A stretch of 64,000 nucleotides of DNA. Origin: Candidatus Binatia bacterium. Its GTDB lineage: Bacteria > Desulfobacterota > Binatia > UBA9968 > CAXXLF01. Positions 1 through 64,000 of the stretch are shown piece after piece. The position numbers and the translations under genes are program-made. Under the pieces are notes generated by a model that did no database searches, had not been told where the DNA came from, and saw only the letters and a list, made by a program, of their open reading frames with translations. The stretch lies in the NCBI GenBank assembly GCA_963664015.2, contig CAXXLF010000001.1:1184001-1248000 (forward strand), in the 5' to 3' direction. Position 1 is the stretch's first letter. The number at the start of each line of letters is the position of its first letter.

Positions 1-166
1 CCGTGATAATCCGCTGGCGGGCAAGCATCTTGGCGTGGGCGATGCTCCCGGCGATGTCGTGCCGGTAGAGCCTCTGATCGACGGCGATGGAGGAGGTAAA
101 AGACTCAACCGACGGCACGGTCCCTCCCTTAAAGCGCCCAGCCCAAAGTTTTTTTTCTCTTGCCAT
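1..166 (-). CDS. argH: argininosuccinate lyase, 5' part (runs off window)
   Basis: Hand translation [12 protein letters not shown]...[23 protein letters not shown]; directly downstream of argG. Confidence 0.93.
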
Positions 167-174
167 GGGCAATC

Positions 175-1386
175 CTAACCCCCAACCCTCTTATTTTTCA
201 GGAGCCGCCGCAGTCTCAGGCGCAACGCATTGAGCCGGATAAACCCATCCGCATCTCCCTGGTGATAGACCCGGTCCTCTTCGAAGGTCGCCGTTTTAGG
301 ATCGTAAAGGGACCGATCCGATTGTCTCCCGGAAATCGTAACGCACCCCTTGTAAAGCTTGAGACGAACTCGGCCGGTAACGTTTTCTTGCGTAGCGTCG
401 ACGGTCTTCTGCAGCAACTCCCGTTCAGGGGAAAACCAGAATCCATAGTAGACCATCTCCGCGTACTTGGGGATCAGCGAATCCCTCAACCGCATCACCT
501 CCCGGTCCATGGTAATGGACTCCAATGCCCGATGGGCCTCATAGAGAAGCGTCCCACCGGGGGTTTCGTAGACACCCCGCGACTTCATCCCCACGTAGCG
601 GTTTTCTACGAGGTCCACCCGCCCAATCCCGTGTTTCGCGCCCAGGTCGTTCAGCCTGGAGAGAAGCCTGACGGGAGAGAGGGGCTTGCCGTTTACCGCC
701 ACAGGATCACCCCGCGAATAATCGATTTCAAGATATTCGGCGCGAGCGGGCGCCTTCTCAGCCGCTCGAGTCCACTGGAACATATCGGCCCGCGGTTCTT
801 TCCACGGGTCTTCCAAGATACCGCCTTCATAACTGATGTGGAAGATATTACGGTCCATGCTGTAAGGCTTCTTACGGCTTACCGGGACCGGAATCCCATA
901 TCGCCGGGCATAAGCCAACAGGGCGCTGCGGGAGTTCAAGTCCCATACACGCCATGGGGCGATCACCTTCACATTAGGCTTGAGGGCGTAATAGGTTAGC
1001 TCGAAGCGAACCTGGTCGTTTCCCTTCCCCGTGGCCCCATGGGCCACCGCATCGGCCTTTTCCCTTGCCGCGATCTCCATCTGGCGCTTGGCAATCAGGG
1101 GGCGAGCGATGGAGGTCCCCAACAGGTAAGTCCCCTCGTAAACCGCATTGGCGCGCATCATCAGGAAGATGTAGTTCCTGACAAAATCGTCTTTCAGGTC
1201 GTCGATGACGACTTTACTCGCGCCGGTTTGCAGGGCCTTGCGTCTAACCGCCTTTAAGTCCTCCCCTTGACCGAGATCGGCACAGTAGGCCACCACCTCA
1301 CACTGATATTGCTCCTTTATCCAGCGCAGGCACACGGACGTATCCAAGCCTCCTGAATAGGCCAGAACCACTTTCTTGACTTTCAT
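175..1386 (-). CDS. argG: argininosuccinate synthase
   Basis: [24 protein letters not shown] and [10 protein letters not shown] motifs; start MKVKK overlaps the argF stop (ATGA). Confidence 0.97.
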
Positions 1387-2309
1387 CTCGCTCCCTTCAT
1401 CTTTCCCGAGATCCACATCAGGATGGCCTTTTGCGCATGGAGACGGTTCTCAGCCTGATCGAAAACAACCGACTGGGGCCCTTCCAGGACTTCGTCGGTG
1501 ATCTCTTCACCCCGATGGGCGGGGAGGCAATGCATGACCACGGCCTTCGCATTCGCCAGGTTCAGGACGTCTTGGGTGATTCGATAATCCTGAAAGCTCC
1601 TGAGCCTCGACTCCCGCTCCGCTTCCTGTCCCATACTGGCCCAGACATCCGTATAGATCACATCGGCGTTCTTAACGGCCTCGTCCACCCGATGAGTCAC
1701 CGTGATCCGGGCGCCATTCTGTTCGGCGATCCGTGTGACTTCCGAATCGGGACCGAAGCCCTCGGGGCAGGCAAGAGAGAACTCAAAGGGAATCTTCTCC
1801 GCTGCGCGCATCCATGAATGAACGATGTTGTTGCCGTCGCCGACAAAGGCGATCTTCAGCTTTTCCAAACTCCCCTTGTGCTCCATGAGGGTAAAACAAT
1901 CGGCCAAGACCTGGCAAGGGTGACAGAGATCGGTCAGGGCGTTGATCACGGGGACCGAGGAGTATCCGGCCACCTCCTCCAGCGTCTCCTGGGAAAAAGT
2001 CCGGACCACGATGAGATCCGTCCAGCGGCTCAAGACTCGAGCACAATCTCGGGGGCTCTCGCGTACCCCAAGCTGGATTTCTTCCGGACCTAAAAAGACC
2101 GTTCGGCCGCCAAGCTCCATCATGCCCACTTCAAAACTCACCCTCGTCCTTAGACTGGGCTTTTCGAAGACCAGAGCCATGGTCTTTCCCGCAAGTAACC
2201 GAGCGGCTCCCGGCTGCTGGCCGCGCTTGAGCCGTCGGGCAAGCGACAGGAGCTGCTCTATTTCCTTACGACTGAGGTCTTTTAGACTTAACAGATCTCT
2301 CTTTTTCAT
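1383..2309 (-). CDS. argF: ornithine carbamoyltransferase
   Basis: [18 protein letters not shown] and HCLP motifs. Confidence 0.96.
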
Positions 2310-2331
2310 TGGTTATGTCGAAGCGAGCCTC

Positions 2332-3522
2332 CTACTGAAGGCTCATGACTTTTTCTAAGATAGCCAATCCCCTGGTGATGTGCGCTTTCTTCACCGTGAG
2401 AGGCGGGAGCATACGCAGCACGTTGTTGTGCCCAGCGCTGACAATCAGGAGACCTTCCTCCATACACTGGGCCACGATTTTACCGGCATCTCCCTCGATT
2501 TCCACGCCCAAGATCAACCCCTTGCCGCGAACGTCGCGAACAAATTCGAATCGCTTCTGGAGCGACCTGAGCCCCCGGGTCAGGAACTCTCCCATCTTTA
2601 CACAGTTGTCCAACAGGCGGTCCTGAAGAATCGTGCTGAGCACTGCGCTCCCCGCGACGCACACCAGCGGATTGCCTCCAAACGTCGACGCGTGGGTGCC
2701 GGGGCTAAAGCTCTGGGCCACCCTATCCTTCGCCAGCATCGCCCCAAGGGGCAGCCCACCCCCCAGTGCCTTGGCCAGAGTCATAATATCCGGTTCCACT
2801 CCATAGTGCTCATAGGCGAAGAGCTTGCCCGTACGGCCCATGCCGACCTGGACCTCATCGAAGATAAGCAGGACTCCCGTGGCGTCGCATAGCCGGCGCA
2901 GCCCCTGGAGGTATCCCTCAGGGGGGACGACCACTCCGCCTTCACCCTGTATGGGTTCGACCAAAATGGCAGCGGTTTTGGGACCAATAGCATCTTGTGC
3001 AGCTATCAGATCTCCGAAAGGGACTTGACGAAAACCCTCCGGTAACGGGTCGTATCCCAGGCGTACCTTTTCCTGGCCCGTAGCCGTCAGGGTTGCCAGG
3101 GTTCGGCCGTGGAAAGAGTTGTGCATGGAAATGATTTCGTACTTCCCGCCCTGGCGTTCCGAGCCATAGCGGCGCGCCAACTTGATGGCGGCCTCGTTGG
3201 CCTCAGCCCCGCTGTTACAAAAGAAGACGCGGTCGGCAAAAGAATGATGACACAGATCGCGGGCAAGCTCCGCCTGCGGACCGATGTGATAGAGATTGGA
3301 GACGTGGAGCAGAGATTTGAACTGCCTTTGGATGGCGCGAACCACCGCAGGATGGGCGTGTCCCAGGCTATTTACCGCAATGCCGGAAACAAAATCTAGA
3401 TACTCTTTGCCGTCGGCATCCCAAACTTTAACCCCTTTACCCCGGACCAAGGCAATGGGAAGGCGGGCGTAGGTTTGGGCCACATAGCAGCGGGTAAGCG
3501 CCTGGATCTCTTCGTTGTTCAT
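2332..3522 (-). CDS. argD: acetylornithine aminotransferase
   Basis: NSGAEANE, FHGRT, FDEVQVGMGRTG and AKALGGG (class III aminotransferase) in the arg operon. Confidence 0.95.
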   Translation of the reverse strand: MNNEEIQALTRCYVAQTYARLPIALVRGKGVKVWDADGKEYLDFVSGIAVNSLGHAHPAVVRAIQRQFKSLLHVSNLYHIGPQAELARDLCHHSFADRVFFCNSGAEANEAAIKLARRYGSERQGGKYEIISMHNSFHGRTLATLTATGQEKVRLGYDPLPEGFRQVPFGDLIAAQDAIGPKTAAILVEPIQGEGGVVVPPEGYLQGLRRLCDATGVLLIFDEVQVGMGRTGKLFAYEHYGVEPDIMTLAKALGGGLPLGAMLAKDRVAQSFSPGTHASTFGGNPLVCVAGSAVLSTILQDRLLDNCVKMGEFLTRGLRSLQKRFEFVRDVRGKGLILGVEIEGDAGKIVAQCMEEGLLIVSAGHNNVLRMLPPLTVKKAHITRGLAILEKVMSLQ

Positions 3523-3525
3523 CCC

Positions 3526-4407
3526 CTACTTCAGCACGACCTCAGTCCCGACTCCCTCCTGCGTGAAGATCTCCAACAATACGGCGTGTTTCACCCGCCC
3601 GTCGATGATGTGGGTCTTGGCCACCCCGCCTTCCAGGGCCTCGATGCAGCATTCCACCTTGGGAATCATCCCGGATCCGACAACCTCGTCCTGGATCATC
3701 TTGCGAGCCTGACCCACCTTGAGGGTGCTCATCAACTGGCCCTTTTTATTTTTGACCCCTTCTACATCGGTCAACAAAATAAGTTTTTCCGCCCCCAACG
3801 CCTCAGCGGTTTGCCCCGCTACCAGGTCCGCGTTGATATTGTATGTCTCGCCGTTCTCCCCGACCCCAACGGGGGCAATGACCGGGATGGATTTATTTTC
3901 GCCCAGCGTATTGATCAACGTAGGATTGATGGCGACGATCTCGCCCACCATGCCGATATCGATGATTTCGGGTTCCTTTTCATCCGAGGAAATGTAGACG
4001 TTCATTTTCCGAGCCAGGATCAGTCCCCCATCCTTGCCGCTGACCCCCACGGCCATCCCGCCGTGATAGTTGATGAGCCTAACGATCTCTTTGTTCACCT
4101 TTCCCACCAGCACCATCTCGACAACATCGATCGTCTCCGCATCAGTAACCCGCATGCCTCGTACGTAGCGGCTCGTCACACCCATCTTTTTTAGAGTCTC
4201 ATCGATCTGAGGCCCTCCCCCGTGAACCACCACAGGGTTGATGCCCACATACTTGAGGAGCACCATGTCCTGGGCAAAGCTGGCCTTGAGCCCCTCGTCC
4301 ACCATGGCAGAACCGCCGTACTTCACGACAAAAGTCTTGCCGTAAAATCGCCGGATGTAGGGGAGCGCCTCCATCAGGATTTCAGCCTTGCCAATAAAGT
4401 CTTCCAA
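3526..4407 (-). CDS. argB: acetylglutamate kinase
   Basis: [19 protein letters not shown] and GMIPK motifs. Confidence 0.96.
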
Positions 4408-4484
4408 TGAACGCTGCTTTTCTTACGTGTTAGTATTCCTGTTTCCGCGGACTCCAGCGAAACCGAACCCGGGCAGGGCCAATC

Positions 4485-5876
4485 TCACAGGATATATCGG
4501 GAGAGGTCCTCGTCCTTCAAAATCGGGTTCAACCGATCCTGTACGTACTTGGCATCGATACTGATTTCTTTCCCCGGCATTTCCGGCGCCGAATAGGAGA
4601 TTTCATCTACCAGCCGCTCCATGATCGTATGGAGCCGGCGGGCGCCGATATTCTCCGCCCTCTCATTGACATGGGCCGCCATGCTGGCGATTTCTTCGAT
4701 CGCATCCTGACCGAAGGTGAGTTTCACGTTTTCGGTTTCCAGAAGGGCAACGTATTGGCGAATGAGCGCATTCTTTGGCTCCGTCAGTATCCGAACAAAG
4801 TCATCTTTGCCTAGCGAGTTGAGCTCCACACGAATGGGGAAGCGCCCCTGAAACTCGGGGATCAGGTCCGACGGCTTTGAACTGTGAAAGGCACCCGATG
4901 CAATGAACAGGATGTGATCCGTTCGCACGAGACCGAACTTGGTGTTCACCGACGAACCTTCGACAATGGGCAGCAGGTCCCTCTGCACACCCTCCCGTGA
5001 GACATCGGGACCCTGGGCGGACTCCCGTCCGGCAATCTTATCGATCTCATCGATGAAAACGATTCCCGACTGTTCCACCCGGCGCGTCGCTTCACCCGTG
5101 ACCATATCCATATCGACCAGTTTCGAGGCCTCTTCCTGACAGAGGATATCGAGGGCCTCGGGAACCTTGACGGTCTTTTTCTTGGTTTTATTTGGAAGGA
5201 GATTGGAGAACATCTCTTTCAGATTGGACTCCATTCCCTCCATTCCCTGGGGCGACATAACTTCGATCATGGGCATCGAAGTGCGTGTGATCTCGACCTC
5301 TACCGTACGGTCATCGAGCTTACCCTCCCGCAGCATCTTCTTGAGCTTGGCCCTTGTCCCCTGCCCAGCCGCCTCCTCTTCCTGTACCCCAGGTTTTGCC
5401 GTGGGTGCGGCCGGAAGCAGGATATCCAGGATCCGCTCCTCCGCCAGCTCTCGAGCCTTGATCTCAACAGCTTGTTTCTCCTCTTCCTTGACCATGTTGA
5501 CCGCAAGTTCGGTAAGGTCGCGAATGATCGATTCCACGTCCCTCCCCACGTAGCCCACTTCCGTAAATTTGGAGGCCTCCACCTTGATGAAGGGGGCCTG
5601 GGCCAGCTTGGCCAAGCGGCGCGATATCTCCGTCTTGCCCACGCCCGTCGGTCCGATCATGATGATGTTCTTCGGGGCAATCTCATCGCGCAATTCATCG
5701 GGTACCCTCTGCCGGCGCCAGCGGTTTCTCAGGGCAATGGCCACGGCCCGCTTGGCATCCTTCTGCCCCACGATGTAACGGTCGAGTTCGGAGACGGTTT
5801 CCCGCGGTGTCATGACCGCAGCCGGGGCGGGCAGCGCCCGACCTCGAATCAATTTTTCTTGTTCTTCACTCTTCAT
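4485..5876 (-). CDS. hslU: HslUV protease ATPase subunit
   Basis: GPTGVGKTE Walker A, GYVG pore motif, [15 protein letters not shown]-terminal SRYIL. Confidence 0.97.
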
Positions 5877-5881
5877 GACCG

Positions 5882-6442
5882 CTAGGGCAGCTCTTCGATG
5901 GTAAAATGATCGTTCGTGTACACGCAGATCTGTGAAGCGACCTTCATGGCCTCCTCGGCGATCGCCCGTGGGTCCAGTTGGCTATGCTTGACCAGGACCC
6001 GTGCGGCGGCCAGCGCATAATTTCCGCCGGACCCGATGGCGATGAGTCCATCGTCGGGCTCCACCACATCACCCATTCCCGAGATCACCAATAGGCCTTC
6101 CGTATCGGCAACCACGAGCAGAGCTTCCAACCTCCTCAAGATGCGGTCCGTACGCCAGTCTTTGGCGAGTTCCACCGCGGCCCGTCTCAAATTGCCGTTG
6201 TACTGCTCGAGCTTGGCCTCGAACTTCTCGAACAGGGTAAACGCGTCAGCCGTCGCCCCGGCAAATCCTGCTATGACCTTGTCGTTGTAAAGCTTCCGCA
6301 CCTTGCGTGCGCTGTGCTTCATGACGGTTTGCCCCAGGCTCACCTGGCCGTCCCCGATGACGACCACCCGATCCGAATGGCGCAACCCCAATATGGTCGT
6401 TCCATGAAACGTCATTGAACTCTTTTCTTCACCGTCCATCAC
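5882..6442 (-). CDS. hslV: HslUV protease peptidase subunit
   Basis: HGTTI (N-terminal Thr nucleophile), GDGQVS, IGSGG; start may be the internal Met near 6415. Confidence 0.96.
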
Positions 6443-7350
6443 TGGGCTCGCGGATGGGCGCGGTCATAGACCGCCGAGAGATAATCCAGATTCACATGTG
6501 TGTAACGCTGCGTCGTCGAGAGGCTGGCGTGTCCCAGCATTTCCTGGATCACCCGTAGATCAGCACCACTGTTGAGCAGATGGGTAGCAAAGGTATGGCG
6601 CAGTCCATGGGGACCGATCCGTACCGGGATGCCTCTAATCCGCAGGTGTTTTTCCACGATCCGCGCTACGCTCCGCGTGGTGATCCTCTCACCGCGGCGG
6701 TTTAGAACAACAGGGGACTCCCCTTTGGCCGGCCGCTGCCATTTTCTCGACTGCTCCATCCCATAGTCCCACAGTACCTTCAGAGCGGCCGCTCCTATGG
6801 GAATGATTCGCTCTTTGGACCCCTTACCCGTAACTCTTATAACGCCCAACCGAAAATCGATATCGCTCCAGTTTAAAGCAACCAACTCGCTGACGCGTGC
6901 GCCGGTAGAGTAGAGCACCTCAAGGATCGCCCGGTCACGTATCTCCAGGATACCGCTTCCCTTCACTCCGTCCAGCAGCCGAAAGACATCGTCGACGGAG
7001 AGAAAGTTCACCAGCGGCTTGTCCTGTTTGGGGCTACCGAAGCTCACCAGGGGGTCCTTTTTCAGTACGCCTTCCCGGACCAGATAACGGAAAAACCCTT
7101 TCAACACCGCTAGCTTTCGTCCCATAGTGCTCTTCTGGCACACTCTAGCCAGAGAGCCGAGATAGGCACGGGTCAGGTTGGCATCGACCCTGCTGACAAG
7201 TCCATCCCCCGCTTCACCCTCGGATTCCAGGCTCTGTCGTACGAACCCGTGAAACTGCCGAAGATCGCTAAGATAGTTTCTCAGCGTATGAGGCGACAGA
7301 TTGCGCTCGTATTGCAGGTGATGGCCAAATTGCTTGATTAAATCTTCCAC
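6439..7350 (-). CDS. xerC: tyrosine recombinase XerC
   Basis: [40 protein letters not shown]; xerC-hslV-hslU synteny. Confidence 0.9.
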
Positions 7351-7375
7351 GAGCTACTTTGCCTAAAAAGAACGT

Positions 7376-7403
7376 ATTCTAACATACCGTTACTACGTTA
7401 AAA
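7376..7403 (-). promoter_or_regulatory. extended -10 promoter candidate (TGtTAGAAT) for xerC-hslVU, overlapped by an imperfect palindrome
   Basis: Minus strand reads gtaTGtTAGAATacg; arms ttctaacatac / ctacgttaaaa. Confidence 0.4.
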
Positions 7404-7591
7404 TACAACCTCTGGGCGGGGAAGGCGGTGTTCACGAAATACCCGCCCGCGGTAGATTTCCCATGTCCTCCCACGCCCCTCACCCGCTTCGGCAACTCAA
7501 CCCAGTTCATGGGAATACGAGGCATTCAGTCCCCTCTGGTGCACCATGGGAGAGCTTGCCTACCTTGGGCCTTTGCTGCATATTAAATAGT

Positions 7592-8605
7592 ATGTTGGTG
7601 GACACTCTCAAGAGAACAGCGAAGGATCTCAGGATCTCGGTCACCGACCGGTGTAATTTTCGCTGCACTTACTGCATGCCTTTCGACGAATACACCTGGA
7701 TCGACAAGCAAGAGATCCTTTCCTTCGAGGAAATTACCCGGCTTGCCAGCATGTTCGTACGCCTTGGGGTCGAAAAGATCCGGATCACAGGGGGAGAGCC
7801 CCTGGTACGCCCGGGCATCGAAGGGCTCATTTGCAAGCTCGCGGCTGTCGATGGGATCAAGGACATCTCGCTGACGACCAATGGCTCCCTGCTCGCTGAA
7901 AAGGCGGTTACGCTCAAATCCGCCGGCCTGAAGCGGATCAACATCAGTATTGACACCCTGAACCCTGAAAAGTTCAAACGCATGACCAAACGAGGCGATC
8001 TTGCAAAGGTCTTGGAGGGCGTGCGTATGGCTCGGACCGCCGGCCTTAACCCCATCAAGATCAATGCGGTCATTGAGCGGGGAGTGAATGAAGAAGACAT
8101 CATTGAGCTGGTAGAGTTCGCCAGGGAATATGGATTCGAACTCCGTTTCATAGAGTACATGGACGTGGGCAACTCCAACCATTGGGCCTCTACAAAGATG
8201 GTCTCGAAGAAGGAGATCCTCGAGAGAATCCAAGGGCGCTACCCGCTTAGGGAGGTGGGCCGAAACGACGGTGATGCTCCCTCGGTGGACTACGAGTATC
8301 TCGATGGCCGGGGGCGCATTGGCGTCATCGCCTCGGTAACCGAGCCCTTCTGCTCCACCTGTTCCCGGGCCAGGCTGACGGCGGATGGGAAGCTGGTCAC
8401 TTGCCTATTTTCCCAGACCGGACATGACCTCAAGATTCTCCTTAGAAACGGGTCCACAGATGAGGAGATTCTGGAGTTTGTAACTAACATCTGGAGACTA
8501 AGAAGCGACCGCTATTCGGACGATCGACTAAAGGAGCTTCTCTCTTCGTCCGGTTATGATCCGACACGACATAAAAAGATTGAGATGATCACCCTGGGGG
8601 GCTAG
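7592..8605 (+). CDS. moaA: GTP 3',8-cyclase
   Basis: LRISVTDRCNFRCTYCMP, FCSTCSRARL, C-terminal GG; start set at MLVDT rather than the ORF-track 7463. Confidence 0.95.
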   Translation: MLVDTLKRTAKDLRISVTDRCNFRCTYCMPFDEYTWIDKQEILSFEEITRLASMFVRLGVEKIRITGGEPLVRPGIEGLICKLAAVDGIKDISLTTNGSLLAEKAVTLKSAGLKRINISIDTLNPEKFKRMTKRGDLAKVLEGVRMARTAGLNPIKINAVIERGVNEEDIIELVEFAREYGFELRFIEYMDVGNSNHWASTKMVSKKEILERIQGRYPLREVGRNDGDAPSVDYEYLDGRGRIGVIASVTEPFCSTCSRARLTADGKLVTCLFSQTGHDLKILLRNGSTDEEILEFVTNIWRLRSDRYSDDRLKELLSSSGYDPTRHKKIEMITLGG

Positions 8606-8723
8606 CCCTGCCCAATAGAGGACTTCCCCGATCCGACCGATTCAATCCATCATTTCAAACCGTTCGATGACCTGGACAACCCAGCGGCGCCTGTTTTATG
8701 ATAGGGCTTAGGGAGGAATAACC

Positions 8724-9713
8724 ATGCTCAAGATCGTCTCTGTCGAAGAGGCCGTAGGAATGACCCTAGCCCATGACCTTACCGAAATTATTCCCGGCAA
8801 GCACAAAGGACCGGCCTTTCGACGCGGGCATGTGATCGAGGAGAAAGACGTCCCCAGACTGCTCAACATGGGGAAAGCGCACATTTACATAATCGACCTG
8901 GAGGATGGGGAGGTGCACGAAGAGGACGCCGCACGCAGGCTGGCCGAAGCCGCGGCCGGCCCTCACATCACCCTCACCGATCCTAGTGAAGGCAGGGTGA
9001 ACCTGGTCGCCGAAATCCCAGGGGTGCTCAAGGTCGACGAGGGGCTTCTCTACCGCTTCAACGCCCTGGGCGATATAATCCTGGCCACACTGCCGGCCAA
9101 CGAGTACGTGAACAAGGGTACCGTGGTAGCCGGAACCCGCACCATTCCCATCCTGGTCCCGGAGGAGCTGCTCCACAGGGCCGAGACCATCTGTAAATTC
9201 AAGCCCATCGCGACGATCCTCCCCATCGAACCCAGACGGGTCCACCTGATCGTAACCGGTAGCGAGGTCTTTACCGGCCGGATCAAGGACGGCTTCGAGC
9301 CCGTGGTACGAAAGAAGTTAGAGGCCCTGGGGTGTGGTCTGGAGGAGGTCAAACTGGCCCCCGACGATCCCAAAAAAATTGCCAACCATATTAAAGACTC
9401 GTACCAGGCCGGCGCCGAATTGATCATGATCAGTGGCGGCATGTCGGTGGACCCCGACGATCAGACACCCGAGGGGATTCGCGAGAGCGGGGCCCATATC
9501 GAGTGCCACGGCTTCCCGGTTCTACCCGGTTCCATGTTCCTCCTGGGTAACCTGCAAAACACGCCGATCCTGGGACTTTCCGGCTGCGTGCTGCACGACC
9601 CCATAAGTTCCCTCGATGTCTTACTCCCACGCCTTCTCGCCGGAGAGAGACTGTCGCGCACGGATGTCCTTTCCCTCGCACTGGGCGGCCTGCAGAAAAA
9701 GCACGATCACTGA
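8724..9713 (+). CDS. molybdopterin-binding (MoeA/MoCF biosynthesis-like) protein
   Basis: HDLTEIIPG, VTGSE, GGMSVDPDD and PVLPGSM motifs; adjacent to moaA. Confidence 0.85.
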   Translation: MLKIVSVEEAVGMTLAHDLTEIIPGKHKGPAFRRGHVIEEKDVPRLLNMGKAHIYIIDLEDGEVHEEDAARRLAEAAAGPHITLTDPSEGRVNLVAEIPGVLKVDEGLLYRFNALGDIILATLPANEYVNKGTVVAGTRTIPILVPEELLHRAETICKFKPIATILPIEPRRVHLIVTGSEVFTGRIKDGFEPVVRKKLEALGCGLEEVKLAPDDPKKIANHIKDSYQAGAELIMISGGMSVDPDDQTPEGIRESGAHIECHGFPVLPGSMFLLGNLQNTPILGLSGCVLHDPISSLDVLLPRLLAGERLSRTDVLSLALGGLQKKHDH

Positions 9714-9720
9714 GCCTTGT

Positions 9721-10209
9721 TTAACGGGGGTCGAATCTCACCAACTGTGGTTGAAGAATTGGAACCCTCCCAGTGGCCCGAGATAGAGATACCCCCCCTT
9801 CTTGTTGGGCCGGCTTGATACCGACTTCCCAACCGCCATACCAGGCTAAAGACTGCCTCGTAAGCTTGATCGGTCCCAATGGCCCGTCGGGCTTTAAGGG
9901 CACCCTCTTCCACACCACTCTTCTCTTCCCGAACTTTTTTTCAAAAATCAGCATACTTGAATCTTTTTTCTCCGTTAATCGAGATTCCAACACGCATACC
10001 GTCCGACCGAACCGGGTGAGTCGAATCTCCGAGTAAAGGGAGAGTGGATCGCTCTCTCCCTTGTATTCTTTTGAATAGTACGGCCCGTCGTCGACAAAGG
10101 TAACCGCCCAAGGCTCCACCAGGTAATAATTCCCTGCGATGAACCCCAAGATCGCGAGAACGATGAGGCCCGGTTTGATCTTCCTAAAAGAGATTAAACG
10201 AATCGACAT
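9721..10209 (-). CDS. hypothetical membrane-anchored protein
   Basis: 162-aa ORF with an N-terminal hydrophobic helix; overlaps the upstream MAPEG gene end. Confidence 0.55.
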   Translation of the reverse strand: MSIRLISFRKIKPGLIVLAILGFIAGNYYLVEPWAVTFVDDGPYYSKEYKGESDPLSLYSEIRLTRFGRTVCVLESRLTEKKDSSMLIFEKKFGKRRVVWKRVPLKPDGPLGPIKLTRQSLAWYGGWEVGIKPAQQEGGVSLSRATGRVPILQPQLVRFDPR

Positions 10210-10582
10210 ACGGGACTAGCCGCCCAACGGAGGCGGAGACAATCACCGCGAATGTGACAATCATACCGGCCACCCGGAAAAGATGATTCTCCTTGAGTTG
10301 ACTCACCCCATAGGCATGCACCAACCGGCCGACTACCAGGACAGCGCACAGCAGATGGATCCTGCCGCGAGCGCCGCTCTGGACTTCGAAGAAGTAGATC
10401 AACAGAAGGGAAATGGGAACGTATTCAGCAAAGTTGGCATGAGCGCGGACACCTTTCATGAGCAGGAGCTGATCCCCGTGACCCAAAGGGACTTTAAACC
10501 TGAACCGCAGAAGGATTGTGCGCACCCTGAGAAACACAAGGACAAGGCCCAACACGGATGCGTATATCGGCGTGATCGGCAT
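10184..10582 (-). CDS. MAPEG family membrane protein (YecN-like)
   Basis: RAHANFAEYVP and GRLVHAYG motifs, hydrophobic helices. Confidence 0.88.
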   Translation of the reverse strand: MPITPIYASVLGLVLVFLRVRTILLRFRFKVPLGHGDQLLLMKGVRAHANFAEYVPISLLLIYFFEVQSGARGRIHLLCAVLVVGRLVHAYGVSQLKENHLFRVAGMIVTFAVIVSASVGRLVPYVDSFNLF

Positions 10583-10601
10583 CGGATCTCCTTCGCGAAC
10601 C

Positions 10602-11222
10602 TTACTTGAACAGGATGTTACGGCCGCCGAGAAAAAGCACCCAGACGCAGACCGTAAGCCAGTGGATTAGGACCGGAGCCCATAGGGACTTGGAATAAAT
10701 ATACGACAAACTGCATGCCACCCCCAGGCAAAAGACGATCATGAGAAAATAGGGATCGAGAAATATCCCCTGGGCACCCTTGTTGATCGTGAGCGCATTC
10801 AATGGATGCCATAGTGTGAACAGTGTCGAGCTCAATAGGGTTATAGAAAGAATGAACTTCCGCCCACGTTCTTTTGCACCGTTGGGAATCAATAGTCCGC
10901 GAAAGGAGGACTCTTCCAAAAACGCGGGAAAGACGAAAAGTGAGATCGGCAGGACAAAGGCAAGTCGGCCCTCTACCATGCCAGGCTCGAAATGACCCGA
11001 TTGAAAACCGACAAAGAAGGCAACGGCTCCGTATGCGGCCAAAAAACATAGAGAATAATTTAGGGGTCGGAGCGGTGATGTTCTGATTCCGGCAAGGTAA
11101 TTGTTTTCCAGGTACTCTACCGCTCTCTTATTTCTCGATAATCTTATCCACATAACTGCCAAGCCCAAGATAGCACGGCGGGTTGGGATCCCCATCGCAA
11201 CAGGCTGCTCCGACGAAATCAT
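10602..11222 (-). CDS. CPBP (Abi/CAAX protease-like) intramembrane metalloprotease
   Basis: EESSFRG, FTLWH and IHW motifs; start uncertain. Confidence 0.8.
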   Translation of the reverse strand: MISSEQPVAMGIPTRRAILGLAVMWIRLSRNKRAVEYLENNYLAGIRTSPLRPLNYSLCFLAAYGAVAFFVGFQSGHFEPGMVEGRLAFVLPISLFVFPAFLEESSFRGLLIPNGAKERGRKFILSITLLSSTLFTLWHPLNALTINKGAQGIFLDPYFLMIVFCLGVACSLSYIYSKSLWAPVLIHWLTVCVWVLFLGGRNILFK

Positions 11223-11647
11223 GCAGGGTTCGCCCCGTTGGGAACTGTTCGCAGATTCCTCGGTCTGGGCTGGCTATAAAGTAGCGACCCGCTTTCCCAT
11301 CGTGCCCCTCCATCAGAATCGTCTTACGGTACGAATCTAGAATTCGTTGGACCTCTTTCTCGGCCGTCCCCCGATAGGATTCAACGAATCCCCTGGGGTA
11401 GCGGTCCGCAAACTCTTTCAGCCTGGGTCTTTCTTCCGGGACAACGAGCTCACAGGCGTCAACTCGAATGGTTCTCTCTCACGGTCTCGAGATTGAGCAA
11501 TCGGCTGCTGCTTCAGCGGCCAGGAGCGACGACATGAATAGTGCGATGAGAATAGATACTTCCATGGAACGAAAACTCGAGCTTCGCGTTTCATCCCTGT
11601 CATGCAGAAGCATTAAGAAACTCCTCGCGACCCCTTTCTCCACGTCC

Positions 11648-12400
11648 TCATACACCGCTTACTCCAATCCTCCCTAGGTCCGTCTGGATCCCCGAAAAAG
11701 TCGCAGCCCCTGTGAGGACCCGCGACTATGCCGTGAGGGGATTGGATATTCCGATAGTGTTGCATGAGAGAAATCGCCGCGGGCGGCTCTTCCAGAGCCA
11801 CCACTGGACCACCGCTCTCGCCGTTATGCCAACCGACATTGAGTTCGTAGATCAGAGCGGCACCGATGACATATTGGGCTGAGACGATGCCTTCGTTCGC
11901 GTGGCTTTTCAGGAAAAATTCACCGCCCTTCAAGTTGCCCTGAGGGTCGACGTTGAGGCCGGCGATTGAAGGGGCAGGGTAGCCCGTCGTGACGACACGC
12001 GTGCCATCCGGTCGACGCGTGAAAGAGACCGGAAGAGCCGGCATGTGAACACCGTCCGTCGTGCAGGGACCGATTCCGAGAACCGCAAGATCGAGATCGG
12101 GGCGTTCGACCGGGAATCCGACTATTGAAGAATGGAACGCTGGATTGCCGTTCCCCGGCACCACGAACGCATAGAAGCGGTCAACCGTGTTACGATGCTG
12201 CCCGCCGTTCAGAAGGTGGAATGCGGTCAGCAGATACCGGTCCTCCACGACGCAGAAGGCGCTCTCCCCCCGAGAGTGGCCTGAAACTGAGCAGGCCGAA
12301 CCTTCCCCTTCCTGACTGTTTCGGGTCGAGTCAAGCGGATGTGGATGATAGCCGTGACGCTTTCGCGAACGATTGAAATTACGGATGTCAGATTTGCCAT
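11648..12400 (-). pseudogene. trypsin-like serine protease with apparent frameshifts
   Basis: LTAFH, DLAVL and GESGGP triad motifs; the N-terminus MANLTSVI...ATLGG shifts frame near 12265, and a second shift near 11700 is likely (alternative end ...IQTDLGRIGVSGV*). May be sequencing error. Confidence 0.65.
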
Positions 12401-12421
12401 TTCGGGTCCCTCTGAATTGCT

Positions 12422-12488
12422 GTCTAACGCTGTGTTAAACCGAGGCCGCTGCGCGGCCGTGGGTGTCGGGTTAAATGCCTGGTTAAGG
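12422..12488 (-). mobile_element. integron attC recombination site
   Basis: Minus strand: CCTTAAC-caggc-ATTTAACC-cgac...cg-GTTTAAC-acagc-GTTAGAC, i.e. R''-L''-L'-R' layout over 67 bp; R'' overlaps the ynfA-like stop codon. Confidence 0.8.
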
Positions 12489-12815
12489 GTTGAATAACCG
12501 AGGCCCAAACAGAATGATCGCCGCCCCGATTAAACAAACCACACCTCCGAAATAATCCGATATTAACGGCCGACTGCGTTCGATAAAGGTGAGCCATACA
12601 AACGATGAAACAATATAGACACCGCCATAGGCCGCATATACCCTGCCGGCAAACTCGGCCTCAACTTTAGTGAGGATGAAAGCAAACAGCGCCAAGCTTG
12701 CTACCCCTGGGATTACCCAGAGGACACTTTTGTCTAACCGAAGCCATATCCAGAAAGCGTAGCACCCTGCAACTTCAAAGGCTGCCGCTGCAAAAAAATA
12801 GAGAAAATTGATCAC
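12483..12815 (-). CDS. YnfA family small multidrug resistance-like membrane protein
   Basis: [10 protein letters not shown] and [13 protein letters not shown] motifs; GTG start. Confidence 0.9.
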
Positions 12816-12942
12816 GGCTTCAGCGCTCCTAGCCTGGAATGTAGCGTACACCTAACGTTGTACCACTGAGCCCCTAATCAAAGGCACATCTGAATAGCAT
12901 CCAGAGGTTTGCGTCGACTCACACGGCGGGTAAAACGGGTGT

Positions 12943-13155
12943 CTACAGATCTTCTGGTTTGAGTCCAGTTCATTTGGCGATTCTGGCAAGCATCCTGGAC
13001 CCAAGTTCCTCTTGATTGTGGAAGGCAAATACAAAGTCGGACCACCCGGGACGGGAAAGGATACGGTGAGATCCTACCCGACGCTTAAGAATCCACCCAG
13101 TTCTAAGAAGTGCTGCAAACGCACGTCTGGCACGAATACTCGGCCACTGGCTCAT
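12943..13155 (-). pseudogene. hicA: HicA family toxin with premature TGA
   Basis: GW...GSHRIL motif; the frame continues past TGA (12970-72) as TGLKPEDL*, the usual C-terminus of this family. Confidence 0.75.
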
Positions 13156-13361
13156 GCTACCGCAGCAAAGGAAATACTCAGCAGTTCTGGACCTGCTTCA
13201 CCATGTTCCAGACGATCCGCAATCACACGAAGGGCAAGGGCCTGGACCTTCGCCTTGGCCTCATCTGGGGTCTTTCCATAGGCGAGAACCCCCGGTAGAT
13301 CAACCACTTCCGCGATCCAGCGCCCGTTTTCTTCTTGCTCAATTTCAACTTTGAACGTCAT
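13152..13361 (-). CDS. hicB: HicB family antitoxin
   Basis: EQEENGRWIAEVVDLPGVLAYGKTPDEA. Confidence 0.88.
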   Translation of the reverse strand: MTFKVEIEQEENGRWIAEVVDLPGVLAYGKTPDEAKAKVQALALRVIADRLEHGEAGPELLSISFAAVA

Positions 13362-13559
13362 GGCATGGCTACCCTTTTTTAGACAAGTCTGATTGTACGC
13401 TTTTTAGTATTTCATGCAAAGCCTGCCATGGAGACTAATTACTTGATTGGTGTCCTTACAGCGCGGCGGATGGTCTACGCGGAACGCGGTAGGATGCGCA
13501 ATTCAGGTATGGGTGGGGGGCTAAGGTGCAGGGGAGGAGAGGCGGTCTCTGTCTCTTTC

Positions 13560-14588
13560 TTACTTCATCAACTGGGCGTTGATCTCGTCGAGCAGCTTTG
13601 CGGAGGGCTGCAGCTCGTCCTGTCCCAGGCTGGCCAGCGGGGTGTCGCAGAGGTCCATCGCCGTGGCCAGGTCGGGGGATTCGCCGTCGTAGTAGATGAG
13701 CCCCGTGAGGAATTTACCTTCGGCGACGGAACCATGGATCGCCTTCAAGGCGTTTTCCTTGTTGGTGGGTTCGTATCTCTCCCGGAGTTTGTGCAAGGTG
13801 ATATGCGACCCATCGTGCAAGGTTACTTGGTGGTCGGTTCCTTCCTCGTAATCCACCTCGATATTCTCAAAATGGGGGATGAAGTCCAGGTCGTGGAGGG
13901 GATCCAGATGATCCTTGATATACTGCAAGCTCTTGGTCGATCCCTCATGGTTGTTGAAGGTAACGCAGGGGCTCAACACATCGAGGATAGCGCTCCCCCG
14001 GTGGGCGAAAGCTCCTTGAATCAACGGGGAAAGCTGTTTCCGGTCCCCGGAAAAGCTCCGCGCCACATAGGTCGCACCCAGATTGATAGCTAGCTCAGCA
14101 ATGTCAATGGGAGGCAGCTCGTTAATCTTACCGCCCTTCATGAGGGAGCCCTTGTCGGCGGTGGCCGAGAACTGGCCTTTGGTCAGCCCATAGACGCCGT
14201 TGTTCTCCACGATGTAGGTGATGTTCACATTGCGCCGGACCATGTGACAGAAGTTACCCAACCCGATTGCCGAGGTATCCCCATCGCCCGATACGCCCAC
14301 CGGAATCAGCGTATGATTGGCTAGATTAGCGCCCGTGGCGACCGCCGACATACGGCCGTGTATGGTGTTGAAGCCAAAGGACTGGCTGAGAAAATAAGCT
14401 GGTGTCTTGGAAGAGCAGCCGATGCCGCTCAGCTTGATGACCTTACGCGGGTCGATCCCGCTTTCGAAAAAGGCGCGGATGACAGACGCCGAGATTGCAT
14501 CGTGCCCGCAGCCTTTGCACATGGTGGACTCGCCACCCCGGTAGTCCTTCTCAGTTAGATTGACGCGATTGGTCTTTGCACCGGCCAC
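13560..14588 (-). CDS. 2-oxoacid:ferredoxin oxidoreductase beta subunit
   Basis: CKGCGH, SGIGCSS, GDGD...NNGVYGLTKGQ TPP-binding motif. Confidence 0.93.
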   Translation of the reverse strand: MAGAKTNRVNLTEKDYRGGESTMCKGCGHDAISASVIRAFFESGIDPRKVIKLSGIGCSSKTPAYFLSQSFGFNTIHGRMSAVATGANLANHTLIPVGVSGDGDTSAIGLGNFCHMVRRNVNITYIVENNGVYGLTKGQFSATADKGSLMKGGKINELPPIDIAELAINLGATYVARSFSGDRKQLSPLIQGAFAHRGSAILDVLSPCVTFNNHEGSTKSLQYIKDHLDPLHDLDFIPHFENIEVDYEEGTDHQVTLHDGSHITLHKLRERYEPTNKENALKAIHGSVAEGKFLTGLIYYDGESPDLATAMDLCDTPLASLGQDELQPSAKLLDEINAQLMK

Positions 14589-16399
14589 GGTTTTACCTCT
14601 TTTCCCAGACTCGATTGATATTCCTTTATCTGCTTGACGATCCCTCCTGCAGTCGCCGGAAGTCCGTCGTAGAGGAGGACACTGATGATCTTCATCCCCA
14701 GGTCAGGCCACTCGGCTTTGAAGATTGCCGCCATTTGGCCGTCACGGTTCTGTTCCACCAGGTAAACAACATCATTGGCGACCATGAATTTTCTAACTTC
14801 TTCCGTTAAGGGCAAGGCCCTCAGCAACAGGTGATTGGTCTTTTGACCCTGTGCGCTGAGCCGATCCCGAGCTTCCCGGGTGGCCTCATAGCTGGACCCG
14901 AAACAAATAAAACCGGCTTTGACGCCTTGCGACATCTCAACAATCGGCTTGGGAACCGCCCCTCGGGCCGTATCCAGCTTCCTCGCGAGCCGGTCAAGGG
15001 TTGCCTTGTAGTCCTTCTCGTCTTCGCTATACTTGGCGTCGTCATCGTGGCCGGAGCCTCGGGTGAAATAGGCCGCCTTCGGGTGCGGCGTACCCGGCAC
15101 CGTCCTCTGGGGGATCCCGTCTCCGTCAAGATCAAAATAGCGGCGGAACTTACCCTCCAGTTTTTCCAGATCCTTGGCGCTCAGGAGCTTACCGCGATCA
15201 AAGGGCTCGGCCTCCAACTTGAGGGGTTCCGAGGACCACAGGTTCATCCCCAGATCCAGGTCCATCATGATGAAGACCGGGGTCTGAAAGCGCTCCGCGT
15301 AGTCAAAACTACGCCGAGATAGGTCGAAACTGGAACGCATGTCATGGGGGATCAGAATAATATGTCGGGTGTCACCGTGGGAGCAGTAATACATGGAAAG
15401 GATGTCGGCCTGCTGGGTGCGTGTAGGGAGTCCCGTTGAGGGCCCGCCCCGTTGAATGATGAAAAAGACACTTGGGATCTCGGCAAAATAGGAGAGGCCG
15501 ATGGTCTCATTCATGAGGGAGAGTCCGGGACCCGAGGTCGAGGTCATGGAACGGGCACCGGCCCAACCGCCGCCAATAACCATACCCGCGGCAGCGATCT
15601 CATCCTCCGCCTGAACAATGGCATAGCTCGCCTTGCCGTCGGTTCTCTTGCGTAATCGTGGGAGATAGTGCTCGATGGATTCCGCCAGCGAGCTGGATGG
15701 CGTGATAGGATACCAGGCAACTAACGTAACCCCGCCGTATATTGCTCCCAGGGCGCAGGCCGTGTTCCCCTCCGTAATGATCTTACCCTGGTTACCTCCG
15801 GGGATGGCCTTCAATAGACCGATATCCTGCTTGGTTCCTTTTTCTTCCACGTACCGGTAACCGAGATCGATACAGAGAAGATTCGATTCGATGACTGCCG
15901 GCTTATTTCCAAAGGTGTCGCGCAGGACTTCCTGGATGATCTCCCATTCGATACCGAACAGCTTGGCCACCGCACCGACGTAGACCATGTTTCGCTGCTT
16001 GACCCGTAGCGGTGAGGCCTCCATATTGTCCTGCACCAGTTTGTTCGCCGGGACCCCCACATACTGGACCCCGTCCCGCTTCAATTGGGCAGGCAGGGGC
16101 TTGGAGTCATCGTAAATAATCACACCGCCGTCCCGTACCCGGCGGATGTCCTGAGCCGCCGTGACATCGTTGAACATCACCATGATATCGATGACGTCTT
16201 TGCGGCCCGAATAACCGTCGCCACAAGCCCTGATCTGGTACCAGGTGGGCAGGCCCTGAATATTGGAAGGAAACATGTTCTTCGACGAGCAGGGTATGCC
16301 CATCTTGAAGATGGATTTAAAAAGAACGTTGTTTGAAGAGGCGCTCCCCGATCCGTTTTCCGTCGCTACACAGATGTTGAGGTCGTTGATTGCAGGCAT
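14555..16399 (-). CDS. 2-oxoacid:acceptor oxidoreductase alpha subunit
   Basis: YPITPSS, QAEDEIAA, TSGPG and QRGGPSTGLPT motifs. Confidence 0.93.
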   Translation of the reverse strand: MPAINDLNICVATENGSGSASSNNVLFKSIFKMGIPCSSKNMFPSNIQGLPTWYQIRACGDGYSGRKDVIDIMVMFNDVTAAQDIRRVRDGGVIIYDDSKPLPAQLKRDGVQYVGVPANKLVQDNMEASPLRVKQRNMVYVGAVAKLFGIEWEIIQEVLRDTFGNKPAVIESNLLCIDLGYRYVEEKGTKQDIGLLKAIPGGNQGKIITEGNTACALGAIYGGVTLVAWYPITPSSSLAESIEHYLPRLRKRTDGKASYAIVQAEDEIAAAGMVIGGGWAGARSMTSTSGPGLSLMNETIGLSYFAEIPSVFFIIQRGGPSTGLPTRTQQADILSMYYCSHGDTRHIILIPHDMRSSFDLSRRSFDYAERFQTPVFIMMDLDLGMNLWSSEPLKLEAEPFDRGKLLSAKDLEKLEGKFRRYFDLDGDGIPQRTVPGTPHPKAAYFTRGSGHDDDAKYSEDEKDYKATLDRLARKLDTARGAVPKPIVEMSQGVKAGFICFGSSYEATREARDRLSAQGQKTNHLLLRALPLTEEVRKFMVANDVVYLVEQNRDGQMAAIFKAEWPDLGMKIISVLLYDGLPATAGGIVKQIKEYQSSLGKEVKPWPVQRPIASI

Positions 16400-16591
16400 C
16401 TACAGGCTCCAGAAGAAGAATACTTTAAAACATACAATTATTTAAAGTAACATAGCTGTTTAAAAAAACCAAACATACTGCAGGCCTTTTCTTGACTCGA
16501 AAGGCCCATAACCCCTTAAAAACCATCGGATTCATGCTCGCACCCTACTCCCTATCCGGAAGTGTACTGCTCCTCCGAATCCCAGTACTCC

Positions 16592-17186
16592 TTAGATCTC
16601 TTTCCAGGCCTTCCGCACGCTTTCGTCCACGTCCAAAGCCTGGGCGTATTTGAGCACATCCCCCATGGAGACAACACCAACCAGTTCCCCGTAAAACTGA
16701 TAAGGGTTTGATTAGAAGGGCTAATCCAATAACATTTTCAAAAATAAACCGAGAATAAGGAAAGATACAGCCAATCCTCCAAATCCTAAGATAACCCAAC
16801 CCAACCAGTTGGGGTCACCCGCATAACAAAGAAACTCAACTTTACAAAAACCGTTTATAAACGAATCCCACATATTTCCTGCCTCTCAACCAAACCCTAA
16901 TCTATTCTACGTTAGTCACTTCCAGTGGGTGCATACCGTGTGTGTTTTATTGCTAATTGGCAAAATCTATACATCCCCATTGCACTTTAATTTTTCCATC
17001 GGGTCGCTTCTGGTAGAGGTTGATTCTATCTTCATACCGGTAATGGATATTAGGTATTTTTTCGGTAACAATCACCCGCCCCACGTTCTTTTCCTCCATC
17101 TGTTTCATGACCGCCGCAATGGAATCGGCCGGCTGCACGGTCATGATATCGAGGTTCATAATCTCCTTAATCTTGTTGGAAAGCAT
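16592..17186 (-). pseudogene. CBS-domain protein split by an ~365-bp AT-rich foreign segment
   Basis: N-part MLSNKIKEIMNLDIMTVQPADS...VGRVIVTE (17186 to ~17058) and C-part GELVGVVSMGDVLKY...WKEI* (16690-16592). Confidence 0.75.
16721..16873 (-). CDS. 50-aa single-TM hypothetical protein, too short for the ORF track
   Basis: MWDSFINGFCKVEFLCYAGDPNWLGWVILGFGGLAVSFLILGLFLKMLLD*, with GAGG/AGGA upstream; bracketed by inverted repeats. Confidence 0.6.
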   Translation of the reverse strand: MWDSFINGFCKVEFLCYAGDPNWLGWVILGFGGLAVSFLILGLFLKMLLD

Positions 17187-17382
17187 AGGCCCCTCCATAG
17201 GGTAGAAATGGAAAATTTTAAAGTCCCACTATCTTAATAGTCATATTTTTTCCAAACCGTTTCAAGAGAGCCCCAGCGCTGCGTATCGGCAGGTTGATAG
17301 CCAAGGCACCACTGCGCCCGCCTCGCCCACGGCCAGCCGTTGCGCCTTGGGACGTCCCATAATAGAGTAATAGAAGAGTTCG

Positions 17383-18705
17383 GTGCTCATGAGCGACGAC
17401 CTCGAAAGACTCCTCGGCCCCATGACTCAACTTGTAGTTGTCATTTTTCTAGCCTTTTTCTTTTTCGAGCTTCTGGTCGAACTCGTACTTAACGAGTTGA
17501 ATATTGGCTATGTCCAGCGCCGTCGGTCGGGCCAGATGATCCCCGATTCGTTTCACGGCAAGATAGACTCCCAACAGATGGAACGGTCGGTATCCTATAC
17601 CCTGGCAATCGACCGGTTCCAACGATGGGCAACCCTTTACGGCGCGTTGGCCACACTCCTAGTCCTATTCGGAGGCGCCCTCCCGGTCGCGGAGCAACTC
17701 TCGGCCCAGCTGGGGTCCCTCTTCCCACCCAGCCTGCACGCCAACGGCATCTTGTTCTGTCTCGGCACCGGTTTCGTCGTGTCAGTGCTGAACCTACCGA
17801 CGGAACTTTATTCGACCTTCGTGATCGAGCAACGTTTTGGCTTCAACCGGACACCGTTCGGACTCTACCTGGCCGACAAATTAAAAGGGCTGGTGCTGGC
17901 TATTTTGATCGGTGGCCCGTTTCTCTTTTGCATCCTGTGGGTGATGCGAGGGACGGGGACTAGCTGGTGGATCTGGGCCTTCTTTTTTATCTTCGGCTTT
18001 CAACTCTTAATGCTGGTCCTCTATCCTGCACTGATCGCCCCCCTGTTCAATCGCTTTTACCCACTGGAACCGGGCGAACTACGGGAGCAGATTTCGTCCT
18101 TGGCCCGACAGGTAGGACTGAAAACCAGCGGCATCTATACCATGGACGGTTCCAAGCGTTCGGCCCATTCCAACGCCTATTTTACGGGAATGGGTAAATC
18201 CAAGAGAATCGTTCTGTTCGACACGCTCTTGAAACAGTTGAATACGGAGCAGCTGTTGGCCGTTCTGGCCCATGAGATAGGCCATTACAAGCTCAAGCAC
18301 ATCCGGCGGTCGCTCGTCTTAAGGGGCGCTTTTCTCCTTACGGCCCTGTTCGTTCTGAGCTTGCTGGTGGATTATCCGCCATTCTTCCACGCCTTCGGGC
18401 TTCAGGAACCCACCCACCATAGTGCCCTGGTTCTCTTCACCTTTCTAGCCGGTCCTTTCACTTTCTATCTCAACCCCTTGTTTAACCATCTCTCACGCAG
18501 GTATGAATATGAAGCCGACGCCTTTGCCGCCGAGATATCGAACAACGCACAAGCTCTGGGAGAGGCCTTGATCGAGCTTACAGTGCAGAACCTCTCCAAT
18601 CTAACGCCCCATCCCTGGTACTCGGCCTACCACTACTCCCACCCGACTACGGAGGAACGGATCCGAGCTATGGCTGCCATGGGGAAAAAATTGGCTCAGA
18701 CATGA
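17383..18705 (+). CDS. M48 family (Ste24-like) membrane zinc metalloprotease
   Basis: DGSKRS, NAYFTG, HEIGH, EYEAD and YSHP motifs; start may be a few codons downstream. Confidence 0.92.
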   Translation: MLMSDDLERLLGPMTQLVVVIFLAFFFFELLVELVLNELNIGYVQRRRSGQMIPDSFHGKIDSQQMERSVSYTLAIDRFQRWATLYGALATLLVLFGGALPVAEQLSAQLGSLFPPSLHANGILFCLGTGFVVSVLNLPTELYSTFVIEQRFGFNRTPFGLYLADKLKGLVLAILIGGPFLFCILWVMRGTGTSWWIWAFFFIFGFQLLMLVLYPALIAPLFNRFYPLEPGELREQISSLARQVGLKTSGIYTMDGSKRSAHSNAYFTGMGKSKRIVLFDTLLKQLNTEQLLAVLAHEIGHYKLKHIRRSLVLRGAFLLTALFVLSLLVDYPPFFHAFGLQEPTHHSALVLFTFLAGPFTFYLNPLFNHLSRRYEYEADAFAAEISNNAQALGEALIELTVQNLSNLTPHPWYSAYHYSHPTTEERIRAMAAMGKKLAQT

Positions 18706-19952
18706 CGATCTCCATGACCGGCACCGACGGTAATGAGGCGCGGTATCATGCGACCCATAGAGGTCCGTTTTCCCTGTATGTCCACATCCCCTACTGCATC
18801 AGCAAGTGTCCCTACTGCGACTTCAACTCCCACGTGGTTTCCCTAATTCCCGAAGACCAGTACACGAATGCCTTGATTCACGAGTTGCGTTTCTACGCCA
18901 CCAAGGCCGGCTGGGGCGGACGGTGGTTAAAAAGCATTTTCTTTGGCGGAGGGACGCCTTCCACCTTCAAGCCCCAAAGCATTGGGCGCATCCTGACCGA
19001 AGCCCATTCATTCTTTCCCTATGAAAACGACATAGAGATCACGGCGGAAGCCAATCCAGGCACGGTGGATAGCAATAACTTTGCCGGGTATCGCAGCTGT
19101 GGCGTCAATCGGATCAGCATCGGCGTCCAGTCCTTCGACCCCCGTCGGCTCAAATTCCTGGGCCGAGTGCACAGTGCAGATGAGAGCCGCCAGGCCATGA
19201 AAATCATTCGCCAATCAGGTTTTGACAACTTCAATATGGATCTGATGATCGCCCTACCGGGCCAGTCGCAGCCGGACCTGCAGGCAGACCTGGACGAGGC
19301 CCTGAGCTTCGATCCCCCGCATCTCTCCGCCTACAATCTTACCTTTGAGGAGGGAACCCCTTTCTACCGGCAATTCCGCTCAGGTAAAATCAGCTCTCTT
19401 CCGGAAGACGAAGAAATCGCAATGGCTGAGCTTGTCGAATCTACACTGGCCGGTCACGGTCTGAAACGCTACGAAATCTCCAATTACGCGCGACCTCACC
19501 GCCACTCTCGACATAACGTGAATTACTGGGAGTCCGGAGACTACCTGGGCATTGGGGCCGGCGCCCATAGCTTCCAGCAGCACGTAATCTCTCAAACTAG
19601 TGAAACTAGTGAAATTGGGGGCAAGCGCTGGCAGAACGAGAAGGACCCGGGACGCTACATAAACCGCATCCAAGATAGGCAGGATAGGCGGGACAGGCAG
19701 CAGGCGGTTGTGGAATGCGAAGAAATCGACCTCAACAGGGCGGCGGGAGAATTTATGTTCCTGGGCCTGAGAATGACTCAAGGGATATCGCACCAGACCT
19801 TTTTCAGCCGCTTCGGCAAAACCGTCGGCGAATTTTATCCCAAGATCGAGGATTGGACGAAACAGGGCTGGATGGAAGAAATTGACAACCGCTTGCGGCT
19901 GACAGAGAAGGGTCTGATGGTCGCCAATTCTATCTTCGTGGACTTTGTCTGA
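18702..19952 (+). CDS. hemW: radical SAM heme chaperone HemW (HemN-like)
   Basis: YVHIPYCISKCPYCDFN, GGGTPS, YEISNY and HNVNYW motifs. Confidence 0.88.
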   Translation: MTISMTGTDGNEARYHATHRGPFSLYVHIPYCISKCPYCDFNSHVVSLIPEDQYTNALIHELRFYATKAGWGGRWLKSIFFGGGTPSTFKPQSIGRILTEAHSFFPYENDIEITAEANPGTVDSNNFAGYRSCGVNRISIGVQSFDPRRLKFLGRVHSADESRQAMKIIRQSGFDNFNMDLMIALPGQSQPDLQADLDEALSFDPPHLSAYNLTFEEGTPFYRQFRSGKISSLPEDEEIAMAELVESTLAGHGLKRYEISNYARPHRHSRHNVNYWESGDYLGIGAGAHSFQQHVISQTSETSEIGGKRWQNEKDPGRYINRIQDRQDRRDRQQAVVECEEIDLNRAAGEFMFLGLRMTQGISHQTFFSRFGKTVGEFYPKIEDWTKQGWMEEIDNRLRLTEKGLMVANSIFVDFV

Positions 19953-20007
19953 CCGGAACGGCCACAGAATCCCCTCTGGCAAGTCTAGGCAGAGTGCCTT
20001 TCGTTGC

Positions 20008-21270
20008 TTAGGTCCCTACGGCCCATGAGGTGAGATAGGTCTTCTGCGTATCGGTGAGCTTGTCTAAGTGGATTCCCATGCTGATGAGCTTCAACCGGGC
20101 CACCCATTCTTCAACCACAGTGGGAACATCGTAGACCTCGGCCTTGAGCTTCTTGCGGTTTTTCAAGGCCCACTCGGAGGCAAGGGCCTGGGTGGCAAAA
20201 CTCATATCCATGACCGAGGCCGGATGGCCCTCCGCCGCGGCCAGGTTCACCAATCTCCCCTCTCCCAACAGGTAAACGGTTTTTCCACCGCGCAGGGTAT
20301 AGGCGTCGACATGATTTCTCACGTTTTTCCGCCGCTTCACCGCCATCTGGTTCAGCCCCTTGAGGTCGATCTCGATGTCAAAGTGTCCCGAGTTGCAGAG
20401 GATGGCCCCATCCTTCATCACCCGGATATGATCTTTGGAGATAACGTGCATGTCGCCAGTCACCGTGACGAAGAGGTCCCCCACTCTAGCGGCCTCTTTC
20501 ATCGACATCACCTGAAATCCATCCATGACGGCCTCCAGGGCGCGGACCGGATCCACCTCGGTGACGATCACCTGAGCGCCCATGCCTCGTCCCCGGGACG
20601 CCAACCCTTTGCCGCACCATCCGTAACCGGCTATGACCATCCGTTTTCCCGCCAGAAGAACATCCGTTGCACGGATGATACCGTCGATGGTCGACTGACC
20701 GGTACCGTATCGATTGTCGAATAGGTGTTTGGTCGCGGCATCGTTTACGGCTATCACCGGGATCTTCAGCGCGCCATCCTGCGCCAACGCGCGCAGGCGA
20801 ATGACACCCGTGGTGGTCTCCTCCATGCTGGCTACCATCTGGGGGGCAAACTTGGTGTACTCTTTATGAAGCAAGGAAACCAGGTCCGCTCCGTCGTCCA
20901 GGGTAAGGAGCGGTTTGTGATCCAGAGCCGCACGCAGATGGCGATAATAGGTCCTACGGTCTTCACCGCGTACGGCGTAGACTGAGATACGGTCGTGCTT
21001 GACCAGCGAGGCCGCCACATCGTCCTGCGTGGAAAGCGGATTGGACGCGCAAAGGAGAACTTGAGCACCTCCGGCTTTGAGCGCCCTAAGCAGATTAGCC
21101 GTTTCTGCGGTCACGTGAAGACAAGCCGAAACGCGCATCCCTCGAAGGGGCTTTTCTTTCAAAAAGCGGTCGCGTACTTTGCGCAAGACGGGCATCTCCT
21201 GATCAGCCCACAGGACGCGCTTTCTTCCGTCATCAGCCAAACGCATACTCTTAACATGGTATTTATTCAT
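20008..21270 (-). CDS. ahcY: adenosylhomocysteinase
   Basis: [32 protein letters not shown] and GHP motifs. Confidence 0.97.
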
Positions 21271-21308
21271 TCTTCGATTCTCCCTCTCCGCCCGTCAACC
21301 GGATTTTT

Positions 21309-22513
21309 TCAGCGCTTTGCTACAGCTTTTACAAGGTCGTCCGCCCGATCGGTTCTTTCCCAGGTGAAAGTGCCGTTCACAGGGGTGCGGCAAAGTGGCC
21401 GTAGGCGGCGGTAGGTCTATAGATGGGTTTTCTCAAATCCAAAATTTCAATAATGCCTTTGGGTCTGAGATTGAACTGTTCACGTACAATCTCGGCCAAT
21501 ACGGTATCCGGTGCAACTCCCGTTCCGAAGGAATCCACCGCAACGGAAACCGGTTCCGGTACTCCAATAACGTAGGCCATCTGGACTTCGCACTTTTTAG
21601 CCAGTTTGGCGGCCACGATGTTCTTGGCAATGTAGCGGGCCATGTAGGCCGCGCTGCGATCCACCTTGGAGGGGTCTTTACCGGAAAAGGCACCTCCGCC
21701 GTGGCGGCCCATACCGCCGTATGTATCCACAATGATCTTCCGCCCCGTCAGTCCGCAGTCGCCCTGAGGGCCACCGATCTCGAAACGGCCGGTTGGGTTC
21801 ACGTGATACACCGTGTCCTTGTCCATATAGTGTGAAGGCACCACGGCTTTGATCACACCATCGATCACGGTCTCTCTGAGCTTTTCGTAGGTAACTTCCG
21901 GACTGTGCTGCGTCGAGATAACGACGCTGCTCACCCTGACCGGTTTGCCACCATCGTACTCGACGGTGACTTGAGACTTGCTGTCCGGCCGTATAAACGG
22001 GGCTTCGCCTCCCTTTCGGATTTTGGCCAGGTAGCTAACTAGCTTGTGGGCCAACTGGATCGGCAGAGGCATGAGTTCCGGGGTCTCATCACAAGCAAAA
22101 CCGAACATCATCCCCTGGTCACCGGCCCCTTGTTCCTTATGGAGCCCCTCTCCTTCAGTCACGCCAATGGAAATGTCCTGGGATTGGGGATCCACGGCAA
22201 CGAGCATAGAGCACCGATTGGCATCAAATCCCTTGGCCAAATCATCGTAACCGATATCCAAAACGACCTGACGAGCGACGTCGGCGTAACTGACCCGCGC
22301 ATTGCTCGTGATCTCGCCGGCAATCACCATGATGCCGCTCTTGACCAAGGCTTCACAGGCCACCCGGCTATTGGGATCCTCCGCCAAATGGGCGTCGAGG
22401 ATTGCATCGGAAATCTGATCGCAGACCTTGTCTGGATGTCCTTCCGAAACCGACTCGGAGGTAAAAAGGGTGTCTCCCTTTTTCATACTTGCTACTTTAA
22501 TTCGCTCTGCCAT
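21309..22513 (-). CDS. metK: S-adenosylmethionine synthetase with a 1-nt indel near the C-terminus
   Basis: [26 protein letters not shown]; restoring one G near 21391 gives YGHFGR...FTWERTD...KR* ending at 21309. Confidence 0.95.
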
Positions 22514-22585
22514 TCTCCCAGTCTCCCCTCAACGACTACTTACTAAAGTGTCATTGCATAGCGGACAGGGTACGGAAAATCAAGC

Positions 22586-22861
22586 TCAATCACCCTCGTG
22601 AAACTTTTTTTCAAAAATTTCTTCAATCGCGTGCATAGATTCTTTAGCGTCCGCGCCATTGGCGACGATACTCACCGTGCTACCCTTGGCGGCTCCCAGG
22701 GTCAAGATCCCAATGATACTTCTCCCGTCCACCACCTGACCGTCTTTGCCGATCTTGACCTCCGCCGCATACCGGTTCACGGTCTGCACTAAAAGGGCGG
22801 CCGCCCGCGCGTGCAAACCGAGCCTGTTCTTGACGTTGAGTTTCTTGCTGATCTTCGACAT
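22586..22861 (-). CDS. ptsH: HPr family phosphocarrier
   Basis: GLHARAA and DGRSIIG motifs. Confidence 0.9.
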   Translation of the reverse strand: MSKISKKLNVKNRLGLHARAAALLVQTVNRYAAEVKIGKDGQVVDGRSIIGILTLGAAKGSTVSIVANGADAKESMHAIEEIFEKKFHEGD

Positions 22862-22865
22862 CGCA

Positions 22866-23732
22866 CTACTTATCGATGTCGCGGTGCTGGATGTGGATAC
22901 CCAACTGCCCCCCGCCCAACCTTCGCTTCAGCTCCTCGACCAAGACCACTGAGCGGTGTCGCCCACCGGTACAACCAAGGGCTAGGGACAAATTGCTTTT
23001 GCCCTCCCGTTGGTACTGGGGCAGCGTGTATTCCAAAAGGGAGCATAGACGACCCAAGAATTCCCCCGTTTCTTCCCGTTTGAGCAAATAGTCGCGCACC
23101 TCGTGGTCCAGACCACTCTTTCCCCTCAGCTCATTGATAAAAAAGGGGTTTGGAAGAAAGCGCACATCGATAATCATGTCGGTATCGTGAGGGATGCCGT
23201 ATTTGTAGCCAAAGGAGGTCAGGAAAAAAACCATCTCGCGCCGGCTGAGGATCTGACTGGTGCAATCCTGTATGGCCTTTTTCAGCTCATGGACGTTCAA
23301 CCGGCTCGTATTGATCACCATGTCGGCGGAGGCGAGCATTCCCTCCAGCTCCTTGCGCTCCCGTGCAATCCCCTGTTGGACAGAGCCGGACCCGGCCAGT
23401 GGATGCGGTCTACGGGTTTCGTTGAAACGGCGCAGGAGGATTTCATCGCTGGAGTCAAAGAAGAGGACTTTCAGACGGTGTCCGGCTTGACGGATCTCAT
23501 CCAGGATATCGGGCGAATATTGGAAGAAATATCCCGACCGAAGATCGATACCGAGCGCGATCTTCTGAATTTCCTCACGGTAACCCTGGCACAGGTCGAT
23601 GAATTTGGGGATCAAAAGAACGGGGAGATTATCAATGCAGAAAAAGCCGTCGTCCTCAAGCGCTCGAATGGCGTTACTCTTACCTGAGCCCGATAACCCC
23701 GTGACTACGATAATATCCAAGGCTTCGGCCAT
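22866..23732 (-). CDS. rapZ: RNase adapter RapZ
   Basis: GLSGSGKS, DNLP, ETRRPHPL, DVRFLPNP and GCTGGRHRSV motifs. Confidence 0.93.
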   Translation of the reverse strand: MAEALDIIVVTGLSGSGKSNAIRALEDDGFFCIDNLPVLLIPKFIDLCQGYREEIQKIALGIDLRSGYFFQYSPDILDEIRQAGHRLKVLFFDSSDEILLRRFNETRRPHPLAGSGSVQQGIARERKELEGMLASADMVINTSRLNVHELKKAIQDCTSQILSRREMVFFLTSFGYKYGIPHDTDMIIDVRFLPNPFFINELRGKSGLDHEVRDYLLKREETGEFLGRLCSLLEYTLPQYQREGKSNLSLALGCTGGRHRSVVLVEELKRRLGGGQLGIHIQHRDIDK

Positions 23733-23737
23733 AACCG

Positions 23738-24199
23738 TTAGGGTTTGCTGTCTTCCCCCTCAATGATCGTGAAGATTTCTTGCTCCGTCCTGCCCGCGAT
23801 AATCCTCTTCCGAAACTCTGCCTTCTTGAGCAGGCGGGAGATTCTGGCCAGGGCTTCCAGGTGGTCGGAGGCTGCATCTTCAGGAGCAATGAGGAAGAAA
23901 AAGAGATGCGTTGCCTGACCGTCGGGAGATTGAAAATCGATCCCGCTGGAGCTGCGGCCTAATACGGCCAGACTTCGAGCGACCCCTGACATCTTGCCAT
24001 GGGGGATCGCCACTCCTTCTCCAATGGCGGTACTGGCCAACTTCTCTCGTGCGAGAACAGTCTCCAGAATCTTTCCGGCATCCGAAACATCACAATGGTT
24101 CGCCGCCTCCTGCGCCAACTCCTTTAGGACCGAATCTTTATCTCGGGCCTTGAGTTCCAGAATGATTCGTTCAGCCTGCAATAAATCTGTGATTCGCAA
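23738..24199 (-). CDS. ptsN: PTS IIA(Ntr)-like protein
   Basis: RE...STAIGEGVAIPHGK motif; downstream of rpoN. Confidence 0.88.
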   Translation of the reverse strand: MRITDLLQAERIILELKARDKDSVLKELAQEAANHCDVSDAGKILETVLAREKLASTAIGEGVAIPHGKMSGVARSLAVLGRSSSGIDFQSPDGQATHLFFFLIAPEDAASDHLEALARISRLLKKAEFRKRIIAGRTEQEIFTIIEGEDSKP

Positions 24200-24396
24200 C
24201 TTGGACCTTTCTTTTCCTGTGTTGAATTAGTGATGAATCACCCTGTCTATGAAATTTCAATTCCTCTGAGGTTGTACCTGAACATGCTGGCAGGGTTTAA
24301 GGGGCGCTTGGCCAATAAAATCCTATAGAGCTATTTCACCTATAGCAATCCGGATGGATCAGGTCCACCAGATTTGAAACGCATGGTTTCTTAAAA

Positions 24397-25854
24397 CTAC
24401 CTACGGAGGTACGGCTGCCTACGCCGGGAGGATGTAAGAATCCCCATGGCCTCACGGTACTTACCCACCGTACGTCGGGCGATGTCAATGGCCTGTTCCT
24501 CGAGAACCCGGGCAAGGTCCTGATCGCTGTATGGTTTTTTGGGATCCTCGGCAGAGATAAGGTTGCGGATTTTTTCCCTCACGCTTTCAGAGGCCACATC
24601 CTCGCCATTGCCCCGGCGCAGGCCACTCTGGAAAAAGTATTTTAGTTCATAAAGCCCCTGGGGGGTATAGACGTATTTGTTGGCCGTCGCCCGGCTCACT
24701 GTGGACTCGTGCATGCCGATATCCCCCGCCACATCCCTGAGCACCATCGGCTTCAAGTTGCTAACCCCCGAATCCAGGAACTCGGACTGAAACTTGAAGA
24801 TACTCTGGGTCACCCGATAGAGGGTCTGCTGTCTCCAGTGAATGCTCTTGATTAACCAGGTGGCTGCTCTGACTTTCTCTTCGAGGTAAGCCCTTGCCTT
24901 GGCCGCCTCTTCACCCTCGGCCCCATTCAAACGATGGTATAAGGAACTCACCCTGAGCTGAGGCACCCCGTCATCGTTGAGAAGCACCACATACTCGTCG
25001 CCAAGTTTTTGTATTGTAACATCTGGAATAATGGTGCGAACCTGCTCGTCGCCAAATCCCCGTGCCGGTTTGGGTTCCAAGGTGGCAATCAGCTGGGCCG
25101 CATCCAACGCCTCATCCACAGTGATACTCAGATTTCGGGCCACCCGCTCATATCGTCTTGTTTCCAGCTCAGACAGATGTCCGGCGACAATACGGGCCGC
25201 CAAACTGTCCGATAGTCCAAGATTTTCTAACTGAATGAGCAGGCATTCCTTCAGATCGCGCGCTGCAACACCTATGGGATCGAAACGCTGGATACGCTTC
25301 AAGACCCGCTCTGCATCCTCAATTGACGCCCCGGTGACCCGACAGGCATCGTCCAGTGAAATCTCCAGGTACCCCTTCTCGTCCAGATTACCCACAATGT
25401 ACTGGCCGATCTGCTGGCCACGTTCCTCTAGATCGGACAGGCGCAATTGCCAAACCAAATGATCTTGAAGTGAGTCTTTTTTGGTGAGGGTATTTTCCCA
25501 TGACGGGTAACCGTCCCCGTCATCGCGGCCGGCCTCTGCCGACAGGGACCCGTGTGTGGAGTTGGAGCCGTGGTTATCCAGGTAGTCCTGCCAGTCAACG
25601 GATCCGATTTGGTCCGTCGAATCCGAGGATAATACCTCCTGGGTTTTTTCCGGTAGCTTCTGCTCTGCGGCAGCACCCTCCTCCTCCTCACCTCCCGCAC
25701 CTTCTTCCAATGCTGGATTTTCCTGCAATTCTTGTGAGATGAGACCCTCAAGATCGATATGGGACAACTGAAGCAGCTTGATGGCCTGCTGCAGTTGTGG
25801 CGTCATGACAAGCTGCTGGGCAAGTTTCTGTATGAGTCGAATCTCAAGTGCCAT
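24397..25854 (-). CDS. rpoN: RNA polymerase sigma-54 factor
   Basis: MTPQLQQAIKLLQL, HESTVSRA, RpoN box ARRTVGKYR. Confidence 0.96.
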   Translation of the reverse strand: MALEIRLIQKLAQQLVMTPQLQQAIKLLQLSHIDLEGLISQELQENPALEEGAGGEEEEGAAAEQKLPEKTQEVLSSDSTDQIGSVDWQDYLDNHGSNSTHGSLSAEAGRDDGDGYPSWENTLTKKDSLQDHLVWQLRLSDLEERGQQIGQYIVGNLDEKGYLEISLDDACRVTGASIEDAERVLKRIQRFDPIGVAARDLKECLLIQLENLGLSDSLAARIVAGHLSELETRRYERVARNLSITVDEALDAAQLIATLEPKPARGFGDEQVRTIIPDVTIQKLGDEYVVLLNDDGVPQLRVSSLYHRLNGAEGEEAAKARAYLEEKVRAATWLIKSIHWRQQTLYRVTQSIFKFQSEFLDSGVSNLKPMVLRDVAGDIGMHESTVSRATANKYVYTPQGLYELKYFFQSGLRRGNGEDVASESVREKIRNLISAEDPKKPYSDQDLARVLEEQAIDIARRTVGKYREAMGILTSSRRRQPYLRR

Positions 25855-25856
25855 AA

Positions 25857-26579
25857 CTAAAGCCTGAATCCTTCGCCTAGATAAACGCTACGAGCCTTTG
25901 GGCTGGAAGCAATCGTGTGAGGGCTACCCTCTTCCAAGATCACTCCATCGCTCAAAATATAGGCTCGATCACAAATTCCCAAAGTTTCTCGCACATTATG
26001 ATCCGTAATGAGAATTCCGATACCACTGGTCGTGAGCTTACGAATGATTTTTTGAATTTCGGCAACGGCGATGGGGTCCACCCCCGTAAAGGGCTCATCC
26101 AGAAGGACAAAGAACGGAGAAAGCACAAGGGCACGGGCGATCTCAAGCCTGCGCCGCTCACCTCCCGACAGGGTATATGCCTTGTGTTTGACCAGGTGGG
26201 TGATCCCAAGCATCCGCATGAGCGTCTTGCAACGGGCCTCGCGTTCCTCGCGGGTTATGTTCAAAGTCTCCAGGATCGCAAAGAGATTGTTCTCGACGGT
26301 CATACGTCGGAATATGGAGGCTTCCTGGGGCAGGTAGCTGATACCGGCACGCGCCCTACGGTAGATCGGCGCCAAAGTGAGGTCCTTGTCGTTCAAGAAG
26401 ACCTGTCCTTGCTCCGGTCGGACTAGACCCACCATCATGTGGAAGGTTGTCGTCTTTCCCGCTCCATTGGGCCCCAGCAGACCAACGACCTCTCCGCTTT
26501 GGATGTTCAAATGAACCTGGTTCACAACACGGCGGCCATGAAATGATTTCGTGACTCCCTGGGCCTTGAGAACGTTCAC
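25857..26579 (-). CDS. lptB: LPS export ABC ATPase
   Basis: GPNGAGKTT, YLPQEASIF, LSGGERRR and ITDHNVRET motifs. Confidence 0.95.
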   Translation of the reverse strand: MNVLKAQGVTKSFHGRRVVNQVHLNIQSGEVVGLLGPNGAGKTTTFHMMVGLVRPEQGQVFLNDKDLTLAPIYRRARAGISYLPQEASIFRRMTVENNLFAILETLNITREEREARCKTLMRMLGITHLVKHKAYTLSGGERRRLEIARALVLSPFFVLLDEPFTGVDPIAVAEIQKIIRKLTTSGIGILITDHNVRETLGICDRAYILSDGVILEEGSPHTIASSPKARSVYLGEGFRL

Positions 26580-27130
26580 TTCTTGCCTCCAAGATCCTTG
26601 GCATCCAATTCATCAGGGAAGATCACCGCCTTGACCCTTTCTTTACCGCCTTCGACGATGCCCCGGTCTTCATTGAGATAGAGGATAATTCGGGTACCGC
26701 TGACCTGACTGTTCCCCTGGCTCACCGAAGGCTTACCCGTCAAGGTTACCGTGTTTTTTACAATGCTGAAGACCGCCCGGTTTCCCGTGGCCACTCGATC
26801 CCCCTGAGTCACCACCAGATTGCCCTGAGCAATCACCTTATCGATTCGTTTGGCAAGGGGGTTGTAAGTGGCGGTGAGAGTATCGCTCTTCAGCGTGACA
26901 TCACCACGTACGGCAACCACGTTTCCCTTATATTGTATACTGTTCTTTTTCTGATCCATCGCCATGCGATCGGACGTTATCGTAATCGGCTCTTGTTTGA
27001 CCGTATCCTTTTTCAACCCTCGGCTTTTTTTTGACCTTGCCCCCTGGGCCCCCCAAACAGGAGCGGCCATAAGGGTGATCACCACAAAACACCAGAGAGT
27101 GATTAAAGAGTTTGATTTTCGGATCTGCAT
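26576..27130 (-). CDS. lptA: LPS transport periplasmic protein
   Basis: Signal peptide, OstA-like beta-jellyroll pattern (PITITSD, GNV, LTGKP), synteny. Confidence 0.85.
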   Translation of the reverse strand: MQIRKSNSLITLWCFVVITLMAAPVWGAQGARSKKSRGLKKDTVKQEPITITSDRMAMDQKKNSIQYKGNVVAVRGDVTLKSDTLTATYNPLAKRIDKVIAQGNLVVTQGDRVATGNRAVFSIVKNTVTLTGKPSVSQGNSQVSGTRIILYLNEDRGIVEGGKERVKAVIFPDELDAKDLGGKK

Positions 27131-27145
27131 GCTTCTTTCACAACC

Positions 27146-27754
27146 TCAACCGGTTTTAATCTTTTTCCCCTCGAGGAGGTCAGGCTCGATTCGGGTCTTC
27201 ACTTTCTGGTGCAGGCGAATGGTTTCGTCCTTCAGGGAAATGTCCGCCCCTATCCCTTCCATGGTGAGACCGGTGCCGATCATATCGACCTTACTCTCAG
27301 AGACGACCTGGCCCCCTTTTTGAAAATAGACGATCTCATCGGTTTTGAGAATGTATCCCTGGTAATGGACTTCCACGTTTCCCTGTAACTGTATCTTCTC
27401 GATTTCCCGCTGGACCAAAAAGAGACGCCCTTGATCCCCCTGGACTTGGATGGGCTCCCCACTTTCATGGTAAAAGGTGAGCCTCGGTCTCGTGATCAAG
27501 GCCTCCTTGTTGTCCTTGAGGTAGACGGCCTCGTCGCCCGTGACTTCCCAGAGCTTGCGCCCCGCTTCCACCTTGCTGTGCCGAAAACTCTTTAACTGAA
27601 GCTCCGCCTCCGGGACGACATCCAAGAGCTTGGTCGGATCCCGCTGGAATTCCAGGACCTTCTGCATCCACAGAGTCTCGGCAACCTTGTAAACGACACC
27701 GATGACCGAGACACCGATGAGCATGAGGATTAAGATTCGTGCCCCTCTATTCAT
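27146..27754 (-). CDS. lptC: LPS export periplasmic protein LptC
   Basis: N-terminal TM helix, beta-rich body, synteny with lptAB. Confidence 0.8.
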   Translation of the reverse strand: MNRGARILILMLIGVSVIGVVYKVAETLWMQKVLEFQRDPTKLLDVVPEAELQLKSFRHSKVEAGRKLWEVTGDEAVYLKDNKEALITRPRLTFYHESGEPIQVQGDQGRLFLVQREIEKIQLQGNVEVHYQGYILKTDEIVYFQKGGQVVSESKVDMIGTGLTMEGIGADISLKDETIRLHQKVKTRIEPDLLEGKKIKTG

Positions 27755-27817
27755 GGGATTTCCTAAACACAATCAATTTTTCAAACTATCACTATTCACC
27801 AAACCTGTAAAGAAACT

Positions 27818-27833
27818 AGGCATGGATATTGCG
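27818..27833 (+). promoter_or_regulatory. sigma-54 (-24/-12)-like element
   Basis: aGGCATggataTTGCg (GG-N10-GC) in the kdsC-lptC gap. Confidence 0.45.
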
Positions 27834-27901
27834 TTTGCCCCATATGTTGAGCCTAAGCCTGCTAAAGATAATAACAAAATGGTGGAACAACGGACAGAAG
27901 G

Positions 27902-28438
27902 CTAGGTAAGATACCCTTTAATGAGGGACTGCCACCGGCCCTGGGCGTGGAGAATTATCTCAATCACTTCGCGTACCGCCCCCTGCCCACCTTCCTCCCG
28001 AGTCCGGTAGTGCACCTTGTCTCGGAGATCGCTCGCCGCGTCCTTGACGGCAATGGCCAATCCTACCCGTATTAGAACCGGCAGGTCGACAATATCATCT
28101 CCAATGTAGGCGATTTCAGCGTCAGTCAGGCCGGTCTTCTTTTTGATTTTTCGGTAGGTATCGAGCTTGTTGGCAACCTTTTGGTAAACCATTCGGATTC
28201 CAAGTTCTCTGGCCCGATGGCGTACGGCGATGGAGGAGCGCGACGTCACGAGTCCCAGCCCATGACCGGCCTCGATCCACAATTTGATCCCATGCCCGTC
28301 GTGAACGTTGAAACGCTTGAGCTCCTCGCCACCGGAACCGAAGACGATCCCCCCATCGGTCAGAACTCCGTCCACGTCAAGCAAAAGCAGCTTGATTTTT
28401 CGGGCTTTCTTTCGAATGTTTGAAGGGATAGGACCCAC
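27902..28438 (-). CDS. kdsC: KDO 8-phosphate phosphatase
   Basis: LDVDGVLTDG, GDDIVD and GAVRE motifs. Confidence 0.92.
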   Translation of the reverse strand: MGPIPSNIRKKARKIKLLLLDVDGVLTDGGIVFGSGGEELKRFNVHDGHGIKLWIEAGHGLGLVTSRSSIAVRHRARELGIRMVYQKVANKLDTYRKIKKKTGLTDAEIAYIGDDIVDLPVLIRVGLAIAVKDAASDLRDKVHYRTREEGGQGAVREVIEIILHAQGRWQSLIKGYLT

Positions 28439-28446
28439 GGCAGAAG

Positions 28447-29421
28447 TCAGATTCCGACTTTCAACAAATCATGGAGATGAACAACGCCTGTGGGCTTGCG
28501 TCCCCCATCTTCGATGACAAACAGGGAAGTAATGGAGAGTCCTTCCATCAGGCCAAGGGCCGCTACCGCCAGCGCGTCGGCCACGATGGTTTTGGGATTC
28601 CGGGTCATCAGCTCTTTCGCCTTGAAGCGGAAGATATCGCCCCTTCCCTCCAAGCCTCTGCGCAGGTCCCCATCGGTGATCACCCCAACCAGCCGGCCCT
28701 GGCTATCCACAACACCCGTCACCCCAAGACGCTTTGAGGTTATCTCCAGCAGGGTCTCTTTCATCGGAGTGGCCTCTTTGACCAGCGGGAGTTCGTCGCC
28801 GTCATGCATCACGTCCTCGACATGAAGCAACAGCTTTCGACCCAAGATCCCGCCGGGATGCCTGAGTGCAAAGTCCTCTTCCTTAAACCCCCGCTCACGT
28901 AAAAGAACTACCGCCAACGCATCCCCCATAGCCAGGGCGGCGGTCGTACTTGCCGTAGGCGCCAGTCCCAGGGGGCAGGCCTCTTCCTTGACCGACACGT
29001 TCAAGACCACATCACCGGCCTTGGACAGGGATGAGTTGGGATGACCTGTCATGACGATAACCTTCAATGCAAGCCGTTTAACGATGGGAATCAACTTAAG
29101 AATCTCTTCCGTCTCGCCACTGTTGGACACCGCCAGCACGATATCCCCCTTCATCATCATGCCCAGATCCCCGTGAATACCGTCACCCGCATGAAGGAAC
29201 AAGGAGGGAGTTCCCGTGCTGGCCATGGTGGCTGCGATCTTACGGCAGATGAGCCCTGATTTTCCGATACCCGTAACAATCACCTTGCCCTGGCACTTGT
29301 AGAGCAACTCCACGGCCCGGACGAAGCTATCATCCAATCGATCCCTGAGCGTTTGGAGGCCGTTGACCTCCACGTCGAGAACTTCCCGCGCCCGTTCCAG
29401 GATCTTCGCACGATTTATCAC
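28447..29421 (-). CDS. kdsD: arabinose 5-phosphate isomerase (KpsF/GutQ)
   Basis: [29 protein letters not shown]-terminal CBS pair. Confidence 0.93.
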
Positions 29422-30260
29422 GATGAGACCCGTATCCTGTCTTTGACCGAACTGTCAATTTCTTTGAGGCACCGGAGCAATTCCTCGAGCTCATTCATGG
29501 GCAGTGAATTGGGACCGTCACTAAGGGCCCGATCAGGATCTTCATGGACCTCCATAAAAACCGCATCCACTCCTACCGCCACCCCGGCCCGGGCCAGGGC
29601 CGAGATAAACTGCCGTTGCCCGCCTGACGCCTTTCCCATCCCGCCGGGGAGCTGCAGGCTATGCGTCGCATCGAACACGACAGGGCAGCCGAATTCCCTC
29701 ATGATCATGAGCGAGCGCATATCCGCAACCAGGTTATTGTAGCCGAAAGACACTCCCCGTTCGGTCACCAACACCCTTTGGTTGCCCGTTACAACGATCT
29801 TATCGACCACGTTACTAAGATCCCAGGGGGCTAAGAACTGGCCCTTCTTTATATTGATGACCCGGCCGGACCGGGCCACGGCTAGGACGAAATCCGTTTG
29901 ACGGCAGAGAAAAGCGGGAATTTGCAGCACATCGACCACTTCCTTGACCAAGTCAACCTGCTCCTGTTCGTGGACGTCTGTAAGGAGTGGCACACCCACC
30001 GTCTTTTTAACCTCGGCCAGGATCTCCAGGCCCTTCTCAATACCAGGCCCACGATAGGAGTCGAGGGAAGTTCGGTTGGCCTTGTCGTAAGAAGACTTGT
30101 AAATGAAGGGGATACCTACCCGGTCGGTAATCTCCTTGAGTTGGGACGCGTGGCGCAGTGCCGCGTCCCGCCCCTCGATGACGCAGGGACCGGCAATCAA
30201 GGCCAACGGTTTTCCTGCACCTATCTCGACTCCGCCAATATTCAGTTTTTCAAGTGGCAT
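29418..30260 (-). CDS. kdsA: KDO 8-phosphate synthase
   Basis: [24 protein letters not shown] and DATHS motifs. Confidence 0.96.
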
Positions 30261-30272
30261 GACCGTATTCTA

Positions 30273-32680
<2,408 letters not shown>

Positions 32681-32773
32681 AGCTGGATGGCTTTTCTGGT
32701 CTCAGAGACCCGATTTGCAGAGGATTCATATTCCGACATTTCCAGTTCCATGAAGGCCTCCAGGGAATGACGT

Positions 32774-32983
32774 CCATGATTTTCTGCGAAGGCGGATGAA
32801 GCCTCCACAGGCTTGGGCCCGTGGTACCCTTCATTTCTTCAGCGAAATCCGCCGAAACACCCTCCTTCGCTCGATCAGCTTCGGAGGGTCCGACCTTCGC
32901 ATTCACCCTGGGTATTTCCGGCCGTCGCAGCCGTATGCTGCTACGGCGAAGTTGGCCCCCCATGGTCTTGTGCGAAGGCGGAT
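32774..32983. repeat. REP/MITE-like cluster of hairpins bounded by imperfect 24-bp direct repeats
   Basis: ccatg...tgcgaaggcggat at 32774-32797 and 32960-32983; hairpins at 32805-32824, 32859-32889 and 32921-32947. Confidence 0.6.
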
Positions 32984-33124
32984 AAAAAAAACCGCAATGC
33001 ACCCGGCGGAGCATTACGGACGTTGACTATAGCCCCTAGGGTCATATGGTGTCAACGAAGGAATTTATTGCTCCCAATTGATGCATTGCAGAATTGACCA
33101 AGTTCAAGTATCTAAACTATTAAC

Positions 33125-34039
33125 ATGATTCAAAAATGGAAACTGTTAATCTTTCTTATACTGTTTTCTCTAGGGTCGTTTGCTTGTAGCCCCGCCCATG
33201 ACAAGTCAAAAATCCTCCGAGTCGGTTTTGTTCCAGCCGAGAACGCCCAAGAGGTGGCCCGCAATGCCCAGCCCATCGTTCAGATCCTGCAGGAAAACCT
33301 GAAGATGGAGGTTCAATCCTTTGTCGCTACCGACTACACGGGCGTCGTCGAGGCATTTCGGGCCAACAAACTGGATATCGCCTTTTTGACTCCGGCCTCC
33401 TACGTACTCGCCAACGGTGAAGCCAACGTCAGAGTCATCTTGAAATCCCATCGCCGGGGAAGGGCCGAATACTATTCGGCCATCATCACACACGCCGACA
33501 GCAATATCCAAAGTCTTGCGGACCTGCGGGACAGGACTTTCGCCTTCGGGGACCCCCTATCCACGTCGGGGCATATCTTTCCGCGCAAGATGTTTGCCGA
33601 GAACGGGATCAACCCGACCAAGGACTTCAAGAGGGTGATCTACTCGGGAGGCCACGACGCGACAGTCCTGGCCGTCTTGAACCGCAAGGTCGACGCCGGT
33701 GCTACCTTTTCCAATTTTCCCGATGGCAGGGGTGGCGCCTGGACCCGGTACCTGACAGACCCCAAAGAACAGAAGCAGATCCGCGCTATCGCCTATTCGG
33801 AACCCATCCCCGCCGACAACCTAGTCATAAACGCCAACCTGGACCCTGACCTCATCCGTCGCATCGAGAAAATATTTCTCGACTTGAGCGCCGACCCGGC
33901 AGGGAAAAAGATGCTGCGTGATCTCTATCAGATCGACGGATTTGTTACCGCCACGGACCAGGACTACGATTCGGTCCGCCAGGCATTCAAGATTGCGGGC
34001 ATTGACATCAAAGCGGCACTCAAGAAGAAACAGCCGTGA
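33125..34039 (+). CDS. phnD: phosphate/phosphite/phosphonate ABC substrate-binding lipoprotein
   Basis: Lipobox FAC, DYTGVVEA, STSG and GGHD motifs. Confidence 0.88.
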   Translation: MIQKWKLLIFLILFSLGSFACSPAHDKSKILRVGFVPAENAQEVARNAQPIVQILQENLKMEVQSFVATDYTGVVEAFRANKLDIAFLTPASYVLANGEANVRVILKSHRRGRAEYYSAIITHADSNIQSLADLRDRTFAFGDPLSTSGHIFPRKMFAENGINPTKDFKRVIYSGGHDATVLAVLNRKVDAGATFSNFPDGRGGAWTRYLTDPKEQKQIRAIAYSEPIPADNLVINANLDPDLIRRIEKIFLDLSADPAGKKMLRDLYQIDGFVTATDQDYDSVRQAFKIAGIDIKAALKKKQP

Positions 34040-34818
34040 ACATCCTGGAAGTACGAGATCTCCATAAGTCCTTTGGACCCGTCACCCCGGTTTTGCGTGG
34101 TATCAACCTCAAGGTCAACCAAGGCGAGTTTCTGGGCATCATCGGCCTCAGTGGATCCGGTAAATCGACGTTGCTCCGGTGCATCAATCGTCTCATCGAA
34201 CCTACCTCAGGCGAGATCCTGGTACCCCGCGCCCTATTTGATGCTGGGGACAACACCGCACTTGCGGACGTTCGCCATTTGAAACGCCACGACCTACGCC
34301 TGTTCCGGCGCAAGGTGGGGATGATTTTCCAGCAATTTAATGTCGTCAAACGTTTTACGGTGATCGAAAATGTCCTCTCGGGAACCTTGGGTTACCAGTC
34401 CAGCCTCAAAAGCTGCCTCAAACTCTTTACGTCAGAAGAAAAGCACCAGGCATTGAGCAATCTCAAGAGAGTCGGGCTATTGGCCCATGCCTATAAACGG
34501 ACCAGCGATCTGAGCGGCGGTGAAGAGCAGCGAGTCGCCATCGCTCGGACTCTAATGCAGAGGCCGACGATCATCCTGGCCGACGAACCGGTCTCGAACC
34601 TGGATCCAAAACTCTCCCGTGTGATTCTGGATATCCTCAAGGCCGTATGCCGTGAAGACGGGATCACCGCTGTGGTCAGCCTTCACACGATGGAGCTGAC
34701 CAAGGAGTATGCGGATCGCATCGTGGGACTCAGTCGCGGACAGCTCATCTTCGACGGTCCCGCCAGTGACCTGAATCAGGGCATCGTGGATGAGATTTAT
34801 CGGGAAGACAGTGACTAA
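34036..34818 (+). CDS. phnC: phosphonate ABC ATPase
   Basis: GLSGSGKST, GMIFQQFN, ENVLSG and ADEPVSNLDP motifs. Confidence 0.9.
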   Translation: MNILEVRDLHKSFGPVTPVLRGINLKVNQGEFLGIIGLSGSGKSTLLRCINRLIEPTSGEILVPRALFDAGDNTALADVRHLKRHDLRLFRRKVGMIFQQFNVVKRFTVIENVLSGTLGYQSSLKSCLKLFTSEEKHQALSNLKRVGLLAHAYKRTSDLSGGEEQRVAIARTLMQRPTIILADEPVSNLDPKLSRVILDILKAVCREDGITAVVSLHTMELTKEYADRIVGLSRGQLIFDGPASDLNQGIVDEIYREDSD

Positions 34819-34836
34819 CCACAGGAGGACATAGCA

Positions 34837-35802
34837 TTGGCACAGCACAATCAGACACGGGCCCAAGGTTCCGAACGAGATATCTTTCTTGAGGCGCCGC
34901 CGCAACCGAGCCGAGGCTCCGGCTATTACGTACGGCTAATCTGCCTGCTCGTAGTCCTATGGTGGGCATTTGAAGGGGCCAATTTCAGGCCCGCCGAGCT
35001 CGTTCAGGGAATACCCCAGATCGCCGTGACTTTAGGACGCATGTTGCCCCCCGACTTCAGCAAGGTCATGGACTCGGCCAGCTACTATTTTCCTGAAAAC
35101 ATCTCGGCCCCCAAGCTCCTGCTTCCCCTCCCCCTCTCGGCGGAACGATCCGTGGCCAAGAAACGATGGTGGAACAACACCTTCCCCCAAACCATTGTGG
35201 GTGCGACCCTGGAAACCATTCAGATGGCCCTGGCTGGCACCTTTCTGGCCCTGTTCGTCGCCTTTCCCTTGGGTTTTCTGGCGGCCCGCAACACCACCCC
35301 ACACCCGCTTCTCTATCACGCCATTCGCCTGGTCATGAACTTTATCCGCACTATTCCCGACCTGGCCCTTGGGCTCCTCTTCGTTGCCGCCGTGGGTCTG
35401 GGCGCCTTCGCCGGCACCCTCGCCCTGTTCATCCATACCAGTACGGTCCTGGGAAAGCTGTTGTCGGAATCGGTGGAAAACATCGATGAAGGGGTGGTCG
35501 AGGCCATTCGTGCCACGGGGGCAGGATACAGCCAGGTTATTACATTCGCCGTGCTACCTCAGGTCCTGCCGGACCTGATCTCCTTTACGCTTTACCGGTT
35601 GGAGACCAATATACGGGCAGCCTCGGTGCTCGGTCTCATTGGGGCCGGGGGCATCGGATACCTGATGAATACGAGCTTCAGGACCTTCCAATACCAGGAG
35701 GCAGCTGCCATCGTTCTGGTCCTCATTGGTCTGGTGATGGCCGTCGACTATACGAGCTATCGGCTAAGACGCCTGATCGTCCTATCACCTGGTGAGAGTT
35801 GA
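34837..35802 (+). CDS. phnE: phosphonate ABC permease
   Basis: ETIQMA, RTIP and ETNIRAASVLGLIGAGGIG motifs. Confidence 0.9.
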   Translation: MAQHNQTRAQGSERDIFLEAPPQPSRGSGYYVRLICLLVVLWWAFEGANFRPAELVQGIPQIAVTLGRMLPPDFSKVMDSASYYFPENISAPKLLLPLPLSAERSVAKKRWWNNTFPQTIVGATLETIQMALAGTFLALFVAFPLGFLAARNTTPHPLLYHAIRLVMNFIRTIPDLALGLLFVAAVGLGAFAGTLALFIHTSTVLGKLLSESVENIDEGVVEAIRATGAGYSQVITFAVLPQVLPDLISFTLYRLETNIRAASVLGLIGAGGIGYLMNTSFRTFQYQEAAAIVLVLIGLVMAVDYTSYRLRRLIVLSPGES

Positions 35803-35880
35803 GTGATCCGTGTTGAGGGTCAAGAGGCCCGCACTAGGCTGAGAGCTGAAGGCTGACAGCTAATAGCCAATTTGCGGTTT

Positions 35881-36525
35881 TCATTTGGGCCAGGCGCGGA
35901 TCTGCTGTTCGGTGCGCAGTTTCTTGCGATCGTAGGTTTCCCAGTGGGCCATATCTGAAATTTCACGGCGCGGTTTGGGCCTGGGCCAGGTCTGGGCATG
36001 TCCGATGGGGACAAACCACAGGAGGCGAAGCGGTTCCGGCACCTGAAACATTTTCCTAAGCTCCCCTTCCACCTCCTCCCGCACCGAAACCCACACAGTG
36101 CCCAGTCCCATGCTCGCCGCTATGAGCATGAGCTGCTCGACCGCGTTGGCGATACTGGCATGGAAGAGCTTCTCCCGGTCGGCTGGCTGCCGGGTGGTCA
36201 GATAGACGTTCTTCGTTCGTGGATCGCCGCACACCAGCACCAGGACACTGACGTCCCCCACATAGTCTTTCTTCAAACCCTTATAGTGGACGGGGTCTTC
36301 CAGCTTTCGTTTCTTCCACTCCCGGGAATAGATCTCCCGGACCCGCTTCATCTTTTTTTGATCCCGAGTCAGAACAAACTCCCACGGTTGGGTGTTCGCC
36401 CCCGAGGGTGCCCAGCGGGCGGCCTCCAGGATCGTTTGGATCTGCTCGTCGCTCACCTTGCCCGGTTTGTATACCCGTACACTCGCACGCTTTTTTATAA
36501 TCTTTAAAAGTTTCTGACTCTCCAA
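35881..36525 (-). CDS. nitroreductase family protein
   Basis: KRASVRVY, ARWAPSGANTQPW and GLGTVW motifs. Confidence 0.9.
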   Translation of the reverse strand: MESQKLLKIIKKRASVRVYKPGKVSDEQIQTILEAARWAPSGANTQPWEFVLTRDQKKMKRVREIYSREWKKRKLEDPVHYKGLKKDYVGDVSVLVLVCGDPRTKNVYLTTRQPADREKLFHASIANAVEQLMLIAASMGLGTVWVSVREEVEGELRKMFQVPEPLRLLWFVPIGHAQTWPRPKPRREISDMAHWETYDRKKLRTEQQIRAWPK

Positions 36526-36664
36526 TAGCCACCTCCGCCGATGATACCCTTATCTATACCTTATGCCAGGAATAACCGGAATAAGTCGAGTCCCAGGCCC
36601 TCGGTGAATTATGGACTTCTTTTTATACGGTATGCTAATGTCTCGGCTGGAGGGCAAACGGTCC

Positions 36665-37516
36665 ATGATCAAAACCATTGGCCTCGTGGCCAAACATGGA
36701 GAGGCCAAGGCTGTCGATATCGCCGATTGGTTGATCCCCTGGCTCAAGAAAAAGGGTAAGCAAGTCCTGGTTGAGACTAGCTTTAACGCGTTGGGAGGCA
36801 AGGCCTGTAACAAGCAGGAAATGGCAAAGAAGGCGGACCTGATAATCGTCCTGGGTGGCGATGGGACCCTCTTGAGTATCGCCCGACTGGTCGAACGGCC
36901 TCAGGTCCCCATTCTGGGCGTCAATTTGGGGGGCCTGGGCTTTATCACGGAAGTGGCCGCCGACGAGTTGGAGTCCGTGCTCAACGACATCTTGAACGGC
37001 GATTTTTCAGTGCAAAAGAGAATGACTCTTGAGCTTCGGGTCTACAGCAAAAAGTCCAAGGCAAAAAAGTTTCGAGTCCTTAACGACGGGGTCATTACTA
37101 AAGGGGCCCGCTCCAAGATTATCGGCCTGGAGACCTACGTGGGGGACGAATACCTATGCACCTACAAGTCCGACGGCCTGGTTATTTCCACACCCACGGG
37201 ATCTACGGCCTATTCCATGGCCGCCGGCGGCCCGATTCTCTACCCGTCCCTAGGGGCCATCATTCTTTCGCCCATTTGCCCCCATATGCTGACCAACCGC
37301 CCAATCGTGATCTCCAATAAGTCGACCGTCCGCGTCACCCTGCGCTCAGGCGAGGACACCGTATTTTTGAGCCCCGATGGACAGCAGGCCGTGCTTTTGA
37401 CCGACGGAGATGTGGTGGAAGCACGGGACTACGGCGTCCCTATATCCCTGGTCAACGCCCCCTCCCGGGGCTACTTCGAGATCCTGCGTAACCGGCTCAA
37501 ATGGGGTGAACGATAA
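36665..37516 (+). CDS. nadK: NAD kinase
   Basis: GGDGT, LND and STPTGSTAYS motifs; upstream of recN. Confidence 0.94.
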   Translation: MIKTIGLVAKHGEAKAVDIADWLIPWLKKKGKQVLVETSFNALGGKACNKQEMAKKADLIIVLGGDGTLLSIARLVERPQVPILGVNLGGLGFITEVAADELESVLNDILNGDFSVQKRMTLELRVYSKKSKAKKFRVLNDGVITKGARSKIIGLETYVGDEYLCTYKSDGLVISTPTGSTAYSMAAGGPILYPSLGAIILSPICPHMLTNRPIVISNKSTVRVTLRSGEDTVFLSPDGQQAVLLTDGDVVEARDYGVPISLVNAPSRGYFEILRNRLKWGER

Positions 37517-37534
37517 AGGGGGATGGGTTCCGGC

Positions 37535-39247
37535 ATGCTCCGGGAACTACGCATAAAAAACTTTGCCATCATCGATGAGACGGAACTGGAACTCGGTCCC
37601 GGGCTCGATGTTTTGACCGGAGAGACCGGCGCGGGGAAGACCATCATCCTGAATGCCCTCGGTCTGATCCTAGGAGGACGAGTGTCCACTACCATCATCC
37701 GCGAGGGAGCCGAGGAGGCAACCGTCGAGGCCCTGTTCGAAAATATTCCCCAGGCCCTCAAAGATAAGCTGCGCGAAGGGGGCTACACCGACGAGGGGGC
37801 ACTCATCATCAGGAGGATCGTCAGCCGTTCGGGGAAAAATCGAATCTATTTGAACGGGAGTCTCTATCCGTTAAATTTACTCGCCGAACTGGGAACCCAC
37901 TTGATCCACATTTACGGCCAACACGAACACCATAGTCTGCTGAGGTCGGAGACTCACCTGACCTTGCTCGATGCCCACGGCAACCTTGAGGACCAAGCGG
38001 TTGTGATGCAGCAGCGCTATGAGACCTTTAGACGGGCATGGGAGAAATTCAAGCAGGCCAAGCAAAGGTTGGAAAAGCGGGCCGAGGAAGAGTCTTCGCT
38101 CCGCGCTCAGGCCGATGAGATCGCCCTCGCCTCATTGCGCGCAGGAGAGGAAAAGGAACTCGAGGCCAAGCGAAACGTCCTAGTAAATGCGGAAAAGCTC
38201 TTCAACGGTTGTAAGGAAGGAGAAGAGCTCCTCTACGAATCCGAGGATGCCTTGGTGAGCCGCCTCGGACGATACCTGCTCCGTTTTCAGCAGCTGGCCA
38301 CCATCGATGACTCACTCAAAGAGACCGTAGAACTGCTCAACTCCTCACTGATCCAATTGGAAGAGACCGCCTCGGCCCTCAGGGCCTATGCGGGCCGCAT
38401 CGAATTCGATCCACAGGGCCTGGAACGTTTGGAAGACCGGCTCGATGAGATCCGGCGTTTAAAACGAAAATACAACGGCTCCATCGAAGATATCCTTAAA
38501 ACAAAAGAGGACATAGACGCCGATCTGGCCGCCCTGCAAAAAGACGAAGGAGAGATAGCCGGCCTCGCGCGGGAATTCGAGGAAGCATGTCGATTGGCCT
38601 GGGAACAGGCGGAAATTCTCTCTTCGGGACGAAGACGTGTAGCTAAGAGCTTCAAAAAGGGGATGGAAAAGGAACTGACCGGCCTGGGAATGCCGCGGAC
38701 AAAATTCGAGGCCCACTTTCTCGACGGTAATGGTAAAAAAGACAACCCGCCCTTTGCGGTCGGGGGGAGGAAGATCACCGAGCAGGGAACCGACCAGATT
38801 GAATTCTATTTTTCCCCCAACCCGGGAGAGCCCGTAAAACCCATGGCGCGGGTCGCCTCGGGAGGCGAACTATCCCGAATCATGCTGGCGCTCAAGTCAT
38901 TGGTATTGAGTCAGGGCGATATTCCCACCCTGCTCTTCGACGAGGTCGACGCCGGCATCGGCGGCAGGGTCGCGGAAATGGTGGGAACGAAGCTGAAGAA
39001 AGTTGCGGCTACCCATCAGGTGATCTGCGTAACCCATCTCCCCCAGATCGCGGCCCTGGCCAATTCCCACTACGTGGTGGAAAAAGAGGTGTCCAGGGGT
39101 AGGACTTTCACCAGAGTTCGAAAGCTCAGCGACAAGGACAAGATTGGGGAAGTGGCCCGTATGCTTGGTGGAATCAAGGTAACCGAGCAGGCCAGGCGCC
39201 ACGCGGCAGAGATGCTCAATCCGCAAGGCGAAAATATCAAAGACTAA
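37535..39247 (+). CDS. recN: DNA repair protein RecN
   Basis: TGETGAGK, ASGGELSR, FDEVDAG and THLPQ motifs. Confidence 0.96.
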   Translation: MLRELRIKNFAIIDETELELGPGLDVLTGETGAGKTIILNALGLILGGRVSTTIIREGAEEATVEALFENIPQALKDKLREGGYTDEGALIIRRIVSRSGKNRIYLNGSLYPLNLLAELGTHLIHIYGQHEHHSLLRSETHLTLLDAHGNLEDQAVVMQQRYETFRRAWEKFKQAKQRLEKRAEEESSLRAQADEIALASLRAGEEKELEAKRNVLVNAEKLFNGCKEGEELLYESEDALVSRLGRYLLRFQQLATIDDSLKETVELLNSSLIQLEETASALRAYAGRIEFDPQGLERLEDRLDEIRRLKRKYNGSIEDILKTKEDIDADLAALQKDEGEIAGLAREFEEACRLAWEQAEILSSGRRRVAKSFKKGMEKELTGLGMPRTKFEAHFLDGNGKKDNPPFAVGGRKITEQGTDQIEFYFSPNPGEPVKPMARVASGGELSRIMLALKSLVLSQGDIPTLLFDEVDAGIGGRVAEMVGTKLKKVAATHQVICVTHLPQIAALANSHYVVEKEVSRGRTFTRVRKLSDKDKIGEVARMLGGIKVTEQARRHAAEMLNPQGENIKD

Positions 39248-39292
39248 GCATCAAACAGACTCCATTCCGTGTTTTCAAGCCTGCAAGTCTGA

Positions 39293-39321
39293 TTGACTTT
39301 TGACCTCTATTCTTGGATATT
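39293..39321 (+). promoter_or_regulatory. sigma-70-like promoter upstream of the tRNA
   Basis: TTGACT-17 bp-GATATT. Confidence 0.5.
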
Positions 39322-39388
39322 GGGGCAATGACGACCCAATGAGCCGTCATTGATCTATTACCCGCCACCCTTCACATTTTCATCCCGT

Positions 39389-39464
<76 letters not shown>

Positions 39465-39467
39465 TAA

Positions 39468-39530
39468 AATCAATAACTTGGAGGCCATTCCAATTCTCTC
39501 CATTCCTGCATTGTCCGTGTTTTGTCCGCT
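39468..39530 (+). promoter_or_regulatory. att arm: IHF site plus tandem integrase arm-type repeats
   Basis: AATCAATAACTTG matches WATCAANNNNTTR exactly (39468-80); TTGTCCGT-gtt-TTGTCCGC at 39511-29. Confidence 0.7.
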
Positions 39531-39535
39531 TTCTC

Positions 39536-40594
39536 TCATCCAACTGCCTTCATAGCGGCCACTGTTGAGTCTTTCGGTTGCTTCTCCAGGTGATTCTGTA
39601 GCTTTTCGGAGGCTTCCCGCAAATCCCTTTCGTCAACAATCCGGTAGCGACGGTACATGCTCCTTGTTTTGTGTCCTGTGATCTCCATAGCGACTGACTC
39701 TGGGACGCCGGCCCGGGACAAGTTTCGTGCTGCGCACCTTCTTAGGTCATGGACTATGATTCCATTCAGTTTGCTTTCCTTACATGCCGTTTCCCACGCT
39801 TTCCTAAAGTCCCTGATCCTTCGTCCGTTGTGGTGGAAAACGTAGGTACAATTTAAACGACGCCGTTCCGCCCTTTCCACAAGAACCTTCCAAAGTCTGC
39901 CAACCAACGGCAACACGCGCCCCTCTTTGTTTTTAGAATTTTCAATCCTAAGCCTGATAACTCGACCTTGGAGATCCACATCTCGCCATTCGAGCTTGAG
40001 TGCTTCGCCCTTGCGCCAGCCGGAAAGATATAGAAATTCCGTTACAGGCTTGAGATATTCAGGGAGTTTATCCAAAAGCTGGAGGAAGTCCCCATGTTCC
40101 AAAAAACCCTGTCTGATCCTTTCGCCGTCCAGCATTTGGAATCTTGGTTTACGGGAAAACTTACCTGCTTGCACTGCCAAAGAGAACATGCGTCCCAGGA
40201 TGGCAACCTCACGATTCACGGTTGCCCTGGAGGCACCCTCATCAAGCCTATGAACCTGGTATGCCTTCCCTTTGTCTGGGGTTATGTCAATTGCCCTGTA
40301 CAATCCAAAGAAACCTTTAAGGTGGGGGATGTAGTAATTCACCGTGGAAAGGGACCGTTTGTTGTTTACCTGGTAGTCATTTCTCAAGTCATTCACCAGG
40401 TCATCGAAAGTAAGGCGATCCTCATCAGGTCCGATGAACCTCCCAGCGTTCATCTCCCCCAGGCGTTTCTTTAGTAGTTTGCATGCCCGAGCCTCGCTCC
40501 CTGAACCCGAGCTTTCCCGAAACTCCTTTCCTCTGTGGTAGTAGGCTATCCACCAAGTGGATCCTCGTTGAAAAGTCCGTCCTATACCTCTCAT
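39536..40594 (-). CDS. tyrosine recombinase/integrase
   Basis: SGWRKGE, SKN, HDLRR, TGH and Y catalytic motifs; N-terminal arm-binding-type domain. Confidence 0.93.
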   Translation of the reverse strand: MRGIGRTFQRGSTWWIAYYHRGKEFRESSGSGSEARACKLLKKRLGEMNAGRFIGPDEDRLTFDDLVNDLRNDYQVNNKRSLSTVNYYIPHLKGFFGLYRAIDITPDKGKAYQVHRLDEGASRATVNREVAILGRMFSLAVQAGKFSRKPRFQMLDGERIRQGFLEHGDFLQLLDKLPEYLKPVTEFLYLSGWRKGEALKLEWRDVDLQGRVIRLRIENSKNKEGRVLPLVGRLWKVLVERAERRRLNCTYVFHHNGRRIRDFRKAWETACKESKLNGIIVHDLRRCAARNLSRAGVPESVAMEITGHKTRSMYRRYRIVDERDLREASEKLQNHLEKQPKDSTVAAMKAVG

Positions 40595-40806
40595 GTGTTC
40601 CTTCCTCCTTTTTTGGATTCCATGACAAGAAGGTACTTCACGGCAAGCTCGGTTGTACGGATTACTGGAAACTCCCCCCTTTCCATCCGTGCGACGCTGT
40701 TCTTATGGACACCAAGGGCCTTTCCAAGCTCTTTTTGCGTCATTTTCAACCGCAGCCTTGCGCGCTTCAGTTCTTTTCCTGACATGGTATCCAATGCGGA
40801 TATCAT
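40591..40806 (-). CDS. XRE family HTH regulator
   Basis: LKRARLRLKMTQKELGKALGVHKNSVARMERGE. Confidence 0.85.
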   Translation of the reverse strand: MISALDTMSGKELKRARLRLKMTQKELGKALGVHKNSVARMERGEFPVIRTTELAVKYLLVMESKKGGRNT

Positions 40807-40826
40807 TAGGTCACTTGTATGTCAAG

Positions 40827-41102
40827 TTATTTTCTTGTGGCCATCCATTTCTGGATACCCTGAGATGAGAACCGGAGCATCTTGGGGCCTAACTTGCGGG
40901 TGAAGGGGAGTTGGCACGCGTGGCGGTAAAGCCAGTCTTCGCTGACCGATAGAATATTGGAGGTCTCCTCAGCGTTGAGGAGCCGGTCCCCTTCCTGGTA
41001 GCTGTTTCCGTTGGTGGCGGCACAGATCTCGTCTCGGATGACTTCCCGAAGCCAGCCCTCCAAACTCTCGAAGGGGTTTAGTTTACTGTTTTGCCCATCC
41101 AT
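40827..41102 (-). CDS. excisionase-like (HTH_17/AlpA-type) DNA-binding protein
   Basis: RLLNAEETSNILSVSEDWLYR...RKLG...LRFS. Confidence 0.8.
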   Translation of the reverse strand: MDGQNSKLNPFESLEGWLREVIRDEICAATNGNSYQEGDRLLNAEETSNILSVSEDWLYRHACQLPFTRKLGPKMLRFSSQGIQKWMATRK

Positions 41103-41183
41103 TGTAGAGATTGGCTTTTAAAGTCCCTTTTGTGGCCACAACTGTGACCGGGGTAATGTCTCTAGGAAATCCATATTTTATCG

Positions 41184-41726
41184 TTAAGACTTTATCTCAA
41201 TGGGCCTCTTACTCTCCTGGAAAGCGGTGAGCTGGGCCGCATTCACCTGCTGGTTTCCAATATTCACCTGAACCGTGGGAATCAGCAGACGGCGCACCTG
41301 AGCCAGCGTCCGAATGGCCGAGAGGTAGCGTCTATGCGCACGATCTTGGTGCTGCTGGTAGTAATCGGCCTGCTTTGGGCTGATAGTTTTCATGTTTTGC
41401 GCGTAGATGGTGTCGATATAGTAAACTTGAAACCAGCACACCACCACCCGCTCTACCAGCAGCTTTTCTAACGGTGTGGGCGCTGACCCGGCGAGATCCT
41501 CTTTCATAGCCTGCAGTTTTTCATAGGTAGCCTCTTTGACCACCGTGTTGCCTCCCGAGGCGAGATTGACCAGACTATGCTCAGCCTGGAAGGCAATGTT
41601 CCCTACCTGTTCCCGTAGTGCTGGTTGAGCATCAAACTGCTTCCTCAACTCCGAAATCGCTTCCTTGTCGCCCTTTCCTGCGTATTCGAGTAGCTTAGCT
41701 GTCTTTTGTTGATTGAACTTCTTCAC
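41184..41726 (-). CDS. hypothetical helical protein (180 aa)
   Basis: Co-oriented ORF overlapping the upstream gene; TPLEKLLVERVVVCW...RRYLSAIRTLAQVR...QVNIGNQQVN. Confidence 0.75.
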   Translation of the reverse strand: MKKFNQQKTAKLLEYAGKGDKEAISELRKQFDAQPALREQVGNIAFQAEHSLVNLASGGNTVVKEATYEKLQAMKEDLAGSAPTPLEKLLVERVVVCWFQVYYIDTIYAQNMKTISPKQADYYQQHQDRAHRRYLSAIRTLAQVRRLLIPTVQVNIGNQQVNAAQLTAFQESKRPIEIKS

Positions 41727-42027
41727 GTTTCCGTCTCCATTCTCCCCGGTGGTGCTGGTGGTAGCCAGCCAGCATCAAGGTTTCCCGGACCAGGGTCTCA
41801 ACAACCTCACAGAACTTCACTACTGGAGCATCCGCCGTCTCTAAGCGGATGCGTTCGTCGCGCAAAGCTTTTGCTCTTAATTGCCGTTTCGCCCGCTGCT
41901 CCGCGTCCGTATTGGCTGCAAGCTGCCCGGCAAGGCCGCCACCGATATATTCGCGGACAACACGGCCCCTTACCTTTCTGCTTCGCGTGTAATAGAGTCC
42001 GCCCCGCTTTCGTCTCTCCCAGGCCAA
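41695..42027 (-). CDS. hypothetical basic protein (110 aa)
   Basis: MAWERRKRGGLYYTRSRKVRGRVVREYIG, a three-strand basic N-terminus suggesting DNA binding; TTG start. Confidence 0.7.
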   Translation of the reverse strand: MAWERRKRGGLYYTRSRKVRGRVVREYIGGGLAGQLAANTDAEQRAKRQLRAKALRDERIRLETADAPVVKFCEVVETLVRETLMLAGYHQHHRGEWRRKREEVQSTKDS

Positions 42028-42226
42028 ATAGGTTGTGTTACCTTTTAACTTTTGCCCCGCTTTGAGGCCCCTCCTGGATCACCGTGGCACCAGAATAAGG
42101 TACCCATTTCCAGCACGATTGAGGCCTTTTCTCAGTAAACCTGGGAGCGCCCCAAAAATGTGCAAACATGTGTAGAACAAGTGCAGAGGTATTCTCGTCT
42201 AAAATTATCCAGTAAGAATCTGCACT

Positions 42227-42308
42227 TTTGACTGCGTATCAGACGTTCCGACATAACTGCTCGGCTAATGGTCTCTTTCTCCGGCCTGTCCGTTAGTTGT
42301 CCGTGTCC
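42227..42308 (-). repeat. internal att-like site A (core plus arm repeats)
   Basis: tttga-ctgcgta-tcaga at 42227-43 and ctgtccgttagttgtccgtgtcc at 42286-308; its reverse complement aligns without gaps to 47721-47802. Confidence 0.7.
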
Positions 42309-42345
42309 CCTGCCTGCGTGCTCCAGGATTTTAAGGGGAAAATCG

Positions 42346-43149
42346 TTAAGCATGAGCTTTGGATTCCCTTTCCGTGTGGATAATCTGTAGCTCCTCGTAA
42401 GTTTTCGCCTTGAAGCTGATGAGCTCATCTTCGAAGTAAAGGTCACTCTTTGCGATCTGATTACGGAATGAGGAGAGTCGCCTCTGGGCTTCCAATTCTT
42501 CGTTGTTGGGGATATCCACAGTGCATTGTCCACCTTTAGAAGCGTGGCCCGTGGCTCCAATGGTCATCGGGCCAACGCTTTCTTTCGGACTTTCTTTTAA
42601 GTTTTTTTTAGGAGTTTCTTTTGTGTGTGCGTCCGGGTAGGACAGGCCTGTCCTAACGGCATAGGATGGAGCTATCCTACCCCCACAGGACAGCTTGTCC
42701 CGTTTGGGTAGGACAGGACTTACTGATTTGCCCTTTTTGGGTTCTGTCCTAGCAACATAGGACAGCTGCCATAGAGAGATATTCATGTTAATTGCATAGG
42801 TTTTCGGTTTTCTGTCCTTTCCGGCTAGGACAGACACAATCTTCCTTTTGAAAAGTCGTGACAGCGCTTCATGTACACGCCTTCGATCAAGTCCAGTTAA
42901 CTCCTCAAACTGACTCAGGGCGATCCTATCCCACTTTTTTCGCTCGTGCTTCGGGCGACCCTTAACATGGAAACCGAAAGTTTTGCGTAACAGTGCAGCC
43001 ACTACGCGGCCCTCGTGTGCACAAAGGTTGGCAAAGCAAAGCCGTTCAACCACCTCATTGTGAACTGGAGTCCAATGCTCGGTGTCGAGATCGTACAGAT
43101 TTGAGTCTGTAATCCCCGTCATGTCGATTCTTTTCCAGTCATCTTGCAT
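42346..43149 (-). CDS. phage lambda O-like replication initiator
   Basis: N-terminal Phage_rep_O pattern (TPVHNEVVE..., LLRKTFGF, DRIALSQFEELTGL...); iteron-coding middle; TKETPKK linker. Confidence 0.8.
   Translation of the reverse strand: MQDDWKRIDMTGITDSNLYDLDTEHWTPVHNEVVERLCFANLCAHEGRVVAALLRKTFGFHVKGRPKHERKKWDRIALSQFEELTGLDRRRVHEALSRLFKRKIVSVLAGKDRKPKTYAINMNISLWQLSYVARTEPKKGKSVSPVLPKRDKLSCGGRIAPSYAVRTGLSYPDAHTKETPKKNLKESPKESVGPMTIGATGHASKGGQCTVDIPNNEELEAQRRLSSFRNQIAKSDLYFEDELISFKAKTYEELQIIHTERESKAHA
42590..42833. repeat. intragenic replication origin: palindromic iterons plus AT-rich tract
   Basis: CTGTCCT-N8-AGGACAG variants at 42648, 42672, 42695, 42744 and 42812; half site at 42639; T-rich tract at ~42590-42622. 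Confidence 0.75.
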
Positions 43150-43329
43150 GTTTGTTCAGCCCCTGTCAGAAGATCTCCTTCCGCTCCTCTTTGCTACCAT
43201 CTATGCTTATTCGACTGCTCATCTATCCCGGCCCCTTTCAATTGCTTCTCGAACTCCCGGCTAAGTTGAGAACTGAATACTTCCTAATTCTAGACAAGCC
43301 TCTGTCATCCTACCTCCCTGGAACTCCCT

Positions 43330-44196
43330 CTACGTTTTGATCGACCGAAAGTGACCCGGAACTTTATCAAACTCAAATTTAAACCTCGTTGCGGCATTTG
43401 TGCTGTGTGGTTTAACGACCGTGAGGTAGCCTTCTTTGATTGCAGCGCGGATGAGGTTGCTAATCATGCTACGGTCGCAACCGAAAATCTCCGCCGCTTT
43501 ACGTTGCGGAAGATAAATCTCGTTTTCTTCACCCACCACAACCTGGAGCCACCCAGCGAGACTCAAGAACTCGACGTAGCGGGTAAACCTACGAGTGAGG
43601 TTGGACTTACGGGGAACTGGGAATTGTAATGCAAGGGCGTGTGCCTTATTGAGAGGACCCTCACCGGCCACGTAGCGTATCTCGTCCCACTCGTTTACGA
43701 TCTGAAACTGCTCGTCCTCGTCAAAGTCGGTAACCTGCCAGGGAATGATGTTCGCCGCCTGGCTGCCGGTAAGGTTGCGCAAGTCGGGGTGTCGCTTCAT
43801 AAGCCGTGTGAACTCCCATGTGTCCGACTTCCACCGCTCATCTGGAACATAGTCGGATAAGTTGGTAAGCAGGAAATGGTAAATCCTTTCGGTGTACTTA
43901 CCAAGAGGGAGATCCGTGGGGATACTATCTGTATCCTCTGGTACCCGACAGGGAACCTGATCCTTGTTATCCGATTCCTCTTTTCTGAGTCCTCTGACGA
44001 TACGGAGAGGTGTTGTCTTGGGGGACTCCTTACTAGCCTCTAATTCCTCTATATTCCTCTTGGTCTCCGGATCTCCGAATCCTCTAAGTCCTCTGGTAGG
44101 GTTTACCCCTTTAAGTACTTGACTTTGTGTAAGTAGGTCATTTTGACCAGCGACGTCGTTTCCCACTTGTTTTTTACTCTTTCCAGGTGTATTCAT
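43330..44196 (-). CDS. hypothetical protein with C-terminal winged HTH
   Basis: IYLPQRKAAEIFGCDRSMISNLIRAAIKEGYL; low-complexity N-terminus. Confidence 0.7.
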   Translation of the reverse strand: MNTPGKSKKQVGNDVAGQNDLLTQSQVLKGVNPTRGLRGFGDPETKRNIEELEASKESPKTTPLRIVRGLRKEESDNKDQVPCRVPEDTDSIPTDLPLGKYTERIYHFLLTNLSDYVPDERWKSDTWEFTRLMKRHPDLRNLTGSQAANIIPWQVTDFDEDEQFQIVNEWDEIRYVAGEGPLNKAHALALQFPVPRKSNLTRRFTRYVEFLSLAGWLQVVVGEENEIYLPQRKAAEIFGCDRSMISNLIRAAIKEGYLTVVKPHSTNAATRFKFEFDKVPGHFRSIKT

Positions 44197-44279
44197 ATTT
44201 ATTCCTTCTTTTTCTTGCCCCCAGTTGGACCTGACAGCGGCACGGAGAACATTGCCGCCGCCTGGCAGGGTTTCTTGTT

Positions 44280-44477
44280 TTAAGTCACTAAGTCGGGCTC
44301 AGGCCGGTTCTCCCTCTCCCGCAACCATGCCTCGATCACCGTCTCCCGGAAACGGATCGATCTCCGTCCTAGTCTAATTCTACCGGGAATCTCCCCGGAG
44401 GAAGCTTTCTTATAAACCGTCATTTGATCCCAACTGATCAAAGCCGCTAGCTCGCGGACCGAAAGTAATCGTTCCAT
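44280..44477 (-). CDS. AlpA family regulator
   Basis: MERLLSVRELAALISWDQMTVYK...IPGRIRLGRRSIRF; GGAGG RBS. Confidence 0.85.
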   Translation of the reverse strand: MERLLSVRELAALISWDQMTVYKKASSGEIPGRIRLGRRSIRFRETVIEAWLRERENRPEPDLVT

Positions 44478-44600
44478 TACAAAGCCTCCTTCCGTAGTGC
44501 CCAGATCTAAAAGGGCATAGCCCAATTTAGACAGATCACGCTAAGGCGCAATTCGTAAAATAAGAACTTTTATTTTAGGGGGGTGAGAGATTAAGGCCCG

Positions 44601-45470
44601 CTAAGAAACTATCAGGGCTCTGATAAAGCGTACTTCTTTGGGGTGGTGTTTTTGAAAGGATCTTGTATGAGCCTTTATCTGACCGTCTTTGTGAACTTGT
44701 GTCCCACCGCCTTTGATGGCTCCAGCGGCTACTAGAAGGTTCCAAAAGATCTCCCAGTGAGATCCTTTTGTTTTCTGTTTCAGGTGTTCATGGAGGGCAA
44801 AGATAACACGGTTGATTTTGTCCCTGGCTGACCCTCTTGTCTCTCCAATGGGGGAATCTCTTTCATCGATGTAGTTCTGCACAATCGCTTCCAAATGGCT
44901 TAGGGCCTTCTGAACAAGACCGCTACCGGGACTTGGCTCCCATGTGTGGTTACTAAACAGTTGCTTGGTTTTTTGAATTGCCTTTAAATCTTGGAAGTGG
45001 GCTGTAAGGTTAGTATCCTTGTGATCAAACTTTGGGACAATATTGTCATTGAGCCACAAGTACAAGGCAAATAGTGAAAAAATGAAATTTGGATCCGCAC
45101 CCTTCTCTGCAAGAGACCTAAGATAGTTCATGCCTTCGTTACTTTTAAAATGCTGAATCTTTCTTTGACACTCTTCATCATCATCCCATGCCTGGCAAAC
45201 TTTTACCCAAGCTTCTAACCACTTTGTTGTAAACGGCTTCTTTAAAGCGTCTCGCTCGCTATCATTTGGTAGTTCCCAATTAGGTCCCCTCATTGCATGA
45301 CGGAACTGATATGGAAGAGGCATTGGTTTTAGAGCTTCCGGTTTAATGGTCTTCGGAAACATTCCAAACCCCGGAATTGGGGACATCTTGACCAATTTAC
45401 TTCGTTTCACTGCCCTACCCTGCATGGACTCCTGCCTTGGCAAGGGGGGACCGAACCTGCAGGAGCGCAC
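44601..45470 (-). CDS. hypothetical protein (up to 289 aa), AT-rich
   Basis: Long ORF co-oriented with the element operon; no motif recognised; start uncertain. Confidence 0.6.
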   Translation of the reverse strand: MRSCRFGPPLPRQESMQGRAVKRSKLVKMSPIPGFGMFPKTIKPEALKPMPLPYQFRHAMRGPNWELPNDSERDALKKPFTTKWLEAWVKVCQAWDDDEECQRKIQHFKSNEGMNYLRSLAEKGADPNFIFSLFALYLWLNDNIVPKFDHKDTNLTAHFQDLKAIQKTKQLFSNHTWEPSPGSGLVQKALSHLEAIVQNYIDERDSPIGETRGSARDKINRVIFALHEHLKQKTKGSHWEIFWNLLVAAGAIKGGGTQVHKDGQIKAHTRSFQKHHPKEVRFIRALIVS

Positions 45471-45645
45471 GGCTTTTCGGGTCCGGCTCCCTAGACTTTC
45501 TTGTTATCGTAATTTTAAGGCCGGCGCATTGAAACGCAAGGCAAAAACACTATCGCCTGCGCTCGCAAGTGAATCATAATGCCGAACTAACAATGCGGAG
45601 AAGTTAGAGGTTGTGGTAAGCCATGTGCGCGTTACCTCACAGCAT

Positions 45646-45921
45646 CTATTTTTCACGCTTTCTCTGAGCAAGGAGTTCAGACGGCTCCACGCCCAACGCC
45701 CAGGCAATTCGGCAGATGTTGTCTATGGCAATGTTGCGCTCGTAGCGCTCGACTGACCCAAGGTAGGTACGGTGAATCCCCGCCTTGTCTGCTAGGCCCT
45801 CCTGTGACCATCCACGTTTGAGCCTGAGACGTCGGATATTTGCCGCAAGAATTAGCCGGCCATTGACTGGCTTCCCTTCCGGTGATCGTAACTCGCTGGA
45901 ACCTAGAGAGCTTCGCCTCAC
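45646..45921 (-). CDS. XRE HTH protein resembling R-M controller (C) proteins
   Basis: NIRRLRLKRGWSQEGLADKAGIHRTYLGSVERYERNI (HRTY recognition helix). Confidence 0.85.
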   Translation of the reverse strand: MRRSSLGSSELRSPEGKPVNGRLILAANIRRLRLKRGWSQEGLADKAGIHRTYLGSVERYERNIAIDNICRIAWALGVEPSELLAQRKREK

Positions 45922-45940
45922 GCCCCTAGAAAATCGGTTT

Positions 45941-45972
45941 GACTTCTATACATATACAGACAATGAGTAGCC
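45941..45972 (-). promoter_or_regulatory. C-box-like operator
   Basis: Minus strand GCTACTCATTGTCTGTATATGTATAGAAGTC, just upstream of the C-like gene. Confidence 0.5.
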
Positions 45973-46201
45973 TCTGTACAATAGACAGTTTCGGGTCTCG
46001 ATAGAGAGAAGGAGTGAGGACCTTGCCCTCAAGGTGGGGATTAGGACCTCATCCTATCAAGAAAACTGTACGTTGTGTATAGAGCATGTGACGAGGGTCA
46101 ACACGCACACTGACCTGACCATTGATGTCAAAGAACTAAACGTCTAGAGTCCATGGGTTTACGGGTGTAGTAGACAGCATTCGATGTGTTGCAGATAAAA
46201 A

Positions 46202-47131
46202 ATGGATGCCAGACAGGAACTGCCGATTCAGAATCAATCCCCGGCAACGGAGTGGGACAGGGATGTTTCCCGAAGGGCGCTCGATGAACTGTTTCGCCTT
46301 GCTGGAGAGTATAACGCCACAAAGGATTACTACGAGCTTCTTCAGTTCGTGGGTCGTTTTCGCTTCTACTCCCCCTATAACGCGATGTTGATTCATACAC
46401 AGATGCCGGGTGCTCAGTTTGTTGCGCCGCCAGACCGCTGGCTTCGCAAATATCGCCGACGGATCAAGCCTGGGGCACGTTCGCTGGTTATCCTCCGACC
46501 GATGGGTCCGGTGATGTTCGTCTACGACGTTTCGGACACCGAGCCGGAGAAGGACGCGCCACAACTGCCTCCTGAGATCGAACGACCCTTTGAAGTTCGG
46601 GGAGGGCACGTGGGTAGTGAATCGTGTATCTCTATGGAAAATGCCAAGCGAGACGGTATTGAAATCACTAGGAGGCAAGCTGGCTCACAGAGCGCTGGCG
46701 AAATCCGCAAGGCCGAAAACGTGAGGGACGTCACGTTCCAAACCAAAAAGAGACCAGAACCCGAGTACGTAAGCATCCGTGTCCGGTATGACCTCCTACT
46801 GAATTCCCAGCTGTCTGGCGAGGCACAATATGCGACACTAGTCCACGAGCTTGGGCATTTATATTGTGGCCATTTGGGCACGCCAAACCCAAAGTGGTGG
46901 CCGGATCGGCGGGGTTTATCGCGTGAGCTTTGCGAATTCGAGGCGGAGTCGGTCTGCTATCTCTTGTGCCGCCGACTTGGTATCGACAATCCCTCGGCCG
47001 AATACCTTTCTGGTTACGTTAAGAATCACCAAGAGACTCCTAGAATCAGCCTTGAATGTGTGATGAAGTCGGCGGGGCTGATTGAGCAAATGGGGCGCGA
47101 GCGCCTCAAGCCTCGGAAGGAGGAGAAGTAG
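46202..47131 (+). CDS. ArdC-like ssDNA-binding domain plus ImmA/IrrE-type metallopeptidase
   Basis: YSPYNAMLI, W...IKPG and VYDVSDT in the N-domain; HELGH and EFEAESV in the C-domain. Confidence 0.8.
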   Translation: MDARQELPIQNQSPATEWDRDVSRRALDELFRLAGEYNATKDYYELLQFVGRFRFYSPYNAMLIHTQMPGAQFVAPPDRWLRKYRRRIKPGARSLVILRPMGPVMFVYDVSDTEPEKDAPQLPPEIERPFEVRGGHVGSESCISMENAKRDGIEITRRQAGSQSAGEIRKAENVRDVTFQTKKRPEPEYVSIRVRYDLLLNSQLSGEAQYATLVHELGHLYCGHLGTPNPKWWPDRRGLSRELCEFEAESVCYLLCRRLGIDNPSAEYLSGYVKNHQETPRISLECVMKSAGLIEQMGRERLKPRKEEK

Positions 47132-47720
47132 GTAGCGAACAAAATAGCAATTCACAAATCCTGGGCGAGGAAGAATTCGCTTCAGCCTGGATATCCCTCG
47201 ACTTTGCATTTGTTGTTTGGATCAAGGCCGATTGAGCATTCCGGCACTGTCTGGACGGCACCGGCAAGAACAACAGTGATTGTTGACGCCACGGGCGGCT
47301 AATAATCAGAAGCCACGCCCAAGTAGTATCACTCCATGAATCGATTCTTGACTTCAATGGCTCAGCTACAGCAATGAAACTTGACTGGCTTCACATTTTG
47401 CTTCTGGTACTCGTCCGTGCGCTTAGCTAATTTCTTTGGTTCGATCAGTACCGGCATGAACACTTTTGGAACTAAAAGCTGGCAAGAATCCATCGCATTA
47501 CAGGACGTGTCGAACTGCTTACGCCTTCCCACGGTTGGCAGCAATTGCATCCAGCAAGGCAAGTTATGCAATCACTTAGCGCCAAGGAAGCGGGAGGACG
47601 ATATGAAATTGAAGAACCGCCATGAGTGGTGATTCGTTTTTTGAATTGAAGACGTGCTTACCAAGCGCAGTAAGTATGACCTCTGTATCTCCCTGGGTTG
47701 CCAATCCGTATCCCTCCGAA

Positions 47721-47815
47721 AGACACGGACAATTCACGGACAGGATGAAAAAACAGCTTGCAATGAAAGGACTTAGCTAGGTCCGTTTGACTGACCATCA
47801 AGTGGTCCTAAGATC
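47721..47815 (+). repeat. att-like site B (candidate attR)
   Basis: agacacggacaattcacggacag, then tttga-ctgacca-tcaag; 47784-47815 matches the tRNA anticodon-arm region at 22/32 positions by hand alignment. Confidence 0.65.
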
Positions 47816-48103
47816 AGACTGAGGCTGGTGGTGAGGAGCTTCCTCTAAAATCGGTAGCAAGGCGATCGCACCTCATCAGCATGTCAGCGGAACTCCGGTA
47901 ACACTAGTCTGGAATGCTTATCCGACGGGGCTTGGAACATTTGACAGAATAGTGAGTATTCATTCAAAGGAGTTTTAGATCCTGACTGTGCAGGTATTGT
48001 GCAACAGCCCGAATTAAATGTGACAACTAGACTGATATCTAGTTTAGCTTATTCTGGAGTGTTATGGTAATTTTTTCTATACCTTGCCCCGGTGGGAGTA
48101 GCT

Positions 48104-48270
48104 ATGATGAGCCAGGACGAATTATTCGCCATCTCCGACGTGGCTAGCCTCCTCAAGGTGGCGGAGAAGACTGTGTACGGTCCCGCCCGGAAGAGCGACA
48201 TCCCAAGTTTCAATGTCGGCGGCCGGTAGCGGTTCCGCGAACGGCATTCGATTCCTGGATGGAGCGGAAT
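48104..48270 (+). pseudogene. small excisionase-like HTH upstream of hsdR, disrupted
   Basis: MMSQDELFAISDVASLLKVAEKTVY...IPSFNVGGR*RF (TAG in place of the usual Trp). Confidence 0.65.
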
Positions 48271-51046
48271 GACCGAAGCAATGGCTGACAAGAACCAGAC
48301 TCCCGAACAGAAGGCCCGCGACACCATCAACCATATGCTGGGCCAGGCCGGATGGAAGGTGCAGTCGAAAAAAAAGATCGACTTCAGTGCCGGCTCCGGC
48401 ATCGCCGTTCGTGAGTACCAGACTGATGTCGGCCCCGCCGACTATGTTCTGTTTATCGGCAAAAACCCCGTCGGCGTTGTAGAGGCCAAGCCGGAGGATT
48501 GGGGCCAGAAGATCACGACGGTCGAGGAGCAATCCGCCGCCTATGCCGCTGCCAATCTCAAGTGGCTGAACAATAGAGAGCCCCTGCCGTTCGTTTATGA
48601 AAGCACCGGCGTGCTGACGCGCTTCACCGACACGCGCGATCCTAAGCCCCGCTCCCGGGAGGTGTTCAGCTTCCCTCGGCCGGAGACGGTGCAGGACTGG
48701 CATACCCAGTCGGCCTCGCTCCGTTTGCGGCTCCGGGAGCTTCCGAATCTGGACCCCACGGGCCTGAGAGCTTGCCAGACCAATGCCATCGAGAGGCTGG
48801 AGGCATCCTTCAAAGATAACCGCCCGCGCGCCCTCATTCAGATGGCCACCGGCTCGGGCAAGACCTACGCCGCCATCACCTCAATCTACCGGCTGCTGAA
48901 ACACGCTGACGCCAAGCGGATCCTCTTTCTGGTAGACACCAAGAATCTGGGCGAACAGGCCGAGCAGGAATTCATGGCCTACGTGCCCAACGACGACAAC
49001 CGCAAATTCACCGAGCTTTACAACGTCCAACGCCTCCAATCGTCCTTCGTCGCCAAGGACAGCCAAGTCTGCATCAGCACCATCCAGCGTATGTACTCGC
49101 TCCTGAAGGACCAGGAGATGTACGAAGCCGCCGAGGAGATCAATCCTGCGGAGCTGGTTCAGCCCCATCAACCCATGCCGGTTGTCTATAACGGCAAGAT
49201 TCCGCCTGAGTTCTTTGACTTCACCATCATCGACGAATGCCACCGCTCGATCTATAACCTCTGGCGCCAGGTCTTGGAATATTTCGACGCCTATCTCATC
49301 GGCTTGACAGCCACGCCGGACAGCCGCACCTACGGGTTCTTCAGGAAGAACGTCGTCAGCGAATACAGCCATGAGCAAGCCGTCGCCGACGGCGTCAATG
49401 TCGGCAACGAGATCTATGTCATCGACACGGAGAAGACCATGCATGGCGGCCAACTCAAAGCGGACCAGCAGGTCGAGAAGCGCGAGCGCCTGACGCGCCG
49501 AAGACGCTGGGAGATCCAGGATGAAGATGTCATCTATGCCGCCCAGCAACTCGACCGCGACATCGTCAACCCCGATCAGATCCGCACCATTGTCCGCACC
49601 TTCCGCAACAAGCTGCCGGAGATATTTCCCGGCCGCGACGAAGTACCGAAGACGCTCGTTTTTGCCAAGACCGACAGTCACGCCGACGACGTCATCCAGA
49701 CCGTGCGGGAGGAATTCGCCGAAGGCAATGAGTTCTGCAAGAAGGTCACCTACAAGGTCGAAGAAGACCCGAAATCCGTGCTTGCCCAGTTCCGAAACGA
49801 CTACTACCCGCGCATCGCCGTGACCGTGGACATGATCGCCACGGGCACCGACGTCAAGCCGCTCGAATGCCTGCTCTTCATGCGCGACGTGAGGAGCCGT
49901 AACTATTTCGAGCAGATGAAGGGCCGCGGGACCCGCACCCTCGACCATGACGATCTCATGAAAGTCTCGCCCTCCGCTGTCAGTGGGAAGACCCACTACG
50001 TAATCGTAGACGCCGTCGGCGTCACGCAATCGCTCAAGACCGCCAGCCAGCCTCTCATCACCAAGCCCTCCGTGCCGCTCAAGGACCTCGCCACGGGCGT
50101 GATGATGGGTGCTCGCGACGAGGACACGGTAAGTTCCCTTGCCGGCCGCCTGGCCCGTCTGAACCGGCAACTTGACGACAAGGACCGGGAGCGCATCAGG
50201 GAGAAGACCGGCGGCATGGAGCTAAACGACATCGTCGGTAACTTGCTCGCCGCCATCGATCCCGACCGCATTGAGAACAAGGCCCGGCAGATTGACAGCC
50301 TCCCCGAAGACGCGGAACCGCCGGAGCAAACACGCCAAAAGGCTCAGGAACAGTTGGTCGGTGACGCCGCCGGTGTGTTCAACGGTGAACTGATCGAGCT
50401 GATCGACTCGATTCGCCGCGACAAGGAACAGACCATCGACCACGAGGGCCTCGACACCGTGCTCCGCGCCGAATGGAAGGGCAACGCCCATGAGAACGCC
50501 AAGGCTACTGCGCAGGACTTCCGGCAATACCTGGAAGATAACCGCGACCGGATCGAAGCCCTGACCATCTTCTTTGCCCAACCGCACCGGCGCCGCGAGC
50601 TGACCTACGCCATGATCCGGGAGGTATTCGACAAGCTGAAATACGACAAACCCCGCCTGGCCCCCTTGCGGGTCTGGGGAGCATATGCCCTGCTCGATGA
50701 ATACAAGGGCCGGCAACCGGCGAGCGACTTGACGGCGCTCGTTGCGTCGATCCGGTGGGCCTGCGGCATTGATGCGAAAGTCTCGCCCTATTCGGAAACC
50801 GTGCGGCGCAACTTCCAGAACTGGATCATGACGCGCCACAGCGGCAGTGGAGAGAAATTCAATGAGGAGCAGATGGCATGGCTGCGAATGATTCGCGACC
50901 ACATCATCAGCTCCTTTCATCTGGAGCGCGACGACCTCGACATGGCTCCGTTCGATGGCAAGGGCGGCCTGGGGCAAATGTACAAGCTCTTCGGCGACCG
51001 GATGGATGGGGTGATTGATGAATTGAACGAGGTGTTGGCGGCGTGA
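48269..51046 (+). CDS. hsdR: type I restriction endonuclease subunit R (EcoAI/EcoEI-like)
   Basis: ADY...VEAK nuclease motif, MATGSGKT, DECHRS, LTATP and QMKGRGTR. Confidence 0.93.
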   Translation: MTEAMADKNQTPEQKARDTINHMLGQAGWKVQSKKKIDFSAGSGIAVREYQTDVGPADYVLFIGKNPVGVVEAKPEDWGQKITTVEEQSAAYAAANLKWLNNREPLPFVYESTGVLTRFTDTRDPKPRSREVFSFPRPETVQDWHTQSASLRLRLRELPNLDPTGLRACQTNAIERLEASFKDNRPRALIQMATGSGKTYAAITSIYRLLKHADAKRILFLVDTKNLGEQAEQEFMAYVPNDDNRKFTELYNVQRLQSSFVAKDSQVCISTIQRMYSLLKDQEMYEAAEEINPAELVQPHQPMPVVYNGKIPPEFFDFTIIDECHRSIYNLWRQVLEYFDAYLIGLTATPDSRTYGFFRKNVVSEYSHEQAVADGVNVGNEIYVIDTEKTMHGGQLKADQQVEKRERLTRRRRWEIQDEDVIYAAQQLDRDIVNPDQIRTIVRTFRNKLPEIFPGRDEVPKTLVFAKTDSHADDVIQTVREEFAEGNEFCKKVTYKVEEDPKSVLAQFRNDYYPRIAVTVDMIATGTDVKPLECLLFMRDVRSRNYFEQMKGRGTRTLDHDDLMKVSPSAVSGKTHYVIVDAVGVTQSLKTASQPLITKPSVPLKDLATGVMMGARDEDTVSSLAGRLARLNRQLDDKDRERIREKTGGMELNDIVGNLLAAIDPDRIENKARQIDSLPEDAEPPEQTRQKAQEQLVGDAAGVFNGELIELIDSIRRDKEQTIDHEGLDTVLRAEWKGNAHENAKATAQDFRQYLEDNRDRIEALTIFFAQPHRRRELTYAMIREVFDKLKYDKPRLAPLRVWGAYALLDEYKGRQPASDLTALVASIRWACGIDAKVSPYSETVRRNFQNWIMTRHSGSGEKFNEEQMAWLRMIRDHIISSFHLERDDLDMAPFDGKGGLGQMYKLFGDRMDGVIDELNEVLAA

Positions 51047-52638
51047 GTAACGAGATTAATATTCTTCCTGAAGGGTGGCAGAAGACCACTCTTGAGCATC
51101 TGATTACCAGGATTAGCAATGGAGTAAATGTAACCCAGCATGAAGAGAGGATAGGGCTGCCTATAACCAGAATAGAAACTATCTGGAACGGGACAATAGA
51201 TCTCAATAGGGTAAAGTATATTAAGGAAGTTAACGACGAATTAAGATTAAACTACGGGCTTATGAATGGCGATATATTGTTCAGTCATATAAATAGCGAC
51301 AGCCATTTAGGGAAGACTGCGATTTTTCAGTCACAAGTAAAGTGTCTGATTCATGGTATCAATCTTCTGCTAATAAGGCCATCAGCAGAAATTTCGAGTG
51401 AATATCTGAATTATCATTTTCAGTTGTTACGCCAAAATGGCGAATTTGTTGCTGTTGCACAGCGTGCCGTTAATCAGTCATCGATTAACCAGAGGCAGCT
51501 AAAGGCCTTCGAGTTTGTTCTTCCCCCCTTCAATGAACAGCGCCGCATCGTCGCCAAGATCGAGGAACTCTTCTCAGAACTGGACAAGGGCGTCGAGAGC
51601 CTGAAGACGGCACGCGCGCAGATCGATGTCTACCGCCAGGCTGTGCTCAAGCACGCCTTCGAAGGCAAGCTCACGGCCAGATGGCGCGAAGAGAACAAAG
51701 ACAAGCTTGAGAAGCCCGAACAGTTGCTCGCTCGTATCAAGCAGGAACGGGCGGCGCGCTACGATCGGCAACTTCAGGAGTGGAAGGCTGCTGTCAAAGA
51801 ATGGGAGGCGAAGGATCAGCTGGGCAAGAAGCCTCCAAAACCAGCCTCGTTGATGGCTTCGGTTCCAATCGCGCAGAGTGAGTTGATCGGACTCCCGAAC
51901 ATCCCACAGTTATGGCAATACGTCCGACTATCGGAAATCGCTGACATAGGTTCGGGAATGTCAGTTAGCAAGTCGCGCAAGCTTGGTGTCCCAATTGAGA
52001 TTCCATACTTAAGTGTAGCCAATGTTCAGCGCGGTGTACTCGACCTCTCGACAGTCAAGATCATGAAAATCGAGAGCTCCCAACTACCCAGGCTCGCGCT
52101 TAAGCGATGGGACGTTCTCTTCAACGAAGGGGGGGACCGTGACAAGCTGGGCAGAGGGTGGGTGTGGGAGTCGAAGATAGAACCTTGTATTACGCAAAAC
52201 CATGTGTTCCGCGCAAGCCCGTTTCTTGAGTCCCACCAACACTCCAAATGGATCTCGCACTGGGGCAACACCTTCGGCCAACTATACTTCGAGGCACAGG
52301 GAAAACAGACGACAAACCTCGCATCAATCAACAAGACAGTTCTCAGTAGATTTCCTGTCCCTCTCCCACCGATCGAGGAACAAGAGGAAATGATTCAAAG
52401 ACTCGAAAACCAAACGGCGATCATCGACCGCTTGGAACAGAATGTTGCGAGTTCCCTTGAAAAGCTGAACGCCTTACGCCAGTCGATTCTGAAGACAGCC
52501 TTTGCCGGCCAACTCGTCGCGCAGGACCCCAGCGATGAGCCCGCGTCGGTTCTTCTGGACAGGATCAGAGCCGAAAGAGAAAAGACTGTGAAGAACAAAA
52601 CCCCCAAGAAGAAAAATAAAGGGAAGGCCGCCGCATGA
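51043..52638 (+). CDS. hsdS: type I specificity subunit S
   Basis: Two TRDs with PPFNEQRRIV and PPIEEQEEM conserved regions; AFEGKL/AFAGQL; DEPASVLL. Confidence 0.92.
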   Translation: MSNEINILPEGWQKTTLEHLITRISNGVNVTQHEERIGLPITRIETIWNGTIDLNRVKYIKEVNDELRLNYGLMNGDILFSHINSDSHLGKTAIFQSQVKCLIHGINLLLIRPSAEISSEYLNYHFQLLRQNGEFVAVAQRAVNQSSINQRQLKAFEFVLPPFNEQRRIVAKIEELFSELDKGVESLKTARAQIDVYRQAVLKHAFEGKLTARWREENKDKLEKPEQLLARIKQERAARYDRQLQEWKAAVKEWEAKDQLGKKPPKPASLMASVPIAQSELIGLPNIPQLWQYVRLSEIADIGSGMSVSKSRKLGVPIEIPYLSVANVQRGVLDLSTVKIMKIESSQLPRLALKRWDVLFNEGGDRDKLGRGWVWESKIEPCITQNHVFRASPFLESHQHSKWISHWGNTFGQLYFEAQGKQTTNLASINKTVLSRFPVPLPPIEEQEEMIQRLENQTAIIDRLEQNVASSLEKLNALRQSILKTAFAGQLVAQDPSDEPASVLLDRIRAEREKTVKNKTPKKKNKGKAAA

Positions 52639-54074
52639 ACACCGCTCCTATCGTTTCCAAAGTCTGGAGCTTCTGCACCACCCTGCGCGATGACGGGGTC
52701 GGCTATGGCGACTACCTGGAGCAGCTCACCTATCTGATCTTCCTCAAGATGGCCGACGAGTACGGGAAGCCGCCGCACAAACGCGATGTCGGCATCCCCG
52801 TTGAATACAACTGGCAGAACCTGAAATCGAAGAACGGTGCGGAGCTCGAAAGCCACTACGTCACCCTGCTGCGCCAGCTCGGCACCAAGAAGGGCATGCT
52901 GGGGCAGATCTTCACCAAAGCCCAGAACAAGGTCCAGGACCCGGCGAAGCTCTATCGCCTTATCGACATGGTGGACGACACCGAGTGGGTCACCATGGGC
53001 GCCGACATCAAGGGCGATATCTACGAAAACCTGCTGGAGCGAAACGCCGAGGACACCAAGTCGGGCGCCGGGCAGTATTTCACGCCGCGCGCCCTCATCC
53101 GTGCCATGGTCGAGTGTGTGCGGCCCGAACCGAGCAAGCTCATCGCCGACCCGGACAACTTCAAGCTCGACAAGAAGCAGAAGGCGTTTCTGAAGCACGA
53201 AGAGTTTCACGGCAACGAGATCGTCGCCAACACGCGCCGCCTGTGCCTGATGAACATGTTCCTGCACAACATCGGTGAGATCGACGGCGGCGCGCCCATA
53301 TCGTCGAATGATTCGTTGGTCGCCGATGCCGGGAAGCGTTTTGACTATGTGCTAGCGAACCCGCCTTTCGGCAAGAAGAGCTCCATGAGCTTTACGAACG
53401 AGGAGGGCGAGCAGGAAAAGGACGACCTGACCTACAACCGACAGGATTTCTGGGCGACCACCTCGAACAAACAGCTCAATTTCGTGCAGCACATTCGCAC
53501 CATGCTCAAGACTACCGGACGCGCCGCCGTCGTCGTGCCGGACAACGTGTTGTTTGAAGGCGGCGCCGGTGAGACGATCCGCAAGAAATTGCTGGACATC
53601 ACGGACCTGCACACCATCCTTCGGCTTCCAACCGGCGTGTTCTACGCGCAAGGGGTCAAGGCCAATGTGATCTTCTTCGATAACCACGAAGCCAGCCCGA
53701 ACCCCTGGACGAAACAAGTCTGGTACTACGACTACCGCACCAATATTCATCACACATTAAAGAAAAAGCCGATGCGCTTCGAGGACCTGTCGGACTTCGT
53801 CAGGTGCTACAACCCGCAGAACCGGCACAAGCGAAAGGCCGCCTGGGACGAGAAGGACGCGCCGGAAGGCCGTTGGCGCAGCTACAGCTATGAGGAGATC
53901 AGCGCGCGCGACAAGACCAGCCTCGATATTTTCTGGCTCAAGGACAAGAACCTGACCGACCTGGACAACCTGCCTGACCCCGACGACCTCGCCGAAGAGA
54001 TCATCGAGAACCTCGAAGCTGGCCTGAATAGTTTTCGCGAGGTACTCGCCGGTTTGCGGCAAGCAGGTAGTTGA
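52635..54074 (+). CDS. hsdM: type I methyltransferase subunit M, lacking motif I
   Basis: GQYFTPR, NPPF and LRLPTG present; DPACGTGGF absent (IADP runs straight into DNFKL). Confidence 0.88.
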   Translation: MNTAPIVSKVWSFCTTLRDDGVGYGDYLEQLTYLIFLKMADEYGKPPHKRDVGIPVEYNWQNLKSKNGAELESHYVTLLRQLGTKKGMLGQIFTKAQNKVQDPAKLYRLIDMVDDTEWVTMGADIKGDIYENLLERNAEDTKSGAGQYFTPRALIRAMVECVRPEPSKLIADPDNFKLDKKQKAFLKHEEFHGNEIVANTRRLCLMNMFLHNIGEIDGGAPISSNDSLVADAGKRFDYVLANPPFGKKSSMSFTNEEGEQEKDDLTYNRQDFWATTSNKQLNFVQHIRTMLKTTGRAAVVVPDNVLFEGGAGETIRKKLLDITDLHTILRLPTGVFYAQGVKANVIFFDNHEASPNPWTKQVWYYDYRTNIHHTLKKKPMRFEDLSDFVRCYNPQNRHKRKAAWDEKDAPEGRWRSYSYEEISARDKTSLDIFWLKDKNLTDLDNLPDPDDLAEEIIENLEAGLNSFREVLAGLRQAGS

Positions 54075-54146
54075 ATGTGCGAACCGCCAGATCAGGCCGA
54101 GGAAGCGGATAACATATATACCCCCCTTGTCGACCCCATGTTTCCC

Positions 54147-54176
54147 TTGACACCCTTTCCTGGGCTGTCCTATATT
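54147..54176 (+). promoter_or_regulatory. sigma-70 promoter
   Basis: TTGACA-18 bp-TATATT. Confidence 0.6.
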
Positions 54177-54183
54177 CCCGCTC

Positions 54184-54309
54184 GCAACTATCGTGCAGAT
54201 CCCCGTGACTCGGTTATCTGCTCAATACAATAACCCAACCAAGGTTCGGATTAGCTATCCGAGCTGGGTGAATAGGCAGAACTTCACACATCATCTGTGC
54301 GATAGTTGC
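54184..54309 (+). ncRNA. candidate structured RNA or leader (126 nt)
   Basis: 17-bp terminal stem GCAACUAUCGUGCAGAU/AUCUGUGCGAUAGUUGC (two G-U pairs), nested inner helices; begins at the predicted +1. Confidence 0.5.
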
Positions 54310-54368
54310 AAAATGGCCCGGCAATTTTGCCCGGTCACGACATCACTCTCTAACTAACAGGAGAAATC

Positions 54369-55413
54369 ATGTTTCACATCGTTTTTGCACTTTTGTTGCT
54401 ATTACTTGGGTGGATGCAGTGCAGGGGGCGGAGGTACGCAAGTTACCATGCAGCCACCTCCACCTGTTGTTGTTCCAACTCCCGAAGGAAATGCAGTCCG
54501 TACCGCTGCCAAAGCGATCCCCAACTTCGGTAGTGTCACGCAATCGAGCAATGTGAGCTCGACCAACGTCACGTTCGATACCGCCAGAGCGTCATTCGAC
54601 GGGACGAATGGCCGGGTTACAATCACCCACCAGGATTCCAGCACTACCACGCTGGACACCACCGTGGACTCAGTTATTCACGATAGCACCGAGTTCCCAA
54701 GTCTTATAAGATCTGGTTACCGCCACCGGCAGGTAGCCATAAAGAAGGCCGGGAGCGATGACATATATGCGGTTCTCGGAGCCGATTGGAAATCCGGAGA
54801 CCCGACCGACTACGTGGGGTACGGGTTTTGGCTCAAAGCGGATAATTTCAGGACCCCATCGATGAATATCCACGAGGTAGGAACATTCCTGGATGGTCCA
54901 GAACTGCGCGGCAATCCCATCGTGCCAGTAAGTGGAAGCGCTACCTATCGAGGCAAGTCCCAGGGGTATTATATTGCCGAGGTCGGGAGCAATCAGGAGA
55001 TTCCCCAGGGCTCGCGCGCATGGGGGGAGTTCGAGGCCGATGCCACTCTCCAGGCCGACTTCGATGCTGGAACGATAGGCGGCTCTATCAACAATGCTAC
55101 AGTGATTGAGGACGCAGCAAATCCCGAAGGACAGATGCTATACATGAACAACAGCTACTCGGTCGATTACGTTCTTACCTTGGAAACTACCCCCATCGGC
55201 ACCGGCCAGTTCGTAGGCGACACCTCCATGAGCAGTCCTTCAAGGCAAGTCGCATCATCTAGCGGCAAGTGGGGCGGGCAGTTCTCCAACCGGCCAGTGA
55301 GCGCCACCGACGGCGATCCACGGCTAGTGGGCGGAACATTCGGCGGCGGCATCACCGAAGCGGACGGCAGCCGCTTTGACTATATCGGCGCTTTCGGCGC
55401 AGCTAAGCAGTAG
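54369..55413 (+). CDS. transferrin-binding-protein-like (TbpB beta-barrel) lipoprotein; signal peptide frameshifted
   Basis: AGGAG RBS and MFHIVFALLLLL, with lipobox LGGC in the next frame (extra G near 54409); PVSGSATYRG, ADFDAGTIGG, GKWGGQF and GAFGA. Confidence 0.7.
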
Positions 55414-55680
55414 GAACGATCTCAACCGTTACGCTGGGTCCTGACCCGACATTCGGCGTAGCCCAAAACCAGAATGGCGCGGGCAATTTCCCGCTCTCCG
55501 GGTTTCCTGATCGGAAACGAAGCCCAACCCTCGATCTTAAGGCTATAGCCCCTCCATGCTTTCCAAGGTCCTAGTTTAGGGATTTATAAAGATTTGCGAC
55601 TGTTCCATCGGCACAAGTAGTGGGTGGGGGTTGTTAGGCGCTTCTTATCTTGAGTCTAGGACCGTGTCTCCAGTGGACAC

Positions 55681-57126
55681 CGTGTTAAGCCATCAAAAAA
55701 TCTAACCCTAGCGGGATTCGTTGCGTCATTACAAAATCTAACCGAAGTCGTCTCGCATCTGTCGTTTCATGTCCTGTTGTTGGCGCTGTAGTTTCTTGCT
55801 GAAGGTCCAGTTTCTCCACGGCGTTTGTTTCAGCGGTGGTCTCTCTCGTGGGGCTCTGTCTGCATGGCTGGCCAGCTTGTAGATCCGCTGCAGTTGCTGA
55901 TCGATTCGGGTAGAGAGCTCGAAGGGATCAGTTGTCTTAAGCGTGTGCTTGAGGGCTGCCAGCTTTTTGGGGTCTCCCTTTCGGGACTCCACGACCCGTT
56001 CGAACGGGGTACGAGGCGTGTCATAGCGGCGAATAAGTCGAGAGCCTATACGGATCTTGCATCGCAGCTTCATGGAGGGCTGGAACAGATTCTGGAAGAT
56101 CCTAAGCTCATCATAGAGCTGGTTGGCGGCCTCTTGGGCCTTTGCGGTGTCGTAGCGATCCCAGCCCATAAGCTTTCTGACATGGGTCCAGTTTTTCTGC
56201 TCGATGTGCGCGTTGTCATCTTTTTTGTAGGGACGCGAGCGGGTGAACTGAATGGTGTGGCCAGCTGGGCGTTGTTGACAGAAGGCAAGAAGGCGGTTGT
56301 TGATAAACTCACTGCCGTTGTCGGAGTCGATCCCCTTGAGGGGAAAAGGAAGCTGGTGTTCGATCTCGGTGACCGCATTCAAGACACCCAAAGCGCTCTT
56401 ACCCATGACGGCCTTGCGCTCTACCCAGCAGGTAGCAATGTCGACACAGTCCAGACTATGGACAAACTCCCCAACCGCTGAGGCCCCTGAGTGTGACACC
56501 AGGTCAATCTCCAGATAGCCCGGCCGGTTCACATCCCAGTGATCGGTCTTAATCGGGATCATCTGCTTTAGTAGCGATCCGGGCCGAGTGGTGCCATAGA
56601 GTCGGCGTTTCACGATGTGCTTGGTTTCCCTCAGGCGCCGATCCATCTGACGGGCGCTGATGGCCAGGAGCTGATCCTCTAACGGTTGGGTCAGCTCGAA
56701 GTGTTGCCTTATCCAGGGCAACCAGTGTACAAGGGCGGCCTTCAGACGTTGGGAGCACAGATACCCCGAGGCCTCCCACACCTTTGCCAAAATCCTTACC
56801 ATTGCCCGATTGTATGTAGGAGAGCGAGGTGCACCCCGTTTGCGTACAGTTGCCTCGGGCAAGGGCCGGTTTAAAAGCCAGATGGCATATTTGCGGTTGT
56901 AGCCGTAAACCTTGCAGAATTCCTCTAGCATCGTTCCCTTCTGTGCCCGTGGTGCGTGCTGATAACGATCATAGATGGATCGTAAATACTCCTGCTTGGA
57001 TCGTCGTGCCATGGTGAACCCTTCCATTGTTGCCCTCCTTGAGCTCTAATGTGAGCCCTTGGAGGGTTAGAATCACAAATGGCGCAACGTATCGCCCTTG
57101 GGTTAGATTATACATGGCGCAATACG
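55681..57126 (-). mobile_element. insertion sequence, copy 1 (DDE/rve transposase)
   Basis: Left end defined by identity with copy 2; two GGTTAGA..ATGRCGCAA-type repeats at each end, in inverted orientation. Confidence 0.85.
55738..57027 (-). CDS. DDE (rve integrase core) transposase
   Basis: EIDLVSH, DSDNGSEFIN and SRPYKKDDNAHIEQKN. Confidence 0.9.
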   Translation of the reverse strand: MEGFTMARRSKQEYLRSIYDRYQHAPRAQKGTMLEEFCKVYGYNRKYAIWLLNRPLPEATVRKRGAPRSPTYNRAMVRILAKVWEASGYLCSQRLKAALVHWLPWIRQHFELTQPLEDQLLAISARQMDRRLRETKHIVKRRLYGTTRPGSLLKQMIPIKTDHWDVNRPGYLEIDLVSHSGASAVGEFVHSLDCVDIATCWVERKAVMGKSALGVLNAVTEIEHQLPFPLKGIDSDNGSEFINNRLLAFCQQRPAGHTIQFTRSRPYKKDDNAHIEQKNWTHVRKLMGWDRYDTAKAQEAANQLYDELRIFQNLFQPSMKLRCKIRIGSRLIRRYDTPRTPFERVVESRKGDPKKLAALKHTLKTTDPFELSTRIDQQLQRIYKLASHADRAPRERPPLKQTPWRNWTFSKKLQRQQQDMKRQMRDDFG

Positions 57127-57350
57127 CGGTCTGCGGCAAGTGAACCCGCATTACCTGCATGGGTACACGAGATGGTGCCCGACAAACCATGCGGCGGTTT
57201 CAGCACTGGCCTCAGCACCGGGGCCTGCACTGTGCGAGCCGAAGTATCGGACTGGATGAGCCTGGTAGCGGGCGGAGGTGGCGGCACTTGCCAGAATTGA
57301 TCGCCCTGCTCGAACCGCTCGTCCAGCCGGAAGCAAAGTAAGGGCGTTGC

Positions 57351-57833
57351 TCAGGGCTTGTAGATGCCGCAGCCGAAGATGTGGCCCTTGTGGCGGACGA
57401 CCCATGAGGACTTGGGCACGACCTTCCCGGAGAGGGGGTCTTCCCACCCATAATCCACCCATGCGCCCTGAGCCGTGGCCTTGTCCAGAATAGCACGACC
57501 GATGTTGAGACCATTGGGGTCTAGCAGCGTGACCGTGTCGGAGCCGACAAGCGAGGGGGTCGCGGCGTGAGCGAGGATGGAGCCGCCCTTATCCGCCTTG
57601 ATCACGAAAATGTAGAGGTCGGCGCGCCTGAATTCGGAGCCGGGACGGCGGTTGAAACGATCGAAGGCCGCCTCCGCTCCTTTCTCGTCAAAGAGGGTGA
57701 CGGCTTTCACCACCATGGCCTGGGCCTGGGCTGGGGTGCCGCGCTTTTGCTCGTGCTTGCCGGCAAAGGCGGCAGCGGCGAGAAGCGCAAAGGAAACGAT
57801 GAGCGCGATGTTTACGGTAACGACTTTTTTCAT
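57351..57833 (-). CDS. stand-alone single Cache domain periplasmic protein
   Basis: Signal peptide, GTPAQAQAMVVKA, DLYIFV, GAWVDYGW, PKSSWV and GCGIY. Confidence 0.85.
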   Translation of the reverse strand: MKKVVTVNIALIVSFALLAAAAFAGKHEQKRGTPAQAQAMVVKAVTLFDEKGAEAAFDRFNRRPGSEFRRADLYIFVIKADKGGSILAHAATPSLVGSDTVTLLDPNGLNIGRAILDKATAQGAWVDYGWEDPLSGKVVPKSSWVVRHKGHIFGCGIYKP

Positions 57834-57979
57834 GGATTCGAGTCCTCACTGGGTTGCGTCTTTGTAACCGGAGTTAACCTTGCCTTTTTGCTATTCTGGG
57901 TTTTCTTCCCTTTCGGATTCCAGCTTGTATTGTACCAATTCTCTCTTGGAATTTCCAGTCTATTTGGACGCGGTCCACC

Positions 57980-58073
57980 AAAGCATAGGGTTTTCTCCTT
58001 TCAGGTTTGATGGCCGTTACAACCACCATCCTGCTGAAGCTTGACCCCTTTTTCATGTTACCTGACACCGGCC
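57980..58073 (-). mobile_element. IS110-family left-end remnant
   Basis: Inverted copy of 60454-60547 (84/94 identical by hand count). Confidence 0.6.
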
Positions 58074-58420
58074 ACAGGGCGATGGGCTCAGCAGCGCCCG
58101 CACGCTCATGCCTTGGCTCCTGGAGGGTGGGGCTTATGACATTTCCGAAGCGCGAACAAGCGCGTGAGACACGAACAAACACGGGATGCCTCCGTAAACC
58201 TGACATGGTTTTTTAGATGAATTTCGTCTTCCGTGGCACACCTTCCAGTTCCCGCACGCGTAATCCTTCGCATCGAGCTTCGAGTATCGCATGGTCCTAT
58301 TCCCGTTTCAGACTCGCCGATGACTCCCCGGCCGGTTGCATTGTCCTGTGGACCCTGTAGAGCCCGGGCAAGCCGGGATTGACAAAAGCGCGGAAAGGGT
58401 CCGTGCAATGCCGAAGCCGC

Positions 58421-58891
58421 TTATTTCAGTTGCAGGATCTTGGGCCAGTTCACGTCCGCTTTGGCGATGTTGCCGGGGATGTCCTGCTCTCACTGCTTCT
58501 TGACACCCAGGCTGTAGTTGAGGTAGAGAGCGCCCTCCACGATACTCCAGGCGTCCGGGTCGGTGCTGGCAGTATACCCCTGGCTTACCGCCCAGGCGCA
58601 GTAGCCGCCGTACCGGGGGGCGTACTTTTCCGGCTTCGCCTCGAACGATTCCCGATTCTTAGCGCTGGCAAAGTACCAGGTCGCCCCCATCCACTCGAGC
58701 CGATGGGCGCTCTTTCCCCGAACCGGCCGGCCCTCGGTGAAATATGCCACGGGGTCATATCCCCGGATGGCGCCGCCGAGATAGGTCGAGAACACCGGCT
58801 CAATGGCCAACGCCCTGCTCGCGGCGACTGTCAAGGCTATGATGAAAAGCATTGGAATCACCACACGCCCGATGTTTTTTCCGCGATTCAT
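58421..58891 (-). pseudogene. YHS domain-containing secreted protein with internal TGA
   Basis: AIRGYDPVAYF and PRYGGYCAWA; reads through TGA (58490-92) to EQDIPGNIAKADVNWPKILQLK*. Confidence 0.8.
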
Positions 58892-59542
58892 GAATCCCTC
58901 CTCCCATGAAGTCACCCAAAGCTCTCCCGTCCGTCCAACTCCATGAACCGGCGCGGTATCCAGAGTCTCTCCCGCCGGTATTCTCACGGGTATACGCTTT
59001 CGCATCTAGCTTCGGGCGCCCCGCCGTGCTATCCATGTGCTTTTTATTTCATCTCATTCCAAGAGAGTTTGCAACACGCACCATGGCCTCGCTAACGCAG
59101 CTCGAATCAAACCAGGATTGCGTGGAGCAGCAGGGGGTCTGGCGTGCCTGAGCATGCCTGAGCGTCGCTGTAACCCTCGGAGCCCCTATGCCGACAAACC
59201 GTCGCGCCTGACGACGCTTGTCGTGCTCACCAGGCCGAGAAGGTTTTGCGGAAAGGCCGAACAGGATAAAATAAAATGAATGAAAACGAGCGAAATGAAT
59301 TGGATCGGGTGGCGGCGGGCGTGGAGGAGCCTGCACGGCTGGGCTGCGTGCGAACCGAACCTTTCCTCAACGCACGCGAGTCCATCCTAATCAGCGGCAC
59401 TGATCCGGCGGCAGGTCAACGATCTCTTGACTACACCGAATTGCTAAGATAACAGTTGGTTATACTAACCATGGGGTCCAGCCCCCGTCTTATAATTAAG
59501 GAGGGGCTGTGTCTCTGGCCGTTTGAGGTCAGGAGGTCAGGT

Positions 59543-60277
59543 ATGCGGAGAGCATTCTTTGCATTGATCGTTTCCCTCGCCGTGGCAGGCTTGCTGCCGG
59601 TTGGTGCGGCAGGGGCCGATGGCGGGGTGTATATCGGGGTTGGTGGTGGGGCCACGTTTCCGAACGGCGCCAGCAACACCCGCCGAGCCGTAGACGACTA
59701 TCCCGCACTCGACGTCGACAGCAGCAGCGATACGGGTTTCGCCGTGAACGGCGCGGTCGGGTACGCTTTTACCAATGGCTTACGAGTCGAAGGTGAAGTC
59801 GGCTACCGTAGGAGTGACTTGAATAAAATCAACGTCAAGAGTCCCGGCGCCCTCATCGACCTCCTACCGCCCTCCCAGCGGGACAACCCTCAGGCCCGTC
59901 AAAGCCTGTTGGGAAAACAGGACAACAGTGGCGCTTTCTCGACGGTTACCCTTATGTTCAATGGGTACTACGACATTGATGTAGGATCCGGCTGGAAACC
60001 CTATGTCGGCGGCGGTGTCGGAGTTGCCTTCCTTTCGGCTGAGTCGAAGTCTCCGACTACCGGCCGGAAACTTCTCGACGACAACGACACCGTGTTCGCG
60101 TATCAGGTGGGAGGGGGGATCGGGTACGAGATCACCCCAGCCACGACCCTTAGTCTAGACTATCGGTACTTCGGGACCCAGGATCCAGCCCTGAAGAGTG
60201 AGGTGAGCGGACGCAACTTCGACAGTGAATACGGAGGGCATCACGTCGGCGCCAGCATCCGGTTCTCATTGCCCTAA
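59543..60277 (+). CDS. outer membrane beta-barrel protein (OmpA/opacity-like)
   Basis: AGGAGG RBS, signal peptide, GLRVEGEVGY, NGYYD, PYVGGGVG and FAYQVGGG. Confidence 0.85.
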   Translation: MRRAFFALIVSLAVAGLLPVGAAGADGGVYIGVGGGATFPNGASNTRRAVDDYPALDVDSSSDTGFAVNGAVGYAFTNGLRVEGEVGYRRSDLNKINVKSPGALIDLLPPSQRDNPQARQSLLGKQDNSGAFSTVTLMFNGYYDIDVGSGWKPYVGGGVGVAFLSAESKSPTTGRKLLDDNDTVFAYQVGGGIGYEITPATTLSLDYRYFGTQDPALKSEVSGRNFDSEYGGHHVGASIRFSLP

Positions 60278-60453
60278 CGCACCGTCGCAGGCGTCCGGCG
60301 AATAGTAACACTGGTGTCAAGTCTTGTCTCTTGCATCACTCCTTGTTTGCCAACCGGCTGACCGCGGCATGGTGCAGGCCTAGATAATCGGCCATCTCTC
60401 TCCGGCTGTACCCGTTACCATCCACCGCACAGCCGATTAAACTGTCCCGCTTA

Positions 60454-60573
60454 GGCCGGGGACAGGCAACATGAAAAAGGGGTCAAGCTCCGGCAGGATG
60501 GCGGTTGTAGCGGCCATCAAACCTGAAAGGAGCAGACCCCATGCTTTACGTCGGGATAGACTGTCACAAACGA
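60454..60573 (+). mobile_element. IS110-family left end plus truncated recombinase start
   Basis: AAGGAG RBS then MLYVGIDCHKR (DEDD N-terminal motif), ending abruptly. Confidence 0.65.
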
Positions 60574-60699
60574 TGCGCCCGGGTAAATGCCATCGACAAG
60601 GCGCCAGTCGGCGCAGCGGTTCGGAAATAATTGAGGATGGCCGGGAAAATCGGAGAAATTCCCGGGCAAGATAACCCAAAAATCGCCCATGCAAAGCCC

Positions 60700-60946
60700 C
60701 TGAAAGGGCCGTGCAACGACCGTGCTCGATGCCGCCGGAAACAGAAAAACGTCATGCATGCAGGAAGTCGATACGGACTGAAACGGTCACGGTGGCGTGG
60801 TCGTCGACGGGCACCGATTCGGGATTGCTTGACAGCGATAGTGCAGAACATCGAGCTGTCGATTGATCATGCACGGCCAAAACCCGGAGCGGTTATGGCT
60901 CGGTTGGATCTATTGCGCTATTTAACCGACGCTTGGGCAACAGCCC
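60700..60946 (+). pseudogene. degraded 3' end of an IS1182-like transposase with right end
   Basis: RYGLKRSRWRG...LTAIVQNI; terminal ttgggcaacagccc. Confidence 0.55.
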
Positions 60947-61118
60947 GACAAGACGTGACCCCGATGCGTAGAGCTTGCAGCCGAATCGGGTCGGCAGACC
61001 TTTAAGATAAGAATCGTAAGGTGATGTTCCCGCTCGTCGTCATCGCGGAAGATGAGCCGGCGGCGGATACGAAGTTCCATTGTAGTTCTGAATGGGAGGG
61101 GGACGGTCGGATTATTCG

Positions 61119-61903
61119 TCAGAGATGGCGGTTCAGGAAATCTATGGTCCGCTGGTGGGCGAGCCGTGCCGCCGGCGCATCGAACGCCGCCCCGTCCTCG
61201 ACGTCAAAACGGTCGCTGGCGCCTTTGTAGATGTGGACTTCCGTATTCTTATTCCGCGCCATAACTCGTTTGGCGAGCTCCTTCACGGCGTCCAGATCGC
61301 TGTCGGCCGCTTTTTCCGGATAGTGGGCGATAAGCGGCGCTTCCATTTTGTCCAGCCGGTAGGCGGCCGGGGCCGTGATGGCCCCGCTATCGCTATAGTA
61401 GACAACGGATGCGCCGATGTCGAACCCGGCCACCGCCATGTGAAATGACCAGGCGGCCCCGTATCCCCAGCCCGCTACCGCGACGCGCCCGCCATCGACC
61501 TGAGGCAGGGAGCGGAGGTAGGAGAGCCCGCTTCTCATGTTTCTAAACACCACACGGTGATTGCTTTTCTTTATCTGCTCGCCAATGACGGGTCGGGCCG
61601 CTTGCGCCGAGGCATAGGTCTTGCCGTCGAAAGCGTCCAGCGCCAACGTGACGAACCCGGCGGCGGCAAAGGCCCTCGCCCTTTTCCGCATCTCGTTATT
61701 CAGCCCCCCGAAATCATGCATGAGGATCAACGCCGGCGCTTTCCCGGCGTTGTCGGGCGTAGCGAGAAACCCCTTTACGTCTCCGTAATAGGCAACCGTT
61801 TTTCCTGAACCGCATGGGCGCCGAACGGCGCAAGGAGCGTAGACGCAACGGCCAGCGGCGCCTTGCAGATCAGCCTTCGTGCTCGATGTTTTATCGAATG
61901 CAT
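61119..61903 (-). CDS. secreted dienelactone-hydrolase-fold protein; signal peptide frameshifted
   Basis: PALILMHDFGGLN, AGFVTLALD and AARLAHQRTIDFL; GGAGG RBS and MHSIK...AHA-VQ one base out of frame near 61805. Confidence 0.75.
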
Positions 61904-62290
61904 GCTCGTTCCCTCCAGTCGTCACATGTTCGCAGCACCCCGCCGTGCGTCTGAGCCGAACACCTCGGTTTCCCACCCATGCTACGATAATAGACTCTAT
62001 CCGGTTCCATGCCGCTCGGTTCAGCAACCGGACCCGCGTCATCGGCGCCTCCCCAAGCTGTCCCGCCGCTACACCGAAGCGAGAGAGGTGGGGAACTATC
62101 TAACGGGGTGGTATAGTTCAATGGGGTGAGTGGAGACGGGCGGGCCGGTCGGGTTGCATCATGGAACGGTAAGCAATGCGGTCGGCCGAGCCGCCGAGAG
62201 CAAGGACCGGGGCCTGCGCGCGGCTTTGAACGAAGCAGAGGCAGAAACCGAGAATCCATAGACACGGGCCCCGGGGCGGGAGGCAACGAA

Positions 62291-63157
62291 ATGAGATCGT
62301 CATCGTGGAAACTAAGCGCCATCGGAGCCGCATTGGGAATATGCGCCGTGATCGGCGCGGCGGGACAGAGCGCGGCCGGAGAGGCGAAGCGTTCCGGCTG
62401 GTACATAGGCGCGGGCGTCGGGTTGAACTGGACATCCGAGATGGAGCAGGCGGGCCGCAACCGGGACACCATCTGTTACCCGAACAACGATTGCACCGGC
62501 GCCGCGCCCGGGGGCTATCGATGGTACTACGACCTCCCTGCGGACGGCGGCGCCGCGTTCGAAATCTCAGCCGGCCGCATGTTCGACAGAGCGCGCCTGG
62601 AATTGTCTTTGACCGAGCGAAGAAACGACGTTGAACAAAAATTCACCGGCATCACCTACCTTGACGGATCCGCCATCGTACCTGACCCGGCGAGCAACTA
62701 TACGGAGTCCGCCGCGACCGAGATCGATCGTCTGACGGTGCGCACCGTTTCGCTCAACGTCTACTACGACTTCCCCCTTGCGAAGAGCCGGCTCACGCCT
62801 TACCTGGGCGCCGGAGTGGGTGTCTCTTTCGTCAAATTGTCGGGGCTGTATTACCACAGCCGATACTCGTGCAAGGATCCCTCATCGAATTGCGAGAGAC
62901 CCGAGCAGTACAACAGCCGGCAGGATGTCGACCTGTCCGATACCGTCCTCTCCAAGAGCCTCTACGCCGGCGTCGACTACCGCCTGAATGACAGTTTTCT
63001 GCTGGGCCTGAAGCTCTCTTACGGCCTGGTGGACGACATGGAGGACAAAAGCGGTTACTCCGAGCATGCGGTTCCCGGCCTCACCAGCCTCACCAAAATA
63101 AGCGACATGGACCACCTGTCTCTGATGCTCGCCCTGAAGTACCGGTTCGGCGACTGA
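62291..63157 (+). CDS. outer membrane beta-barrel protein with Cys-paired loops
   Basis: GGAGG RBS, signal peptide, GWYIGAGVG, LNVYYDF, PYLGAGVG, C-terminal KYRF; CYPNNDC and CKDPSSNC. Confidence 0.82.
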   Translation: MRSSSWKLSAIGAALGICAVIGAAGQSAAGEAKRSGWYIGAGVGLNWTSEMEQAGRNRDTICYPNNDCTGAAPGGYRWYYDLPADGGAAFEISAGRMFDRARLELSLTERRNDVEQKFTGITYLDGSAIVPDPASNYTESAATEIDRLTVRTVSLNVYYDFPLAKSRLTPYLGAGVGVSFVKLSGLYYHSRYSCKDPSSNCERPEQYNSRQDVDLSDTVLSKSLYAGVDYRLNDSFLLGLKLSYGLVDDMEDKSGYSEHAVPGLTSLTKISDMDHLSLMLALKYRFGD

Positions 63158-63287
63158 CGCCGCTCAACGTCCCCCTCGCCTGCGGCCGAGCCGCTAGACA
63201 ACGGGGGCGCCTTCCGTTGGCTTTGCCATCTTCGGCCTCACCAGCCACGCGCCGAGCGCCGGCAGGAGCACGATGGCCGCGACCATG

Positions 63288-64000
63288 CGTGTTAAGCCAT
63301 CAAAAAATCTAACCCTAGCGGGATTCGTTGCGTCATTACAAAATCTAACCGAAGTCGTCTCGCATCTGTCGTTTCATGTCCTGTTGTTGGCGCTGTAGTT
63401 TCTTGCTGAAGGTCCAGTTTCTCCACGGCGTTTGTTTCAGCGGTGGTCTCTCTCGTGGGGCTCTGTCTGCATGGCTGGCCAGCTTGTAGATCCGCTGCAG
63501 TTGCTGATCGATTCGGGTAGAGAGCTCGAAGGGATCAGTTGCCTTAAGCGTGTGCTTGAGGGCTGCCAGCTTTTTGGGGTCTCCCTTTCGGGACTCCACG
63601 ACCCGTTCGAACGGGGTACGAGGCGTGTCATAGCGGCGAATAAGTCGAGAGCCTATACGGATCTTGCATCGCAGCTTCATGGAGGGCTGGAACAGATTCT
63701 GGAAGATCCTAAGCTCATCATAGAGCTGGTTGGCGGCCTCTTGGGCCTTTGCGGTGTCGTAGCGATCCCAGCCCATAAGCTTTCTGACATGGGTCCAGTT
63801 TTTCTGCTCGATGTGCGCGTTGTCATCTTTTTTGTAGGGACGCGAGCGGGTGAACTGAATGGTGTGGCCAGCTGGGCGTTGTTGACAGAAGGCAAGAAGG
63901 CGGTTGTTGATAAACTCACTGCCGTTGTCGGAGTCGATCCCCTTGAGGGGAAAAGGAAGCTGGTGTTCGATCTCGGTGACCGCATTCAAGACACCCAAAG
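63288..64000 (-). mobile_element. insertion sequence, copy 2 (truncated by the window edge)
   Basis: Near-identical to 55681 onward; one T/A amino acid difference in the visible part. Confidence 0.9.

Follow-up and report, generated by a model that had tools for sequence, protein, structure and literature searches.

A type I restriction-modification operon of a Candidatus Binatia bacterium, most likely inactive, with an in-frame deletion of the SAM-binding motif of HsdM

Results

Organisation of the hsd operon

The window analysed here, a 64,000-nt stretch of the genome of a Candidatus Binatia bacterium, contains three overlapping open reading frames on the forward strand (positions 48269–54074) that we identified as hsdR, hsdS and hsdM (Table 1). 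This order is the usual one in relatives of the operon. The assignment of hsdR is based on Pfam matches to ResIII (1.5e-39) and EcoEI_R_C (7.2e-35), accompanied by SWI2_SNF2, HSDR_N, DEAD and Helicase_C, and on the PADLOC model REase_I (1.7e-47). Related HsdR proteins of about 921 residues align to residues 5–925 of the window protein, and its translation carries the VVEAK nuclease motif together with GSGKT, DECH, TAT and QMKGRGTR. The protein combines the nuclease N-terminus and the SF2 helicase motor that characterise type I restriction subunits.

The hsdS gene begins with a GTG codon that overlaps the hsdR stop by 4 nt. Pfam matched Methylase_S over two stretches (2.6e-19) and PADLOC matched Specificity_I (9e-110), in agreement with the two target-recognition domains typical of a type I specificity subunit; the HsdS proteins of full-length relatives mostly span 486–535 residues. 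An earlier reading made from the sequence alone (hereafter the sequence-only reading) regarded hsdR and hsdS as intact, and both are indeed full length. The hsdM gene follows, its ATG start overlapping the hsdS stop by 4 nt, and matches N6_Mtase (3.5e-61) and HsdM_N (2.4e-12) in Pfam and MTase_I (2.4e-183) in PADLOC. Scanning the operon for promoters and terminators returned counts at the level of shuffled sequence.

Table 1. Features of the hsd locus and its surroundings (positions in the window).
Feature	Position	Strand	Description
tRNA-Ala(GGC)	39389..39464	+	Likely integration site of the element carrying the operon
Tyrosine integrase of putative island	39536..40594	-	Immediately downstream of tRNA-Ala; Pfam Phage_integrase 1.4e-23
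Replication-protein-O-like gene	42346–43149	-	Within the putative integrative element 39389–47200
hsdR	48269..51046	+	925 aa, full length; Pfam, PADLOC, relatives
hsdS	51043..52638	+	531 aa, two target-recognition domains; Pfam, PADLOC
hsdM	52635..54074	+	479 aa, 18-aa (54-bp) in-frame deletion; Pfam, PADLOC, alignment of relatives
Deletion junction GCC GAC CCG GAC (A171 D172 P173 D174)	53145..53156	+	Site of the 54 bp that would encode motif I and the next helix
Motif IV NPPF, residues 242–245	53358..53369	+	Retained in hsdM
IS element	55681..57126	-	Just downstream of the operon; ORF 55738–57027, 429 aa

Genomic setting

Upstream of the operon lies a putative integrative element that, besides the tRNA gene, the integrase and the replication gene, contains several open reading frames with no family match. 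The GC content is 0.48–0.53 over 39–48 kb, compared with 0.55–0.58 in the preceding 34–39 kb. A search for an att-like direct repeat of the tRNA-Ala 3' end (seed 12) found none. On the other side of the operon, the open reading frame of the IS element shows a weak Pfam match to rve (E 8.6e-4, 20 bits, below the 32.6-bit cut-off). Four copies of this IS are present in the genome at 99.9–100% identity, two of them in the window (55681–57126 and 63288–64000), and the element is probably active.

The window hsdM was found in none of four genomes of the same family. Proteins 83–88% identical to this HsdM occur in metagenome-assembled genomes labelled Latescibacterota, Binatia, Gemmatimonadota, Marinacidobacterales, Gammaproteobacteria and Alphaproteobacteria (loci L012–L028 and L086), and many HsdM alleles of the family lie side by side in the four sequencing runs that we examined. 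This suggests that a single type I backbone has spread widely by horizontal transfer within communities. Taken together, the tRNA gene and integrase, the lower GC content, the IS copy, the absence of this hsdM from the four genomes of the same family and the distribution of its relatives across phyla point to a horizontally acquired system.

Two open reading frames adjoin the operon. Directly upstream of hsdR, a 309-codon frame (46202–47131, forward strand) encodes an HExxH metallopeptidase of the Peptidase_M78/IrrE-like type (E 1.1e-4). It also matches the C-terminal part of the PADLOC model RT_III-A (positions 369–576 of 597; 2.5e-13), the reverse transcriptase part being absent. An ArdC-like identity, considered on the basis of a motif, was rejected, as Pfam at E values up to 5 returned only Peptidase_M78 and weak metallopeptidase matches. 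Just downstream of hsdM, a 342-codon frame (54385–55413, forward strand) has a weak match to the TbpB beta-barrel (E 2.1e-3), and its exact sequence as called here is absent from a collection of 15 billion proteins.

The genome encodes a second, apparently complete type I system at C2:1245560–1252211 (locus L211). This comprises an hsdM of 573 codons with both YDPTVGSGG and NPPF, an hsdS of 417 codons and an hsdR of 998 codons, followed by a YgjP-like metallopeptidase gene. The two HsdM proteins are 28% identical.

HsdM lacks motif I and the helix that follows

Alignment of the window HsdM with 11 close relatives (84–97% identity) revealed a single gap of 18 columns (columns 173–190), present in the window row only. 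The relatives read PACGTGGFFL(A/S)AYDF(I/M/L)T(N/D) across these columns. In the closest of them, P0001, a protein of 497 residues that is 97% identical over the aligned columns, the segment is PACGTGGFFLSAYDFITD; at the corresponding point the window protein reads GQYFTPRALIRAMVECVRPEPSKLIADP and continues directly with DNFKLDKKQK. The SAM-binding motif I and the next helix are therefore absent, and the reading frame is kept. The alignment to the closest HsdM homologs that the sequence-only reading had called for thus confirmed the 18 missing residues, and with them its claim of a clean in-frame deletion. That reading had placed the junction at gccgacccg, which we located at 53145–53153, between two DP codons; the letters shared at the junction given in Table 1 leave its exact breakpoint ambiguous. 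It had also reported NPPF in the remaining protein, and this motif is present.

Of the sequence features expected of a gamma-class N6-adenine methyltransferase, motif IV, NPP(F/Y/W), is thus retained as NPPF. Motif I, the DPxxGTGGF glycine loop that is a defining feature of a functional type I system, is absent. The locus is homologous to type I restriction-modification systems, but it cannot be counted among their active members.

An AlphaFold2 model of the deletion protein, built from a 12-row alignment, had a mean pLDDT of 33.3 and a pTM of 0.25 and was uninformative, probably because the alignment was shallow. To our knowledge, AlphaFold2 is unable to judge if a deletion destabilises a fold.

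The deletion is a single occurrence among the relatives

The best 120 database matches to the window HsdM are 492–500 residues long, compared with 479 in the window. In the loci of 87 relatives, DPxxGTxGF comes after the GQYFTPR landmark in each of its 88 occurrences, which leaves the window as the sole exception; loci L002, L008 and L009 were left out of this count of 88 copies because they lack the exact GQYFTPR string. A scan of metagenome_contigs with the back-translated junction IADPDNF(K/N)LD gave no match, and the same scan with the intact IADPACGTGGFF pattern gave at least 119. The assembled sequence thus genuinely contains the hsdM deletion, which no other relative seen shares.

Other irregularities occur elsewhere in the family, and decay of a partner gene is not uncommon there. 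In the 58 relatives' loci whose upstream flank was complete, HsdR was full length in 39, a partial open reading frame in seven, not found in eight and cut by the edge of the locus in four. Shortened hsdR frames are present in, among others, L014, L016, L024, L044 and L083. One member of the HsdM cluster, P0130 (439 residues), has a frameshifted C-terminus, and L032 contains hsdM twice, at a spacing of about 5 kb.

Read-level evidence at the junction

The sequence-only reading had raised the possibility of a collapsed assembly. In this explanation, the deletion would be an assembly artefact or a minority allele: most of the population would carry an intact hsdM, and the assembler would have chosen or created a path shorter by 54 bp, an outcome made easier by co-resident organisms with many near-identical hsdM alleles. 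The reads were examined in the form of Logan contigs only, from four of 13 runs (X8, X9, X10 and X13). Pieces identical to the window were identified at 52000–52534, 52789–52910, 53720–53859 and 53990–54500, at a depth of about 3–9. The interior of hsdM was shattered in these contigs by co-resident alleles that are 90–95% alike and carry motif I.

Several observations would fit an artefact. Many related alleles with motif I are present in the runs that contain the window stretch, and in all four runs loose ends of other alleles start after position 53154 and read CCTGCGGCACCGGCGGCTTCTT (ACGTGGFF). One X8 contig (depth 8.87) has an insertion of 39 letters relative to the window, between 53154 and 53140; the depth of those pieces of the organism itself that match the window without a difference is similar, at 5–9. 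Among the pieces listed, no zero-difference piece bridges 53140–53160. However, those listed pieces whose ends fall at or near the junction show 8–10 mismatches to the window per 100–120 letters, which indicates that they come from other organisms, and the flanking repeat of 9–15 nt is too short to cause an assembly collapse. The genome itself is made up of two contigs (1,267,001 and 2,247,815 bases) and contains no N. In addition, the identical 479-residue HsdM has records on two contigs, as do the identical HsdR and HsdS, the longest contig being 3,357,617 bases; these two records may stem from the same data and so may not be independent. An artefact or minority allele is less likely given this identical allele on a second contig record, and overall we consider it an unlikely explanation.

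Origin and age of the deletion

In the DNA of relatives, the segment missing from the window hsdM is flanked by similar short stretches that form a quasi-repeat. In L018, for example, the flanks read CTC ATC GCC GAC CCG GCC ... TTC ATC ACC AAC CCG GAC, and in P0001 they correspond to IADP...ITDP at the protein level. Judging from relatives 83–88% identical in HsdM, which are more distant than P0001, we infer that the ancestral repeat was perfect over about 9 nt and extended imperfectly to about 15 nt. One repeat plus the spacer amounts to exactly 54 bp, which fits replication slippage or microhomology-mediated deletion. Either process is a likely mechanism for the lesion, and the proposed event would be a recent loss of 54 bp between (C/T)TC ATC GCC GAC CCG G and TTC ATC ACC (G/A)A(C/T) CCG G.

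We compared hsdR, hsdS and the remainder of hsdM with their relatives in search of further decay and saw none. At columns otherwise invariant among 66 sequences, the window HsdM has no private change. The window HsdR has two such changes (L827S and R830W) at otherwise invariant columns, which places it mid-rank (16th of 36). Of the 15 differences between the window HsdM and P0001, four are derived in the window, six are derived in P0001 and five are ambiguous. As decay is absent elsewhere in the operon, the deletion looks recent. Continued selection on the shortened protein would likewise be compatible with the lack of further decay in hsdM.

Discussion

Predicted effect on the system

We propose that a recent 54-bp deletion removed the SAM loop of HsdM and that the horizontally acquired hsd operon is most likely r-m-, off as a whole. 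Our estimate of the probability of this reading is roughly 0.75. The starting state would have been a horizontally acquired, translationally coupled type I operon, hsdR-hsdS-hsdM, in which slippage or a microhomology-mediated event took out the glycine-rich SAM-binding loop together with the following helix of the Rossmann fold. The resulting HsdM is predicted to be unable to bind SAM, and it would probably neither fold nor assemble properly. Methylation and restriction alike depend on SAM and on the M2S core. An r-m- state is therefore the most likely one, and the system would be silent as a whole and free of self-restriction, though hsdR and hsdS are still intact. Both outcomes are predictions from the sequence. 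Cells with a null hsdM are r-m- and viable, as classical genetics established, and for this reason the mechanism is not a surprising one.

The premise of this argument, which the sequence-only reading had stated as known, agrees with excerpts of two published sources. Type I enzymes depend on ATP, Mg2+ and SAM for their activity, and motif I forms the site at which gamma-class methyltransferases bind SAM (both from the excerpt of PMC3874165). Cofactor binding by EcoKI was affected by G177D, a substitution in motif I (excerpt of PMC2647291, citing Willcock et al. 1994).

A different explanation is that the shortened HsdM has been repurposed and is kept as a working, SAM-independent part, either as a scaffold for an HsdS/HsdR translocase or nuclease or as a regulator. 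Such a role would account for the preserved frame and translational coupling and for the lack of extra decay in hsdR, hsdS and the remaining hsdM, but a recent event explains the missing decay equally well. The allele shows no sign of having been selected, as it occurs in none of the 88 copies of relatives and has no metagenome match. Moreover, the lost helix belongs to the Rossmann core, and an enzyme competent for restriction and dead for methylation would attack the host's own DNA. We consider repurposing very improbable. No more credible is the specific proposal that HsdM without motif I serves as a SAM-blind structural subunit, so that an HsdS-HsdM-HsdR complex assembles and acts on DNA without modifying it; if true, nature would have separated a type I system from methylation, for example as a translocase-based defence or a regulator under other control.

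Of the three outcomes that the sequence-only reading had offered, silencing of the whole system is thus the best supported, by inference; nothing supports repurposing, and the second contig record makes a collapsed assembly less likely. The locus is probably an ordinary decayed type I restriction-modification locus with an r-m- phenotype, and it adds little to existing knowledge of type I systems. It offers a clean natural example in which one small slippage event in hsdM may silence restriction and modification without harming the cell. It is also relevant to annotation: given the strong family scores of HsdM (Pfam 3.5e-61, PADLOC 2.4e-183), automatic annotation and defence counts would score an intact system here, though it is most likely off.

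Comparison with known systems

A close parallel to the lesion is the G177D variant of EcoKI HsdM, another type I methylase subunit altered in the SAM-binding motif I, where the change impairs cofactor binding (excerpt of PMC2647291). The window HsdM matches EcoKI M with an E value of 1.4e-88. Whereas the EcoKI variant is one engineered substitution, the window protein has a natural deletion of 18 residues, covering the motif and the next helix, and is known from its sequence.

The locus also resembles the damaged restriction-modification genes recorded in REBASE, as described in the excerpt of PMC3874165, in that one of three hsd genes is damaged and the others remain. It differs from them in that the lesion is in-frame. 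A long open frame is left, so ordinary annotation would call this hsdM intact.

Among solved structures, the best relative is the “StySJI M protein” of Bacteroides thetaiotaomicron (PDB 2okc), which aligns with residues 6–440 at an E value of 4.5e-118 and has the same order of domains. The 18-residue gap in the window protein is present against this structure and against those of EcoKI M (2y7c/2ar0). Where the window HsdM has nothing, 2okc contains acgtGGFLLtaydymkgqsa.
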